Assembly (NCBI GenBank): GCA_026770705.1
Contig: JANJGN010000026.1
Coordinates: forward strand, 40,052,001 to 40,116,000
DNA length: 64,000 bases
Reading direction: 5' to 3'
From: Isurus oxyrinchus
Lineage: Eukaryota
This document shows, piece by piece, positions 1 to 64,000 of this stretch. Positions within the stretch are counted from its first letter, which is position 1; each line of letters begins with the position of its first letter. Below the pieces are notes generated by a model. It was not told where the DNA came from. It saw nothing but the letters and a program-made list of their open reading frames with translations, and made no database searches. The position numbers and the translations under genes are program-made.

Positions 1-1400
1 TACAGTCAATGACAAGTGTACAGCCCGAGGAGTTTTACACAGTTAACCGGCCTTCGGCGCACTATACCTGAAAAGTTCTAGGCAGTGGCCTTTCCCCATT
101 GCACCTTTGCAGCGACTGCCCCAAGCTTTAGTGGATCTCCCTGCACGTAGTCTTGGACTTTGGTATTTGTCAGTGTGCAATGCTCGGCCATGATCAATTC
201 TTTGCACTCGGGGACCAGCAAGTTTCAGGCAGAAAAAGGAACCATTTTAACCGAGTTGAACATCCTTCAGCAGTAGTTGATATCTGTCGCTGTGCGTCCC
301 TGGAAACTTCCCACAGAGCTTAGAGTCCTGCGTGACAGATCTGTTGGGGTGACTAACTCCACTGCATCCCCTTCTTTGCAAAGCCACATTCTAGAAGGAG
401 TTGTTCCACTGTCTGTACACCACCGCAGCTGCTTTTGAGGCAGCGTGCGGTGGCACAGAGATTTAGGGCGTGCATGAAGGAGCTGATGGGGAGGGCCTTT
501 CTCACCACCACACAGCCACGGCCTTGGTGTTTGATTGAAAGTTCTGGTGCTGAGGTATTTTCGCCAATGACTTTGACAATCTGCTCAAGGATCCATCCGA
601 CAAGGCCCAACATCTCCATCTACCTCAGGGCCGATAGGATGGAACGTGCTGACCGCTGTCTCATGGATTTGTGGTCAGTGAATGTTTTTTTTGTACAAAC
701 CTTTCCCACCAGGGATGGATGAATGGACATAGAGCAACTACTTGGAGCGTTCTGAGGTACAGTGGCCAGACTCATTCTTTGCAACACTGGGGACAGGTAG
801 TGACTGCATTTAGTGACACTTGTTGTTCACTTATTAAGGGTCTACACAAGGCTTGATCCAGGCACACGTAAAGGCGGCCATCAGGATGAGGGTGATGTGA
901 GGCATGTTTCCTTGCCTCCGCCCCACCCCACCTCCACCCCTATTCCAGAGCTTCGCACATGTTGTCCCTGTGGGCACGCTCCATCTTTGACCTCCGGATG
1001 AAGCAGAATATGATTTCGTGGACTGCTGCCATGCAGCATCTAGTTGCAGGGCTTACATTATGTACAGCAACACTGAGGGCATTTCACACCTGATGAGCAG
1101 GTTGATATTCGCAATGGAGAGACAGAGTCGCTCCCTCATGCCCAGTTCCTGCCTCACCTTAGCTATACGTCCTTCCCAGGCTCAGGCGCACGGTCCGGAC
1201 TCTCACAACCATATCTCCAGGTAGTCTGACCTGACGATGAAGAGGGCAAAGGGTCTGTCGGCCCAAAAATCATGTACTAGCTCTTGCCACGATTCACCTT
1301 AGCTCTGAGGCCAGTTTAAACTGGGCGCAGGTGTTCATGACTGACTGCGGGTCCGAGTATAAGACAGTGACATTGTCTATATACAGGGAGACGTTGACTT
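1..1400 (-). mobile_element. Degenerate L1/Tx1-clade LINE ORF2 3' part
   Basis: Minus-strand frames give Tx1-like motifs: CGGVQTVEQLLLECGFAKK (zf-RVT-like), C-terminal KVQDYV...LKLGAVAAKVQWGKAT, and FWADRPFALFIVRSDYL; frameshifted. Confidence 0.75.
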
Positions 1401-1719
1401 GTCCGCCTCCACTGCCTGAGATCAAACCGCTTAAACCTCCAACACCCCCCCGTCCGCCCCCACCCCCTCCCCCCCCCCTCCACAACCACCCCCCGTCCCG
1501 GCCATCCTTCCTGATTGGCTCAGTTTTATGCAAAATATGAAGAAGGCAGAGGAGAGAGGGCAGCCCTCTCTGATTTGATTCTTGATTTGATCGGAAACCT
1601 TTTCAGTTCTCACCTATTGACTCAAACCGTGCGACTGATCTTTGTGTAGAATAGCTGTATTTGATTGTGGATTCCACACCCAAACTACGTTTTGGAGAAC
1701 ATAAGCGTCATCATTCCTG

Positions 1720-2062
1720 ATAAACCAGCCAATCGTGTGCCTGGGAAATCCCTTCAGTTTCTCAGTAAGTGAAGCCTGATCCTGATCTGAGTTACACTTT
1801 AATATCAGAAGGAACAACATATTTGGAACATTCTCTGATTTTCTGTCGAACTCCAAACCAGACACCTTGTTCTCCCTATGTTCCCTTACTACTGATAATA
1901 ACGGTCTTCCTACTCTTTCAGTGTATGCTTAAATAATGGGTCTCGCTTCCATAAATAATGTTGCTCAGACTTTCGAAACTTTCTGCATTTGTCTTACATG
2001 AATGAGTGCCGTGTCCGTCTGAATTGACATTCTGGAAGGACAGTGCATAGCAGTGAACTGGA
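1720..2062 (+). pseudogene. TCR alpha/delta V relic: promoter/5'UTR, decayed leader and 5' stub of V exon (DSVSQDP family)
   Basis: Collinear homology with promoter, leader and exon start of the V at 21570-21930; ATG lost; exon breaks off after ILEGQCIAVN. Confidence 0.7.
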
Positions 2063-2458
2063 GAGTTTCATTCCCTCCATCGGTTTGGTCTCTAAACATG
2101 CAAACACTCTCTTATCAGGACGATAGCCCAGCTTGTGGTCAGCAGCCAGCTCACCACCATCACTGTATACACAAGGAAGCGACCTGAGAGAGTCCTGAGA
2201 CACGGCAGCAGAGTATTGAGGATTAGAACTGCTGTCCTCAAATATGCTTCTTTGCAGATTCAGTCGGATTGGAATCTGCAGTTTGTTTTCTCGGCCACTA
2301 GGAAACTGTTGGGTGACAGTTTGATCCGAGGTGAATGTGGTTTCCTCTCGGTTTGTGTTTGAATGGCCGATAGCATCGCTGAACATTGTGGCTGCATCTG
2401 CCCGAGATTCTACACATAAACCCAAATGGACAGGAGTTCCGAGTCACAGTTCAAAGAC

Positions 2459-2497
2459 AGTTTGCGCACAGGGGTGAGACTGTTTTCCATCACGGTG
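2459..2497 (-). other. 23-RSS
   Basis: CACCGTG + 23 nt + GCGCAAACT directly after V exon. Confidence 0.85.
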
Positions 2498-2956
2498 AGT
2501 GTGAGAGTGCAGCAATACACGGCAGCGTCAGTCAGCTGCAGACCCGAGATGGTTCAACTGGTGAATTTCGTGGAGGACTGGAACTCGACTGGGAAACGGA
2601 TTTGGGCAAAATTTGTTTTTTCTTCATAACCGCTCGTGGCCTTCAGCAACAAAAACCCGAGCTGGGCGTCTAGATGTAGCCTATATCAGTATAGCCAAGA
2701 GCTGTTTTTTGTCGTATGATAGCTACAGCTTAAAGTCACCACTTCGCCTTTTGCCTGAGCATCTGAGGGCAGCGGCTCTTACAAAATCTCCATGAATTAG
2801 TTCTGAACATGTTGAAACAGAAAATAAATCAGACCAGCGGGTGTTTAACATTTAAAGGATGTGCGGAAAATGTGAAAGATGAAGATGAAATGTGTGTGGT
2901 CCTCGATTACCTGTCAGTAATGCTCCCCACAGAACCCAGAGGCTGAGTTGCCACAT
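2498..2956 (-). pseudogene. TCR V pseudogene (delta-like); leader 2911-2956, V exon 2498-2802
   Basis: Leader MWQLSLWVLWGALLT|gtaatc; exon ...GEVVTLSCSYHTTKNSSWLY*YRL...RFPVEFQSSTKFTS*TISGLQLTDAAVYCC; two stops and a frameshift. Confidence 0.9.
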
Positions 2957-3106
2957 TGTCGCTGTCTGCTCTGTAAAAGGGGAGTTGAATATTTGAAGAC
3001 ACCTGTTCTAAACCCCTTCATCATTAATATGCTGTCGTGTCTCAGGGTGTTCTCACCTCACTTCCTTATGTCCTCAGTGGTGCTGTGAGAGCGGTACTTG
3101 GTGAGC

Positions 3107-3285
3107 TGGTCCTCAGTGAATGTAAACACACCGAACTGGACTATGGTCAGTGCCTTTATAGGGGGAATGGCTCAGCTTTGGAAGCCGAGGGTGGTGTTCT
3201 GGTTGTCAGTGTATTTAAATGCTCAAAGCTGGACGATATTTAGTGTGCTCATAGGGGGAATGTTTCAGATTTAGCTACCGATGTA
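3107..3285. repeat. Diverged ~90-bp direct repeat upstream of the 2956 leader
   Basis: ctggt..tcagtg.at.taaa...ctggac.at...tagtg...atagggggaatg..tcag.ttt occurs twice. Confidence 0.55.
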
Positions 3286-3498
3286 ACAGTGGCTGATTAT
3301 TGTAACTGGAAAACTCAAGGCTGACCTGACCAGAAGGAGAGTCGGAACAGTGACTCCGCTGAGATTTCCCTCAAGTGTCAGTTAACTATTGAGCTAAGAA
3401 CGATTCTGTGTTTTGTCTCAGTGATTTATAACGGTGATATCTGTTGTTACTGAACAAGTACTTGAGCAAACCTAGAGGAATTAACATAGATCAATTCA

Positions 3499-3825
3499 GC
3501 AAGGCTCCTTCGACCGCACCTTCCAAACCCACGACCATTACCATCTAGAAGGACAAGGCAGCGGATAGATGAGAGTACCACCATCTGGAAGTTCCCCTCC
3601 GAGTCACTCACCATCCTAACATGAAAATATATCACCGTTCCTTCACTGCCGCTGGATGAAAATCTTGGAACTTCTTTCCTTACAGCACTCTGGATGTACC
3701 TACACCACCTGGACTACAGCAGTTCAAGAAGCAGCTCACCATCACTTTCTCAATGGCAAGTATGGATGGGCAATAAATGCTGGCCGAGCCAGCGAAGTCC
3801 ACACCCCGTGAATGAGTAAAAGAAA
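3499..3825 (+). mobile_element. L2/CR1-group LINE 3' end
   Basis: Matches the 3' parts of the LINE copies at 27830-28140 and 48260-48595; ends gggcaataaatgctggcc...gaatgagtaaaag. Confidence 0.85.
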
Positions 3826-5194
3826 AGCTCTCCCTATAATTTAAATAACATTTCGAGCACTGACCCCTGCTGCAGTTTATACTTAAAACTTTGTTAGAAA
3901 CTCAGTGGTGGATTCTGCCTCTCTGTACAAGTAAGGATATATTTAAAAACCCATAACCTCCAGAACCTTCGGATTTGTAAATGAGATTGCGTCGCATCGA
4001 CTCTCTGCATCCAGTTACTGAAGGCAGAACACTCCGAGCGGGTCCAAAGCTCCCAGGGTGAGATGCAGGCTGAATACTCATTAACAAGAACTAACACCCA
4101 TAGTGCATGAAAAACTGTCCTTACAACTCTCGTTCAGGTTAGAAGAAGATGTGGTGCAGGGAGAAGCAAAATAAAAGGGGTTTGAATTGTCTTTCACTCC
4201 TTTATCATCGATCCCCACCCTTGATACAATGAATGGCTTCAGAAAACACAGCTCATCACATATGTTCGTCATATTTTAGTATCTTTCCCCATCTTCAGAA
4301 ATATCATCTCAGGGTGTATTCATCATTTATATTTTAATATCCCTTTCCCCATCTTCCAGACCTTTCATTCACTTGCCTTGCCCAGTGATTAGTATCAGAT
4401 TTTAATCCTTCGACATCGCTTTCTGAGGATCATTAAGGAAAAGCTGCTGTGGGGATAGAAACAGAGGTAGATTGCTGACTGTGATTGATATACTTTCAAA
4501 ATACATTGAGAATTAAAGTTGGGGTATCCGGCCCTCACCATGGACCTCTGTTAATGCAGGGCAAACATGCAAAACTTTCAATAGCTTCATTTTCCAACCC
4601 AGTCACCCAGAATAGCCACATGAAGATAAAATGAATGTCCCAATTGGATACATCATATTTCATGACAGTGATTAGAATCATAAAATTATGGCATGGGTAC
4701 AGCACAGAGGAAGGCCATTCATCGCATCTTATCCGTGCCGGCCCTCTGTGAGAGTAGCTAAGCCAGAATCAGCACCTTTCCCCCATGACCTGCAAATCAT
4801 TTACGAAATTCCAGCAAGATCAGTTCTCTGGAAAATCTTTTCTTATCATTGATCGATTCACTTTTTGATCTCTTAATTTTCTGGAGAATGGCTAACGCGG
4901 CAGCCTCTTATCTGTTTGTTCTCCGGCATCTAACCAGGTGGCTGACGTGTTCCTCAACAACACGTCCGATATTCGGGCTGGTTGCAGTTTGCAAACGTCA
5001 AAAGCAATTGGTGACAATTCACTTTGGTGGCCCAGTCAAGTCTTCACAATCTGCCCGAAACCAACCTTCACCCACTGCGGCTCTGTGTTCAAATTTGTCC
5101 AGACAAAGTGGATCCAGACCTATTTTTCCGGTGGAAGGTCATTGGATTGAGCAGTGAGTCAGAAAGTTTACCTTTTCAGGCACTTGGGACTACC

Positions 5195-5935
5195 GAACTG
5201 GAGAGGATGCAAAGGAGATTTACCAGGATTTTGCCTGGGATGAAATATTTAAGTTATGAAGAGAGGTTGGATAGACTTGGGTTGTTTTCGTTGGAGCAGA
5301 GAAGACTGAGGGGCGACTGGATCGAGATGTTCAAGATTATGAGGGGCATGGACAGGGTGGATAGGGAGGAGCTGTTCCCCTTAGTTGAAGGATCAGTCAC
5401 AAGGGGGCATAAGTTCAAGGTGAGGGGCTGGAGGTTTAGGGGGGATGTGAGGAATTTTTTTTTTTTTACCCAGAGGGTGGTGACGTCTGGAATGCACTCC
5501 TTGGGAGGGTGGTGAACGCGGGTTGTCTCACATACTTTAACAAGAGTAGTAGTTGTCAGGAATTCGCTGCCCAAGTTGGTAGTAGACGCAGAAACTTTAA
5601 ACCCTTTTAAAAAGTACCTGCAACTGCACCTAAAGTGCTGTAAGCTGCAGGGCTATGGGCGGGGTGCAAAACGGTGTGATTAGAAAGGGCACCTGGGTGT
5701 CCTCGGGCTAGCATGGATAAGATGGGCCGAATGACCTCCTTCTGTGCTGTAATTTTTCTCTGGTTTTATGGTTCTAAATACCTGGATGAGCGCTTGGCAC
5801 GTCATAACATACAAGGCTATGGGCGAAGTACTGGTAAATGGGATTAGCTAGGTTGGTCAGGTTTTTCTCGGTGTTGGTGCAGAATCGATGGGCCGAAGGG
5901 CCTCTTCTGCACTCTGTGATTCTGTGATTTTGTGA
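5195..5935 (+). mobile_element. CR1 LINE 3' fragment(s)
   Basis: LERMQRRFTRILPGMKYLSYEERLDRLGLFSLEQRRLRGD...TRGHKFK; nested second tail; ends in (tctgtgat)n. Confidence 0.9.
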
Positions 5936-7287
5936 ATTCAAGGGAGACGTCAGCATTATCGCTGCCAGTAAACGGATTCTCTCAGACAAGGGGTGGGGGG
6001 GGGGGGAGGGGGGGGGGAGTTGTGGGGAGGTGGAGGGGGAGGGAGGTGGCGGCGGTGTTGGGGTTGGGGGAGGTGATGAATACAAACAAGTAAAGCAGCT
6101 GAAACAAAATGTAGAATTTCCTTAAACATTGAACACCAGCAAGGTAAAATGGAAACCACATAGACCTGTTGGTGTTGCTATAATAACTGCAGATGAATGT
6201 GAAAGAGATCCGGGAGTCCACGGGGCTCCAATTTACAGGGAATGCTGTCGAGAACACCTTGGATACTGACAGGAAAGGTTACCTTTTCATGCTATCTTGA
6301 CATTGGCAGGGCCAAAAGGATATCATATCTGTCGTCGCTGCTTAATTGCAGCCTTTGCCTGTACAGCACATGGACAAAACAAGCTTGTGGACGTTGCTTC
6401 TATAATAATATGCCCATTGAAAATGATGTAGCTCCACCTCTCTATGAGAACCATGTTAGCCCCAGGTTCGCGAAATGAACTCCAATATTATTATTTAACT
6501 GCAAATGCCTTCACCATTGATCTCGGATTGAAGTGTGCGGGTGAAAACAGACTTTGGATGACAGAAAAATCCCAACCCAATCGGAATTGTAATTCCTAAT
6601 GGCAAATGTATTTAATTTCAAACTTTCAAGTTGAGTAGCTGGCTTATTTGTAATCAAGTAAACTATGAAATTATTGGCATTAGCAAAGATAGAATATTAT
6701 GAGTTCAAATCGAAGGGCTGAAGTATTTTTTTTTCGTTAATTTAGATGAAAGCAAATGCCAGTCAGCATTCTTTGGGGCAATATGGCCAGTGGCAGACAC
6801 AACGAATTGGCACCGCCACCTGCTGGCCTGGTTTAAATGAACACCTTTGGGAGGATCTCGGAGATCATTGTTCACTATTTGTGTTCTCTCTGTTTTCATT
6901 ATTCGGTCTGATTCAGGATGACGAGGCGAACACCCCTCCCACTTTCAACCAAAGCTGAGCAAGAACCTCCCTCACAGTTAACACTGTGAGGTGGAGTCCC
7001 AGAAGGCTGCTTCTAGCGGGCACAGTGTTCTGGTGTTCGTTAAGATTGATGCACAACAGCACTGACTTCTCCAGAAGCAGCTACCCTGGCCTGGATCTGC
7101 CGACAGTTAATTTACCCAAGTTGATAGGACACGAAATGGTGGCAATTCTGGATTTCACACTCTATCGTCTATGTGAGTGTGGCACACATTATTAAGTGCC
7201 TATAATATCACAAATATTGTAATACATATAGTCTAACAGTATATTATAATATTATATTATATATTATGTTGTACAGTATAATATATA

Positions 7288-7548
7288 TTATTCGTTTATG
7301 GGATGTAGGCGTCGCTGTCTAGGCCACCAGTTATTGCCCATCCCTCCCTAATTGACCTTGATGAAAGGGCATTTGAGAGTCAACCACATTGCTGTGGGAC
7401 CAGAGTCACATGTAGGTCAGGCCAAATAAGGATGGCAGGTTTCCTGCCCTAAAGGGCATAAATGAACCAGATGCTTTTGAAGACAACCGACAGTCGTTTC
7501 ATGGACATATTCCCAGATTTGTATTGAATTCAAATTTCACTATTTGCC
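7288..7548 (-). mobile_element. tRNA-derived SINE with L2-like 3' tail (partial)
   Basis: Homologous to 15430-15790 and 31490-31845. Confidence 0.8.
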
Positions 7549-7575
7549 TGTTTTCGAAATATATGTATGTGTGTA

Positions 7576-7578
<3 letters not shown>

Positions 7579-7610
<32 letters not shown>
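7579..7610. repeat. (TG)n microsatellite
   Basis: Direct. Confidence 0.95.
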
Positions 7611-7613
<3 letters not shown>

Positions 7614-8234
7614 ACTATAATTATGCTATATTCTGTTGGATTGCATTTTCCAGTATTCTATCATCTTGTATTTTGTTATTTTGTATTTTATTATTGTATG
7701 TTATATGGAATTGCGCTATTTTTTTTACAAATTATGTACATTATATCTCATGCAACTGGCAGTAATGGAGTATGACAGTCAGCGGTTGTTGCAGAAGGAG
7801 ACATTGCATCATTGATCTGTTTTACCAAAGTAGCAGGACGGATCAGACGATATCCGGACAGAACAATGCAGCACCTGGTGAGAAGTACCAGCAATCGGAA
7901 CAAGATCAAGGCTTGGCCCAATTTAGCGTAGTGAAGTACTCAGAACGTTGGTGACGCTCGAGTGACAGATGCTGTTTCTGTTTCTTTGAGGCACAATGTG
8001 TCACCTCGCAGTCAGGATCATAGAAAAGCCTCCTGAGGGAGGGGGGGGTGACAGTTTGTAGCCTGTGCCCTTATCAAAGAGCTGGGAGTTTGATAACAAT
8101 CTCCCCGGAAAAGGGCCCTCCGTCTCCCAATAAGTGAATCCTGCCCTGATGATTGCTCACGCTACAAAATCAGACCAGAAGGGTCAACATCCATTTAGCA
8201 TTAATTTATTTCCTGTCAAAATAGATATCAAACA

Positions 8235-8660
8235 CCATATGTTCCATACGTTCCTTTCTGAACTTCTGTGTGGTGGGCCTATGTTTAAATAATCATTGGG
8301 TATTTCATGTTTAAGTCCGGTTCTAGACTTTGGCACATTCTGTGCTTTGTTACAGGCACGAGGGAATGGGAGAGATTAAGAGTCCCTGGATCCTTCTGGG
8401 TTAACGGTCTGGAAAAGAGGTAGTAACGTTAGGCTGCAGTTTCTACATGTCTGATAACTTTCTCTCGCTCTGTTGGTGCATTAATATTCCGGGTGAGCAC
8501 AGAGATATTTTCTGAGGAGATGTAACTCGAGGCATTGAGTTAGTTCTGAATATTTCCATACAGGTTCTCTGTTTCCCTGGACAAGGACCAAAAGAGTAAT
8601 GCAACTGTTTGAGAGACAAACCTGCCAATCTTTCTCCTAGGATTTGTTGGGATCAAAGTT
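8235..8660 (+). pseudogene. Decayed TCR V pseudogene (DSVSQDP-related)
   Basis: ttacag acceptor; SLDPSGLTV...VVTLGCSFYMSDNFLSLCWCINIPG; inverted paralog of 26540-26845. Confidence 0.65.
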
Positions 8661-8713
8661 CCCGCCGGTAAAAGTGCGGAAGCGTACTTAACGGTCTTGT
8701 AAATAGTTGCTGA

Positions 8714-9234
8714 GGTTTTTGTACAGCGTCGTGGCTGTTATCTGGCGCTGTGCCTCACTACAGAGTAATAGACCGCGCTGTCCTCCTCCACACTCAGTCG
8801 GCTTATATTGAGGTAACCAGACCTTGTAGACCTGTCAGCAGCCGCCAGATATTGCCCTCAGATTTTGTCTTCTTTCAGCACTACTGTCCTGCTGATTATC
8901 CAGCCTGGAGTCTGTGCAGGCTTCTGCCGATGCCATTGCATATACTCAATATCCAGGGTTTTATATTCACAATGTAACTGCACAGAACCCCCAGCTAACG
9001 CGGTTGTTGTCAGTGGAGACTGAGTCACTGGATCTGCAAATAGTCCGCCTGTGGAGTTAGAGGTACAAAAAAGCACAAGGTTCAATCTAAACCTGCATCT
9101 ATCTGTTTGTGCAAATTCCCACCTATCAAGCTGTCTAATCGCATTACATCCTATTGCAAACTCTTTGCATCAATCTGCTAACTTGCCTTGATGAACACAG
9201 TCCAGTACTTACTATCTAGTATTATCAGGAACAT
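8714..9234 (-). pseudogene. TCR V pseudogene (DPVTQSP family); leader 9213-9234, exon 8753-9048, 23-RSS 8714-8752
   Basis: ADPVTQSPLTTTALAGGSVQLHCEYK...WHRQKP...KI*GQYLAAADRS...DSAVYYSVVR; stop and C104S; leader shortened; CACAGCG-23-ACAAAAACC. Confidence 0.92.
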
Positions 9235-9354
9235 GCCTGAGTGAATCTCTCTCCGTGAATGTGAATGGAATGAGTCAGAGAGTGAGAAGAAGATAGGAAA
9301 CCCGGGCTCTGTTTAACTCATTGTTCCACCCACACACTGCTGGGGGCCAGGCCC

Positions 9355-9452
9355 ATCGTGACCTCACTCAGGCTACCATCCTTATTGGCTCTGGTGTTGG
9401 TCACGCGTGACTTTCTAATCAACATGTATAAACCTGGCGCCATCTGCTGGCA
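9355..9452 (-). promoter_or_regulatory. V promoter: TGAGGTCA (CRE-like), CCAAT, CACGCG/CACGTG box, CTCF-like motif
   Basis: Same motif order conserved at 25494-25590 plus 25875-25890 and at 60025-60120. Confidence 0.65.
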
Positions 9453-10492
9453 GATTCTGTTCAATTTGGTTGAGAATAGGGCCTTTGGGTGGCTGTGGAA
9501 TTCATTGGTATACATATTAAAACAAGCATGCCAGATATTGTTTCCAAGGAATTGAAATTGGAGCTTATCAGACTCAGGGTTTCTTTTGTGTTTATGCCAG
9601 AGAATAATGCATTTCTTTCTATATTACTGTTTGAAAATCAAGGAAAAACTATTTAGATAGGATGATAATATATAAGATATTACACATTAGAAGTAATGCA
9701 CGAGGCAGGTACTAAGTGTGGCGGCCTTAAATGTAAACAGACGAGGAAAACTGGCGTTATTCTTTTATGAAAGGATTTAAAGGAGATACATAATTGAAGT
9801 AGTCAAAATGATAAGAGATCTGATGTAATAAATCGTGCATTATTGTATCCAGTGGCAGAAAATTCGATAACGCATACACCCCATTTTCAGAGAAGAAAAT
9901 GTAAGAAAAAATAAGCAAAAATGTGAAATTCACTCATTACACTGTGTTGAAACCTAAAATACACGACCTAAAGGATGGAAGAAGAACATTCAATCTTAAC
10001 CTTCAAAAAGAAATTGTTTGCAAGTTGAAAATGAGAAAACTTGCCCCTCATGCTGAAACTGCAGGAGTTGAAAGGCGGTTTTGATAACTCTTCCAAACAG
10101 ACACAGGGATGGTAAGGCAAATAATCTAATTCAGTGGTTTAAAATTATATGATTCAAGTTTCTTCATGCCTCTTCTGCTCTATTTGCTCTCTGTCACTTG
10201 AACAGTGAGCAGCTGCAGGATTGTCACAAACTTGTGAAATTTCAACCGTCGCTATTTCCGCTCCCTCAGTTCAGAGAGCAGCTGAGAGTTATCGCGCACT
10301 TCACTTAATATTGAGTCTGCGGTATCCCCGCCCACAGTTGGTCAGTCTCTGACCCGATTATGTTATTGGAACGATTGCTGGCGCTGGTTCATTCTTCTCA
10401 TTGTTTGGCTGGGCACTGCAGTGGGGCGGGGGTCTGTATTTCTGCTTTGACACAGGATTTTTTGCATGTAAGTTACAGACTCATGACGTATC

Positions 10493-11038
10493 AAGGGGAA
10501 CAATTTCACTCCGCTTTTCATTGTTGTATCATTTCTCAGCAAGCATCTCCTTCCCCGTAAAGTCCACTGTCCTCCTGATCGCTGTGACCCAGATGTCATT
10601 GTTGTTAAAATAAGAGTGATGGCGGTGATGATGATTATGTTGACCGACACGAAGCTGATGCTGACTATTGTTTTTACTTTTCTTTAATGTTAGAATGGGA
10701 CAACAAAGGCACAGTAGAACAGCCGGTTCATGAAATACTGGATGAAGAGGAAATTAATGCTGCACAAACTTGCATTTTTAAAGCAAGCAATCGCAGCTTT
10801 TATGTGTAGTGGCACAGTGAGCATCCCAGGCAGCCTCCAGAGTGGAAGCTTCATCATGTTCGAAAGAATGTGTACAGGAGCGCCGATATCAATCATTGGT
10901 TTTCTTCTTCGCTTAATTAGAAATGCCAAGATCGTTGATCTAACGATCGGCAACACATTGATTTCCCACTCTGCCGTGTATTTCTGTGCCATGAGCCAAA
11001 CACTGCTGCAGAGAGATCGTGGAACGAAGACAAAAACT
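10493..11038 (+). pseudogene. TCR V pseudogene (TVEQ family); exon ~10694-10998, RSS 10999-11038
   Basis: Leader ATG>AAG and donor GT>GC; KGTVEQPVHEILDEEEINAAQTCIF...YV*WHS...ISHSAVYFCAMS; frameshift; AACACTG-24-ACAAAAACT. Confidence 0.9.
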
Positions 11039-11057
11039 CACAGTTTTTTCAATTACC

Positions 11058-11075
11058 GGTCAGCAGAGGGCGCTG
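11058..11075 (+). promoter_or_regulatory. CTCF-like motif ~20 bp 3' of RSS
   Basis: GGTCAGCAGAGGGCGCTG. Confidence 0.6.
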
Positions 11076-11629
11076 TCACACCCACAAAAAAAGGAAGAAT
11101 TCTACTTCGAATGTGAGGTCACGCGGACCTTTTCAAAAGATCATCACATTCAACAAGAACAGCTAATTACATTAGCTTGTCTTTAAAATTTGAATTTATA
11201 ATAAAAACGAACTTTGTAAATGGCAATGTAATGCTTCAATCCCACTTATCCTTTTCGACGCATTTCCCTGCTGACTTCTTTCTTATCATCCCTTCTCCTT
11301 TCGGTAAAAAAAATGTGTACAGTTTCTTCTTTCAGTCTTTGATTTAAGGAGATGGCCCTTTGCTACTTCTCTGGGTATTAATTCACAACCCCTCCAACCC
11401 CGATGCCTATAGATTCAGCCCTGGATACGAGAGGTTATTCATGAAAAAAATTGCCTTTAATTGAATAATATAATAATCCTGATACGCCTGTCCCGAATCT
11501 GCTCGTCCCCAGTATGGAATGAATATGTGAGTGCCGCAACTCTTCTAGAGAGACAAACTTATATCCTTTTCGAAGCGGATATTACTACTGGTTCGCTTCC
11601 TTGCAGATGAATCCGAATGTATGATATCA

Positions 11630-13886
11630 TGAAGATAAAAGCAAAATACTGCGGATGAAACAAAAACAAAAATACCTAGAAAGACTCAGCAGGTCTGACA
11701 GAATCTGCGAAGCGGAATACAGTTGACATTTCGACTCCGTATGACTCTTCATCAGAACTAAGGAAAAAGAGAAATGAGATGAAATATATGCTGTTGGGTG
11801 GGGGGGGGGGGGGGGGGGGTGTGGGGAATGCGGTGTGGTGGGACAAGTAGAGCCTGGTAGGGGGCCAGTGATAGGTGGAGGCAAAGAAGAGATTGCCAAA
11901 GATGTCATAGACAAAATGACAAAGGGGTGTTGACGGTGGTGACATTATCTAAGGAATGTGCTCATGGGGATATTAAGGGTAGCAAGCAGGACAAGCTGGT
12001 GGCAGATGGCCCTATTGCGGTGGGGCAGGGGGAAGGGATCAAAATGGGCTGAAAGGTGGAGATTAAAAAAATAGATCGAAATAAATTTTAAAATAGGTGG
12101 GGAAAAATATATTTTTATTTTATATTATTGGAAAAGGGGGTATCGGAAAGTGGGTGGAGATGGAAGAGAGTGTTCATGATCTGAAATTGTTGAACTCAAT
12201 TTTAAGTCCAGAAGGCTGTGAAGTACCTAGTCGGAAGATGAGGTGTCCTTCCTCCAGTTTGCGTTGAACTTCACTGGAACCTTGCAGCAGGCCAAGGACG
12301 GACATGTGGGCATGAGAGCAGGGTGGAGTGTAGAAATGGCAAGCGACAGGGAGGTCTGGGTCATGCTTGCAGACAGGCCAAAGGTATTCTGCAAAGCGGT
12401 CACCCAGTCTGTGTTTGGTGTCTCCAATGTAGAGGAAACTGTATTGGAAGCAGCAAAGACAGTAGACTAAATTGGGGGAAGTGCAAGTGAAGCACTGCTT
12501 CACTTGAACGGAGTCTTTGGGCTCTTTGACGGTGAGAAGGGGTAAGTGTTGTATCTTCTGCGGTTGCACGGGAAGGTGCTGTGGGAGGGGGTGAGGTGTA
12601 GGGGGTGATGGAGGAGTGGACCAGGGTATCCTGGAGGGAATGATCCCTGCGGAAAGCCACCTGGGACGTGAAGGGATTATGTGTTTAATGGTGGAATCAT
12701 GCTGGTTTTGGTGGAATTGACGGAGGATGATCCTTTGAATGCAGAGGCTGGTGGAGTGATAAGTGAGGACAAGGAGGACCCTATCATGGTTGTGGGAGGG
12801 AGAGGAAAGTGTGAGGATGGATGCGTGGGATATGGATCGGAACCGTTGAGGGCCTTGTCAACAACCGTGGGTGGAAAATCGAGGGTGCTTCACTGCCCCT
12901 GGCGGCTTTCTGCAGGGATCGTTCCCTCTGGGACACCCTAGTCCACTCCTCCATCACCCCCTATACCTTAACACCTTCCCATGGCACCTTATCATGCAAC
13001 TGCAGAAGTTGCAACACCTGCCCCTTTACTTCCCCCCTCCTCACCGTCCAAGAGCCCAAAGACTCCATTCAAGTGCAGCAGTGCTTCACTTGCACTTCCC
13101 TCAATTTAGTCTATTGCATTCGCTGCTCCCAATGCGGTCTCCTGCACCTTGGAGAGACGAAACGGAGACTGGGTGACCGCTTTGTGGAACACCTTCAGCC
13201 TGTCTGCAAGCATGACCCAGACCTCCCTGTCGCTTGCCATTTCAACACACGACCCTGCTCTCATGCCCACATGTCCGTCCTTGGCCTGCTGCATTGTTCC
13301 AGTGAAGCTCAACACAAACTGGAGGAACAGCACCTCATCTTCCGACTTTAGGCACTTTATAGCCATCTGGACTTAATATTCAGTTCAACAATTTCAGATC
13401 ATGAACTGTCTCTTCCATCCCCACCCCCTTTCGGATCACCCTTTTTCCCATAAATTATAATTTTAAAACATATATATTTCTCTTTTCCCAACTATTTTGA
13501 AATTTAATTCGATCTATTGTTTTATCTCCACCTTTCAGCTCATTTCAAACCCTTCCCCCCACCCAACACCCATTATGTCCATCTGCCACTAGCTTGTCCT
13601 GCTTGCTACCCTTAGGGTCCCTATTCCTTAGATAATATCACCACCGTCAACACCCCTTTGTCCTTTTGTCTATGACATCTTTGGCAATCTCTTCGTTGCC
13701 TCCTTATCACTGTCCCCCAATCCAGCTCTACCTGTCCCACCCACCTCTGCCATCTTATAGTTCACCACATTTCTCTGTTTTCCTAGTTCTGATGAAGAGT
13801 AATGTGGACTCGAAACGTCAATTGTATTCTTCTCCTTGGATGCTGTCAGACCTGCTGAGCTTTTCCAGGTATTTTTGTTTTTGTTG
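11630..13886. mobile_element. Penelope-like element, inverted pair (minus arm ~11630-12890, plus arm ~12885-13886), GIY-YIG endonuclease remnants
   Basis: FTCTSLNLVYCIRCSQCGLLHLGETKRRLGDRFVEHL in both arms; flanked by 12-bp duplication TGTATGATATCA (11618-11629, 13887-13898). Confidence 0.9.
13783..13825 (+). ncRNA. Minimal hammerhead-ribozyme-like motif in Penelope terminal repeat
   Basis: CTGATGA-agagt-aatgtg-gactc-GAAACGTCA; similar motifs at 11725-11760 (-) and 29705-29745 (+). Confidence 0.55.
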
Positions 13887-14029
13887 TGTATGATATCACT
13901 GCCTGCTATAACACCGCCCATATCATCATCCACTGCTGTCGTCAGTATGACCCGCCTTCTTTGCCGTTTATTATTGGAGAGTTTGCTGCCTTTGTTCTCT
14001 GATGTAATTGATTGGATGTGGGCGGCCCC

Positions 14030-14130
14030 GTGTTAGCTCAGAGACAGTGTGAGCCAATGTCACTATGAAGTAGTGAATGTAGGTGGCCAGGACATGAGTT
14101 CAGAGACAGTGTGAACTGGTGTTTGTGTGA
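14030..14130 (+). repeat. ~60-bp tandem unit upstream of the intronless V family
   Basis: gtggcc...gagctcagagacagtgtga.c twice; same unit at 16882-17080 and 38770-38860 (-). Confidence 0.65.
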
Positions 14131-14312
14131 ATCCTGAAGCGGTAAACTCCAAGGCTCGGCTTATTTCGCTAGTCCGACAGAAAAGCGCCTTGAGTTGGAC
14201 CTGAAGCGAATGTTTGGTTCCTTGTTCAATCTTCAGAATACAATATCCTTTTCCTGGCCGTAACCTGATCCCCGTGGACAATTGCTTCAGCTGGTATTCA
14301 TTTGATCTGATA

Positions 14313-14678
14313 ATGCTGTGGATTTACAGAGTCTGTTTTCTCTTATCCATTCTGATCTCCACTGAAGTGACCGGTGAAGATGAGGTGACGAAGCTCCCAG
14401 TGTGAATTGTTGTCAGTGAAGCGGGAATCGTACCCATGAACTGCACCATCATCAGTGGGATGAACGTGGTGCGTTGGTACAGGCAGCTCCCCAGTCAGCC
14501 ACCCCAACATCTTGTAGTGGCCACAAGAGGAACTGATCAACACGGGAGGACCTCTGCTTCAATCGGGGGAGACAACAAACTCAGTATCCTGGCCATGAGG
14601 GATGCGCAAGTTACAGACACTGCCACCTATCTAAGCGCCATGAGTGTAACAAACAAACTGAGAGCTCGTACAGAAATC
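14313..14678 (+). pseudogene. TCR V pseudogene with leader fused to V (no intron); damaged 23-RSS
   Basis: MLWIYRVCFLLSILISTEVTGEDEVTKLPV*IVVSEAGIVPMNCTIISGMNVVRWYRQLPSQPPQHLV...DAQVTDTATYLSAM; heptamer reduced to AGTG, then 23 nt and ACAGAAATC. Confidence 0.9.
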
Positions 14679-14754
14679 TACACAGAGTGGGGGCTCTGGT
14701 CTATGATGTTTCCATGATCGGCTTGTGAATTATGTGATGATAACAATACGAGGG

Positions 14755-14756
<2 letters not shown>

Positions 14757-14802
<46 letters not shown>
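14757..14802. repeat. (GT)n microsatellite
   Basis: Direct. Confidence 0.95.
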
Positions 14803-14810
<8 letters not shown>

Positions 14811-15429
14811 CTGTGTTGGGGACGGTGTTAAGGGCAAGAGCAAGGCAATATAATATATAAAGGTTTAAACGTGATCAGAAATGCAGGGAGTTAGAAACAT
14901 AGATGCTGAGAAAGGAAGAGCAAACACACAAGCCAGAATAAGTGAGAGGCAATGGTAAAGCGAATAGGTACAGGAATCATTCGTGAAAAGCTCATAACAT
15001 GAGACAAATATGGAAAAATAAATGAAAGAAAGTGGAAAATAACGAACGTCATTCAAAGAGTTTAAAGATTACATGAAGTCATAAATATAAAGAACCTCAA
15101 ATAAAATAGAATTCATTTATATTTAACAACACTCATACTTCTTTGTTAGTTCCAAAGCTAAATTTTCTGAAAATGTTGCCTAAACACTGGTCATTGAATC
15201 GTGCCACATGGATACATTTCCACTTTTCTCTTTGTTCTGATGTTGAAAAATTCTCATGGGTTCCGCTAGGATAACGTGTGATCACACGTTACTCCCTGTT
15301 ATCCACTGGACATTATAAGGGCAGAACTGGCAGTTACCCTGCACAGGCAACCCCACCCACAGGTTTCCTTCGTTGTTATTCGTTTTGACCCTCATTGCTT
15401 GCTCTGTAGTAGTGGGTACATTTAATGGA

Positions 15430-15790
15430 AAGACAGTGGTATAATGGTTATGTTGTTGCACTAGTAATTGAGCGACTCGGTTGCATGGGTTTAAGTCCCT
15501 CCACACAGCATGTGGCAAATTTAAATTTAAAGAGCAAAACCTGGGAATGAAATCAAGTTTTGTAATAGTGACCATGAAAGTAACATTGATTGGTGTACCG
15601 ATGTCCTTTGGGGAAGAAAATCTGCCATCTCTTCCTGGCCTAATCTACATGAGAATCAAGACCCGCAGCAATGTGTTTGGCTCATAACTCCCCTCCGAGA
15701 CAGCCTCACCAACCACTCAGCTCATGGGCAATTAGGGATCGGCAACAAATGGGTCTTGTCAGCGACGCCTACATCTCATCAAATAATTTT
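15430..15790 (+). mobile_element. tRNA-derived SINE with L2-like tail
   Basis: gtggtataatggtt...gggtttaagtccc (A/B box-like) and shared body/tail with 31490-31845. Confidence 0.75.
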
Positions 15791-16074
15791 AAAAAGCCAA
15801 AAAGAATGGTAAAGAGTATTCTGAACAAACTAATCATGTCTCCAGATGAGGTGTGAATGGATCCTTGGCGGCTGCCCAAATGCAATATGAAGGGATAAAG
15901 AAAGAAACGAGACAAGGACGAACCAGCAAAAAAAAAACATGAAAACGATGGAGGCAGCGGTCATCATCTATAATTGAACACAGTGTTAAATACAGAAGGC
16001 TGTAAAGAACATTGAAAAATAGCAGCATTGCTTTGAAATTGGTATCAGTGCTTTTACACTTTGTTGCATATTGT

Positions 16075-16500
16075 CAGCCCTAGTTCAGTTGGTGACACAC
16101 TCCCAGCAGCATCAAAATGTTCTGGGTTCAACCTCACTCCAGGACTTGAGCACAAAAATCAATGCTGACGCTCAGGTGAATCACTGGACGAGAATTACAT
16201 CAGGTGACGTATTTTGGATGAGGCATTAACACGATCTACACCTCTCTGCTCAGGTGAATGTAAAATATCTCATGACACTCTTTCTAAGAAAAGCATGGGA
16301 ATTGTCCAATTTTCATCCCTCAATCAACATCACACAAACTGGCTATCCCATTGCTAAATGTCAGTTTGCTGTATGGACATTAACGACAACAGCTCCTAAA
16401 TTACAACAATGATCACACTTCAACAAGCATTTCAATGGCGATAAGTTCTTTGATACGTCCATTAATTGGGGAAAATGCTAACTGAATGTAAGGTTATTTC
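16075..16500 (+). mobile_element. Deu-domain SINE (SacSINE1-like), degenerate
   Basis: gggttcaacctcactccaggacttgagcacaaaaatcaatgctgac...ggatgaggcattaa...ctcaggtgaatgtaaaatatctcatgacact. Confidence 0.7.
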
Positions 16501-16881
16501 CTTCTTTCATTATCATTTACGATGCAATTACCACTATTGACATATTGAAACATCAGCAAGAAAGGTTCGTTATGCACACATCTGGGTAAGGTTTAAAGAA
16601 TAAAAGCATATTTTCGGACTGGAATAATGAAATTCCTCTTTACACACAGTGTGAGAGCAAAGTGAAACAAGGTTTCACTCAGACTGGAGGAGAGAAACAG
16701 ATCAGAATTGATGGATTTTACAAAGAAAGGCGAGAATTAGGGTCTCCCTGGAAAAGCGAACAACACCAAGAAGGAGGGAAAATCTATTCTCATTTGTAAC
16801 TATACTGTAAAATACAACTTGCCGGATTCAGCAACAGTCAAAACACCTCGCAATTATTAGTACACAAGAGGGCAATGTGAA

Positions 16882-17080
16882 CTACTGGGTGTAGGCACCA
16901 CAGTATGAGCTCAGAGAGTGTCCGCAGGTCTCCGTCAAAGACTTTGAGTATGGGTGGCCCGGTTTGAGCTCAGAGAGCGTGAACTGTCTCAGTGAGAAAC
17001 ACTGAGTGTAGGCAGCCCAGTGTGAACTCAGAGAGTGTGAGCTGGTGTCCTGGAGAAAGACTGAGTTTTAGTGCTGCCTG
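16882..17080 (+). repeat. ~58-bp tandem repeat, ~3.5 copies
   Basis: actgagtgtaggcagcccagtgtgagctcagagagtgtga.. repeated. Confidence 0.8.
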
Positions 17081-17094
17081 TGAGTTGAGGGGCA

Positions 17095-17640
17095 AGGAAA
17101 GCGTTGCTTCAATTAAATAGAAGCTTGGTTAGGTCACACCTAGAGTACTGTGTGCAGTTTTGTCCCCCTTAACTCAGGAGTAGTATCGCTTCGAGGTAGT
17201 GCAGCGAAGGTTCACCAGACTTGTTCCTGGAATGGTGGTACTGTCTTATGAGGAGAGATTGGGGAAACTGGGCCTGCATTCTCTGAAGTTTCGAAGAATG
17301 AGAGGTGATCTGATTGAAACCTACAGAACACTTAAAATAATAGACAGGGTACATGCAGGTAAGATGTTTCCCCCCACTGGAGAGTCTAGAACCAGAGGAC
17401 ACAATTTTAACATAATGCGGAAGCGACCAATGGCAAAGATGAGTGGAAATTTCTTTACTCTGAGAGTTGCGAATCTTTGGAATTCTCCACCCCAGAGGGC
17501 CATGAAAGTTCAGTCTTTGAGTGTAGTTAAGGTACAATTGATAGATTTCCGATTAACAATAACGTAAGGGGTTATGGAGATAGTATGGGTAAAAGCCAGG
17601 GCAGGCTCGACAGGCTGAATGGCCTTCTCCTGTTCCTATT
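17095..17640 (+). mobile_element. CR1 LINE 3' fragment
   Basis: LVRSHLEYCVQF...VQRRFTRLVPGMVVLSYEERLGKLGLHSLKFRRMRGDLIE. Confidence 0.9.
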
Positions 17641-17848
17641 GTAAGCTGCCATTAGTGAGAAACATGGAAAGTGGAAGCTCCAGAGTAGGCACATTCCGAG
17701 CACATGTTCTTTCGGTTTTCCACACGAAGAAACCTCTGAGTTTGGTCTGAAGCGGGGGTCTAGCTGATTGTTAATTCCCCTGAATCTGCTCTCGTGCCCT
17801 GGTTCTCCGTGGACAATTCGGTCTACAAGCATTTCATCCGGTTCAATA

Positions 17849-18189
17849 ATGTTCCAGATTTACTGGGTTTTCGTGATGGTTTATGCACTTCTCAAGTGAA
17901 GCTGAGGTTGTGCAGCTCCCTGGGCGGCTGGTTCTCAGTGACGTGGGAATCGTATCCATGAACTGTTCAGCTACCGTCTCGTACTGGGACAGACTCCGCC
18001 CGTAACAGCCCCTCCAGCATCTGGTTATGGCCACATGTGGTACCGATCAACAAGGAAGGATCACTGTTGCAATCCGGTGAGTCAATAAATTTAGCACAAT
18101 GACCTTGAGGGACATCCGAATGACAGACAGCGCCACTTATCTCTGTGCCGTGAGGCCACAGAGTAGCAAACAGAGTCCGTACAGAAACC
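17849..18189 (+). pseudogene. Intronless-leader TCR V pseudogene (copy 2)
   Basis: MFQIYWVFVMVYALL../SEAEVVQLPGRLVLSDVGIVSMNC...QPLQHLVMAT...RMTDSATYLCAVR; stops; CACAGAG-17-ACAGAAACC. Confidence 0.88.
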
Positions 18190-19268
18190 CTGTGGGAGAG
18201 CTCCTCTGCTGTGTTTTGGCATATCCGGTAATAATAATGGAAATCTATAGTGCATGAGCTTAAAATAGAAAATAATGAAGAGAGAGAGATCAAAAAGTGC
18301 GAAATAAAGATAAATGGAAACCCAGGCAGGGAAAACAGAGGAGCAAACATGGAAAGGGAGATTGAGAGCAAGAATGGGTAGAAACGTTTGCCAATTCATT
18401 TCAGGGAAAGGACATTAACAAAATAAGAAAAGATGAATAAAGGAAAGTGCAAATAACTAGTGGGAAAAGCAAATGTAGAAGTAAACCTTGAAGGAAAAGA
18501 TGTAACAACGAGAAAACTGCATTTTCCTTTAAACTCCCTTCCCCCCAGGAGATATTTCAATTGCCTGAAATAGGTCTCTGAATAAAAAGCTGGAAGCTGC
18601 CAGAAGATGTTGATTCCTTTGTGAGGTACATTTCTCCAGCCTCTATTCATTCTATCAGGAAAGAATTTTACTGGATTCGAACACCCAGCGCCTGATATGT
18701 TCCTTTCCAGAGCCACTGGCAGAAAGCGACAGGTTTCCTCCTACACATGGAGGAGAGGAACTTGCTGGTCTTCAGACAACTGGCCTGTTCAGATGTGAGC
18801 CGCTGGGCTAGGGAGCAGCAGATCAACAAACTGCTTCTTTCATCGTGTGAACAATAGTTACAACCAACCCAGAAGCAGAAATTCCACGTGACTTGAAATT
18901 GGTTCCTTTAGGTATCTGGTAATGTGTTTACCCGATATGTGTTCATCTAATGCCAGCTGTTTCATGTTTGCTTATTGACCTGTAAACTTAAGGATGTATC
19001 TAGTATTCCTCATTCTGGCGCTGCTGAGATGTAGGTACAGGAACTGTACTCAATAACAAACAGTCCTTCTTTCTTTATTCTGGTTGCTTCAGTGCTTCAT
19101 TGTTTGCATATTCTTTACAGTCGAGATCTCTCGTACCGATAAATAAATATTATTTTATTCTACTAAATTGCTCTGATAACAAATTACAATTTTTGACTGA
19201 TTTCACTTGTATCACTCGCACTTCGAATACCCGTGAGCTGGTTGTTCCCTCAGTCTCCATGTCGAGAG

Positions 19269-19587
19269 TGTCTATGTACAAGATTCTCACCTATTTGCTT
19301 CCCGTGTCTCACTGCACTGTAATACACCGCAGTGTCTGATAGCCGGACTATGATAACGGTGAGAGTGATGGAGCATTTCTCACTGCTCCAGGATACTTTA
19401 AACCTTCCCGCAACTATTTCATCTCTGAGTGTGGGGACATAATACTAGGGAGCTCGATTGGAGAATTGCCGGTAACAGAATCCAAGATCACTGGTAGCGA
19501 AAGTAGCAGAATGATGAAGTGAAATAGTTTGTCCTTCACTTCCCCCACACACCGAGATCCGAAATGTCTCCGACTTACAAACAACAG
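19269..19587 (-). pseudogene. Non-canonical V exon (C23H, C104S), no leader found; degenerate RSS
   Basis: cgcag|AVVCKSETFRISVCGGSEGQTISLHHSATFATSDLGFCYRQFSNRAP*YYV...GRFKVS...SITLTVIIVRLSDTAVYYSAVR; CACGGGA-22-ACATAGACA. Confidence 0.85.
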
Positions 19588-19697
19588 CTGCGAGAACAAG
19601 AATAAAATTAGCATCATGATATGTAAAAGGAACATAATTATATGAAATTATATAAATCTATAATTGTTTTTGCATTATAAACTGATATATCTTCCTC

Positions 19698-20005
19698 NNN
19701 NNNNNNNNNNNNNNNNNNNNNNNNNNNNNNNNNNNNNNNNNNNNNNNNNNNNNNNNNNNNNNNNNNNNNNNNNNNNNNNNNNNNNNNNNNNNNNNNNNNN
19801 NNNNNNNNNNNNNNNNNNNNNNNNNNNNNNNNNNNNNNNNNNNNNNNNNNNNNNNNNNNNNNNNNNNNNNNNNNNNNNNNNNNNNNNNNNNNNNNNNNNN
19901 NNNNNNNNNNNNNNNNNNNNNNNNNNNNNNNNNNNNNNNNNNNNNNNNNNNNNNNNNNNNNNNNNNNNNNNNNNNNNNNNNNNNNNNNNNNNNNNNNNNN
20001 NNNNN
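19698..20005. other. Assembly gap
   Basis: Run of N. Confidence 1.
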
Positions 20006-20284
20006 TCTCCTTGCTTATGTTTCGTTTTCTCGTTTATGTACCTATCTAGGTATATGAGAGTCACATACCTTTGTCTGTCCATATCTTTACTTCGTATGTT
20101 CTACAACCAAGTTTTACTTAATATGTTTCTGGGCGCCGTATCTACAGCAACAGCCTTGGAATTTTCTAACTTTATCCAGATGGAAGTTTGAAAATGAGAA
20201 AGTAACGTTTCTGACCATCGCCAGCATTTTAAAAGGCCCCGTTTGGGTAAAAGTTAAAGGTGCAGCAGAGAAGGGCAGTGAACA

Positions 20285-20753
20285 AGATATTGTACGGCCT
20301 GATCCACTCTATGTCTCACTGTGTCTGCTTCACGCAGTGATAGATTCCGGCGTCCTGGACGGCTGTGTTGTCTATAGAGATGGTGTTGAAATTCTTCACT
20401 CGATCAAAGAACAATGCGGAGCGTCCTTCTGTCACGCTCTCCTGATATTAGGAGCCAATAAGTGTCGGAGCCCCTGACAGTGTTTGCCTGTACCAGGCTA
20501 CTGTATGACCAGAGCCAATAGAGAGCCAACAGCTCATTTCAACCCGTTCCCCTTCCCGACACACCACCTGCTCAGGGTGGGAGCTCTGATCCTCAAACTG
20601 AACGGCTGTAAACAGAGGGAAAATTCCACAAACTACGACAGGGTCTTAAGAGATTGGTTAGACAATGCATCTGACTAGGTAAATAAACTCACACAATATC
20701 CAGAGCCTCAGGGACCCTATTGTAAACAGGCCTTTGCGGGGGTTTCTGTTCAT
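20285..20753 (-). pseudogene. TCR V, single stop codon; leader 20693-20753, exon 20324-20605, 23-RSS 20285-20323
   Basis: MNRNPRKGLFTIGSLRLWIL|gtgagt; SVQFEDQSSHPEQVVCREGERVEMSCWLSIGSGHTVAWYRQTLSGAPTLIGS*YQESVTEGRSALFFDRVKNFNTISIDNTAVQDAGIYHCVK; CACAGTG-23-ACAATATCT. Confidence 0.9.
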
Positions 20754-21715
20754 GATGATGAAGATGAACAAAAGGCGGATCCATCAGGGTCTGATTTCCA
20801 AGCTGGAACTTGCTGCCGAGCCCAGGGTTCGCAATGGTGGAGAGGAGGGGGAGAGCGAGATCTTCACATCCTCCTGTTATAGTGAATGACTGATGAGTGA
20901 TTTTCTCACCAATCGACTTATTATTGGTTGCTGTCATCAGGCGTCATTCAGTGCATCACGCAGGGACTGGCTGTCTCAATGCAGAGAACTCTTGACCGGT
21001 CACTGGGAATGAATTTTTCCTTCTCTTTACAACAATAGATTATTTTATTTAGGTTGATTGGATCTCTGGGGTATTTTTAACGTCAATGGTCATCGCCGGC
21101 TCAAAATCATTTAATTTAGCAGGGTTGTTTGCTGGTTCCTCATTACCTATAAATAATTTTACTCCTTTGCCTTTAAATCCACATTTGCTTCATATTTGCT
21201 TTCTGTACCAGTGCAGTTTATATTTATCACGCCGCCTCAATGCTCTTTGGACACTATGGTTTCATTGAATGAGACAAACGTAAACTACATTTCCTGATTG
21301 ACTTTCACTCCGATATCAATGAGAGAACTCCAGGCTGACATTCACGCCGCCTGGAGGTGTTTACGCGTAACTGCGCGCTTGCCGAATTTGTGCAATCCTG
21401 TATTCACCGCGTTTTACTGCGGAGGGAATGTTTCCTTTAAGGGGAGATTGACCCACCAGACATCAAGACCAACAAGATAAAAATATCAGAATGATGGAGG
21501 TAATCAGAGAAACCAACTGTCTGCAGCTCTCCTTGATTGGTGGGGAACTGTCATTATCTCCAACAGACCAGCCAATCCTCTCTCGGGTAACCACTCCTCT
21601 ATTTCTAAAAAAGTGAGATCTGATCCTGATCTGGGTTGCACTTTAATATCAGACCAGAGGGATCAACATATTTAGAATAACCTGTGGTTTTCTGTTGCGC
21701 TCGATACCAGGCACC

Positions 21716-22191
21716 ATGTGCTCCCCATGTTCGTTACTGATAATGATGGTCTTGCTGCCTGGTCACTCTATGTCTACATTGTCAGTGTGTTTACAGGGGT
21801 TATATTTCCTCACTGACTTTTGAAAAATTCTGCATTTGTGTTACGGGAACGAGTGGCGTGGATTCAGTGTCCCAAGATCCGTCTGAATGAATGATTCTGG
21901 AAGGACAGAGCATAGCATTGGACTGCAGTTACTCGACAACGACCCTGCCCAAATTCTGTCCTGGTACAACCAGCATCCTGGCGAAGCTCCGAGATATTTA
22001 CTGAAAATATAAAGTTGGGGGATGAAGAGTAGTCTCCAAACTTAACAGACAGGTTCTCTGCTGATTTGCACATAGGAAACAAAACTGTTCATTTAAATTT
22101 CTCCGGGGCTCTTCTCTCCGACAGCGCCGTGTATTTCTGTGCCATAGAACCCAAACTGCTATAGAGATATAGCAGGTCCGGAGCAAAAACC
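21716..22191 (+). pseudogene. TCR V pseudogene (DSVSQDP family); RSS 22152-22191
   Basis: MCSPCSLLIMMVLLP; acceptor AG>GG; GVDSVSQDPSE*MILEGQSIALDCSYST...WYNQHPGEAPRYLLK...LLSDSAVYFCAI; CAAACTG-24-GCAAAAACC; CTCF-like motif 22213-22230. Confidence 0.9.
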
Positions 22192-22904
22192 CCACTGGGA
22201 ATTCCAGTTTGTGCTCAGCAGAGGGCGCTCACACACCGCGAAACAGTAGCAATAAAGCATTCCCCACAGTGAGGGTCACAGGACTTCCTAAAAGATGCAT
22301 TAAGAACATCAATGTTAGCGGAATTATATTAGCTGATTTCAACTCCAGCTTGTGCCACAATCGATTTTCATAAATCTATTTGATTACTTTCATTAACTTG
22401 TTGCTTTTTGATGCCATTTCTGTGCCTGTCTATTATATTGAACAACCCTTTCCCCGTCTCCCCTGTCGGTTTCATCGTCCGCGGCCTGTTCACAGGGTTT
22501 GTTTGATCAGAGTGTGTTGCTGGGTCGGAGACAGTTTATACACAACGAGCACAGCTCACCAGGCAGTAACTATGATCTCTAAAACAAATCTCAGGTGCAG
22601 AGTTCACCCGCTGACCACTGAGCTTCAGAATGTTCCCTTAATGCTGGAAGCTTTTCTGTCGCTATTAAAATCCCGAGCTTTCTGGTGATAATGAACAGAC
22701 CAAGGTTTAATTCCACCCACACCTGTCTCGAAAAGTGCAGTTGTTCCTCTATCTGACTGTAGTCCAACTCGGGGTGTTTCACTGTCAGTCAGCTGACCAC
22801 CGAAGGATCTCACAGACCCATGGAGACAGAAGGAAGTGAGATGAAAGCTACCTGAGACATAGCAACAATCTATTGAGGGTGGGGATTAGAAGAGGTAAGT
22901 CCAA

Positions 22905-23103
22905 ATCTGATTCTGTGATGATATGCCGGTCGAATGGACTCTGCAGTTTGTTCTGTTGGCCGCTCCTGAAAACAGTTGGTGACAGTTTGATCCAAGGTTA
23001 ATGTGGTTTTCTTTCCGTTTGTGTCTAAGCGACGGACAGCGCCGCTGAACATTGTGGCTGTACCTGCCCGAGACTCGATACAACCCTCAACCGACAGGGA
23101 TTC
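22905..23103 (-). repeat. Orphan copy of the 3' flank of the 2.5-kb V family
   Basis: Homologous to 2255-2440 and 28727-28930 (ggtgacagtttgatcc.aggt.aatgtggttt...gctgaacattgtggctg). Confidence 0.8.
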
Positions 23104-23139
23104 CTAGAATGGAATGAATGGAGTTTCACGAAGAAGGAC

Positions 23140-23380
23140 ATACATATTGAGAAGTGATCTAATGATGAGGAGCGGACTGAAATGGTTACGCAGGATGGTT
23201 CTTCTCTCTGAATGTTGCAGCCCGAGAAATCCTCTGTCAGAGCAGAAATACTGAGCCCCGCCCCACTGAACTGCTGACCCAAACAATGCCAACCAGAACA
23301 GAGGCAGCAATCGGTCCAGGGCAGGCAAGGCGGGTCAGAGAGACGGCTGCAAACGGGAAGCTGTGGGCGGAGCTACAGCA
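23140..23380 (-). pseudogene. Orphan promoter and leader of the TVEQ family (V exon deleted)
   Basis: ...RNHFSPLLIIRSLL aligns with leader 24502-24547; upstream GC box and ATTG elements conserved. Confidence 0.75.
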
Positions 23381-24008
23381 GACTGTTATCACACATCGGA
23401 CCCATTTGTCAGGAGCTGAAATCAATAATAACAATAATACCACGTTCGAAAATGATGTAACTCTGTCTCTCTATGAGAACTGCTGTACTTTCACATTCAT
23501 TCCATACTGGGCAGAATAGGATGAATACAGGCATATCAGGATGAGTAAGTTATTCAGTAATAAAGGGAATCCACGTCAGCAACCTCGGATAAAACTGGGC
23601 CTGAATCTATGGGCAGCTGCGTTAGTCTGAGGTAATTTACAACAAGTATCAATGGCCTGAAATGTTTAATGTAAAGACTGGAAGAAGAGAATGGCTGAAA
23701 TTATTCATAACGAGTGAAGGCAGAGACTGAGAAAGAACAAGTCGGCAGGGACGGGCATCCAAGGAAAAGAAAGGTGTGTAAAAGCACCACAGATCGATTC
23801 ACGATGTTCATTTTTCTTATAGGCTCGAGTTGAAATCGCATGTTGATATTACTGCTGAAGTGGTCATTGTTGGATCTTGGAGGGGGTTGTGTTTTGTTGC
23901 AATTTTGCGATGGTCCCTGAGACTCTCGCTGTGGAGGCGGGATTATTTAATCTGTTTATTGGTGTCAGAGCACCTTCTGCTGAGCACTAACTGGAACTCT
24001 CGGTGTTA

Positions 24009-24048
24009 GGTTTTTGTACTGGATCCGCTATATCTCTGCAGCAGTGTG
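24009..24048 (-). other. RSS with 24-nt spacer
   Basis: CACACTG-24-ACAAAAACC; CTCF-like motif at 23968-23984. Confidence 0.9.
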
Positions 24049-24547
24049 GGTTGCGTGGCACAGAAATATACCGCACTGTCAGAGATCAGGACGTTGCAGA
24101 TCATTAGCTCGGTAACCTTAGCTGTTTTATTCAACGTAGCTGAAAAGCGGTCGGGAATGTCGGTGTGTCTGTTTACCTCCCCTCCCAGGATACGGAGCAT
24201 GTACTTTGGAGGCTGCCCAAGGCGCTGACTGTACCAGTACACATAAGGGTTAGAATCGCTTGTTTTCAAGGTGCAAGTTAGGGTAGCATTTCTTTCTTCT
24301 TCCGCCCTTATTTCAGCAACCCGTTGTTCCACTGTGTCTGGGTGGCTCCATTCTAACGTGAAAATATAGTAAAAACAACAATTAGCCTCAGCCTCATTTT
24401 AATCAACATAATCATCATCATCAGTTTTTTCTTACCAACAATAGCATCTGGGCTACATTGTCAGGAGGAGAATCTAGTTTTTCCAGGAAGGAAATACTTA
24501 CTGAGAAGTGAGATAATGATGAGGAGCGGAGCGAGACGGTTCCCCAT
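24049..24547 (-). CDS. TRAV/TRDV: Intact TCR alpha/delta V segment (leader 24502-24547, exon 24049-24352)
   Basis: MGNRLAPLLIIISLL|K WSHPDTVEQRVAEIRAEEERNATLTCTLKTSDSNPYVYWYSQRLGQPPKYML...DRFSATLNKTAKVTELMICNVLISDSAVYFCAT; GT-AG phase-1 intron; no stops. Confidence 0.93.
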
Positions 24548-25584
24548 TATACCTCCTGAGTCTGTGACTTTGCGGTGTGAGAAATCCTCTATCGGAGCAG
24601 AAATACAGATCCCCGTCCCACTGCACTGCTGATCCAACCAATGACAGGAAAGGACCAGCTGCAGCAAACTTTCCAATAACACAATCGTTCCGAGCAAAAT
24701 GAGCAAACGGAAGCTATGGGCGGGATACCGCAGACTCAGTATTGAGTGAAGTGTGCGGTGACTCTCAGCTGCACATGGAACTGGTGGAGCGGAAATAGCG
24801 ACGGTTGAATCTGCAGAATTCTCTGACCATCCTGCACCTGCTCACTGTTCCACTGACTGAGAACAAACAAGATGGGAGGGACAGGAAGGGCTTAGAATCT
24901 TAGAGGAAGGACTGAGGCAATTCGGCCAATCATGTCTAGGCCTCATTGAAAGAGTTATGTAATTCATCTTTCGTCCCCGCATGTCCCACAGAGCCGGATA
25001 TTTTGCAGTGGTTCCAGCTCTAAAAAAGTGGCAGTGTAGTAGTGAATATAATCTTTCCCTATCTTTTTTGTTCTCAAAATGGTGGCCTTGTATTTTCGAA
25101 TTTTCTGCTAATGGAAACAGTTATATGCAATCCAATACATCCAACTTCTTATCATTTTCAATATTTCGATTAAATGTGTCCTTTAATAATTTGGCAGAAG
25201 AAGGCTAACATCAGTTTCTCTAGCCTTCTCACATTGAAGGCCGTCAGCCCCCAGTCTACTTTCTCCAATATTTTGACATTCATGTAAATGGCATTTCTTT
25301 GGCGGCTAAACAGTGATTTACAAAGGATTATCATTACTTTCCGCCATAAACATCAACAAAGATAAGGACCGAGTCTGATTAGATCCAATTTGGATTTCTG
25401 AGAGAACAGACCTGACATTGGTGTTTTGACATGTGAATCAGTAAACCCGAAATCCACCCGATGGCCCCAGTTCTCAACCGGATTGAACAGAATCCGCCAG
25501 CAGAGGGCGCCACACCAAAGCGTGCTAATTATAAAGGCACGTGTCACCAACGCCACAGCCAATAAGGATGGTATCCTGAGTGAA

Positions 25585-25870
25585 GTCTCTCAGAGTAAGG
25601 GGTCGCGAATTTAAGACAGAGATGAAGAGAAATTTCTTCTCTCAGAGGATGGTGAATCTGTGGAATTGTTTACCACAGAGGGCTGAAGAGGCTGGCTCGT
25701 TAAATATATCCAAGGCTGAGATGGACAGACGTTTAATCAGTAAGGGAATCAAAGGTTATGGGGAAAAGGTAGGAAAGCGGAGGTGCGGATTATCAGATCA
25801 GCCATGCCCTAATTGAATGGCGGAGATGGCTCGATGGGCCGAATGGCCTACTTCTGCTCTTTTGGTTTTT
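25585..25870 (+). mobile_element. CR1 3' fragment inserted into a V promoter
   Basis: RGREFKTEMKRNFFSQRMVNLWNCLP; splits the promoter at the TGAG|GTC element seen intact at 9355-9370. Confidence 0.85.
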
Positions 25871-26000
25871 TGGTCGCGATGGGCCTGGCCCCCTGCAGTG
25901 TGTGGAATGAACAATGAGATGAACAGAGCCCGGGTTTCAGCTCTCCTTCTCAATCCCTGGATCATTCCATTCACATTCACTGAGAGAGATTCACTCAGAC

Positions 26001-26491
26001 GTGTTTCTGATAATACTGGCAGTTGTGTTCGACAGTAAGTACTGGATTATGTTTATCATTAGCAGATTGATCCAAACAGCTTGTACTGGGAATTAATGTA
26101 GGTAACGATAGTTTGGTAAATGGGAATTTACGCACACTCATAGACCTGATACAAATTTAGGCCTCTCTTTAAGCTCCTGCTCTTTTCTTAATCTATCTTC
26201 ACAGACGGACTTGTCCAGATCCAGTAACTCATTCACCAGTGACATTAACTGCGCTAGTTATGTACAGTATACAATGGTATCGGCAGAAGCCGGCACACCC
26301 TTCAAGTTCGGTAATCAGCAAGCAAATAGGACTGAAAATTGATGAAATCTCAGGACGATATCTGGCGGCTGCTCACGAGTCTAAGAAGTCTGGTTATCTC
26401 AATATAAGAGGCCTGAGTGTGGAGGACGGAGCAGACTATTGTTGTGCTGTGAGGCCGTGTCAGATATAAGCCGAAAACCCGCCCAGAAACC
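26001..26491 (+). pseudogene. TCR V pseudogene (DPVTQSP family)
   Basis: ATG>GTG leader VFLIILAVVFD|gtaagt; deletion removes Cys23 region; WYRQKPA...SGRYLAAA...SVEDGADYCCAVR; heptamer damaged. Confidence 0.9.
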
Positions 26492-26539
26492 TCAGCGAGT
26501 AAGTTAAGTGTTTCTGATGTCGAAGTAGGACTTTAGTTT

Positions 26540-26845
26540 GTTCCCGGGCTCACAGAGAGCAAAACCTGACAGGTTTGCTTTGAAACATTTGTATTGCTGC
26601 CTTTGGCCTTGTCGAAATCAGCAGACAGCCGGCCTGGAAAATTTTGAATCTCGGCTCCATGGCCCGAGTTATAACTCTTCAGTAAATATCTCGGAGCTTA
26701 CCCAGCAAATTGATGTACCAGCAGATGCAGAGAAAGCTCACAGATATGGAGTAACTATAGCTGATCATTACGGTCTGTTGTTACACACAGTTAACTCAAA
26801 GGGATCCAGGGACAATTGCTCGACAATACTCATTGCTGTAACAAA
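26540..26845 (-). pseudogene. Decayed TCR V pseudogene
   Basis: SLDPFELTV...ISYSYSISVSFLCICWYINL...APRYLLKSYNSG...GRLSADFDKAK; paralog of 8350-8660. Confidence 0.7.
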
Positions 26846-27024
26846 GCAAAGTGTGTCAAAATCTGGGATTGAATTTAACACATGAAATAGACTATAATTC
26901 TTTAAATATTGAATCACCAAGCAGCATGTCCATTATCAAAAAGCACCATAGAGGCCACGTCCTGCCTGGTATAGACTTCAACAGAAAGTAACTAAATTTC
27001 AAACGAATGTTGAGGTGAATGGGT

Positions 27025-28140
27025 GAGGTGACATCAGGGCAGCAGTTGACTAAGTGTGGCATCAAGGAGCAGTAGCAATACGGGCGTCAATGGGAATCAG
27101 GAAGGAAACACTCCGCTGGTTGGAGTCGTACCAAGCAGAAAGGAAGATGGTTGTGGTTGTTGCCGGATGATCACTGCAGGAGTTCCTAACGTAGAGTCCA
27201 CGGCCCAACCGTCTTCAGCTGCTTCATCAATGACTTTCCTTCCATCATAAGGTGAGGAGTGGGGGTGTTCGCTGATGATAGCATAATGTTCAGCACCATT
27301 TGTGACTCTTTAGATACTGAAGCAGACCATGTTCAAATGCAGCAAGACTTGGACAATATCCAGGCTTGGACTGACAAGTGGCAAGTAACATTCGCACCAC
27401 ACAAGTGCCAGGCAATCACCATCTCCAGCAAGAGAGAATCCAACCATTGTCCCTTGATGTTCAATGGCATTACAATCACTGAGCCCCCAGTATCAATATC
27501 CCGGGGGTTACCATTGACCAGAAACTGAACTGCACTGGCCATATAAATACAGTGGCTAAAAGAACAGACCAGGGTCTAGGAATCCTGCGGCAAGTAACTC
27601 ACCTCCTGACTCCCTGTCCACCATCTACTAGACACAAGTCAGAAGTGTGATGGAATGCTCACCCATTGCCTGGATGTGTGCAGCTCCCACAGCACTAAAG
27701 AAGCTTGACACCGTCCAGGACAAAGCAACCCACTTTATTGGCACCCCATCCACAATCATTCACCCCCTCCACAACCGACGAACAGTTGCAGCTGTGTGTA
27801 CCATCTCCAAGATGCACAGAAGGAATTCACCAAGGCTGCTTAGGTAGCACCTTCCAAACCCTCGAATACTACCATCTAGAAGGACAAGGGCAGTAAAAGC
27901 ATGGGAACAGCAGCATCTGGGAATTTCCCCTCCAAGGAATTCACCATCCTGACCTGGAAATATATCGCTGTTCCTTCACTGCCGCTGGGTCAAAGCCCTG
28001 GAACTCGTTCCTTAACAGCACTGTGGGTGTACCTACACCACGGACTGCAACGGTTCAAGAAGGCAGCTCACCAGCACATTCTCAAGGGGAATTAGGGATG
28101 CGCAATGCATTTTGGCCTGGCCAGCATCCTGTAAAATGAA
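27025..28140 (+). mobile_element. L2/CR1-group LINE RT fragment with 3' tail
   Basis: FADD RT motif: VGVFADDSIMFSTI...QQDLDNIQAWTDKWQVTFAPHKCQ. Confidence 0.9.
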
Positions 28141-28726
28141 CAAAAGTCACAATTTAGCGTCGTTCAAGGTAATACAATAATGGGAAGTACAGTCTAGCAG
28201 AAGATAACGGATCTGGATAATGGATGTATGAAATATTGCTGTCAGAAATAGTGATCACGCTCACATGTGGGAAAAAGTAAGATATCCAAGGGTACAATCC
28301 CTAAAGTGAAGCTCAGATTCATGTGTCGGATGCTATCCATTTGTATAAAACAACTGTCAGAAGATTCAAGCCAAGATAGCCACCGGCTGAAGGAATCGCC
28401 GTTGTGTATCAAACAGCCCAGCACCAGTTACACTGAGCGAGCCAGATTCGAGGCTCTGGGACTTGTGTTGAAGCTGAGAGGGAGCTTCGGCATTCATGGT
28501 GTCTGAGGTTGAAGGCTGCGAATGCGCCAGACCATCCATTATGTGACGTAAGTCTGTGGTCTGCGTGACATCACCTTGTAATCTTTGTGACATCCAACAA
28601 TCAGTGTGATGTCAGTCGGTCTGGGTTGAGGGTCAGAAACATCTTTCCAGAAGCTGATCTGGATATTGAGACCTCAGTTTAAGGGAATTAAAAGCTGATC
28701 AGAAGCAGGAAAGGCGGTCTAACCTG

Positions 28727-28971
28727 CAGATTCATTTGGTGATGGATCAGTCAGACGGATCGGAATCTGCAGCTTGTTTTCTCGGCCTCTGTTGCAAACA
28801 GTTGGTGACAGTTTCTCCGAGGTGAATGCGGTTTCATCTGGGTTCGTGTTTGAGCGGCTGACAGCGCCGATGAACATTGTGGCTGCACATGCCCTGGATT
28901 CTGTACAAACCCCATCTGGCAGGAGCTGTCAGACAAAGTGCGAAGAACGGAGATGAGACTGCTTTCCATCA
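28727..28971 (-). other. Orphan RSS spacer and 3' flank of the 2.5-kb V family; V exon absent
   Basis: Spacer atggaaagcagtctcatctccgt matches atggaaaacagtctcacccctgt; homology ends inside the heptamer. Confidence 0.7.
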
Positions 28972-29702
28972 TAAACTCCAGCTGTGAGCCTTGATCCTGA
29001 TCAGCTCTTCAGAGTGCACTTTCTCCATTCAGAGAGAGGTGTGACTGCTTGAATGGTGCTGTTGCTATTTTCCTGCCTCGCCGATTGCCTGAAAATATGA
29101 GTAAGACTGCCCCTGTAAATGCAGCCTGACCGGGACAAGCCAGTACTAGGATAAAACATAGTTCACCCCATGTAATATCACAGATTATGCTTAAAGCAGC
29201 CACTTCTCTTCCATCTAATCATTCGAGGAGTGACAAAATCTCCATGACTCAGATCTGAAATCCGTACGCAAACAGGAAAACCTGACTGGAGGTTGATTAA
29301 AATTGAAATATTGGTTCGGATATGAGACGAACTGTGTTTGTTCCATAATTACCTTTTCGAAATGCTTCACTTCTCCCCCGTCCCCCAGCACCATTTGAAC
29401 CCAGTTGCTGGGTGGCTACATTGTGCTCGGGGCTTATTTTAAAGGATGAAAACACAACCTGATGAAATGTCTTCATTTTCTTTACATTGTTTCTGAACCA
29501 GCAAAATATTCTCATCAAATAGACATGATGTGCCGGCTTTGACAAAGGGACCTAGAAGGAGAGAGTGAAGATGGGGATAGGGCTGCTTAAGAGTTCAGAC
29601 AGGCGAGGAAAAATCATCGAAAGTCTAAATGTGAATTAGCGCAACACAAATTTATTCATGGAATTCATTTTTAGCATATTTGAAAGTTAAAGCCAACTAA
29701 TA

Positions 29703-29840
29703 TAAGTTCTGATGAAGAGTCATACGGACTCAAAACTTTAACTGTATTCTTCTGCGCAGATGCTGTCAGGCCTGCTGAGTATTTCCAGGTATTTTTGTTT
29801 TTGTTTCAGATTTCCAGCATCCGCAGTATTTTGCTTTTAT
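29703..29840 (+). mobile_element. Penelope terminal fragment
   Basis: ctgatgaagagtcatacggactc...gatgctgtcaggcctgctgagtatttccagg...gcatccgcagtattttgc. Confidence 0.85.
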
Positions 29841-30016
29841 ACTATAATATAATTCCCCAGTTGCTGCCCGCCCGTTCTTCTTCAGCGCTGCCTTTATTTT
29901 GATATTTTATTAAAAGTTTGTGATCCTTTAAGTCCGAGCTATTGCTTCCGTTTATCGGTGTGAGTGCGCCCTCTTCTGAGCACTAACCGGAACTGGGATC
30001 CGCTGTATCTCTGCAG

Positions 30017-30441
30017 CATGGCACAGAACTATATGGCACTGTCGGAGAGGAGAACCCCGGCGATATTTAAAGGAATCATTTTATTTCCTTTGTGCAAAAC
30101 AGCTGAGAACCTGTCTGGGGAATCTGGAGACTTCTCTGCATCCCCCAAGCGATATATCTTCATTAAATATCTCGGAGCTTCCCCGGGATACTGGATGTAC
30201 CAGAACAGAGTTGAAACAGCAGCTGTCGAGTAATTACAGTTCAGTTTTATGCTCTGTCCTTCCAGAACCGTTAACTCAGGGGGATCTTGGGAAACTGAAT
30301 CTTTACCATTTGTTCCTGCAACAAAGCACAGAATGTATCAAATATCTGGGAGTAAAGATAACGCAATGGACACTGACCATTTAAGCATTGACTCACCGGG
30401 CAGCAAGCTATTATTAGCAGTAAGGAACATGGGGAATACAG
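30017..30441 (-). pseudogene. TCR V pseudogene (DSVSQDP family); heptamer and nonamer deleted
   Basis: GKDSVSQDPPELTVLEGQSIKLNCNYSTAAVSTLFWYIQYPGEAPRYLMK...DRFSAVLHKGNKMIPLNIAGVLLSDSAI*FCAM; leader |gtgagt; only the spacer remains. Confidence 0.92.
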
Positions 30442-31489
30442 GATGACAGGATTAGAGTTTGGAAGATGTAAGATATAATTGGAAATATGTTGACACTTCT
30501 GTTCTGATTGTAAAGACGAAAGTCGGATCAGGGGCAGGCTTCACTTATTGAGAAACTTAGGGGCGTGTCCCAGCGACAAGATTGGCTGGTCTCTCAGAAC
30601 TGATGACAGTTGAGCGCCAATCAATGTTCGCTGTGGACAGATTATTTCTTCTGACTTTCTCCTCCCTGTCTTTCTCGGCCTCTCCGGATCATTCTTGGTT
30701 TCGTGATCTCTCTGCCTCATTTTGCCTTTCAGTCTCCATGGATCCATATCCCCTTTCTCTGTTTCTGACCCTTTCTGACAAACACTTTCTCTGCCTCTTT
30801 CTGTTTTTCCCGTTTTGCCTGAGGTTCAGAGTGCAGAAAATCCAATTTATCCCAGTCTCCCATTTCAATGAGTTCAGAAAAGTGCTCACTTCATAGGAGC
30901 AGTTACAGTCGATAAATTATTTAACCGTAGCTCAGAGGCAACATTAAAATTAAAACAGTTATATTTAAATCCCAAATATAGCAGGCGCTCTATTGGCATC
31001 ATTTTTCTGTGTTGATATTTGAGACTCGGCATCCTATTGGAATCTCAGTTGTTTCAAATTGTTTAAAACAGGCTTATTTTAACCAGTAATGGTTGAGATA
31101 TTGAAATAAACAATGGAATCGCCAGGATTTAAAATAAAGCTTGAATTAGCCCGCGTGTATAAGGTCACCTGCACTAAAATGCATTATATTAACAAGAAGA
31201 AGAACGCGAGAAATGTGATATAATCATGTAACAGTATCGTGTTCCTTTAACTGGAGCTCCCTGGTCGTCTCTGTGCGTTTATTGCAGCGGGTATGGGCAC
31301 GATAACATGGTGTTTATGAGACTGGTCTCGTAATCCAGGAGGTCAAGTAGCTCTCGGAAATCATCCTTTCCCTATTACGTGCAACATTCTGTTATTTTTC
31401 TTTCCCTTCCTAGAATTCCTGCTTCCATTTAGAATATTGTTCATCTTGCTGCATATGTTCCCATTACTGAACCTTCATCTTTTTATTTA

Positions 31490-31845
31490 ATCATTGATGA
31501 GATGTGGGCATCGCTGGCAAGCCAGAATTTATTGCTTATCCCTAATTGCCCTTGTTGAGAGGGAATTTATGAATCAACTGCATTGTTGCAGGTCTGGAGT
31601 CACATATAGGCCAGACCAGGTAAGGGCAGCAGACTTCCTTCCCTAAAGGACATAGTGAACCAGATGGTTTTTTTATGACAATCAACAATGGTTTCATGGT
31701 CTTCATTAGACGTTTGATTCAAGAATTTTTTATTGAATTCAAATTCCACCATCTGCCATAGCGAGGTTCTAACCCGCATCCTCAGAGCATCACCAGGGGA
31801 GACCCTCGTCCTCTGGATTACTCATTCAGCGACTACGCCATCGCC
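31490..31845 (-). mobile_element. tRNA-derived SINE with L2-like tail
   Basis: Near full-length; same family as 7288 and 15430. Confidence 0.85.
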
Positions 31846-32724
31846 TCTCTCCTTCTCTCTCTCTCTTGTTTATCTCAATGTCTCGCCTTCATTTGTATCT
31901 TTCTTCCTTCATTTTCTTTCTCTCTGTCTCTCAATGTGCTCGTCCCTCAGTCTCTCACTTACAAACACGTTTGAAGAACAAGTACTTAGCTGCCCAGGCG
32001 TTGCCCTAGCCCTTCGTGATTATTTGATTCATTGAAAATATCCAAGTGTTGTTTTTGCATTAAATTCCCTGGGGACTCTTCAGGATTAGATGTCTGTTAC
32101 TGTTGCAGAAAAGGAGATTAGTCAAATGGGCGCAGCAACAACACAAGACATGTACATTCCTGGCCATAACAGGCCTCTAAATCTCTCTATTTTATATCAG
32201 GACATTCGTTTCCAAAACCAAATGCGGTTTCTACTCATTTTCCAGGCTCCAATTACATTCATCATAAATCGGAGCATCAAACCAGTTGATGTGCTCAGTC
32301 CCCATCAGACACAATATTTGCCTATCCTTGTATAAAAGTATACTGTGGATGCTCTAACATAAAATTTTAAAAGTGCTTTAAGACACGGCAGGTCTGGAAG
32401 CATCTGTGGAAAGGGAAACAGATTAAAGCTTTGATTCGAATTTAACTCTTCTTTGGAACTCCGAGTTGGCCCAACAGCCTTTCCTGAGCTATAGGAGATA
32501 GTTGTATCTTTTACTGAAAAGGAAAAATGTGAAACCTGGCTCCAGAGGGCATGTCAGTGCGAAAAATATACCAGCGTTCGATTGTTCCCTTGCTCTTGTT
32601 GACGATGTGAAATATGTTTATCAAAAAAATATATTTGATTGTAAATCTCAATGACCCCAAATTAAATCAATTCTCCAGCAATATTCCTGATCCAGCGAGT
32701 GCAGAAACCAGCAAAACACAATGA

Positions 32725-33140
32725 ATGGAATTACAGCTTCTGGTTTTGATTTTAGGTGAGGATTTTGTGGAGAATAGTTTTTGCCATTAGAACATGTTTC
32801 TTATCTTCTGTATCAGAAGTTATCAACGGAGAGACTGTGATCAACCAGTCACAGCGGATCTTTACAGAAGAGGGACAATCGATTGAATTGCAGTAAAATG
32901 CAATCACCAGGGCCCCTGAGAGTATTCACTGGTACAGAATACGACAGAATCGTGGCCTGTAATTTATCAGGTCAGCTGTTAGCAGATGCACCACAGGCAG
33001 ATTCTTCAACATATTCATTTACCCAACAAGAAGTTATTACATTCCCGGTAGGGACAGCACCGTGGACCCAGAAGCTGGGGTGTATTACTGTGCATTGAGG
33101 CACTGAGAGATAAAACAACCATTCCGAGCTGACAACCTCC
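32725..33140 (+). pseudogene. TCR V pseudogene; leader 32725-32755, exon 32817-33100
   Basis: MELQLLVLIL|gtgagg; EVINGETVINQSQRIFTEEGQSIELQ*N...IHWYRIRQNRGL*FI...EAGVYYCALR; degenerate RSS starting CACTGAG. Confidence 0.85.
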
Positions 33141-33419
33141 ACAACGGCCACTGCTCTCCTCAGTGTGCTGACTCCTTTGTGAACTACAGGTCCACAGACG
33201 CCATCCATTCTGCAGGGACAGGGTTAATAGGATCAGCTGAAGCCTGTTACTGTTTCACTGCTATCGTTTTCTCTTCATGTTGTTAACCATCAGCTCTTGA
33301 TGGTTGGGTTGGGAATGATAAACCAAATTAAACTCATCACTGCGATGTTGCTGCAGGTCTGAGCTGGCAACAGTGTTTGGTTCAATCACTTCAGTTGCAG
33401 GCGGAGATCAATGAACAAG

Positions 33420-33530
33420 TACAGCAGCGGAGGAGTCCATCAATACACCATACAGCAGAGGAGGAGTCAAACAATACACCATAAAGCAGAGGAGGAGTCC
33501 AACAACGCACCATACAGCAGAGGCCGAGTC
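33420..33530. repeat. ~31-bp minisatellite, ~4 copies
   Basis: acagcagaggaggagtccaacaatacaccat units. Confidence 0.85.
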
Positions 33531-34204
33531 ATTTTGCCCCATTGTGCTTGAGTTTCCTCTTCGCATGGGCTATCCAATTAATCCCACGTCTCCGCTTTTT
33601 CCCCAAACCTCCAAAAATTGCTCCTTTACATGTTTGAAACATTATTCAGTTATTTCATTCAGAAAAAGAATGAAAGAAACATATTCTGAAATAGAGGCAT
33701 TCATTTCAAATACACGTTGTTTTATTATAATAGTTACGATGAACAATCGAGATATTGTAATGTAAAGGTATGGTAAAAATATTTCACTGAGCAGATCCCC
33801 ACAGTTTCTCTGATCCCATCTGCAGCTTGCACTCTCCCATTCTGCTCAAGCCTATCAGTCAGGCAGCCCCCATTTCATTCATATGATAAGTGGAATTGGT
33901 CTAAGTGACCATGTCGCTTTAGTCAAAGCCTTCAGAGCGCACTGGTCCTCTATATCCACCTTTATATTAGGTGGTGTTTGTCTAATTCAACACGGCATTT
34001 TATTCAAATTCTTCTGGGTACACTGGTCCTCTATACCAACATTTCTATTAGCTGTGGGTAGCTGCACTGATCAGCTCTTTTAATGGGAGGCTCCGGCACT
34101 GCTACCAGCACAATATGGACTATTTCCGTTCACTCCATCCACCTCAGAGACTGAAACAGTTGGAGGGAAAACATTGTGTTGAATTCCTGTCCAGTTCCCT
34201 GTTC

Positions 34205-34335
34205 CATTGATTGCTGGCCGCTCGGATGTCATAAATTGGAGGATAAAGGAGCTCTCAGCTGATTGGACGAATAACAGAATAAAGGATTTGATTGGTCCAC
34301 CTGCTGACTCTGTCAGGAATGAACCAATCGGCAGA
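34205..34335 (+). promoter_or_regulatory. Multi-CCAAT V promoter
   Basis: Three ATTGG plus CCAATC; architecture repeated at 41040-41175, 50755-50845 and 62240-62335. Confidence 0.65.
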
Positions 34336-34422
34336 GACACAGGATGTTGCTCAACGTTAACCCAACTCTTCACGAAAACAATTTCAGGTTCTATTCAAAT
34401 CCGGCTTCAACTGTCTGCAAGC

Positions 34423-34934
34423 ATGTCGGTTATTACTTTTTATTCGTTCCTCACAACTGCAGCTCTCGTAACTGGTAAGCTTACAGCTGCAAAATCTCCT
34501 TGCAGGCAATGTGTTCTATGTTCACTATGTTTTGTCTCTGTTTCTAATGTGCCCCGTCACCTGATGATATTAAGTATATTAAAATGATGATAAAAGCTTA
34601 ACGTTCTGTATTTCTAAATTTCTACAGGTGTTAATGGTGCAGAGTCGGTATCACAGGAGCCGCTTATAGCGAAACATTTCGAAGGACAATCGGTAACCAT
34701 TAATTATAGCTACTCGGGCACTTATAGCTCATATTCCTTACAACTGTACCGTCAGGACCAGGATAAAGCCCCCAAATTCTTGATCTACATCCGTAACTAC
34801 GGGGATGTTGTCAGAGCAGAGGGCATAGGGATTCGATTTTCTGCATCGATCGACACTTCGAAAAGTGAGGGGAATTTCACCATCCGTGACTTGCTGCTGT
34901 CTGACAGCGCGGTGTATTACTGCGGGCTGAGAGA
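34423..34934 (+). CDS. TRAV/TRDV: Intact non-canonical TCR alpha/delta V (C23Y, W41L); leader 34423-34474, exon 34628-34934
   Basis: MSVITFYSFLTTAALVT|GVNGAESVSQEPLIAKHFEGQSVTINYSYSGTYSSYSLQLYRQDQDKAPKFLIYIRNYGDVVRAEGIGIRFSASIDTSKSEGNFTIRDLLLSDSAVYYCGLR; canonical splice sites; no stops. Confidence 0.93.
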
Positions 34935-34973
34935 CACAGTGACAGGAACCAGAGGGAGCCCCGTACAAAAACA
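34935..34973 (+). other. Near-consensus 23-RSS
   Basis: CACAGTG-23-ACAAAAACA. Confidence 0.95.
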
Positions 34974-35451
34974 CTGTCGCAATGTGATAAGGTGAATAGA
35001 ATAGGCGGCATACTGTGGAGAAACCAGAACTTCATTAAATTATCAGTATATCGAGCTGATTTCATATAAGTAACAAGCCGAGAGTAGCACATGCAGCATT
35101 GGAGAAGGCCTGCTCTGTTCCATTTACATCCAATATATTCTGAACATAATGCAAAAATGTGTTTAGAGATTTCGTAAAATTTTGAAAATTAAAGGTCTTA
35201 GGGCAGAAATGCTCAGCAAAGTATTTGACAGTGTGTTCTGGCCGTTACAGGAGGTACACACAATAAGAAAATGCAGCAGCAGGTATGTAACACTGCGGGT
35301 CGCTCAGGAAAAGAAGAACAGGCTTTGCATTTACATAAAGTCCTGCGCCCTGTGTTCAGATTTGCCGAAGTGCTTCCAGCAAAATTCCGAATGCATTCTT
35401 TTTCAATTTGGCTTGTGCGTTCTGTCGTTTTACAGACCAACCGGTGACAAT

Positions 35452-35700
35452 TCTGCTCCACATTGATACACGGCAGAGACACGAGCCCCAGCGATATTTA
35501 AAGGAAGTGTTTTGTTGTCTTGGTCCAATTCAGCGGAAAACCGGTCAGGGAAATCTGGAGAAACAATCCCTTCCCCTAGTTATAACCCTTCAGTAAATAC
35601 CTAGGAACTTCCCCGCGATACTGGATGTACCAAAGGAGCGTTGATATAGTGTATTTTGTTGCGTAACTGCAGTTCAGTATTATTGTCTGCCCTTCGTAAG
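35452..35700 (-). pseudogene. 5'-truncated TCR V pseudogene (DSVSQDP family)
   Basis: EGQTIILNCSYATKYTISTLLWYIQYRGEVPRYLLK...FPDRFSAELDQDNKTLPLNIAGARVSAVYQCG. Confidence 0.85.
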
Positions 35701-35832
35701 TCCGCAATATATATCCAGCACTTTAGAGATGTTGCTGTTGACATGTTCCTCATGTCCTTTTTAAAAGTATATTGGGGCATCCTGTGTTGATGTGAATTTA
35801 CATGCTGCCTCCTGCAATATTTAATTACTGAG

Positions 35833-36300
35833 ATGCTTTCTATTCTCTGGCCTGAATGCTCCAATGCCCCTTGTAATAGGTAGGTTGTGATTGATGTTCC
35901 CCACGTTGGGTGGAATGCTCATAATCTGTAAGTGTGTTAACTAATATTTTCTATGCTATTTTCCAGGCAAAATCCGTCGGAGCTGGGTAACGCAGCGTCA
36001 ACATGAGATGAAGTTATCTGAGGGAGATAATCCGCAAGTGAACTGTAATTACAGTTCCAGTTCTGATGATCCGGATCGCTCTGGTACCGGCTGTACCCGA
36101 ACCAGACATCCCAGTTTATATTGTTCCGTGATATTGCACGGATTGCGAGTTTGTGAAAGGGAAATTCGATGCTTGTCATCATGCTCATTAACATTTTATC
36201 CATTTGTCAATTTCTACAGCGGAGGCGAAAGGCAACACATTCTATTTCTGCAGATTGAGAGTCTGGGAGCTTCAACGCCGCTCCAGTCCGTGCAAAAACA
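35833..36300 (+). pseudogene. TCR V pseudogene; exon from 35967
   Basis: WVTQRQHEMKLSEGDNPQVNCNYSSSSDDP..WYRLYPNQTSQFILFR...HLSISTAEAKGNTFYFCRLR; frameshifts; nonamer GCAAAAACA, heptamer lost. Confidence 0.82.
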
Positions 36301-36332
36301 TCATCAAACTGCAGGCAAACAGTTAAGCAAAG

Positions 36333-36500
36333 GTAAAAGCAAAATACTGCGGATGCCGGAAATCTGAAACAAAAACAAAAACACCTGGAAAAACTCAGCA
36401 GGTCTGACAGCATCTGCGGAAAGAAATACAGTTGACGTTTCGAGTCGGTCCGAAACGTCAACTCTATTCCTCTCCGCAGATGCTGTCAGACCTACTGAGT
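36333..36500. mobile_element. Penelope terminal fragments in inverted orientation
   Basis: aaaactcagcaggtctgacagcatctgcgga...tccgcagatgctgtcagacctactgagt. Confidence 0.8.
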
Positions 36501-38227
36501 TAAGCAAAGGCATCTGCCACAGTGAAAAATAAAATCTTTCATTGGGAAAATGATGAAAAAACATATGTTTCCATGTTCTGCCACAATGGTGTCAAGGATC
36601 ATAGACATCAGTTACGCGAAATGAGTAGAGAAACTGAATTGTTTTCCTCGGAACAGTGGAGATTAAGTGGAATACTAATTGGGGGGACCAAATTTATGAA
36701 AGGATTTCAAAACGTAGATGAGGAAAAATTATTCCTGCACGCAGCAGGAACGCCGATGGGAGGATACTGATTCAAGGTAATTGACAGAAAAATCCAGGGG
36801 TAATTTATGATTATTTTCAAAGTGAGTTGCGATGATCTTGAAAGCACTGCCTGAAAGGCGGTGGGAGCAGATACAATAATAAGTAATTGATTCATATTTG
36901 AAAAAGGTAAACTGCAGGCCTAGGGGGAAAGGCCATGTAGTTGGTCTTATCGGATAGCTATTGCAGACTGGAAAGCACGGGAACGTTTGGCCGAATGACC
37001 TCCTCCTGTGCTGTATTATCCAGCAATTCTATGTATCACACCCAATGTTAATCCCAGCAAAAGCTGGAGTTCCTTGTGTTGGCTCTTGGCTAAATTCCCG
37101 AAACTATCTCCAGAATAGCACTGGAGGAAAACCTTCATGATGCATGTTCTGGCAGTTCAAGGTGAAGCTTCAGCACAATATTCTTATGTGAAATTAGGGA
37201 TGGATAATATATGCTGGCCTTGCCATAATTGCCCATAACAAGAAAATAGGTACAATAAAACTAAGAACATAGGGCTGGGATGAAAGCAGCTCGCCTTCGC
37301 CTTTAAGACCATTTGCTTCATTAACCTGCTCAGCCTCTCTCCTCTCATCGTCTCTTTACCCACATTCGGCACAGCTGGGCTTTTGACTAGCTTTTTTCAG
37401 AGAAAGCAAACAGAAGCTACACTATGGCAATTATACCGACTGGGGAGATAAGACATGATGAAATATGTGAGTTCAGCCAAGTTCCTCTTGCTGTTTGTAA
37501 CATGAGCATCGGTTTCCAACAATAGATGATGAAAGAAATGTAATATGGCAGCGTTAAGATAGATATTTTCAGTTATTACTATTTTTCTTTTCATTTCTTG
37601 ATCGTTGTGGTATGAACAATGGAGAGGAGATGTTGTAAGGCAGTCATAACACAAAAAAGTTACAGAGGATAAAAATCCTGATACATTAGAAAATGTAACG
37701 AAATACAATGAACATCTGAAAGTGACCAACAGGTCAATGCGTTCCTGAGTGATCTGAATGGTCAAGAGTTTTTAGTATTCTACATTTGATCTGCTGTTTT
37801 ATTCAATACTTTTCACTTCTCTTGTTACCACTGATGGCCCTGAACACTGAAGTCAGTTTCACAGTGATAAATAATTGGCATATTAGTTTCTCAGCTGCTC
37901 TCTTCATAACGTTATCAGGGAACTATGAGGGATGTTAAAGGAAAGGGCTTTTTACTTTATTTATGATTCACTTGATTTATGATTTTCCCAGACCTAAAAT
38001 CTCTGCATATTACACTCGTTATTTTGCACTTTCTATAGATTCCTAAAATTCTGTTCTCGTCATGTTCTATTACTGCACTTTTTAGCTTTCTGTTTTTCTC
38101 TCACTCATTCTGGCTTTTTCTGCGTTTATGTTTCCAACTCTGCTCATTTCTCACCCCCTTGTAAATCTTGAGATACTGGAAATGCTGATCCTCCGATAAC
38201 AACAGAGCGGCTCTCCCAGAAGGCGCA

Positions 38228-38577
38228 GGTTTCTGTACATATGCTCGTTGTACTGTGGTTTACGGCGCACAAATAGGTGGCCGTGTCTGTAACCCGGGCG
38301 CCCCTCACAGTCAGGACACTGAGCTTGTTGTCTACAACGATTGATCGCGTTGATTGGCTCCTCTTGTTGCCATCACCAGATGCTGGGGCAGCTGATTTGG
38401 GGGTTGTCTTTACCAACGCACAATGTCAAATGCAATAGTGATGGTGCAGTTCATAAACATGATTCCCGTTTCACTAACAATCACCCGCCCAGGGGGTTGC
38501 ATCACCTCATCTTCACATGTCACATCCGTACAGATCAGGGTGGAAAACAGCAAACAGGCTCTGTAATTCCGGAGCAT
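38228..38577 (-). pseudogene. Intronless-leader TCR V pseudogene (copy 3)
   Basis: MLRNYRACLLFSTLICTDVTCEDEVMQPPGRVIVSETGIMFMNCTITIAFDIVRW*RQPPNQLPQHLVMATRG...GARVTDTATYLCAVN; CACAGTA-14-ACAGAAACC. Confidence 0.9.
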
Positions 38578-39613
38578 TATCAGAGCACATGAAACACCAG
38601 CTGGACCAATTGTCCATTGACTTCGGAGTTAGAGCTAGGAGATGAATATTATATTCAGAAGAATTAACAAGGAGCAAAACACCAGCTTCAGGTCCAATTC
38701 AGAGGGAATCTTCTGTTGAATTAACTAAAGAGACCGGGTCTTGGAATTGACTCGCCCATATTCAATATTTCACACTGACACCGGCTAACGTATTCTGTGA
38801 GTTCATACCGGGCCGCTCACATTCAATATTTCTCAAAGATTCACACTGCTCTCTGATGGTGTGCATTGGTAACTGCATGGTACAGTCGTTCAAGTCAATT
38901 CCCGCCAATCTGCATTTCACAGGAGAGTTGTAAATGAGAACAGCTATTCCCTTCATCCTTGTATAGCACCCCTATCTGGAGAGGCCCTGTACCTCGCTTT
39001 CAATTGCAGCATTCAACGATCCCAGTGTATCTTCCTCCCTCATTCTAGTTGAATCTTTATTCCACAGTGTGATCACTTTCAGTGTGACAACAGGAATCTC
39101 TCTTGACATGCGTCTCAAAAGCTCATTTTATAGTTTAAACTCGTGTGCTGCCCCACATGGATGCAGTGCAAAATTTTCTGTTGGATATTTGCAACACACC
39201 AACATTGGCAACTCATAAAAGTATATTTCGCTAAAACAAATACAAGTTGGCCACCAGCGTTAAATTAATGCCTCTATTTCGTCATTTGTTCGTTTAATCA
39301 CATTTTCTCAATGAAGTTACTGGACAATTGTGAGTCTGGAATTGCCCTGTCACTGAAAACAACATGGTATCTCACTACCTTCTGGCGGCGGCGACATTGC
39401 ACTACAGGGTGCTTCTTTACAACACTTGTTCGCCTTCGGAACTCAGGAGTGAGTTCAACAATTTCCGGTTCGAAACTCTACTGCATTTATACTTATTCAT
39501 CTTTTTAGTTTAGACGGCACCTGGTGGTGAGGAATCTGATTTTCATAAGTTTACTTCATCCAGGCAAAGCTACCCGTCTGTTTTATCTTTTCCTGTTGTA
39601 GCGTCTTTATCAG

Positions 39614-39932
39614 GTCTGAGTCACGGAGGTTCTGTAATGCAGCCGCTGTCCTCAGGAGTAAGGAAAGGATAACCGGCGAACTTAAAACGCACCGATAATA
39701 ATACATGGAGAGGCAACTGATATCAGCCAGAAACTGAAACACAGCCAGTGCTTAATCTGATAAAATATCCAAACGACTCTGAAGATAAAGCGCATTTTGC
39801 TGAAATCTGGTTTACACTGTACACTTGCCAACTTGACAAAATTCAGCATCTTCAGCTGAACAAAGCTGTAGTTTATTATTGCTCCCTTAGACTCACAATG
39901 TTGGAAACCAGTTAAACCCTCATACAGCTACT
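39614..39932 (+). pseudogene. Decayed delta-like V pseudogene with 23-RSS 39894-39932; possible leader ~39364-39407
   Basis: GLSHGGSVMQPLSSGVRKG*PANLK...EDKAHFAE...LQLNKAVVYYCSLR; CACAATG-23-ACAGCTACT. Confidence 0.8.
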
Positions 39933-40100
39933 CCCGCCAATTTGTAAATCAGGAACTTTGCCTGCTGATGTAACTTCTAGCGGAGACTAGATGTGAACGC
40001 CATCAAAAAACAATTACATAGAAAATCTGCCAGGTTCCGCTGTTCATTACCCTGAGCCACCCACTTTCTCTGAACTGAGTTTGAGAAGATTGTTAAGTAA

Positions 40101-40118
40101 GGGCCACCAGAGGGCAGT
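40101..40118 (+). promoter_or_regulatory. Strong CTCF-like motif ~170 bp 3' of RSS
   Basis: GGCCACCAGAGGGCAG. Confidence 0.65.
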
Positions 40119-41039
40119 AATAGCGTGGATTATGAAAAAGGCAGCACCTGTGGAAATATTAACAGATTTAACGTTGCAGGTAAAGTACCTTCCTTATACC
40201 TAAACATATTCAGGTAATCGGCACGGACCAATCGACAGAGTCCAGGGTGCACTTGGATGATGGGTTGGCTGTTTGTTTGGCTGACGGGATTCGTTGAAGG
40301 CTGAAACCTCTTTTTTATTGTTTCATGTGGTTGAGAACAGCATTTCTTGCTCATCAATTAATTTCCCTTCAGTAAGTGCTGGCGAGCCGCCCTCTTGAAT
40401 CGCTATGGTTCATTTGTTGTTGTGATGGGATGTTGTGTTAGTGATGTTAAGGGGGAGTTCCAGTATATTGACCCAGTGACAATGAAAGAACGGCGATATA
40501 ATTCCACGTCAGGATGGTATGTGGCTGGGAGGAGAAATTGCAGGAGCTGATATTCTCTTTGTTTAGGTGGAAAATATTGAGGGTTTGAGACATACTGTCG
40601 AAGGTCCCTTGACGAGTTCATTGAATCACAAAAATTTAAGTGCGAGCAATAATTTCCAGTGGAATCCAATGGTTGCCCTAGTTAACTAATGAATTTCTGC
40701 AAACATGGTAATTGCTAAAATAGGCAAGCTGTAAATATTTCTAATGATCAATTCAGCCATGACTACTGAGCGCATGAGATGTTCGTACACCCTGGATCCG
40801 TCAAACAGTCAATCACTCCTCTTCCATCGTTGAATTCATTTCAAATGTGGTATTTTTCTATTTGCCGCTTTGTTGTATTCAAATTCCTCAGGAGCCAGTG
40901 GCCGCGTGTATCATCTACGGGGAGTCTTCATAGTCAGACAGCAGCAATTGGGGCTCCGGTTCTGAAAGTAGAACAGCATTCACTGCTTTCCTTCTCTTCC
41001 TCCGCCTGACTGATTGAATCGTTATAGGGCCAACATTGG

Positions 41040-41327
41040 GTATAAACCCTGCCTCATTCCCTGTTGTATGAATCGGAGATGAAAGGAGTTGTGAGCTAAT
41101 TGATTGAATTGAAAACAAAGGCGTTTTCAGCTGAATGGATGTAACCTGATGACGCTGTCAGCAATGATCCAATCAGCAGCGATGCGGATGTCACTCAACT
41201 TCTCACCAATTCTTGGCGAAAATAATTTCAGGTTCAGCCGATTCTAGTCATATCCACCGCGAGCTCTCTGCAAACATGTCGCCCGTTGCTTTGAACTTAT
41301 TCTTCACAGCGGCAGCTCTTTTAGTTG
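41040..41327 (+). pseudogene. Orphan promoter and leader of the C23Y/W41L family
   Basis: MSPVALNLFFTAAALLV, donor mutated; no cognate V exon follows. Confidence 0.75.
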
Positions 41328-41764
41328 ATAGGTTCACAAATTGCGAAACTCTGCGTTTTACATCCCGTCCTACCATTACATTTAATTGGGTAGTTCAGTC
41401 TACACAGGGGGGTGGGGGGGTGGTGGGGGGGGGGGGGGGGGGGGGTGGGGGGGGGTGGTGGAATAGATTGATCCAAAATGTGAAAAATCGCCCCGATCCA
41501 CCTCGTACCAACACGGAACACTGTCTTGGGAGAAGTAGGCGAAATTCCCGGAGTGATTGAGAGCAGAGGAGTTGGGCTGGGATCCTAGACTCCACTTGTG
41601 CGCTTGAGAGACTTTGGCAGATACAAGAGTTCGAACGAAACCCTCCGACTGTTCCCAGTTTTCCCTTCAAATCACCGGAGATGACGGTGAGGAACTGATC
41701 TCAATGTTCACTCAGGAACGTTTTATTGAATCGATCCAAGCACCTTCCCTTTACAGCACCTGAG

Positions 41765-42215
41765 CTGCAGGAAATATATTTCTATTTAGCTGCCATGATT
41801 TATTTCTCAGGTTCCGGGTGACAGGCCGATTTTGGGGCATAGACATAGTGAAGTGACATCGTTTAATTGAATATCGCTCTTGGCTCTTATAGGACATTGT
41901 GGAGGAGGCTCTGTTTCACAGACACCGGCTGCAGTCACAGTGAGTGAAGGAGACGATGTTCAGCTGCTCTGTAATTATACAGCTACAAGCAGCATCAATC
42001 CTTATCTATTCTGGTATCGTCAGTATCCCAGCGGATTCCCAGAGTATCTACTGAAGAGAAACAGATACATGGCTAACACAGAGAGATTCCCCGGAGACCG
42101 TTTTTCAGCGGAGCTCAATGAAAGTGTCTAAAACAGAATTGTCAGGCTCTGCGGTGTATCACTGCACGCTGTACCCCACAGACACACAGAGCAGGGCTGA
42201 ACCTATATGAAAACT
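41765..42215 (+). pseudogene. TCR V pseudogene; exon from 41893, RSS 42177-42215
   Basis: GSVSQTPAAVTVSEGDDVQLLCNYTATSSINPYLFWYRQYPSGFPEYLLKR...DRFSAELNES[deletion]SAVYHC; CACAGAC-23-ATGAAAACT. Confidence 0.88.
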
Positions 42216-42529
42216 GTCAGAACGACACTCAACATTACGGAGCAAGGCGCAAACATTGTGATCGAGGTGAGTCTGAACTACTTACTTAAATCGTAGTGAC
42301 ATTTATATATTTATTTCTAATTTATAGTTTTATTCTTAATAATTTTATCATGAAACAATCTTAATGCGGGCATATTAGCAAAAGATAATACAATATTTAT
42401 ATGATTCTTTTCTTCATGTTCCAAAATGTTTCACAGTCACTGTTATAACATAATGTAGAGAAGGCAGCAGCCAATTCCTGCCCAGTAAAAGACTTCAATA
42501 AATGGCCGGCCTCTTTCAGTAATGATGAC

Positions 42530-42775
42530 TGACCGGGGTAATTCCTCTCATGTCCTCGAGAAAGTGGCTGTGCGATCTATGATGCTGAGAGGGCAAACAG
42601 TGCCATCGATTGAACATCTCATTTGAAACCCGGTACCTCTGACTGCACCATTCCCTGAGGGCGGCACTGGGGTAACAGCATTGATCCTGGGGCTCAAGAC
42701 CTTGGTGGGGGAGGAGGGAAGGTGTGGGTGGGGGATGGGAATGGAAGCCTGAAACTTTTGTTTCAGGGGCAATAA
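42530..42775 (-). mobile_element. Deu-type SINE fragment
   Basis: Reverse similarity to 16075-16330. Confidence 0.6.
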
Positions 42776-44101
42776 TGATGAGAACAGAACTTCGCCTGAC
42801 AAGTAGAGCTCTCAGGTTAACCCCTGTATGGTTAATTCTTAGACATCTGTATCTTTTAATAATACATATAAAATGGACAATAGATGAGTGCAAAGCTTTT
42901 CTAGATGTGAGTGACCTAATGGCAGGCAGCTGGGCAGCCGTCAATTGGCGCCTCGGTCACCTTTTCTCCCAGAACAGGAGGTCAGTTTCCATGGGGGCCT
43001 CCTCGGTAAGTTCCCGCGTTGTCCTTACTGACAGGCTGCCGGTGTCCTATTGAGCGGAAAGTATCTCGGAACAAATCGGCCTCAGAATCTGGGAAACTGC
43101 AGGAGGTGGTGACTGTTCATCAACTCAATCCAGGAAAAACGGATTGAAATAAAGAAAAGAAAACTGAAAAATAAACTTTACTGGTCCCCGTGGAAACAGG
43201 AAACGATAAGCTTAACCCTTGGAACCAAATGTCACTCAACAAGAGAAGGAAAGACTTTTCCTGATGTCATGCTTTTCCTGACTCAGGATTTCCAGAAGCC
43301 TTTCCGACCTCAGGAAGTACGTTTCCAGTGCACTCACTGTTGCGATATTGGAAACATTATTTCCACAAAGGAAAACGGGAATGTTTAATTCTCTGCCAGG
43401 ATAGGTTGTCACTCTGATCCTGGAGCAAAGGAATTTGTGAGACCAGATGTTTTCCAGATAATTTCAACTTGCAGAAAATAGTAACCAGAACATTCGGTAA
43501 CGAGCTGATGGACACCTCTTACTCTAAGGTGCATTGAGAAAACCTGCTAAACATTGTGCCAACCTGCTTATTCAGACAACCCAGTGACATTGGAATACAA
43601 TGATTCATAGTGTTCATCCTCTAAGTCCTCTGTGCCATCCCCCTCCTCCTTCAACTGCCATACCTTAGGAGGCCGTTGATGACCATGGACTTACATTGGA
43701 TTGGGCTATGATTATGTTTGCAAGGTACTGCAGTTGTTTGTCGTTGCTTTCTGCAGTATTACTGACCAAGAATCTCTCCTCTCTTGTCACCTACCATCAA
43801 GCATATTGGAAGCATTTACAGACTGATAATCAACCTTTTTGACCACGTTAGGAACTGACTTTCTGTGGCCATAATGTCCTGAATTGAGACTTGAACCTGA
43901 AGCTTCTGACTCAACAGTATGGACGCTGCCAGTGCTCAGGAAGACGTTCTTCCATGCGTAATTCATACATAGGCTCTTGCCCTAAATACACTATCGTTTG
44001 CGGTGAAGTGTCTTCAATATATTTCCTGTAATGCCCAGCGGTCACCTGTGACAGCGGTGAACTGACGGCTCTGTCACTTTTGGACAGATAAAAGGATTTG
44101 A

Positions 44102-44118
44102 AGCGCCATCTAGTGGAA
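44102..44118 (-). promoter_or_regulatory. Strong CTCF-like motif
   Basis: TTCCACTAGATGGCGCT. Confidence 0.6.
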
Positions 44119-44651
44119 CCCTGTCTGTGAAACAACGATTCTCAATTTATTCTCGAATATTGCTGCATGATATTAGTGGATAATTATTATGGCATCTTAT
44201 TATTTTTTTTGCTCAGATTTTATTAATACTGCACCTGATGCCTTTTTTCATTCTTTTGCTTTTGCTACATGTGCTATTTCATATTAGTTGCAAGATTATT
44301 TGTCTGTTTTCCGACATGCCTACGTCATTAGTACAGTGCATGTCATTTGCACACATAGATGAAGTTCTCATTAATAAATTCATAAACCTACAACTTATGA
44401 GGTTGGATTGTAAATTTCTAAAGAATAGAATGCTTCTAAGCCCCCTAATCATAAAACAGGAATGTCAACCAAATTTCAATAAACGAAGGTATCAGAGTAT
44501 TTTTCTATGATTAGGAATAATAAAATGAAATTTTACGGCAGTAATTTCTTCGTATGATCAACTTTGCATTTTTCTTTTAACGATTTCACTTCTATCACAC
44601 TTACTTCTAAAGCCCGTGGGCTTGTTGTCTCCTCAGTCCCCATGTTGAGTG

Positions 44652-44969
44652 AATTATTGTACAGTTCCTCCTCTCCTTATTTCACCATGCCTCTCTGTAC
44701 TGTAATACACGCAGCGTCTGACAGCTGAACCGTGTCAACAGTGAGAGTGATGGAGTTTTTCTCACGGTCCACCCCTATTTTAAACTTTCCCTCAACTCTT
44801 TCATTGCTGTAAGTGGAAACAAGATACTCGGGAGCTTGATTGGAGAATTGCCGTTACCAGAATACAATATCATTTTTCGTGAATATAGCATTGTGATGAA
44901 GCAAAATGGTTTGTCCAACAGTTCCCCAAAACATCGATATCTGAAATGTCTTCCAGTGACAAGGAAGAA
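44652..44969 (-). pseudogene. Non-canonical V exon (C23H, C104S), copy 2, no leader found
   Basis: cgcag|VLPCHWKTFQISMFWGTVGQTILLHHNAIFTKNDIVFW*RQFSNQAPEYLVSTYSNERVEGKFKIGVDREKNSITLTVDTVQLSDAA/VYYSTER; CATGGTG-22-ACAATAATT. Confidence 0.85.
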
Positions 44970-45257
44970 CTGCGAAGGCATGAATAACATTAGCTTAATG
45001 ACACAAGAGTGGATAAAGCACTTGCGGATTTTGGCAGAATCTACTAATCTGTCTATTGATCTCTCTCTATCTATTTATTTATCTGCATCTGTACATTCCG
45101 ATCTATCTATCTATTTGTATATCTATGTATCTCATCGTTTATGAATCTTTCTCACGGATATCTACTATCTTGGTCTCAGAGAGGCAGAGTTATTTCACTG
45201 TCTATCTCTTTACTTTGAACAAACAAATATCGGAAATTCAATTTAATATTTTTTGAT

Positions 45258-45511
45258 GCTCTGCATCTGAGCCAACGTAGAGCCGCCAGTCCAGTTCAAC
45301 CCGTTGCTCTTCCCATGTCTCCACCTACTAAGGCGGGGAGCTCTGATCCTCACACCAAACGGCTGTGAACAAAAGAAAAACCACTGAACAACCACGGGGT
45401 ACCGAGAGATTGGTTAAAAACAATACCTCTGATGAGATAAATAAACTCACACAATATCAACCGCAATAGGGCTCCAACAGGAATAAGGTCTTTGCCGGAG
45501 TTTCTGTTCAT
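45258..45511 (-). pseudogene. Truncated paralog of the V at 20324-20753 (leader 45451-45511, 5' exon stub)
   Basis: MNRNSGKDLIPVGALLRLIL|gtgagt; exon ..EDQSSPP*..GHGKSNG aligns with 20520-20605. Confidence 0.82.
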
Positions 45512-46569
45512 GACGATGAAGATGGACAAAGGGCGGATTCAATCAGGGTCTGATTTCCAGACTGCGACTTGTTGCCGAATCCAGGACTCTCAGTAATGGG
45601 GGGAGGGGGGAGGTGGAGAGGGGAGAGCATTACATTCTCTTTTTGAATGTGAGACTGATGGGCGATATTCTCACCGGTTGGACAATTATGGGATGTCGCT
45701 ATATGACATTATTCCTGGTGCCATCCAGCGATTGGCAGTTTCTCAAAACTTAGGCCACTTGAAAAGCCACTGCTTCCGAACCTCTCTGCTTCCTGCATGT
45801 TGCACCAGGTTATACTGTTTCATAATGCCTGTGCTCTGTTGTCTTTACAAATGAGAAGAGGCATAGTTATCTTACAACAGAAGGAGAAGAAGTTCAACCC
45901 ACTACCCATGTGTGCTGGCTGTCACGTAGTGTTATACACTTACTGTGAATCATGTGTCTGCTGCCCGTATATTGTGCCTTTAAAAAAAATATTTTTACTG
46001 GTCAAATGTTGATCTATTTGTCTTCTAAGTTACTTGTACATTTTGTTTTCATCGCTGTTTCTCATGAACCATCACATCCTCTATCATTCCACTGCTCAAA
46101 ATACGAAAATGGTCTACTCTCTCCTCCACTAGAATAATGGTAAAATTCAATGATGCCATCGAGTTACCCACCGATTCACTGTCTCTTTTTAACCTTTTCT
46201 AAACCTTTCCTGAATGGGTACAGTTCTGTCATTCTACTTCTTAACCTTCCGTGTTCTGGTGAAAAGATCTCCAGCTGCTCCAGTTTCTGCTCAGGATTAT
46301 CGTCTCTCACCCGGCAACATCGTGCACAGTTCATCCCACACACTGTCTTTCAGGTTGACACCAAACGAAAGAAGAGTCACAAAACTGACCCAAGAGTTTG
46401 AACTGTGTCCTCAGCAATGATCTGCCCAGCTTTATTCTTGATTCTGAGTTTAACAATCCATGCCCCTGTTGATTAATTTGATTCTTTAACTCTTTATCTG
46501 CAGCTTGTTCCACACTTTCTGCATCTGGGTTCTGAATTTTTTCTCCTCCTTTACCCATTAAATTAAATG

Positions 46570-46865
46570 TTTCTTCTTCGTATCCCATAACCTTTCAGCC
46601 CCTTGCTTAGCAAGAGCCTATCTAGCTCTGCCTTAAAAATATTCAAAGACTCTGTTTCCACCATCTGTTGTGGAACTTCCTTTCTCAAAAGGCAGTAGAG
46701 GTGGAGACTTTGAATATTTTTAAAACAGAGCTAGATATATTCTTGATAAGCAAGGGGTTGAAACGTTATCGGGGGTAGGTGGGAATGTGCGGTTCAGGTT
46801 ACAATCAGATTACATGGCAGAGCAGGCTCGACGGGCCTAGTCGCCTACTCCTGCTTCTAATTAGT
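46570..46865. mobile_element. CR1 3' tails in inverted orientation
   Basis: ctagctctgccttaaaaatattcaaag / ctttgaatatttttaaaacagagctag. Confidence 0.7.
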
Positions 46866-47989
46866 ATGTGAGTATGTTAGTTCCTTTCGGATTTCGTCTA
46901 GTTTGCATTTTGTTCGTGTAAGAGACAAACAGACACAACAAATTATTTTTTTCCTTCAGAGGATTAACTGGATTGTTCTTCTGATGGTTACTGACAATTA
47001 TTTCGCTCCACTACCTGTTTGGGAATTTCTAATGGGTCAAGCCTGCCACTTGCCGTTTTCTTTGGGTAAATTTGTTTTGTCGAATTTATCAAACTCGGAA
47101 TGGTCATTCGGACTCGAAACATTAACTTCGTCTTTATCTCCACAGATGCTGTCAAACCTGCTGAGTTTTTCCAGCAATTTTTGTTTTTGTTTCAGATTTC
47201 CAGCATCCACAGTATTTTCCTTTTATCATCAAACCCGGTATTTAGCCCATGATTTTTTTAAAAATTTATTTTAGCGTGGAAGGGACATTTTCTACATAGT
47301 GGTAAAGATTGTGGACGTTGTATTTTTATGTATTTTATTTGAAGTGACACTAAACCATAAAAATGAAGTATTATTAACAAAAAATAAAACATGTGCTCTA
47401 GGGTTTGGGCATCGCTGGCAATTCACCTTCTGGCTGTCCATCCATAAGCGGACCTTTCAACGTCTGGATCTCCCAACTTTAATAATGTGGCCCAGCATGT
47501 TTGGCGCATCCGTTTGAATTCGTGCCCCACATGGGCAAATAATGCATTGGAGAAGTGAACAACATTATGGGGTGTTTAACATCGAGCCAACAAGGGCACA
47601 AGTTAGAGGAATTCCTTAATGAAACGTCTTTAGTTATATCAGCCAAGTAAGAATGAGATCATTGAAGTTTGGCGGTAATGCAGAGGTGACCCAGGAGTTT
47701 AGTGCTTCAGCTTGAAGTCTGTGGGATGGGAGAAAAAACCTAAATAGTCTTTTCGGACTGTTATTGCACAAAGAGTGAACGACAATTGGACTGGTTTTTA
47801 CAGAGTGACAGAGTCCACAAATATGGAATTACCTCTGTATAGCTAGAGGGCATTGTAGGGGTTTGGTGTTTTCTATAAAGACGAATTAAATTGGATTCTT
47901 TTAACCTGATAATGGATGATCAGATGGAAATTAGGGGCAGAGAGTAAGGGTAAAGAGAATTTAGTTTGGTCGAATGCTTTCTCATCCGT

Positions 47990-48595
47990 CAGTATCCGCC
48001 AGAATCGGGCGACGAGCAGCTCACCTCCTGACTTCCCAAAGCCTGTCCACCATCTACAAGGCACAAGTCAGGAATGTGATGGAATACCCCCCACTGGCCT
48101 GGATGAGTGCAGCTCCCACAACACTCAATGAGCTTTTCACCATCCAGGACAAAACAGCCCACTTGGTTGGCACCACATCCACAAAAATTCATTCCATCCA
48201 CCACAGACACACAGTAGCAGCAGTGCATATCATCTAAAGATGCACTGCAGGAATTCACCTAGGGTCCTTCGACAGCACCTTCCAAACCCACGACCACTAC
48301 CACCTAGAAGGACAAGGCCAGCAAATATTCGGGAACACCACCACCTGGATGTTGCCCTCCAAGTTGCTCTCAATCATCATCCTGATTTGGAATTAAATCT
48401 CCGTTCCTTCACTGCTGCTAGGGTAAAATGCTGGAACTTCCTTCCTAACAGGACTGTGGTTGTATCTACGCCACATGGAATGCAGCAGTTCAAGAAGGTA
48501 GCTCCACACCTCTTTCTCAAAGGCAACTAGGGAAGGGCAATAAATGCTGGTCCAGCCAGCGAAGCCCACATCATGTCAATGAATAATAAAAAAGG
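47990..48595 (+). mobile_element. L2/CR1-group LINE 3' fragment
   Basis: HLLTSQSLSTIYKAQVRNVMEYPPLAW...; tail gggcaataaatgctgg...aataaaaaa. Confidence 0.9.
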
Positions 48596-49136
48596 CACCT
48601 TCTGACTTTGAGGTTGATCTGCTGCAGTGATAACACCAACACAATAATTGAATCCCTCGAGGTGGCGTGGAATAAATTGTACTTTGACAATTTCCGCAAT
48701 TTAACTAATAAAAAATGAGCAGCATCTTGTGTGGTGATCTACTGTGGCTATCTGTAAGCGTGCAAGTGTGTTGTGTGTGTGTGTGTGAGGGGGTTGGGGG
48801 GGTGTGGGGTTCGGGGATGTGTGTGTGCACCTGTGTGTTCATCGGTATGTGACTATGCGGATGTCCAGTGTTCTTGGTGAGGTTTGTACTGCCCAGCGGA
48901 GGGCGCTTCCTGATTCCCCTGCAACATGATGTGCTTGCTCAGAGAGATCTAAATGTTGAAGAGATTCCTACCAGCCTTCGGTAGCCTTGCCGCTGTTTTT
49001 AATTTCCGCAACCCACCGCCCCTCTCCTCGCCACACGACCCACTGCCCCCTGCACACACCCCCCACCTCACACCACGCCCACAACCGTTATGTACCATTG
49101 ATCAAAATTTCTCATTCTACAGCTCAGGCTAGGACG

Positions 49137-49355
49137 ATGGAAGTGGGATTTTGGCATTGGTTATTGTCCTGATGCCTGGTCAGTGAGATTGGGACATTGC
49201 TACAATATTCCACCATTTTGCATAATTTCCCAAATCCATCTCTGGTGACCATCCTGTTTCCGATACTTCACCTAACTCATTGTGTGGCCACTTTTCATTT
49301 TCAGAGATAAGTAACGGCCATTCAGTGCCCCAGTCGAATCAAGAAATCAAATCAG
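49137..49355 (+). pseudogene. V relic: frameshifted leader and exon stub; CTCF-like motif at 48891-48908
   Basis: ..SGILALVIVLMP|gtcagt; tttcag|EISNGHSVPQSNQEIK then breaks off. Confidence 0.6.
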
Positions 49356-49964
49356 ATGCTTCCCCAGGAAATTATAAAGGAAATGAATGAGAAAATACAT
49401 CCTGAACCAGGCAGGTTTGTCCAGCTTGAATCATCTCTGTCAGTCTAAAGAAAATTTAAATTTCTCGATCATTTCAAGTTAGGATCAAGTTCAGATATTC
49501 CCGCCCCCGGTTTTAGTAAAAATATGTAGATTTCTGAATGAATACCAGAGCCCCCATCTCCTGGCTTGACCCTTCAGGTCAAATTTTGAAAAGATCCCTC
49601 ACCGTTGCAGAGTCATGATCGCCTAATTACGTCCCTCATTCTCTTTCGGTTAAGACTAGTCATGCAACCCATTGTCTGTGGAATGATTTTGATTATTTTC
49701 CACTTCACGTGTTACAGGGGGGATTGGGGGTGGAGGAGGGAGACAGACAGAGAGAGAGAAACAGAGAGGGGGGGTCAAAGCGCGAGAGAGAAAGACAGAA
49801 AGAAAGAACGAATGAAAGAAAGAAAGTCAGAGGGATAGAGAGACAAGCCAAACCACCATCCTGCATTCACACAGTAAGTGGAATACCTTCTGTCTTTAAT
49901 ATCAGAAAGAATGGTCAATAAATTTAAAACATTCTGCGATTCTCTATCATATTCAAAACCAGAT

Positions 49965-50375
49965 ATTACGTGCTCCCATGTCTCTTTCTGATAATAGCAT
50001 TCATGAGCTTATTTACTCCCGGAATTTCGACAAACTTTGTGTTTTTGTTACAGGAACCAGTGGCCAAGATTCAGTGTCTCAGGATCCTCCTGAATTAATG
50101 GTTCAAGGAAGACAGACGCCGATCTGTAGTTACGCCACATCCACCAGCAAACTCGACTGATACATCAAATATCCCGGTGGTGTTCCGAGATTTTTACTGA
50201 AGAGTTTTGGTGATGGGCAAGGACATAATTCTCCAGTTTTCTCAGAAAGGTTTTCTCCTGATTTGGGTAAAAAGAAGAAACCTGCCCATTTAACCCTTGT
50301 CCCTGACTCTGCCGCGTATCACTGAGCACAGAGCCCCATGTTGTTACAGAGCCACAGTCAAGGTGTAAAAAACGC
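49965..50375 (+). pseudogene. TCR V pseudogene (DSVSQDP family); exon 50054-50336
   Basis: GTSGQDSVSQDPPELMVQGRQTPICSYATSTSKLD*YIKYPGGVPRFLLKS...ERFSPDL...PDSAAYH*A. Confidence 0.85.
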
Positions 50376-50934
50376 GAGAAGGCGCCCTCATCTACCGTCT
50401 CAGAATCAGTTCTGTGGCCTGGATTGTTAACTGGTAATAGAACCGAAATTAAAGACTAGTATGGCTGAATGGCACATTGCTACGTTGCAGGCCCTGTGTC
50501 ATTCTCTGGAGCCTTCCTCTTAATATCAGCTGTGGGTGTTTTCCATGGTCAGTAAGCAGCACCTTTAATGCAGCCTGCGGAATTCATACAAGGACAACAT
50601 TAACCATTTACCTTCATTGCCAACTCCTCACACACTGAGCCCTATGAAAGGGCCAACGTTTAGTTGAATCCTCATCTCGATCCCCGCTGGAGGAATAATA
50701 ACTTCACTGATCCGTTGCAGTCCTCTCTGACGCAACTAACTGGAGAGTAATGGACCTGTGGGCTGATTGGATGAATTGGGGGACAAAGGATCGTGGAGCT
50801 GATTGGTCGTCACTTGATGACTCTTTAAGGAATGGACGAATCGCTGGGGAGACCGGATATAAATGAACATCTTTAACTCCTCAATTACAGATTCAGTCCA
50901 TTCTGTTTCAATCCACTGCCAATTCGGGGCAAAG

Positions 50935-51230
50935 ATGTTGGCTTTTGCTTTTTATTCATTTCTCACAGCTGCAGCTCTCTTACCCGGTAAGTCTACAAGT
51001 TAGACAATCTTCCTCTTGCAGGACTCATTGACATTCATTTAATGATGTTTCCCTCTACCTACATTGTGATCTGTTACATTATGCTGCTAGTTATCATAAA
51101 ATGACAATAAAATAAGATATTAACTTTCTTTATACCTAAATATCTGCAGAAACTCAGGGTGCAGACTCCATCTCACAAGAGCCGGTTACATCAATGTGAT
51201 TTGTAGGAGATGAGGTGACAATTAAGTACT
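50935..51230 (+). pseudogene. Truncated member of the C23Y/W41L family (leader 50935-50986)
   Basis: MLAFAFYSFLTAAALLP|gtaagt; ETQGADSISQEPVTSM*FVGDEVTIKY*. Confidence 0.82.
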
Positions 51231-52889
51231 GAAATTGGGCAGCTTTGGCACTGAGACATAATCCCAGCCTGATGGGATAAATGGAAGTGGATATTAATTC
51301 ATTCTGCAGGACTCGCTGATGAGGTGTCATTATTTGTCCTCATTATTTGTCCTCGAATTACGACTCCAATCCCAGAGAAATGTGACTGGCTCTTTAAAGC
51401 TTTGACAAATGAAAGAAAGTTGTGCGTTGTAGCAGGGCAAACAGAGATGGGACACAAATATAAAGAAAAGGTGAAGGAAATACTGAGTAGGTCGGGCAGA
51501 ATCTGAGAATAACAACAATATAATTAATGTTCTGGGACAGTGACCTTTCATCAGAACTAGGACGCTTTTACTTGGAAATGAAGGGGAGGGAGAGAAGAAG
51601 AACAGAAGGGACGAACTATGATGGGGTGCGGGGAGAAGAGATTAAATAAAAAAAATATTCATGGTTCAGGACCAAACGTGCAGAAACTGGACATGTAAAG
51701 AAACAGAAAATGTGTCCATAGGATGTGTGAATGGCAGGTTTCTGAAAAGTAGGATTCAAAAAGCAAAGAAAATGGAATAAGGGCACATCAGAAACGCAAA
51801 ACAAAACCAACTGGCGAGGAAAATAGAAATAAAATTGGAAATCAAGTCGGCTGGCCAGTAATGCCCACATCCGGAGGATGAAGAAAACTTCCTGAGTCAT
51901 TACAACACATGATTGTTACATCTCAAAATCATCATTGCATCCTTTCCCCTTCCTTCTCAGTCTACTAACTTTAATTAAAGTTACGGAAAATTCTCTAGTT
52001 CATCTTCTTTATGTCTAAAACACTTTAGTCCAGTTTTGGTGACTTGATGAGCTCTTTGTGTGGTCGACAATTTCACTTGAAATGTTCAGTTTCACAATGA
52101 AAACAGGCCTGTTTTCCATTACAGGAATTCCCAGCAGGGAACAGATTCGTTTTAAATCAATTAACATCAATGGTTCATTGCAACACATGTAGGTGATTCC
52201 CTCATGGAGGGGCGGGCTCCACTCTCGGGAATGGATGGAGTCTGTTGCGTGATCCGGACATTGCACACAGCGCTCTGAGGCAGATTCTCCTCAAGAAAAC
52301 GCTAAATTAAAATTAAAAAGTGCATTTTTCTGCATCCTGGAAATTAGAGATTTAAACAAGAATTAAGTGCATATAACGAACGGTGCTAGAAACAGGAGTA
52401 AGGCAAGTTACGAAATGCATCTGAATCCAATAAGTGGTTTCTTCACAAGTTAGTTCAAATGTCTTACCCAATCATTAAACTGCCCAATCACCAGAATTGT
52501 TTTGGGAAACCCGAATACATTGGATAAGGCTTCATGTAAATATGTTCAAGGCTGGGTGAGACAGATTTTTGATCCACCAGATAATCTCCTGTTATGGCTG
52601 ACATGTAGGAGAGTGGAGTTAAAACACAGTCAGATCAACCATCTAACTGACTGGCCGAGCAGACTTAAGCGCCAAATGGCTGCTCGTGCTCCTATTACTT
52701 ATCTTCTTAATTCTTAAGTTCTTTTGCAACACGCCTAAGAAGAAATCACCTGGCCGTTATGACTTTGCTGTGTGTGGAATCTTGTTGTTTGTGTATTCAC
52801 CGCCAAGTATCATATATTACAACAGTTGATTGGCTGTGAGGATCTTTGGGATATCGTGTCCTTCTGAAATGCGCTATAAATACACGAAG

Positions 52890-53410
52890 GAGAAAGATAG
52901 ATAAGATAGAGAGCTAGAGGGAGCCAGAGGGAAATGTCAGAAAGAAAGAGAGAAAGAGAAACGGGTAAAAAAAAAGAGTAAAGGAGAGATAGAGAAAAAA
53001 GTGAAAGGCATATATAGAGAGAAAGCAAGATAGAGAAAGAGCGATAGAGAAAAAGAGCGAGATAAAGAGAAAAATAGATAGACGCTCATACAGTCACGGT
53101 GAGGAAATTCGAAAGAGAGGAGAAAAAGGGGGAAGAGAAAGAGATGGCAGGAAACATACAAATTTAAGGCGATAGAGAGGTCAGGGTGGGGGCAGGGATG
53201 GAGAGACAAAGAGAAAAGGATGAGATGATAAGAGAGGGCCGATATAGGGAATCATACACAAAGAGAGAGAAAGAGAGAAGGGTATGGAGAATCAGAGAGA
53301 GAGGGGAAAAGGATGTAGAAAAGAGAATGAGAGAGCTGGGCACAGAGAGGGAGGATATGGAAAATCAGACACAGAAAGTTAGGCAAAGAAAGATTAGGAG
53401 AGAAATTAGA
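52890..53410. repeat. GA-rich low-complexity tract; (CA)n at ~53567-53603
   Basis: Direct. Confidence 0.9.
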
Positions 53411-53565
53411 GAGTTTCATACTCACCATCCCATAGGTAGGTTCTGTATTCCCTTGACGGACCCTCACACTCCTTCTGCCTCCCTTCCCATGGCGAGGAGA
53501 GAGACCCTGGGCAAGGGGTTTGGGCTGGGTGGGGGGTGGTTTAAAATATCAGAGCTGGAACACAG

Positions 53566-53606
<41 letters not shown>

Positions 53607-54756
53607 GACAGTCAGAGAAACCAGATTCAGGCATTGATGCTCGCCCAAAGCCGCGTGGTCTAGAAAAAGACACATTGATTCTCCAAACCTCTTATACCTC
53701 CCATGCCTGTCAGTCAAGCTTTCTGCATCTCCCAAATTATAACCCCCTCCCGTCCCCCCCCCCCTCCCGCCATCCAACCAGCTTTCAGCTACCTCCACCT
53801 GAGGCACACCAACCCCAGGTGTGGCACAGAACAACCGAAATTTTTGTTTGACTTGGGCGTTGGAAAACAGCAGGTAAATGATTCAGTGCAGGGTTGTCTC
53901 CCCCACTCTCTCTCTCTTCCCCCACCCTCCACATCAGTCTCACACCTCAGGAACTATGGAGCTGAGAATCTGCAACTTGGAACTAAAGGAGGGAGCAGTT
54001 GGGGATCAGACATTCATTCTGTAGCTCATTTTATGCCGGACTGAAGTAGGTAGACTGTTCCATCATCTGCTGCTTTATACTAACATTCCATCAAGTTCAA
54101 ACTTCAACACTTTCTCCCCGCTGTGTCTGTTGCTCACTGCATTGACTATTTCCATTCAGCTTTACAGGACCATCTCTTGAGTCCACTGGAAAACTATGAC
54201 TCAGTCCAGCTCTTTGCGCTTCAGACCTTACCGGTGCCAATGACACCGGGGCCAGGCTGCATGGTTCATGGCAGTGAACTTAGTGCTGAGCAGTCAATGG
54301 TCCAGGCGTTTAAAACGTTCAGAGATATTGAAATCCTTTAGCACATGAAGGTGAGGGAGGGGGAGGGAAAGAATTAAAGTGCGTTTGGTCTGCGATCTGA
54401 TGGAAAATGGGGACAGGTGAAATGCTGCTTGGTGCCTTAGCGAGGCTGATCTGGACAGACATGCAGTGGCTCCTTTCTTTCAGCCCGAGTGGGCTGCATG
54501 ATGCAGGACTCTGTGTTCTTTGGTCTGTACACAAACGCACACATTGAGATAAACATCAACTCCTGTACCATGCGGCAACAAGGCTGGAAACTGTGCAGTT
54601 AGTTTCCCAAAGAATACACTTTATTCATGGAATATTTGAAAATGCATTGATTGCAGGACATAAAGTGCAGTGCAGTTCACTCTCCTTCAGTGCAGTGTGC
54701 GTGTGGCACTCTGAGCCACTTCTATACAGTTCCAAATTGGTTAGATTTACAATTAA

Positions 54757-57080
54757 AACAATAAACTGTGGATGCTGGAAATTGAAAACAAAAACAGAAT
54801 TACCTGGAAAAGCTCAGCAGGTCTGGCAGCATCGACGGAGAAGAAAAGTGTTGATGTTTCAAGTCCCCATAACCCTTCCACACAACTGAGTGAATATAAG
54901 CAGAGGGGTGAAATATAAGCTGGTTTAAGGTGGGGGGGAGGGGGAGAAGTGGTTGGGGGGGGGCGGCAGTGTGGTTGTAGGGACAAGCACGCTGTGATAG
55001 GAGCAGATAATCAAAAGATGTCACAGACAAAAGAACAAAAGAACACAAAGGTGTTGAAGGTAGTGATATTATCTAAAGGAATGTGCTAATTATGAATGGA
55101 TGGTAGGGATGAGAGGAAGTGAAGGGGCAGGTGTTGCATCTTTTGCGTGGGCATGGAGAGGTGCCATAGGTAGGGGTTGAGGAGTAGGGGTTGATGAAGG
55201 AGTGGACAAGGGTGTCCCGGAGGGAACGATTCCTACGGAATGCCGCTGGCGGGGGGTGGGGGTGGGGTGTAAAGGAGAAATGTGTTTGGTGGTGGCATCA
55301 TGCTGGAGTTGGCAGAAATGGTGGTGGATGATGCTTTGAATGCAGAGGCTGGTGGGATGATAAGTGAGGACAAGGGAGAACCTATCATGTTTCTGGGAGG
55401 GAGGAGAAGGCATGAGGGTAGATGCGCAGGAGATAGGCCAGACACGGTTGAGGGCCCTGTCAACGACCATGGGTGGAAAACCTCGGCTAAGGAGGAAGGA
55501 GGACATGTCAGAGGAACTGTTTTTGCAGGTAACATCATGAGAACAGATGCGACAGAGGCGAAGGAACTGAGAGAATGGGATGGAGTCCTTACAGGAAGTG
55601 GGGTGCGAGGAGCTGTAGTCGAGGTTGCTTTTGGAGTCTGTAGGCTTGTAATGGATATTGGTGGACAGTATATCACCAGAGATTGAGACAGAGAGGTCAA
55701 GGAAGGGAAGGGAATTTTCAGAGATGGACCATGTGAAAATGATGGAGGGGTGGAGATTGAAAGCAAAATTAATAAATTTTTCCAAGTCCCGACGAGAGCA
55801 TGAAGCAGCACCGAAGTAATCATCGATGTACCGGAGAAAAAGTTGTGGAACGGGGCTGGAGTAGGACTGGAACAAGGAACGTTCCACATACCCCATAAAG
55901 AGACAGACATAGCTGGGGCCCAAGCGGGTACCCATAGCCACACCATTTATTTGGAGGAAGTGAGAGGAGTTAAAGGAGAAATTGTTCAGTGTGAGAACAA
56001 GTTCAGCCAGACGGAGGAGAGTAGTTGTGGATGAGGATTGTTCGGGCCACTGTTCGAGGTAGAAGCTAAGGGCCCTGAGAACATCCTGGTGGGGGATGAG
56101 GTGTAGAGGGAATGGACGTCCATGGTGAAGACGAAGCGGTTGTGGCCAGGGAACTGGAAATTGTTGATGTGATGTAAGGTGTCAGAGGAATCACTTCCTC
56201 TCTCCTCACCGTCCAAGGGCCCAAGCATTCCTTTCAAGTGAAGCAGCATTTCACTTGCATTTCACCCAACTTAGTCTACTGCATTCGTTACTCCCAATGT
56301 GGTCTCTTCTACATTGGAGAGACCAAGCGTAAACTGGGCGACCGCTTTGCAGGACACCTGCGGTCTGTCTGGAAGAATTACCCAAACCTCCCTGTCACTT
56401 GTCATTTTAACACTCCACCCTGTTCTCTTGCCCAGATGTCTGTTCTTGGCTTGCTGCATTGTTCCAGTGAAGCCCAATGCAAATAGGAGGAACAGCACAT
56501 CATCTTCCTACGAGGCACTTTACACCCTTCGGGACTGAATATTGAATTCAACAACTTTAGATATTGAACTCCCTCCTCCATCCCCACCTCCTTTCAGTTT
56601 CTTCCCCCACCTTCTGTTTTTTCCAATAATTTATGTGGATTTTTCTTTTCCCACCTATTTCCATTATTTTTAAATATTTTATGCCCTGCTACTCTTTCCA
56701 CCCCACCCCCATTAGAGCTGTACCTTGAGTGCCCTACCATCCATTCTTAGTAAGCACATTCGTTTAGATAATATCACTGCCTTCCACACCTTTGTGTTCT
56801 TTTGTTCTTTTGTCGGTGACATCTTTTGATTATCTGCTCCTATTTCTGCTTGCTTGTCCCTACAACCACACCACCACCCCACCACTTATCTCCCCGCACC
56901 CCCCCCCCCCACCAACAGACCCCCCTCCCCCACCTTAAACCAGCTTATATTTCAACCCTCTCCTTATATGCACTCAGTTGTGTGGAAGATTCATGAGGAT
57001 TCGAAATGTCAACTCTTTTCTTCTCCGCCGATGCTGCCAGACCTGCTGAGTTTTTCCAGGTCATTCTGTTTTTTATTTTC
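54757..57080. mobile_element. Penelope-like element, inverted arms: RT remnant (-, ~55090-56190) and GIY-YIG remnant (+, ~56190-56570)
   Basis: MAMGTRLGPSYVCLFMG...FLRYIDDYFG; LVYCIRYSQCGLFYIGETKRKLGDRF; inverted terminal repeats. Confidence 0.92.
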
Positions 57081-57289
57081 TGAAGCATTGTCTTCCAGAG
57101 ATCGGACTGATGACACTCCCGAAGTTCAAGAGATCTCCCGCACACTTTGCCATGTATTAAACGAATCACAGCTCTTATACAGCTTCCAGCTTCGAAGACA
57201 GTGGTTTTCCGGTTTTATTTCTGCATTGATTTCCATTCCTCCATAACTCCCACTTGAACCACGATGTGTGCTCACAGCTCAAGTCCGCG

Positions 57290-57612
57290 AGGGTCACTGT
57301 AAATGCAGTGAGACAACTTTGCTGGACTCTCTCTGTATCAACACGCATTGTGCTCACTAAATGTATCACAATTGTATTGAAGCTGCTCAGAGTGCAACAT
57401 GATCTATGTCGATAACTTGAATAGCGTTGCACTTTCTGACTGTCTGTAATGACCATGTTGAAATGCCTGTAATGTTCATTGATTGTATTGAAGGTCCTCA
57501 TGTCCTATGTTGAAAAGTTGAATATGATTGCAACTTTTGTGATGATCACTTTGAAATGTTATGGAATGTTCTTTCAGGTATTTTATGAATAAAGTATATT
57601 TTTCTCCAAAAA
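57290..57612 (+). mobile_element. Probable Tx1 LINE 3'UTR
   Basis: TG-rich UTR ending ttttatgaataaagtatattt...aaaaaa. Confidence 0.5.
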
Positions 57613-59333
57613 AGCATAGTACTCATATTTATTTACTGGGATCTCACTTGGTCTTTCGGATTAAACATGGAGCTGCAATGGATTTATCTACCTTACCAAT
57701 GTTAGAAATAAAAGTCATGAATCTATCGCTTCAGCTGTTTGTTCACCGACCTGGAACTAAAGTGTATGTTGTAGCTTAATTACCCCTCTGGAGACTGTCA
57801 ACTGGTATAAATGAGGGACCCTTTGAAAGCGTCGCAGATTTAAGATGTGCATCATTCAGAATCTCTTTGGTTTCTGAAAGACGATGCACGGGCCAGAGAA
57901 TGGAGCATTCTATGCCATTTACTACCCCGTTCTCGCTTTTATTGGTGTCCCGGGTGAGTTAAGAATCCCAAATAAATTATTTATTTTTTTGTAAATCCCC
58001 AAAATGCTGTCCCGTCTCTTTCTGGATCGCGCTGAACTTTCGTAATATTCGGCACTGTGTAAGTATAGAGGACTTACTGGATTATGGTGTATTATAGTGC
58101 ATTACTTGCATTTGCATTGTTCAATAAATTATGCGGCGAACTTAGCGAACAACCGTCTATTAGATTGCAGAAATGTTAATTATAATGCATGGCATTTTAT
58201 GCACTTTATATTGTTGAACAATAGAAAATATTCTAATGTAGTAAAATGCATTCTGATGTTTTTCGTATTAGATGGAACAATAGCGTATCTTAGAGCCATA
58301 AAATGCATTCCCGGGCACTGATTTTATAAAAGTACTGAAAATTAATCTAAAGCGCAATCATTATTCAAGATGGATCGTGATGTTACAATTCATTCAATGA
58401 TTCCACTAATCCCCAAGGCGGCGCCTGAAAGCATGTTCTAGTTACAACGTTGTGTGTTCCCACTTGGCAATTCCTTTTGTAAATGTGGCCATAGGAATGA
58501 ATAATGGAAACTTTTGGCTGAGGTGAATTGGGGTGCAAGATTTTTAACCAGTTGTCTATTTTGTTGGGTGGGGTTAGGTTTTGTGCATTTAGACTTTATT
58601 TTGGATAATTATGTTTTTTATTGAATAATGGCATGTGGCTGGCACTGGGAGGGTCAGCATTTATTGTCCGTCCCTCCTTTCCATTTGAGGAATTTGAGTT
58701 GCACTTTTTTATCTTGAGTCTCTGCAGCACGAAAGGTGTAAATGTTTCACAGAATTCTTGACAAACAAATTTGATAAGGAATCGCACAAAGATATATGAG
58801 GCCAGATGTCAAAACGTTTGATCAAAGAAGTACGTTTTTAAAAACAATTGAAAAATAAGTAAAGAGAGACGGAGGGTGGGTTCGGAATTCTTTATCTCAG
58901 AAGATGAAAGAATAAATTTTAGTGATGGAGCGGTTAATATCAGGGATGCTCATGGGAGCAGAGTTGGATGTACGCTGTGATCTCAGATTGTTTTAAGGCT
59001 GCAGGATTTTACAGGGATCTGGAGTGGCGACGCTAAAGATCGGTTTGAAAATCAGGAAGAGAATATTGAAATTGAGGCTTTAACGGACAAGGGTCCAGTG
59101 TAGCTCAGTGAGCAAAGTGGTGATTGATCAACGGGACTTGGTGTGGGTAAGGGTATGGGGAGCAATTTCTTTTTTGAATGAGTTCAATAACGATGATTTA
59201 GACAAGGATAAAAAGAGCAATAAAACTGCGGTAAATAGACCTGTCTATTTTGCTTTCCAGGAACCCAGGATGAAACTCTTCCCATCCACAAAAGCACATA
59301 AGAAAGCTTATCGAAGCTGTAAGTGCTCACTGA

Positions 59334-59372
59334 GGTTTTTGTACGGGGTTCTAGCTGTGATCTAACGCTGTG
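59334..59372 (-). other. 23-RSS
   Basis: CACAGCG-23-ACAAAAACC. Confidence 0.95.
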
Positions 59373-59901
59373 CCTCATTGCACAGTAATACACCGCCCCG
59401 TCCTCCACACTCAGTTCGCTTATGTTGAGGTAACCGTTCTTTTGAGACATATCAGCAGCTGCCAGATACCGTCCTGAAAGTTCATTTTTCTTCAGTGCTA
59501 AGACATTGGTAATAATCCATGTTGGTGGCTGTGCCGTCTGCTGCCGATACCATTGCATGTAGTTTAGATTCCGATCTGTATATTCACAGTCTAATTGCAC
59601 CGAACCCCCTTCCGACGCCGTTATTGCGACCGGGGACTGAGTTACTGGATCTGCGCATCGTCCGCCTGTGAGGTAGAGGAATGAAATATCAAGCGGTTAA
59701 ACAGTGTTGATCTCAATTTGTTTGTAGCTGTTTGGGTTTGCAGAACCTCCTATCTACCTAGCTGTCCATACTATGGATATTTCTGATCGTGAATTCTATT
59801 AAATACTATCGCAATCTCTGTACACTAATCTACCGATCTGCCTTGATTAACTAAATCCAGTACTTACTGTCGAACAGCGCCGTCAGTATTATCAGCAACA
59901 T
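59373..59901 (-). CDS. TRAV/TRDV: Intact TCR alpha/delta V segment (leader 59868-59901, exon 59373-59665)
   Basis: MLLIILTALFD|SGRCADPVTQSPVAITASEGGSVQLDCEYTDRNLNYMQWYRQQTAQPPTWIITNVLALKKNELSGRYLAAADMSQKNGYLNISELSVEDGAVYYCAMR; C23, W41, C104 present. Confidence 0.95.
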
Positions 59902-60024
59902 GTCAGACTGAATCTCTCTCTCAACGAATGTGAATGGAATGAGCGAGAGACGGAGAAGGAGAGAGGGAACCGAGGCTCTGCCCAGCTCATTGTTCCACCC
60001 GCACACTGCAGGGGGCAAGGCCCA

Positions 60025-60120
60025 TTGTGACCTCACTCAGGAAACCATCCCTATTGGTTTCGGCTTTTCCACCACGTGACTTATTGACGCCCATGCTTGA
60101 ATTTGGCACCCTCCGCTGGT
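60025..60120 (-). promoter_or_regulatory. Promoter of the intact V: TGAGGTCA, CCAAT, CACGTG, CTCF-like CACCAGCGGAGGGTGCC
   Basis: Conserved with two paralogs. Confidence 0.65.
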
Positions 60121-60839
60121 GATTTCGGTTAAACCAGTGTTCGGATGAGGCCGTTGAATAGATTCAGGGTTTATTGAAATGCATATCAAGAAACGAATGC
60201 TCCCCAAGAATCTGAATTGGACCTGTTCAGACAGTCTTTGCGGCTGCTGATGTTTGGGTTGGGCTTGATGTTAAATCTGTAGAAATGATTGCTGGAGTTC
60301 TCTGTCCAAATCCTGAGCACTACGAAGTAGAAGGAATGTCAAGAGTTTGGAGAAAGTGCGGACGCTTCACATCAGAATGGCGCCAGACATGTGGACATTT
60401 ATGCGAACAGACTAGGCAAACGTGGATGCTTATCCTCGCAACAAAGAAGGTGGAAGAGAGATTCAATTGATGTGCCAAAAATTGTCCTTTATTCAGAGTA
60501 GAACGCTGTTTCTTCCATTGTCAGAAGATTCAATAACCGAATCACTTCGATTTCATGAAAAGATTATAGGGAAAGATTTGTTTTATTTATTACATTGCAT
60601 ATGTTACCATCTTGAATACGATGCTTGAAATAATGGAGAAAGAGGATTCAATCATAAATTTCAATGCGGAATTGTCATAATTTGGAAAAGGAAAACAACG
60701 TGGAAAATGCGGGCTCTGAAAGGCGATTGGGATCGGTCTTTCAAATAGACACAAATACGCTAAGTGGAGTCCTCATTCCACCCCCTAACTTACAATGCTT
60801 CTGCTCCCTTCCTGCCACTCCCACACTATTTATTCTCAG

Positions 60840-61015
60840 TCACTTGATGAGTGAACAGGTGCACGATGCTCACGGTTTCCTGGAGCTTCAACCGTCGCTA
60901 TTTCCGCTGCAACACTTCCGGCTGCAGCTGTTCGTCGCCGCGCACTTGTATCAGTTTTCAATCTGCTGCATCCCCGGCCACAGCTTCCGTTTGTTCCTCT
61001 CCTCAGACCCGAATT
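60840..61015 (+). promoter_or_regulatory. Orphan distal promoter fragment of the TVEQ family
   Basis: agtga.cag.tgca.gat...ttcaaccgtcgctatttccgct shared with 10204-10330 and 24710-24850. Confidence 0.7.
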
Positions 61016-61019
61016 TGTC

Positions 61020-61265
61020 AAAAACAGTTTGATCTTTAATTGATTTGACAGTTTGATCGTTAATCGATCTGAGAGACTTAAGTTGAAAAATGAGGTACTT
61101 CCTGGAGGCGATGTGGCCCGTTAATCGTATGTCTAGAATTAGCACAAAAAGGCGGAAAAGAGTTTAATCTCTAATGGATCTGAGAGATAGTTTAATCTCT
61201 AATCGATCATGGGAGACAGTTTTCTCTCTAATTCATCTGAGAGACAGTTTGATCTTTAATTGATC
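61020..61265. repeat. Degenerate ~31-bp tandem repeat
   Basis: gagacagtttgatctttaattgatct units. Confidence 0.7.
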
Positions 61266-62430
61266 ACTTTATAGACATATATCTCTCTGTGTATGTATGG
61301 TTCTCCTTGGCCTCGTGTGGCTGTGTGTGCGTGCTTGAGTTGATGCACTTCAGAGTACGTGTTTGATTTTACATGTCTGTGTGTGCACCTGCAAGTGCTT
61401 TTATGTATTTCCCTGTGTGCTTATCTCTGCGTGTGTCCTTTGTGTGGGTCTGTGCCGCCATAGTTTTTCCAATGCCGTGTCAGAGGCTTCGCCTGGACAC
61501 AGCAGGGCTCTACTGGGACATTTGATGAAGAATTTTCAACCCAAATACAGTTGAATTAGGTCAGTAACCTCCATACTTTTGTGCTAATTCTGGACATGTG
61601 ATGAATGGACCACATTACCTCCAAGAATTACTTCACGTTTGAACTTAATAAAAAACAGGAGTGAATAGTCCCACAGAGAGAAAAGAGAGTAAAATAGGCA
61701 GAAAGTGATATTGAGAGAAAAAGAGTAACCCAGAGGGAAACAAGTAGACAAAGCTAGAGGAGAAAGAGGAAGTGAGAGGGAGAAACAAGTAGTATTGGGG
61801 GGGGGGGGCGGAGAAATATGGGGTGATGTTGGCGGGGTGCAGAATGTGCGGCATTCTATGTGAAATCCCTCTTTATACCGGCTGTGCGTATTAGTCATGG
61901 TCATTGAGAAGCTTTTTTAACGGGAGACTCGAACTCTGGTCAGGGAACAACTTTAAATATTACCCATTATCGTTCCGCATCAAAGATTGACCCCCTTAAA
62001 GAAACTATATCGGCTTCAATGCAGTTTTCATTATTCTCTACTTCAGAGCGTAGTCGCTGAGTTGATGTTAGACTGAGGTTGCTAGATCTATGGGTATGAA
62101 GAGACCTGGATTTAGTGCAGGAAGGTAGATGAGAGTTAGATAGGTAGATTAGAGATAGCTGGTGCTGCAGGGTCGAGAGACCGAATGCCCGACTCCAGCT
62201 CTTGTTTCATATGTTCTTATGCTCTCTCTCCTTATTTGGAGCTCTCTGGCGTCACGAATTGAAGGAACTGTGAGCTGATTGGGTGAATTGAAGGACAAAG
62301 AGCTGTGAACTCAGCTAGGAATAAACCAATCGGGCGCGGGACTGGATATTATTCAACATCTTCTTAACTCTTCACTAAAACAATTCTGGTTGGAATCAGT
62401 CTATTCAAATCCACCATCGGCTCTGCAAAC

Positions 62431-62975
62431 ATATTGTCTGTTCATTCTTCACAGCTGCGATTCTCTTAACTGGTAAATAGCCAAGTTACGCAATTTTCAT
62501 TTTGCAGGCTATACTGGCACAGTGATCTTCCTTTTAACTATGTTTTCCTTTTATTTGTAAAGGGCTCCGTTAACATGATAACCCTGATTGTAACAGTGAT
62601 AATAAAAAGTTGAAGTTCTGTACTTTGAATTTTCTGCAGACTCGGTGTTACAGGAGCCGGTTGCAGGGGCACAGTTTGAAGGAGACTCGCTGACCATTAA
62701 TTTCAGCTATTCGACCACGATTGGTTTCTGCTTCTTGCAACTGTACCGTCAGGAAGGCGAGAGAGCCCCCACAATATTGACCTGTATCCCTTCCGCTGGG
62801 GTTGTTTTCACTGCAGAGGGCGCGAGGGCTCGATCATCTGCATCTCTCGACACTTCCAGAAGTGAGGAGAATTTCGCCATCCGTGACCTGCGGCTGCCTG
62901 ACAGCGCGGTGTATTACTGCGGGCTGAGAGACACAGTGACAGGAACCAGAGGGAGCCTTCCTCGTAGAGGAACAC
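62431..62975 (+). pseudogene. C23F/W41L-family V pseudogene; exon 62640-62931, heptamer 62932-62938
   Basis: ATG lost; QEPVAGAQFEGDSLTINFSYSTTIGFCFLQLYRQEGERAPTIL...SASLDTSRSEENFAIRDLRLPDSAVYYCGLR; CACAGTG with degraded nonamer. Confidence 0.9.
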
Positions 62976-64000
62976 TGCAGAAACGTGACCCGTTGAACGG
63001 AATGGCGGGTAGAGTGGGGAGGAACAAAGACTTTCAAAGCATCTAACCGGAATGTGCTCATTGAAAGTAAATCCAAATAAGTAACAACCGGCTAGCAGCA
63101 GGTGCGGCATTTCGAAATTTTCCATTTACATTGAATGCATTCTGAACATCATGTAAAATGTGTTCAGAAAATTCATCCCATTTTGTAAATGAGAGGTACA
63201 ACGGCAGAAATGCTGAGCAAAGTAGTTGACCTTATGTTCCAGCCGGTACAGGGGGTACATACAACACAAATGCAGCATCAGTTATATATCACTGAAGGGA
63301 CGCGCAGCAAAGAAGAACAAAGGCTTTGCATTTTCATGAAGCCTTATCTGGTGTGTTCATATTTCCCAAAGCGCATCCAGTGCTCAAACTTTCTGACATT
63401 GTTAAAAAAAAAGCTTTAGTATTCAGTCGGTTGTCTGAACATCTGTTCCGGTGCCTAAGACACAGCAGCCTGTCCTTGTCGATTATGCAATCTATTAATC
63501 ATTGTTCATCAGCTTCTAATCATGTCTTGAAAATAACCTCTTTGTGCCTGTTTATATTATAGATTCTTAATTTCAATATATGGAAGCAACTAATATTGAG
63601 AGATATTTAATGAGACCATTATCTTTATTCGGATCCTCCTCACCTGGTGGCCTTATGTCCCACAACTGGTTATTTCAACTTAAAAGAGAAACATTTGTTC
63701 CTTTGCCGTGAGTTATTTTATAAACAGCAGTGCACCGATATAAATGGATCCCGGCCACCTTCATGTGTTTGTATTCTCAATGGATATGGCGACCACTGAG
63801 ACATTCCCAAATAAACAACAGGATTCTGCCCCACACATTTAATACAGTAATCAGACTGAATCAATATTCAATGTGAGCGATTTTAGATGGTGCTTATGTG
63901 GATTGTGTCCGTACATGATGGACTGACGTGTCAGTGTCTGACCCGCTGTTATAAACATCCCTCAACAGACACCAGCTGTGCCCCAGAAAACTGCAGCAGT

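Follow-up and report, generated by a model that had tools for sequence, protein, structure and literature searches.

A shark V-segment family with signal peptide and V domain in a single exon, and the probable replacement of its ancestral leader

We describe in Isurus oxyrinchus a family of V segments in which the signal peptide and the V domain form one exon directly followed by an RSS, and in which the ancestral leader exon persists as a relic 113 nt 5΄ of the present ATG. From sequence comparison it is probable that the family replaced its leader, and the new signal peptide seems to have come from DNA of the old intron, an intron origin that we read from position only. A split leader is regarded as near-universal among antigen-receptor V genes, the exceptions being in birds and in the marsupial TRMVj, and retroposition is the usual explanation. 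If the replacement is real, it would constitute a second, non-retro route to single-exon V segments, and the rise of a signal peptide from intron DNA could here be dated; how avian TRAV1 came about would become directly testable through an upstream relic, and annotation pipelines that demand a splice acceptor would overlook such genes or label them wrongly. It implies neither a new receptor type nor a new immune mechanism.

The V array and the single-exon family

The window, that is, the whole stretch of 64,000 nt that was analysed (C26:40052001-40116000, in a genome of 4.98 Gb), contains V segments in both orientations, at least 16 in all. Since their relatives are cartilaginous-fish sequences and their best solved-structure matches (PDB) are mostly TCR alpha chains, we read the window as a shark TCR alpha/delta V array; C-alpha or other constant exons were not located in a search with Pfam PF09291 (best E 0.73). 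The initial annotation had pointed to three V segments, with ATGs at 14313 (+), 17849 (+) and 38577 (-), whose leader runs into the V domain without an intron. In all three the ATG is present, the hydrophobic stretch is collinear with the V domain, the intron is absent and the RSS remnants that had been claimed can be recognised, every one of them broken. All three are pseudogenes with stops, frameshifts and broken RSS (Table 1): copy 2 has a net loss of 14 nt in the leader, which puts it out of frame with a V that has more indels and stops, and copy 3 has a TAA past the conserved Trp and a 13-nt deletion in FR3. As to the accompanying statement that all other leader-bearing V segments here have a phase-1 intron, none of the 13 other V segments of the window that were inspected has a contiguous in-frame leader; in 9/13 a phase-1 AG acceptor is seen together with a GT donor, the others showing the acceptor alone (two, one of them with N upstream), decayed sites (one) or a leader out of view (one). 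The V segments at 34620-34975 (+) and 59340-59890 (-) have split leaders and a near-canonical 23-RSS; in the V at 34.7 kb the first Cys is missing, and so is the conserved Trp.

Table 1. Features of the three family copies of the window (positions are those of the window)
Feature	Position	Strand	Remarks
Two diverged ~59-bp units, 5΄ of copy 1	14021..14131	+	GC-box-like GGGCGG; alignment
Relic leader exon, copy 1	14201..14258	+	first codon CTG, not ATG
Present signal peptide, copy 1	14313..14375	+	21 residues, one exon with V
V domain, copy 1 (pseudogene)	14376..14639	+	TGA at 14403; second Cys to Ser
Broken 23-RSS, copy 1	14640..14678	+	6-nt deletion takes CAC of the heptamer; nonamer ACAGAAATC at 14670
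59-bp tandem repeat, 5΄ of copy 2	16884..17066	+	3.1 copies; TRF
Insertion between repeat and upstream block, copy 2	17095..17640		missing in L040 and L051
Relic leader exon, copy 2	17747..17800	+	first codon CTG; internal stop
Frameshifted leader and V with broken RSS, copy 2	17849..18189	+	CACAGAG at 18157, 17-nt spacer, nonamer at 18181
Leader and V with broken RSS, copy 3	38228..38577	-	heptamer CACAGTA, 14-nt spacer
Relic leader exon, copy 3	38634..38691	-	best preserved of the window's relics; reads LKLVFCSLLILLNIIFIS
About 1.4 units of the 59-bp repeat, 5΄ of copy 3	38755..38835	-	alignment

Intact members were found elsewhere in the genome, which upholds the claim of a single-exon leader and V family flanked by RSS. 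From the loci fetched after genome searches in which the best 40 of 78, 59 and 65 candidates were scored, so that the counts are lower bounds, we took 56 distinct copies (identical sequences merged); three further copies are pseudogenes, and about two thirds of the copies examined are decayed. Eighteen of the 56 are intact, with an ATG, a 21-residue signal peptide, 110 open codons, Cys/Trp/Cys and a 23-RSS of the form CACAGTG-23-ACAGAAACC. Because these 18 keep an open frame, the three conserved residues and a canonical RSS, the leader-V frame is not due to chance. Eleven of them lie on C26 and seven on smaller contigs, which may represent another haplotype. All five proteins compared with PF07686 score above its cut-off. 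With the split-leader V segments of the same array the family shares the V-set domain with first Cys, Trp and second Cys and the 23-bp-spacer RSS that mark TRAV/DV segments, and the second part of its leader aligns with that of the sister family described below; its coding leader, in contrast, lacks the phase-1 intron, and since birds hold known exceptions, the family can still be placed in TRAV/DV. A protein search for longer forms found none, and a metagenome scan found no locus. No RNA data set was listed for an intact copy, and four contig sets that may be RNA gave no cover at 80%, results that speak neither for nor against expression; no transcript with the leader or a 5΄UTR was found.

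A cassette of four genes recurs on C26, in six copies whose members stand at nearly the same distances each time (about 25, 3.6 and 20 kb), and the three window copies belong to it; this indicates segmental duplication and bears out the earlier proposal of spread by DNA duplication. At L065:3963, which lies on C26 at about 40.042 Mb and 10 kb ahead of the window, a usually intact cassette member has a small frameshifting deletion in its leader, which could be real or an assembly error.

The sister family, the relic exon and the present leader

In a V-domain tree of 63 rows and 91 columns the family is well delimited (support 99/97) and is joined by a sister family with support 89/94, in a clade that also takes in a Callorhinchus V and a Scyliorhinus V. 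The sister family has an ATG exon of the MKLSF type followed by a GT...AG intron of 174-197 nt, longer in some members. Since the nearest tree relatives of the family have a split leader, its single-exon state was likely derived within sharks. Two traces of the sister type lie in the window: at 28265-28322 (-) a leader exon (MNLSF..., GTGAGC donor) is well preserved and keeps the motif upstream of it, but the 1 kb viewed after it holds repeat-like DNA in place of a V, and at about 7000-8030 (+) there is a decayed V pseudogene with a damaged leader exon, a long intron and an RSS remnant at 7992.

The sister leader exon has a counterpart in the single-exon family, in front of the present leader. 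In almost every copy the relic reads GAC-CTG-AAG and then some 19 codons, most of them hydrophobic, where the sister exon has GAC-ATG-AAG; its first codon in the 56 copies is CTG in 50, CGG in two, TTG in two, CCG in one and unassignable in one, and in no case ATG, its ancestral donor is absent and a TAA end is usual. The best ungapped match of seven out of seven sister exons falls at -113, against none of nine control exons, and the exon of a third lineage (L111, see below) is likewise best at this position (15/500). The profile identity of sister exon and relic is 0.47, with a background of 0.26 ± 0.04 and with 0.52-0.55 for the V exons; this value was reached in 2/2000 column shuffles and in 75/2000 codon shuffles, the latter a modest support, and without the first four codons in 82/5000 shuffles. 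The shuffle test is not a strict one, since identities of 0.48-0.50, with 0-1/200 shuffles, were also reached by three control intron ends that are unrelated, and protein-level scores against the relic overlap (control leaders up to 7, sister leaders -2 to 15). A blind scan of both strands of the entire window with a matrix built from sister-family leader exons alone ranked first the true sister-type exon (28322-) and second to fourth the three relics, which scored 19.3, 13.9 and 13.0, the next-best site scoring 12.3; among 15 copies scanned, the matrix peaked at the relic in 13. The motif was first spotted by eye, and the copies, being related, are not independent. Local alignment (+2/-2) and nhmmer, both too insensitive for introns and for the relic, did not detect it.

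The shared upstream region and the tandem repeat of the initial annotation, given there as about 200 and 60 bp, are real, the former measuring about 175-190 nt and the latter ~59 bp. The repeat behaves as a variable minisatellite of the promoter region; in copy 2 it has been pushed about 550 nt off by an insertion, perhaps a LINE tail, and in some pseudogene copies (L040:1-700) it reaches roughly ten or more units. Its unit resembles a motif 5΄ of the sister family's ATG: in 5/10 copies, the best family match of the motif that lies 113 nt before the sister ATG falls within this repeat, at a distance of 93-102 nt from the relic on its 5΄ side, in a post hoc comparison with three training sequences. 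That the upstream block might be a transposon was rejected, all 40 matches listed falling on V-array contigs. The spacer from -54 to -1 is conserved beyond synonymous sites (0.19 vs 0.35), and within it a mini-ORF, ATG-TGA, stands at -13 from the ATG in 16 of the 18 intact genes.

Several observations speak for the present leader as a real one. Its ATG is kept in 53/56 copies, residues -3/-1 suit signal peptidase by the textbook rule in all intact copies (V-x-G in 16, M-x-A in one and V-x-S in one), and the mature chain starts with E/K-D-E-V. Between two subclades dN/dS is 0.45 for the V, 0.57 for the new leader, 0.73 for the relic and 1.06 for the spacer, point values that would suggest that the present leader evolves as coding sequence. 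In the scored intron-bearing families a YAG always stands at one fixed phase-1 position; none of the 18 intact copies has an AG at this ancestral acceptor position, and no phase-1 AG is common to their coding leaders. The AGs at +8 and +17, in phase 2, were discarded as acceptors, being present in just 14/18 and 10/18 intact copies, and the idea that the leader is the translated polypyrimidine tract of a live intron was rejected because no phase-1 AG is conserved and because the ATG and its spacing are kept across species.

Origin of the present leader

We propose, as the likely course of events, that the ancestral leader exon was silenced and that DNA of the old intron supplied a new signal peptide. 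The old exon would correspond to -113 to -56 and the old intron to about -55 to +52 (107 nt), and an in-frame ATG ahead of the T-rich 3΄ part of the intron would have opened a usable hydrophobic peptide; the acceptor, the donor and the old ATG would then have decayed, in an order that we leave unspecified, and the family would have spread by tandem and segmental duplication. In the present genes, the CCAAT/GC-box region that surrounds the 59-bp repeat is predicted to drive transcription; translation would start at the ATG, which has an A at -3, the peptide would be cut after V-x-G, and RAG would join the V to a J segment, only the J-to-C splices being needed. The new leader shows no similarity to sister introns above controls. 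A leader imported from another V family was rejected, the best offsets (+18/+20) being non-collinear.

The initial annotation had put forward intron loss by recombination with the cDNA of a spliced transcript. Such a loss would have fused the old exon to the V, as in TRMVj-type genes, and left nothing upstream. What is observed is the reverse: the sister-type exon matches at -113 and not at 0, and the present leader is no closer to it than background (identity 0.31 vs 0.26 ± 0.04; BLOSUM -9 to -16), so that the sequences disfavour cDNA-mediated loss. A broader form of this idea, which we regard as unlikely although it fares best among the alternatives, is that the intron was lost precisely, by cDNA or in the genome, perhaps after duplication of the leader into an L-L-V unit, the present leader being a diverged exon fused to the V and the relic a spare. 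From the present ATG to the ancestral junction there are indeed 52 nt, a normal first-exon length, with an ACNG end as in several spliced leaders; L-L-V units occur in a newt, according to the accessible part of PMC12698447, and the comparison of relic and new leader peaks exactly at offset 0. That peak (identity 0.365) is not significant, however (759/1000), and it is the non-coding relic that is nearer to the sister exon, rather than the functional leader.

Another explanation, less probable still, is that a non-coding first exon is spliced from a GTAA at about -173 to a CAG at -23, removing the relic, with the signal peptide and V remaining in one exon; this is compatible with leader replacement as an addition to it. 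The intact copies have the GTAA in 18/18, the CAG in 16/18 and a branch-like CTRAY at -49/-54 in 18/18, which together with the constrained -54 to -1 spacer would fit such an intron, and the candidate donors score 2.4-8.2. Against it, the -23 site scores from -8 to +3 bits while 13 true leader acceptors score 6.6-18.5 (leave-one-out), and its AG is missing in two intact genes; the upstream frame holds stops, which leaves no coding exon there.

We find it improbable that the upstream element has kept a function, be it that of a leader exon initiated at CUG or that of a regulatory upstream ORF: its 20 codons are open and hydrophobic in most intact copies and a 9-nt deletion in one of them stays in frame, yet the larger subclade has the TAA end and lacks the donor, two intact genes start with CGG, the hydrophobic core is gone in 3/17 and the dN/dS of the relic is 0.73-0.81. 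Least probable of all is the ancient intronless TRAV lineage that the initial annotation offered as its other possibility, here common to the family and the single-exon avian TRAV1, since the free tree joins the family with intron-bearing shark and Callorhinchus V segments, several supported branches away from two avian TRAV1 (QVQQ) domains, and the relic links it with the sister family and its split leader, although a clade common to it and avian TRAV1 was not rejected in an AU test (p 0.164, lnL 16.1 lower; 53 rows, 10 dropped).

Translated intron ends can mimic leaders: 5 of the 16 leader-intron ends examined read as an in-frame ATG with a hydrophobic run of at least 2.2, which also provides raw material for a new leader. 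Intron 3΄ ends of this kind, with an in-frame ATG and a hydrophobic peptide, are seen in the intron-bearing V segments L066, L068-L070 (the second V in each), L067 and L097, and gene predictors appear to call such ends leaders, for example in P0047 and P0111. A related third V lineage (L111-L121; C38, C42, C49, C100, C131, C146, C326 and C26 at 5.96 Mb) lies outside the main array, mostly as pseudogenes, some in tandem at a period of about 2 kb. It has an MK-type exon upstream and an in-frame hydrophobic peptide ahead of the acceptor, and in L119 and L120 the acceptor is lost, an open in-frame hydrophobic peptide precedes the V and the RSS has 22 bp. The lineage is a possible intermediate, an illustration and not a proof, its copies being mostly pseudogenes; the homology of its cryptic leader to the present leader is not above controls.

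These observations lead us to a wider and more tentative view of leader replacement, to which we give somewhat less than even credence: that a functional, RAG-rearranging family swapped its signal peptide, leaving a fossil exon upstream, and that the new one arose de novo, in the 3΄ half of the leader intron, which is rich in T, before the lineage parted from carpet sharks; that cryptic in-frame leaders of other leader introns and the acceptor-less copies of a related lineage represent the intermediate steps, leader introns being a standing reservoir of signal peptides; and that the same process might explain avian TRAV1.

Relatives in other sharks and comparison with known systems

The same leader, ungapped, is found at the protein level in two Chiloscyllium punctatum gene models (GCC41311.1, GCC20499.1) and in one JGI contig ORF, and two of these three proteins, the JGI ORF among them, appear to continue into RSS-like sequence, as would be expected if leader and V formed one exon. 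The lineage also seems to be present among the nurse shark TCR-alpha clones of Ott et al. 2018 (PMC5931798), where in the accessible Table 1 source data (supplement rows 385-403) 7 of the 19 'aV9' rows match the family by eye, with the same FR2 and short CDR2/FR3 pattern, and one further row matches the intron-bearing sister family. By this match to TCR-alpha clones the lineage would be rearranged and expressed in nurse shark, the rows being trimmed to the V, without leaders. One row, counted by hand, has about 60% amino-acid identity across species, and the criterion for TRA V9 in that paper is at least 70% nucleotide or 75% amino-acid identity, so that we speak of lineage homology to TRA V9 and no more. 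The label 'aV9' differs from our family in lumping several lineages, at least four unrelated ones by eye in these rows, and in the accessible material it comes without germline exon structure or leader. In the literature searched, whose coverage is incomplete, we found no cartilaginous-fish V segment described as having its leader in the V exon, and the split leader is termed universal in the accessible part of PMC12227049; the exon structure is apparently undescribed, in a V lineage already known as expressed.

As described in the available text of PMC2275272, the marsupial TRMVj has no intron and comes already joined to D and J; its origin is put to retrotransposition or to germline joining with intron deletion. 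The shark family shares with it the missing leader intron; unlike TRMVj, it is unjoined, keeps a 23-RSS directly 3΄ of the V and does not have the ancestral leader fused to the V. A closer likeness in form is offered by chicken TRAV1 and TRGV1, whose leader and V lie in a single exon according to the part of PMC10972964 available to us, which bears out the avian precedent named in the initial annotation. In both the birds and the shark a one-exon signal peptide and V with a retained RSS make up a multigene family amplified by duplication, with many pseudogenes. Avian TRAV1, however, falls in another V lineage in the free tree and has near its mature start a QVQQ that is missing from the shark family, and an upstream leader relic, which that part of the paper does not mention for the avian genes, is present in the shark family.
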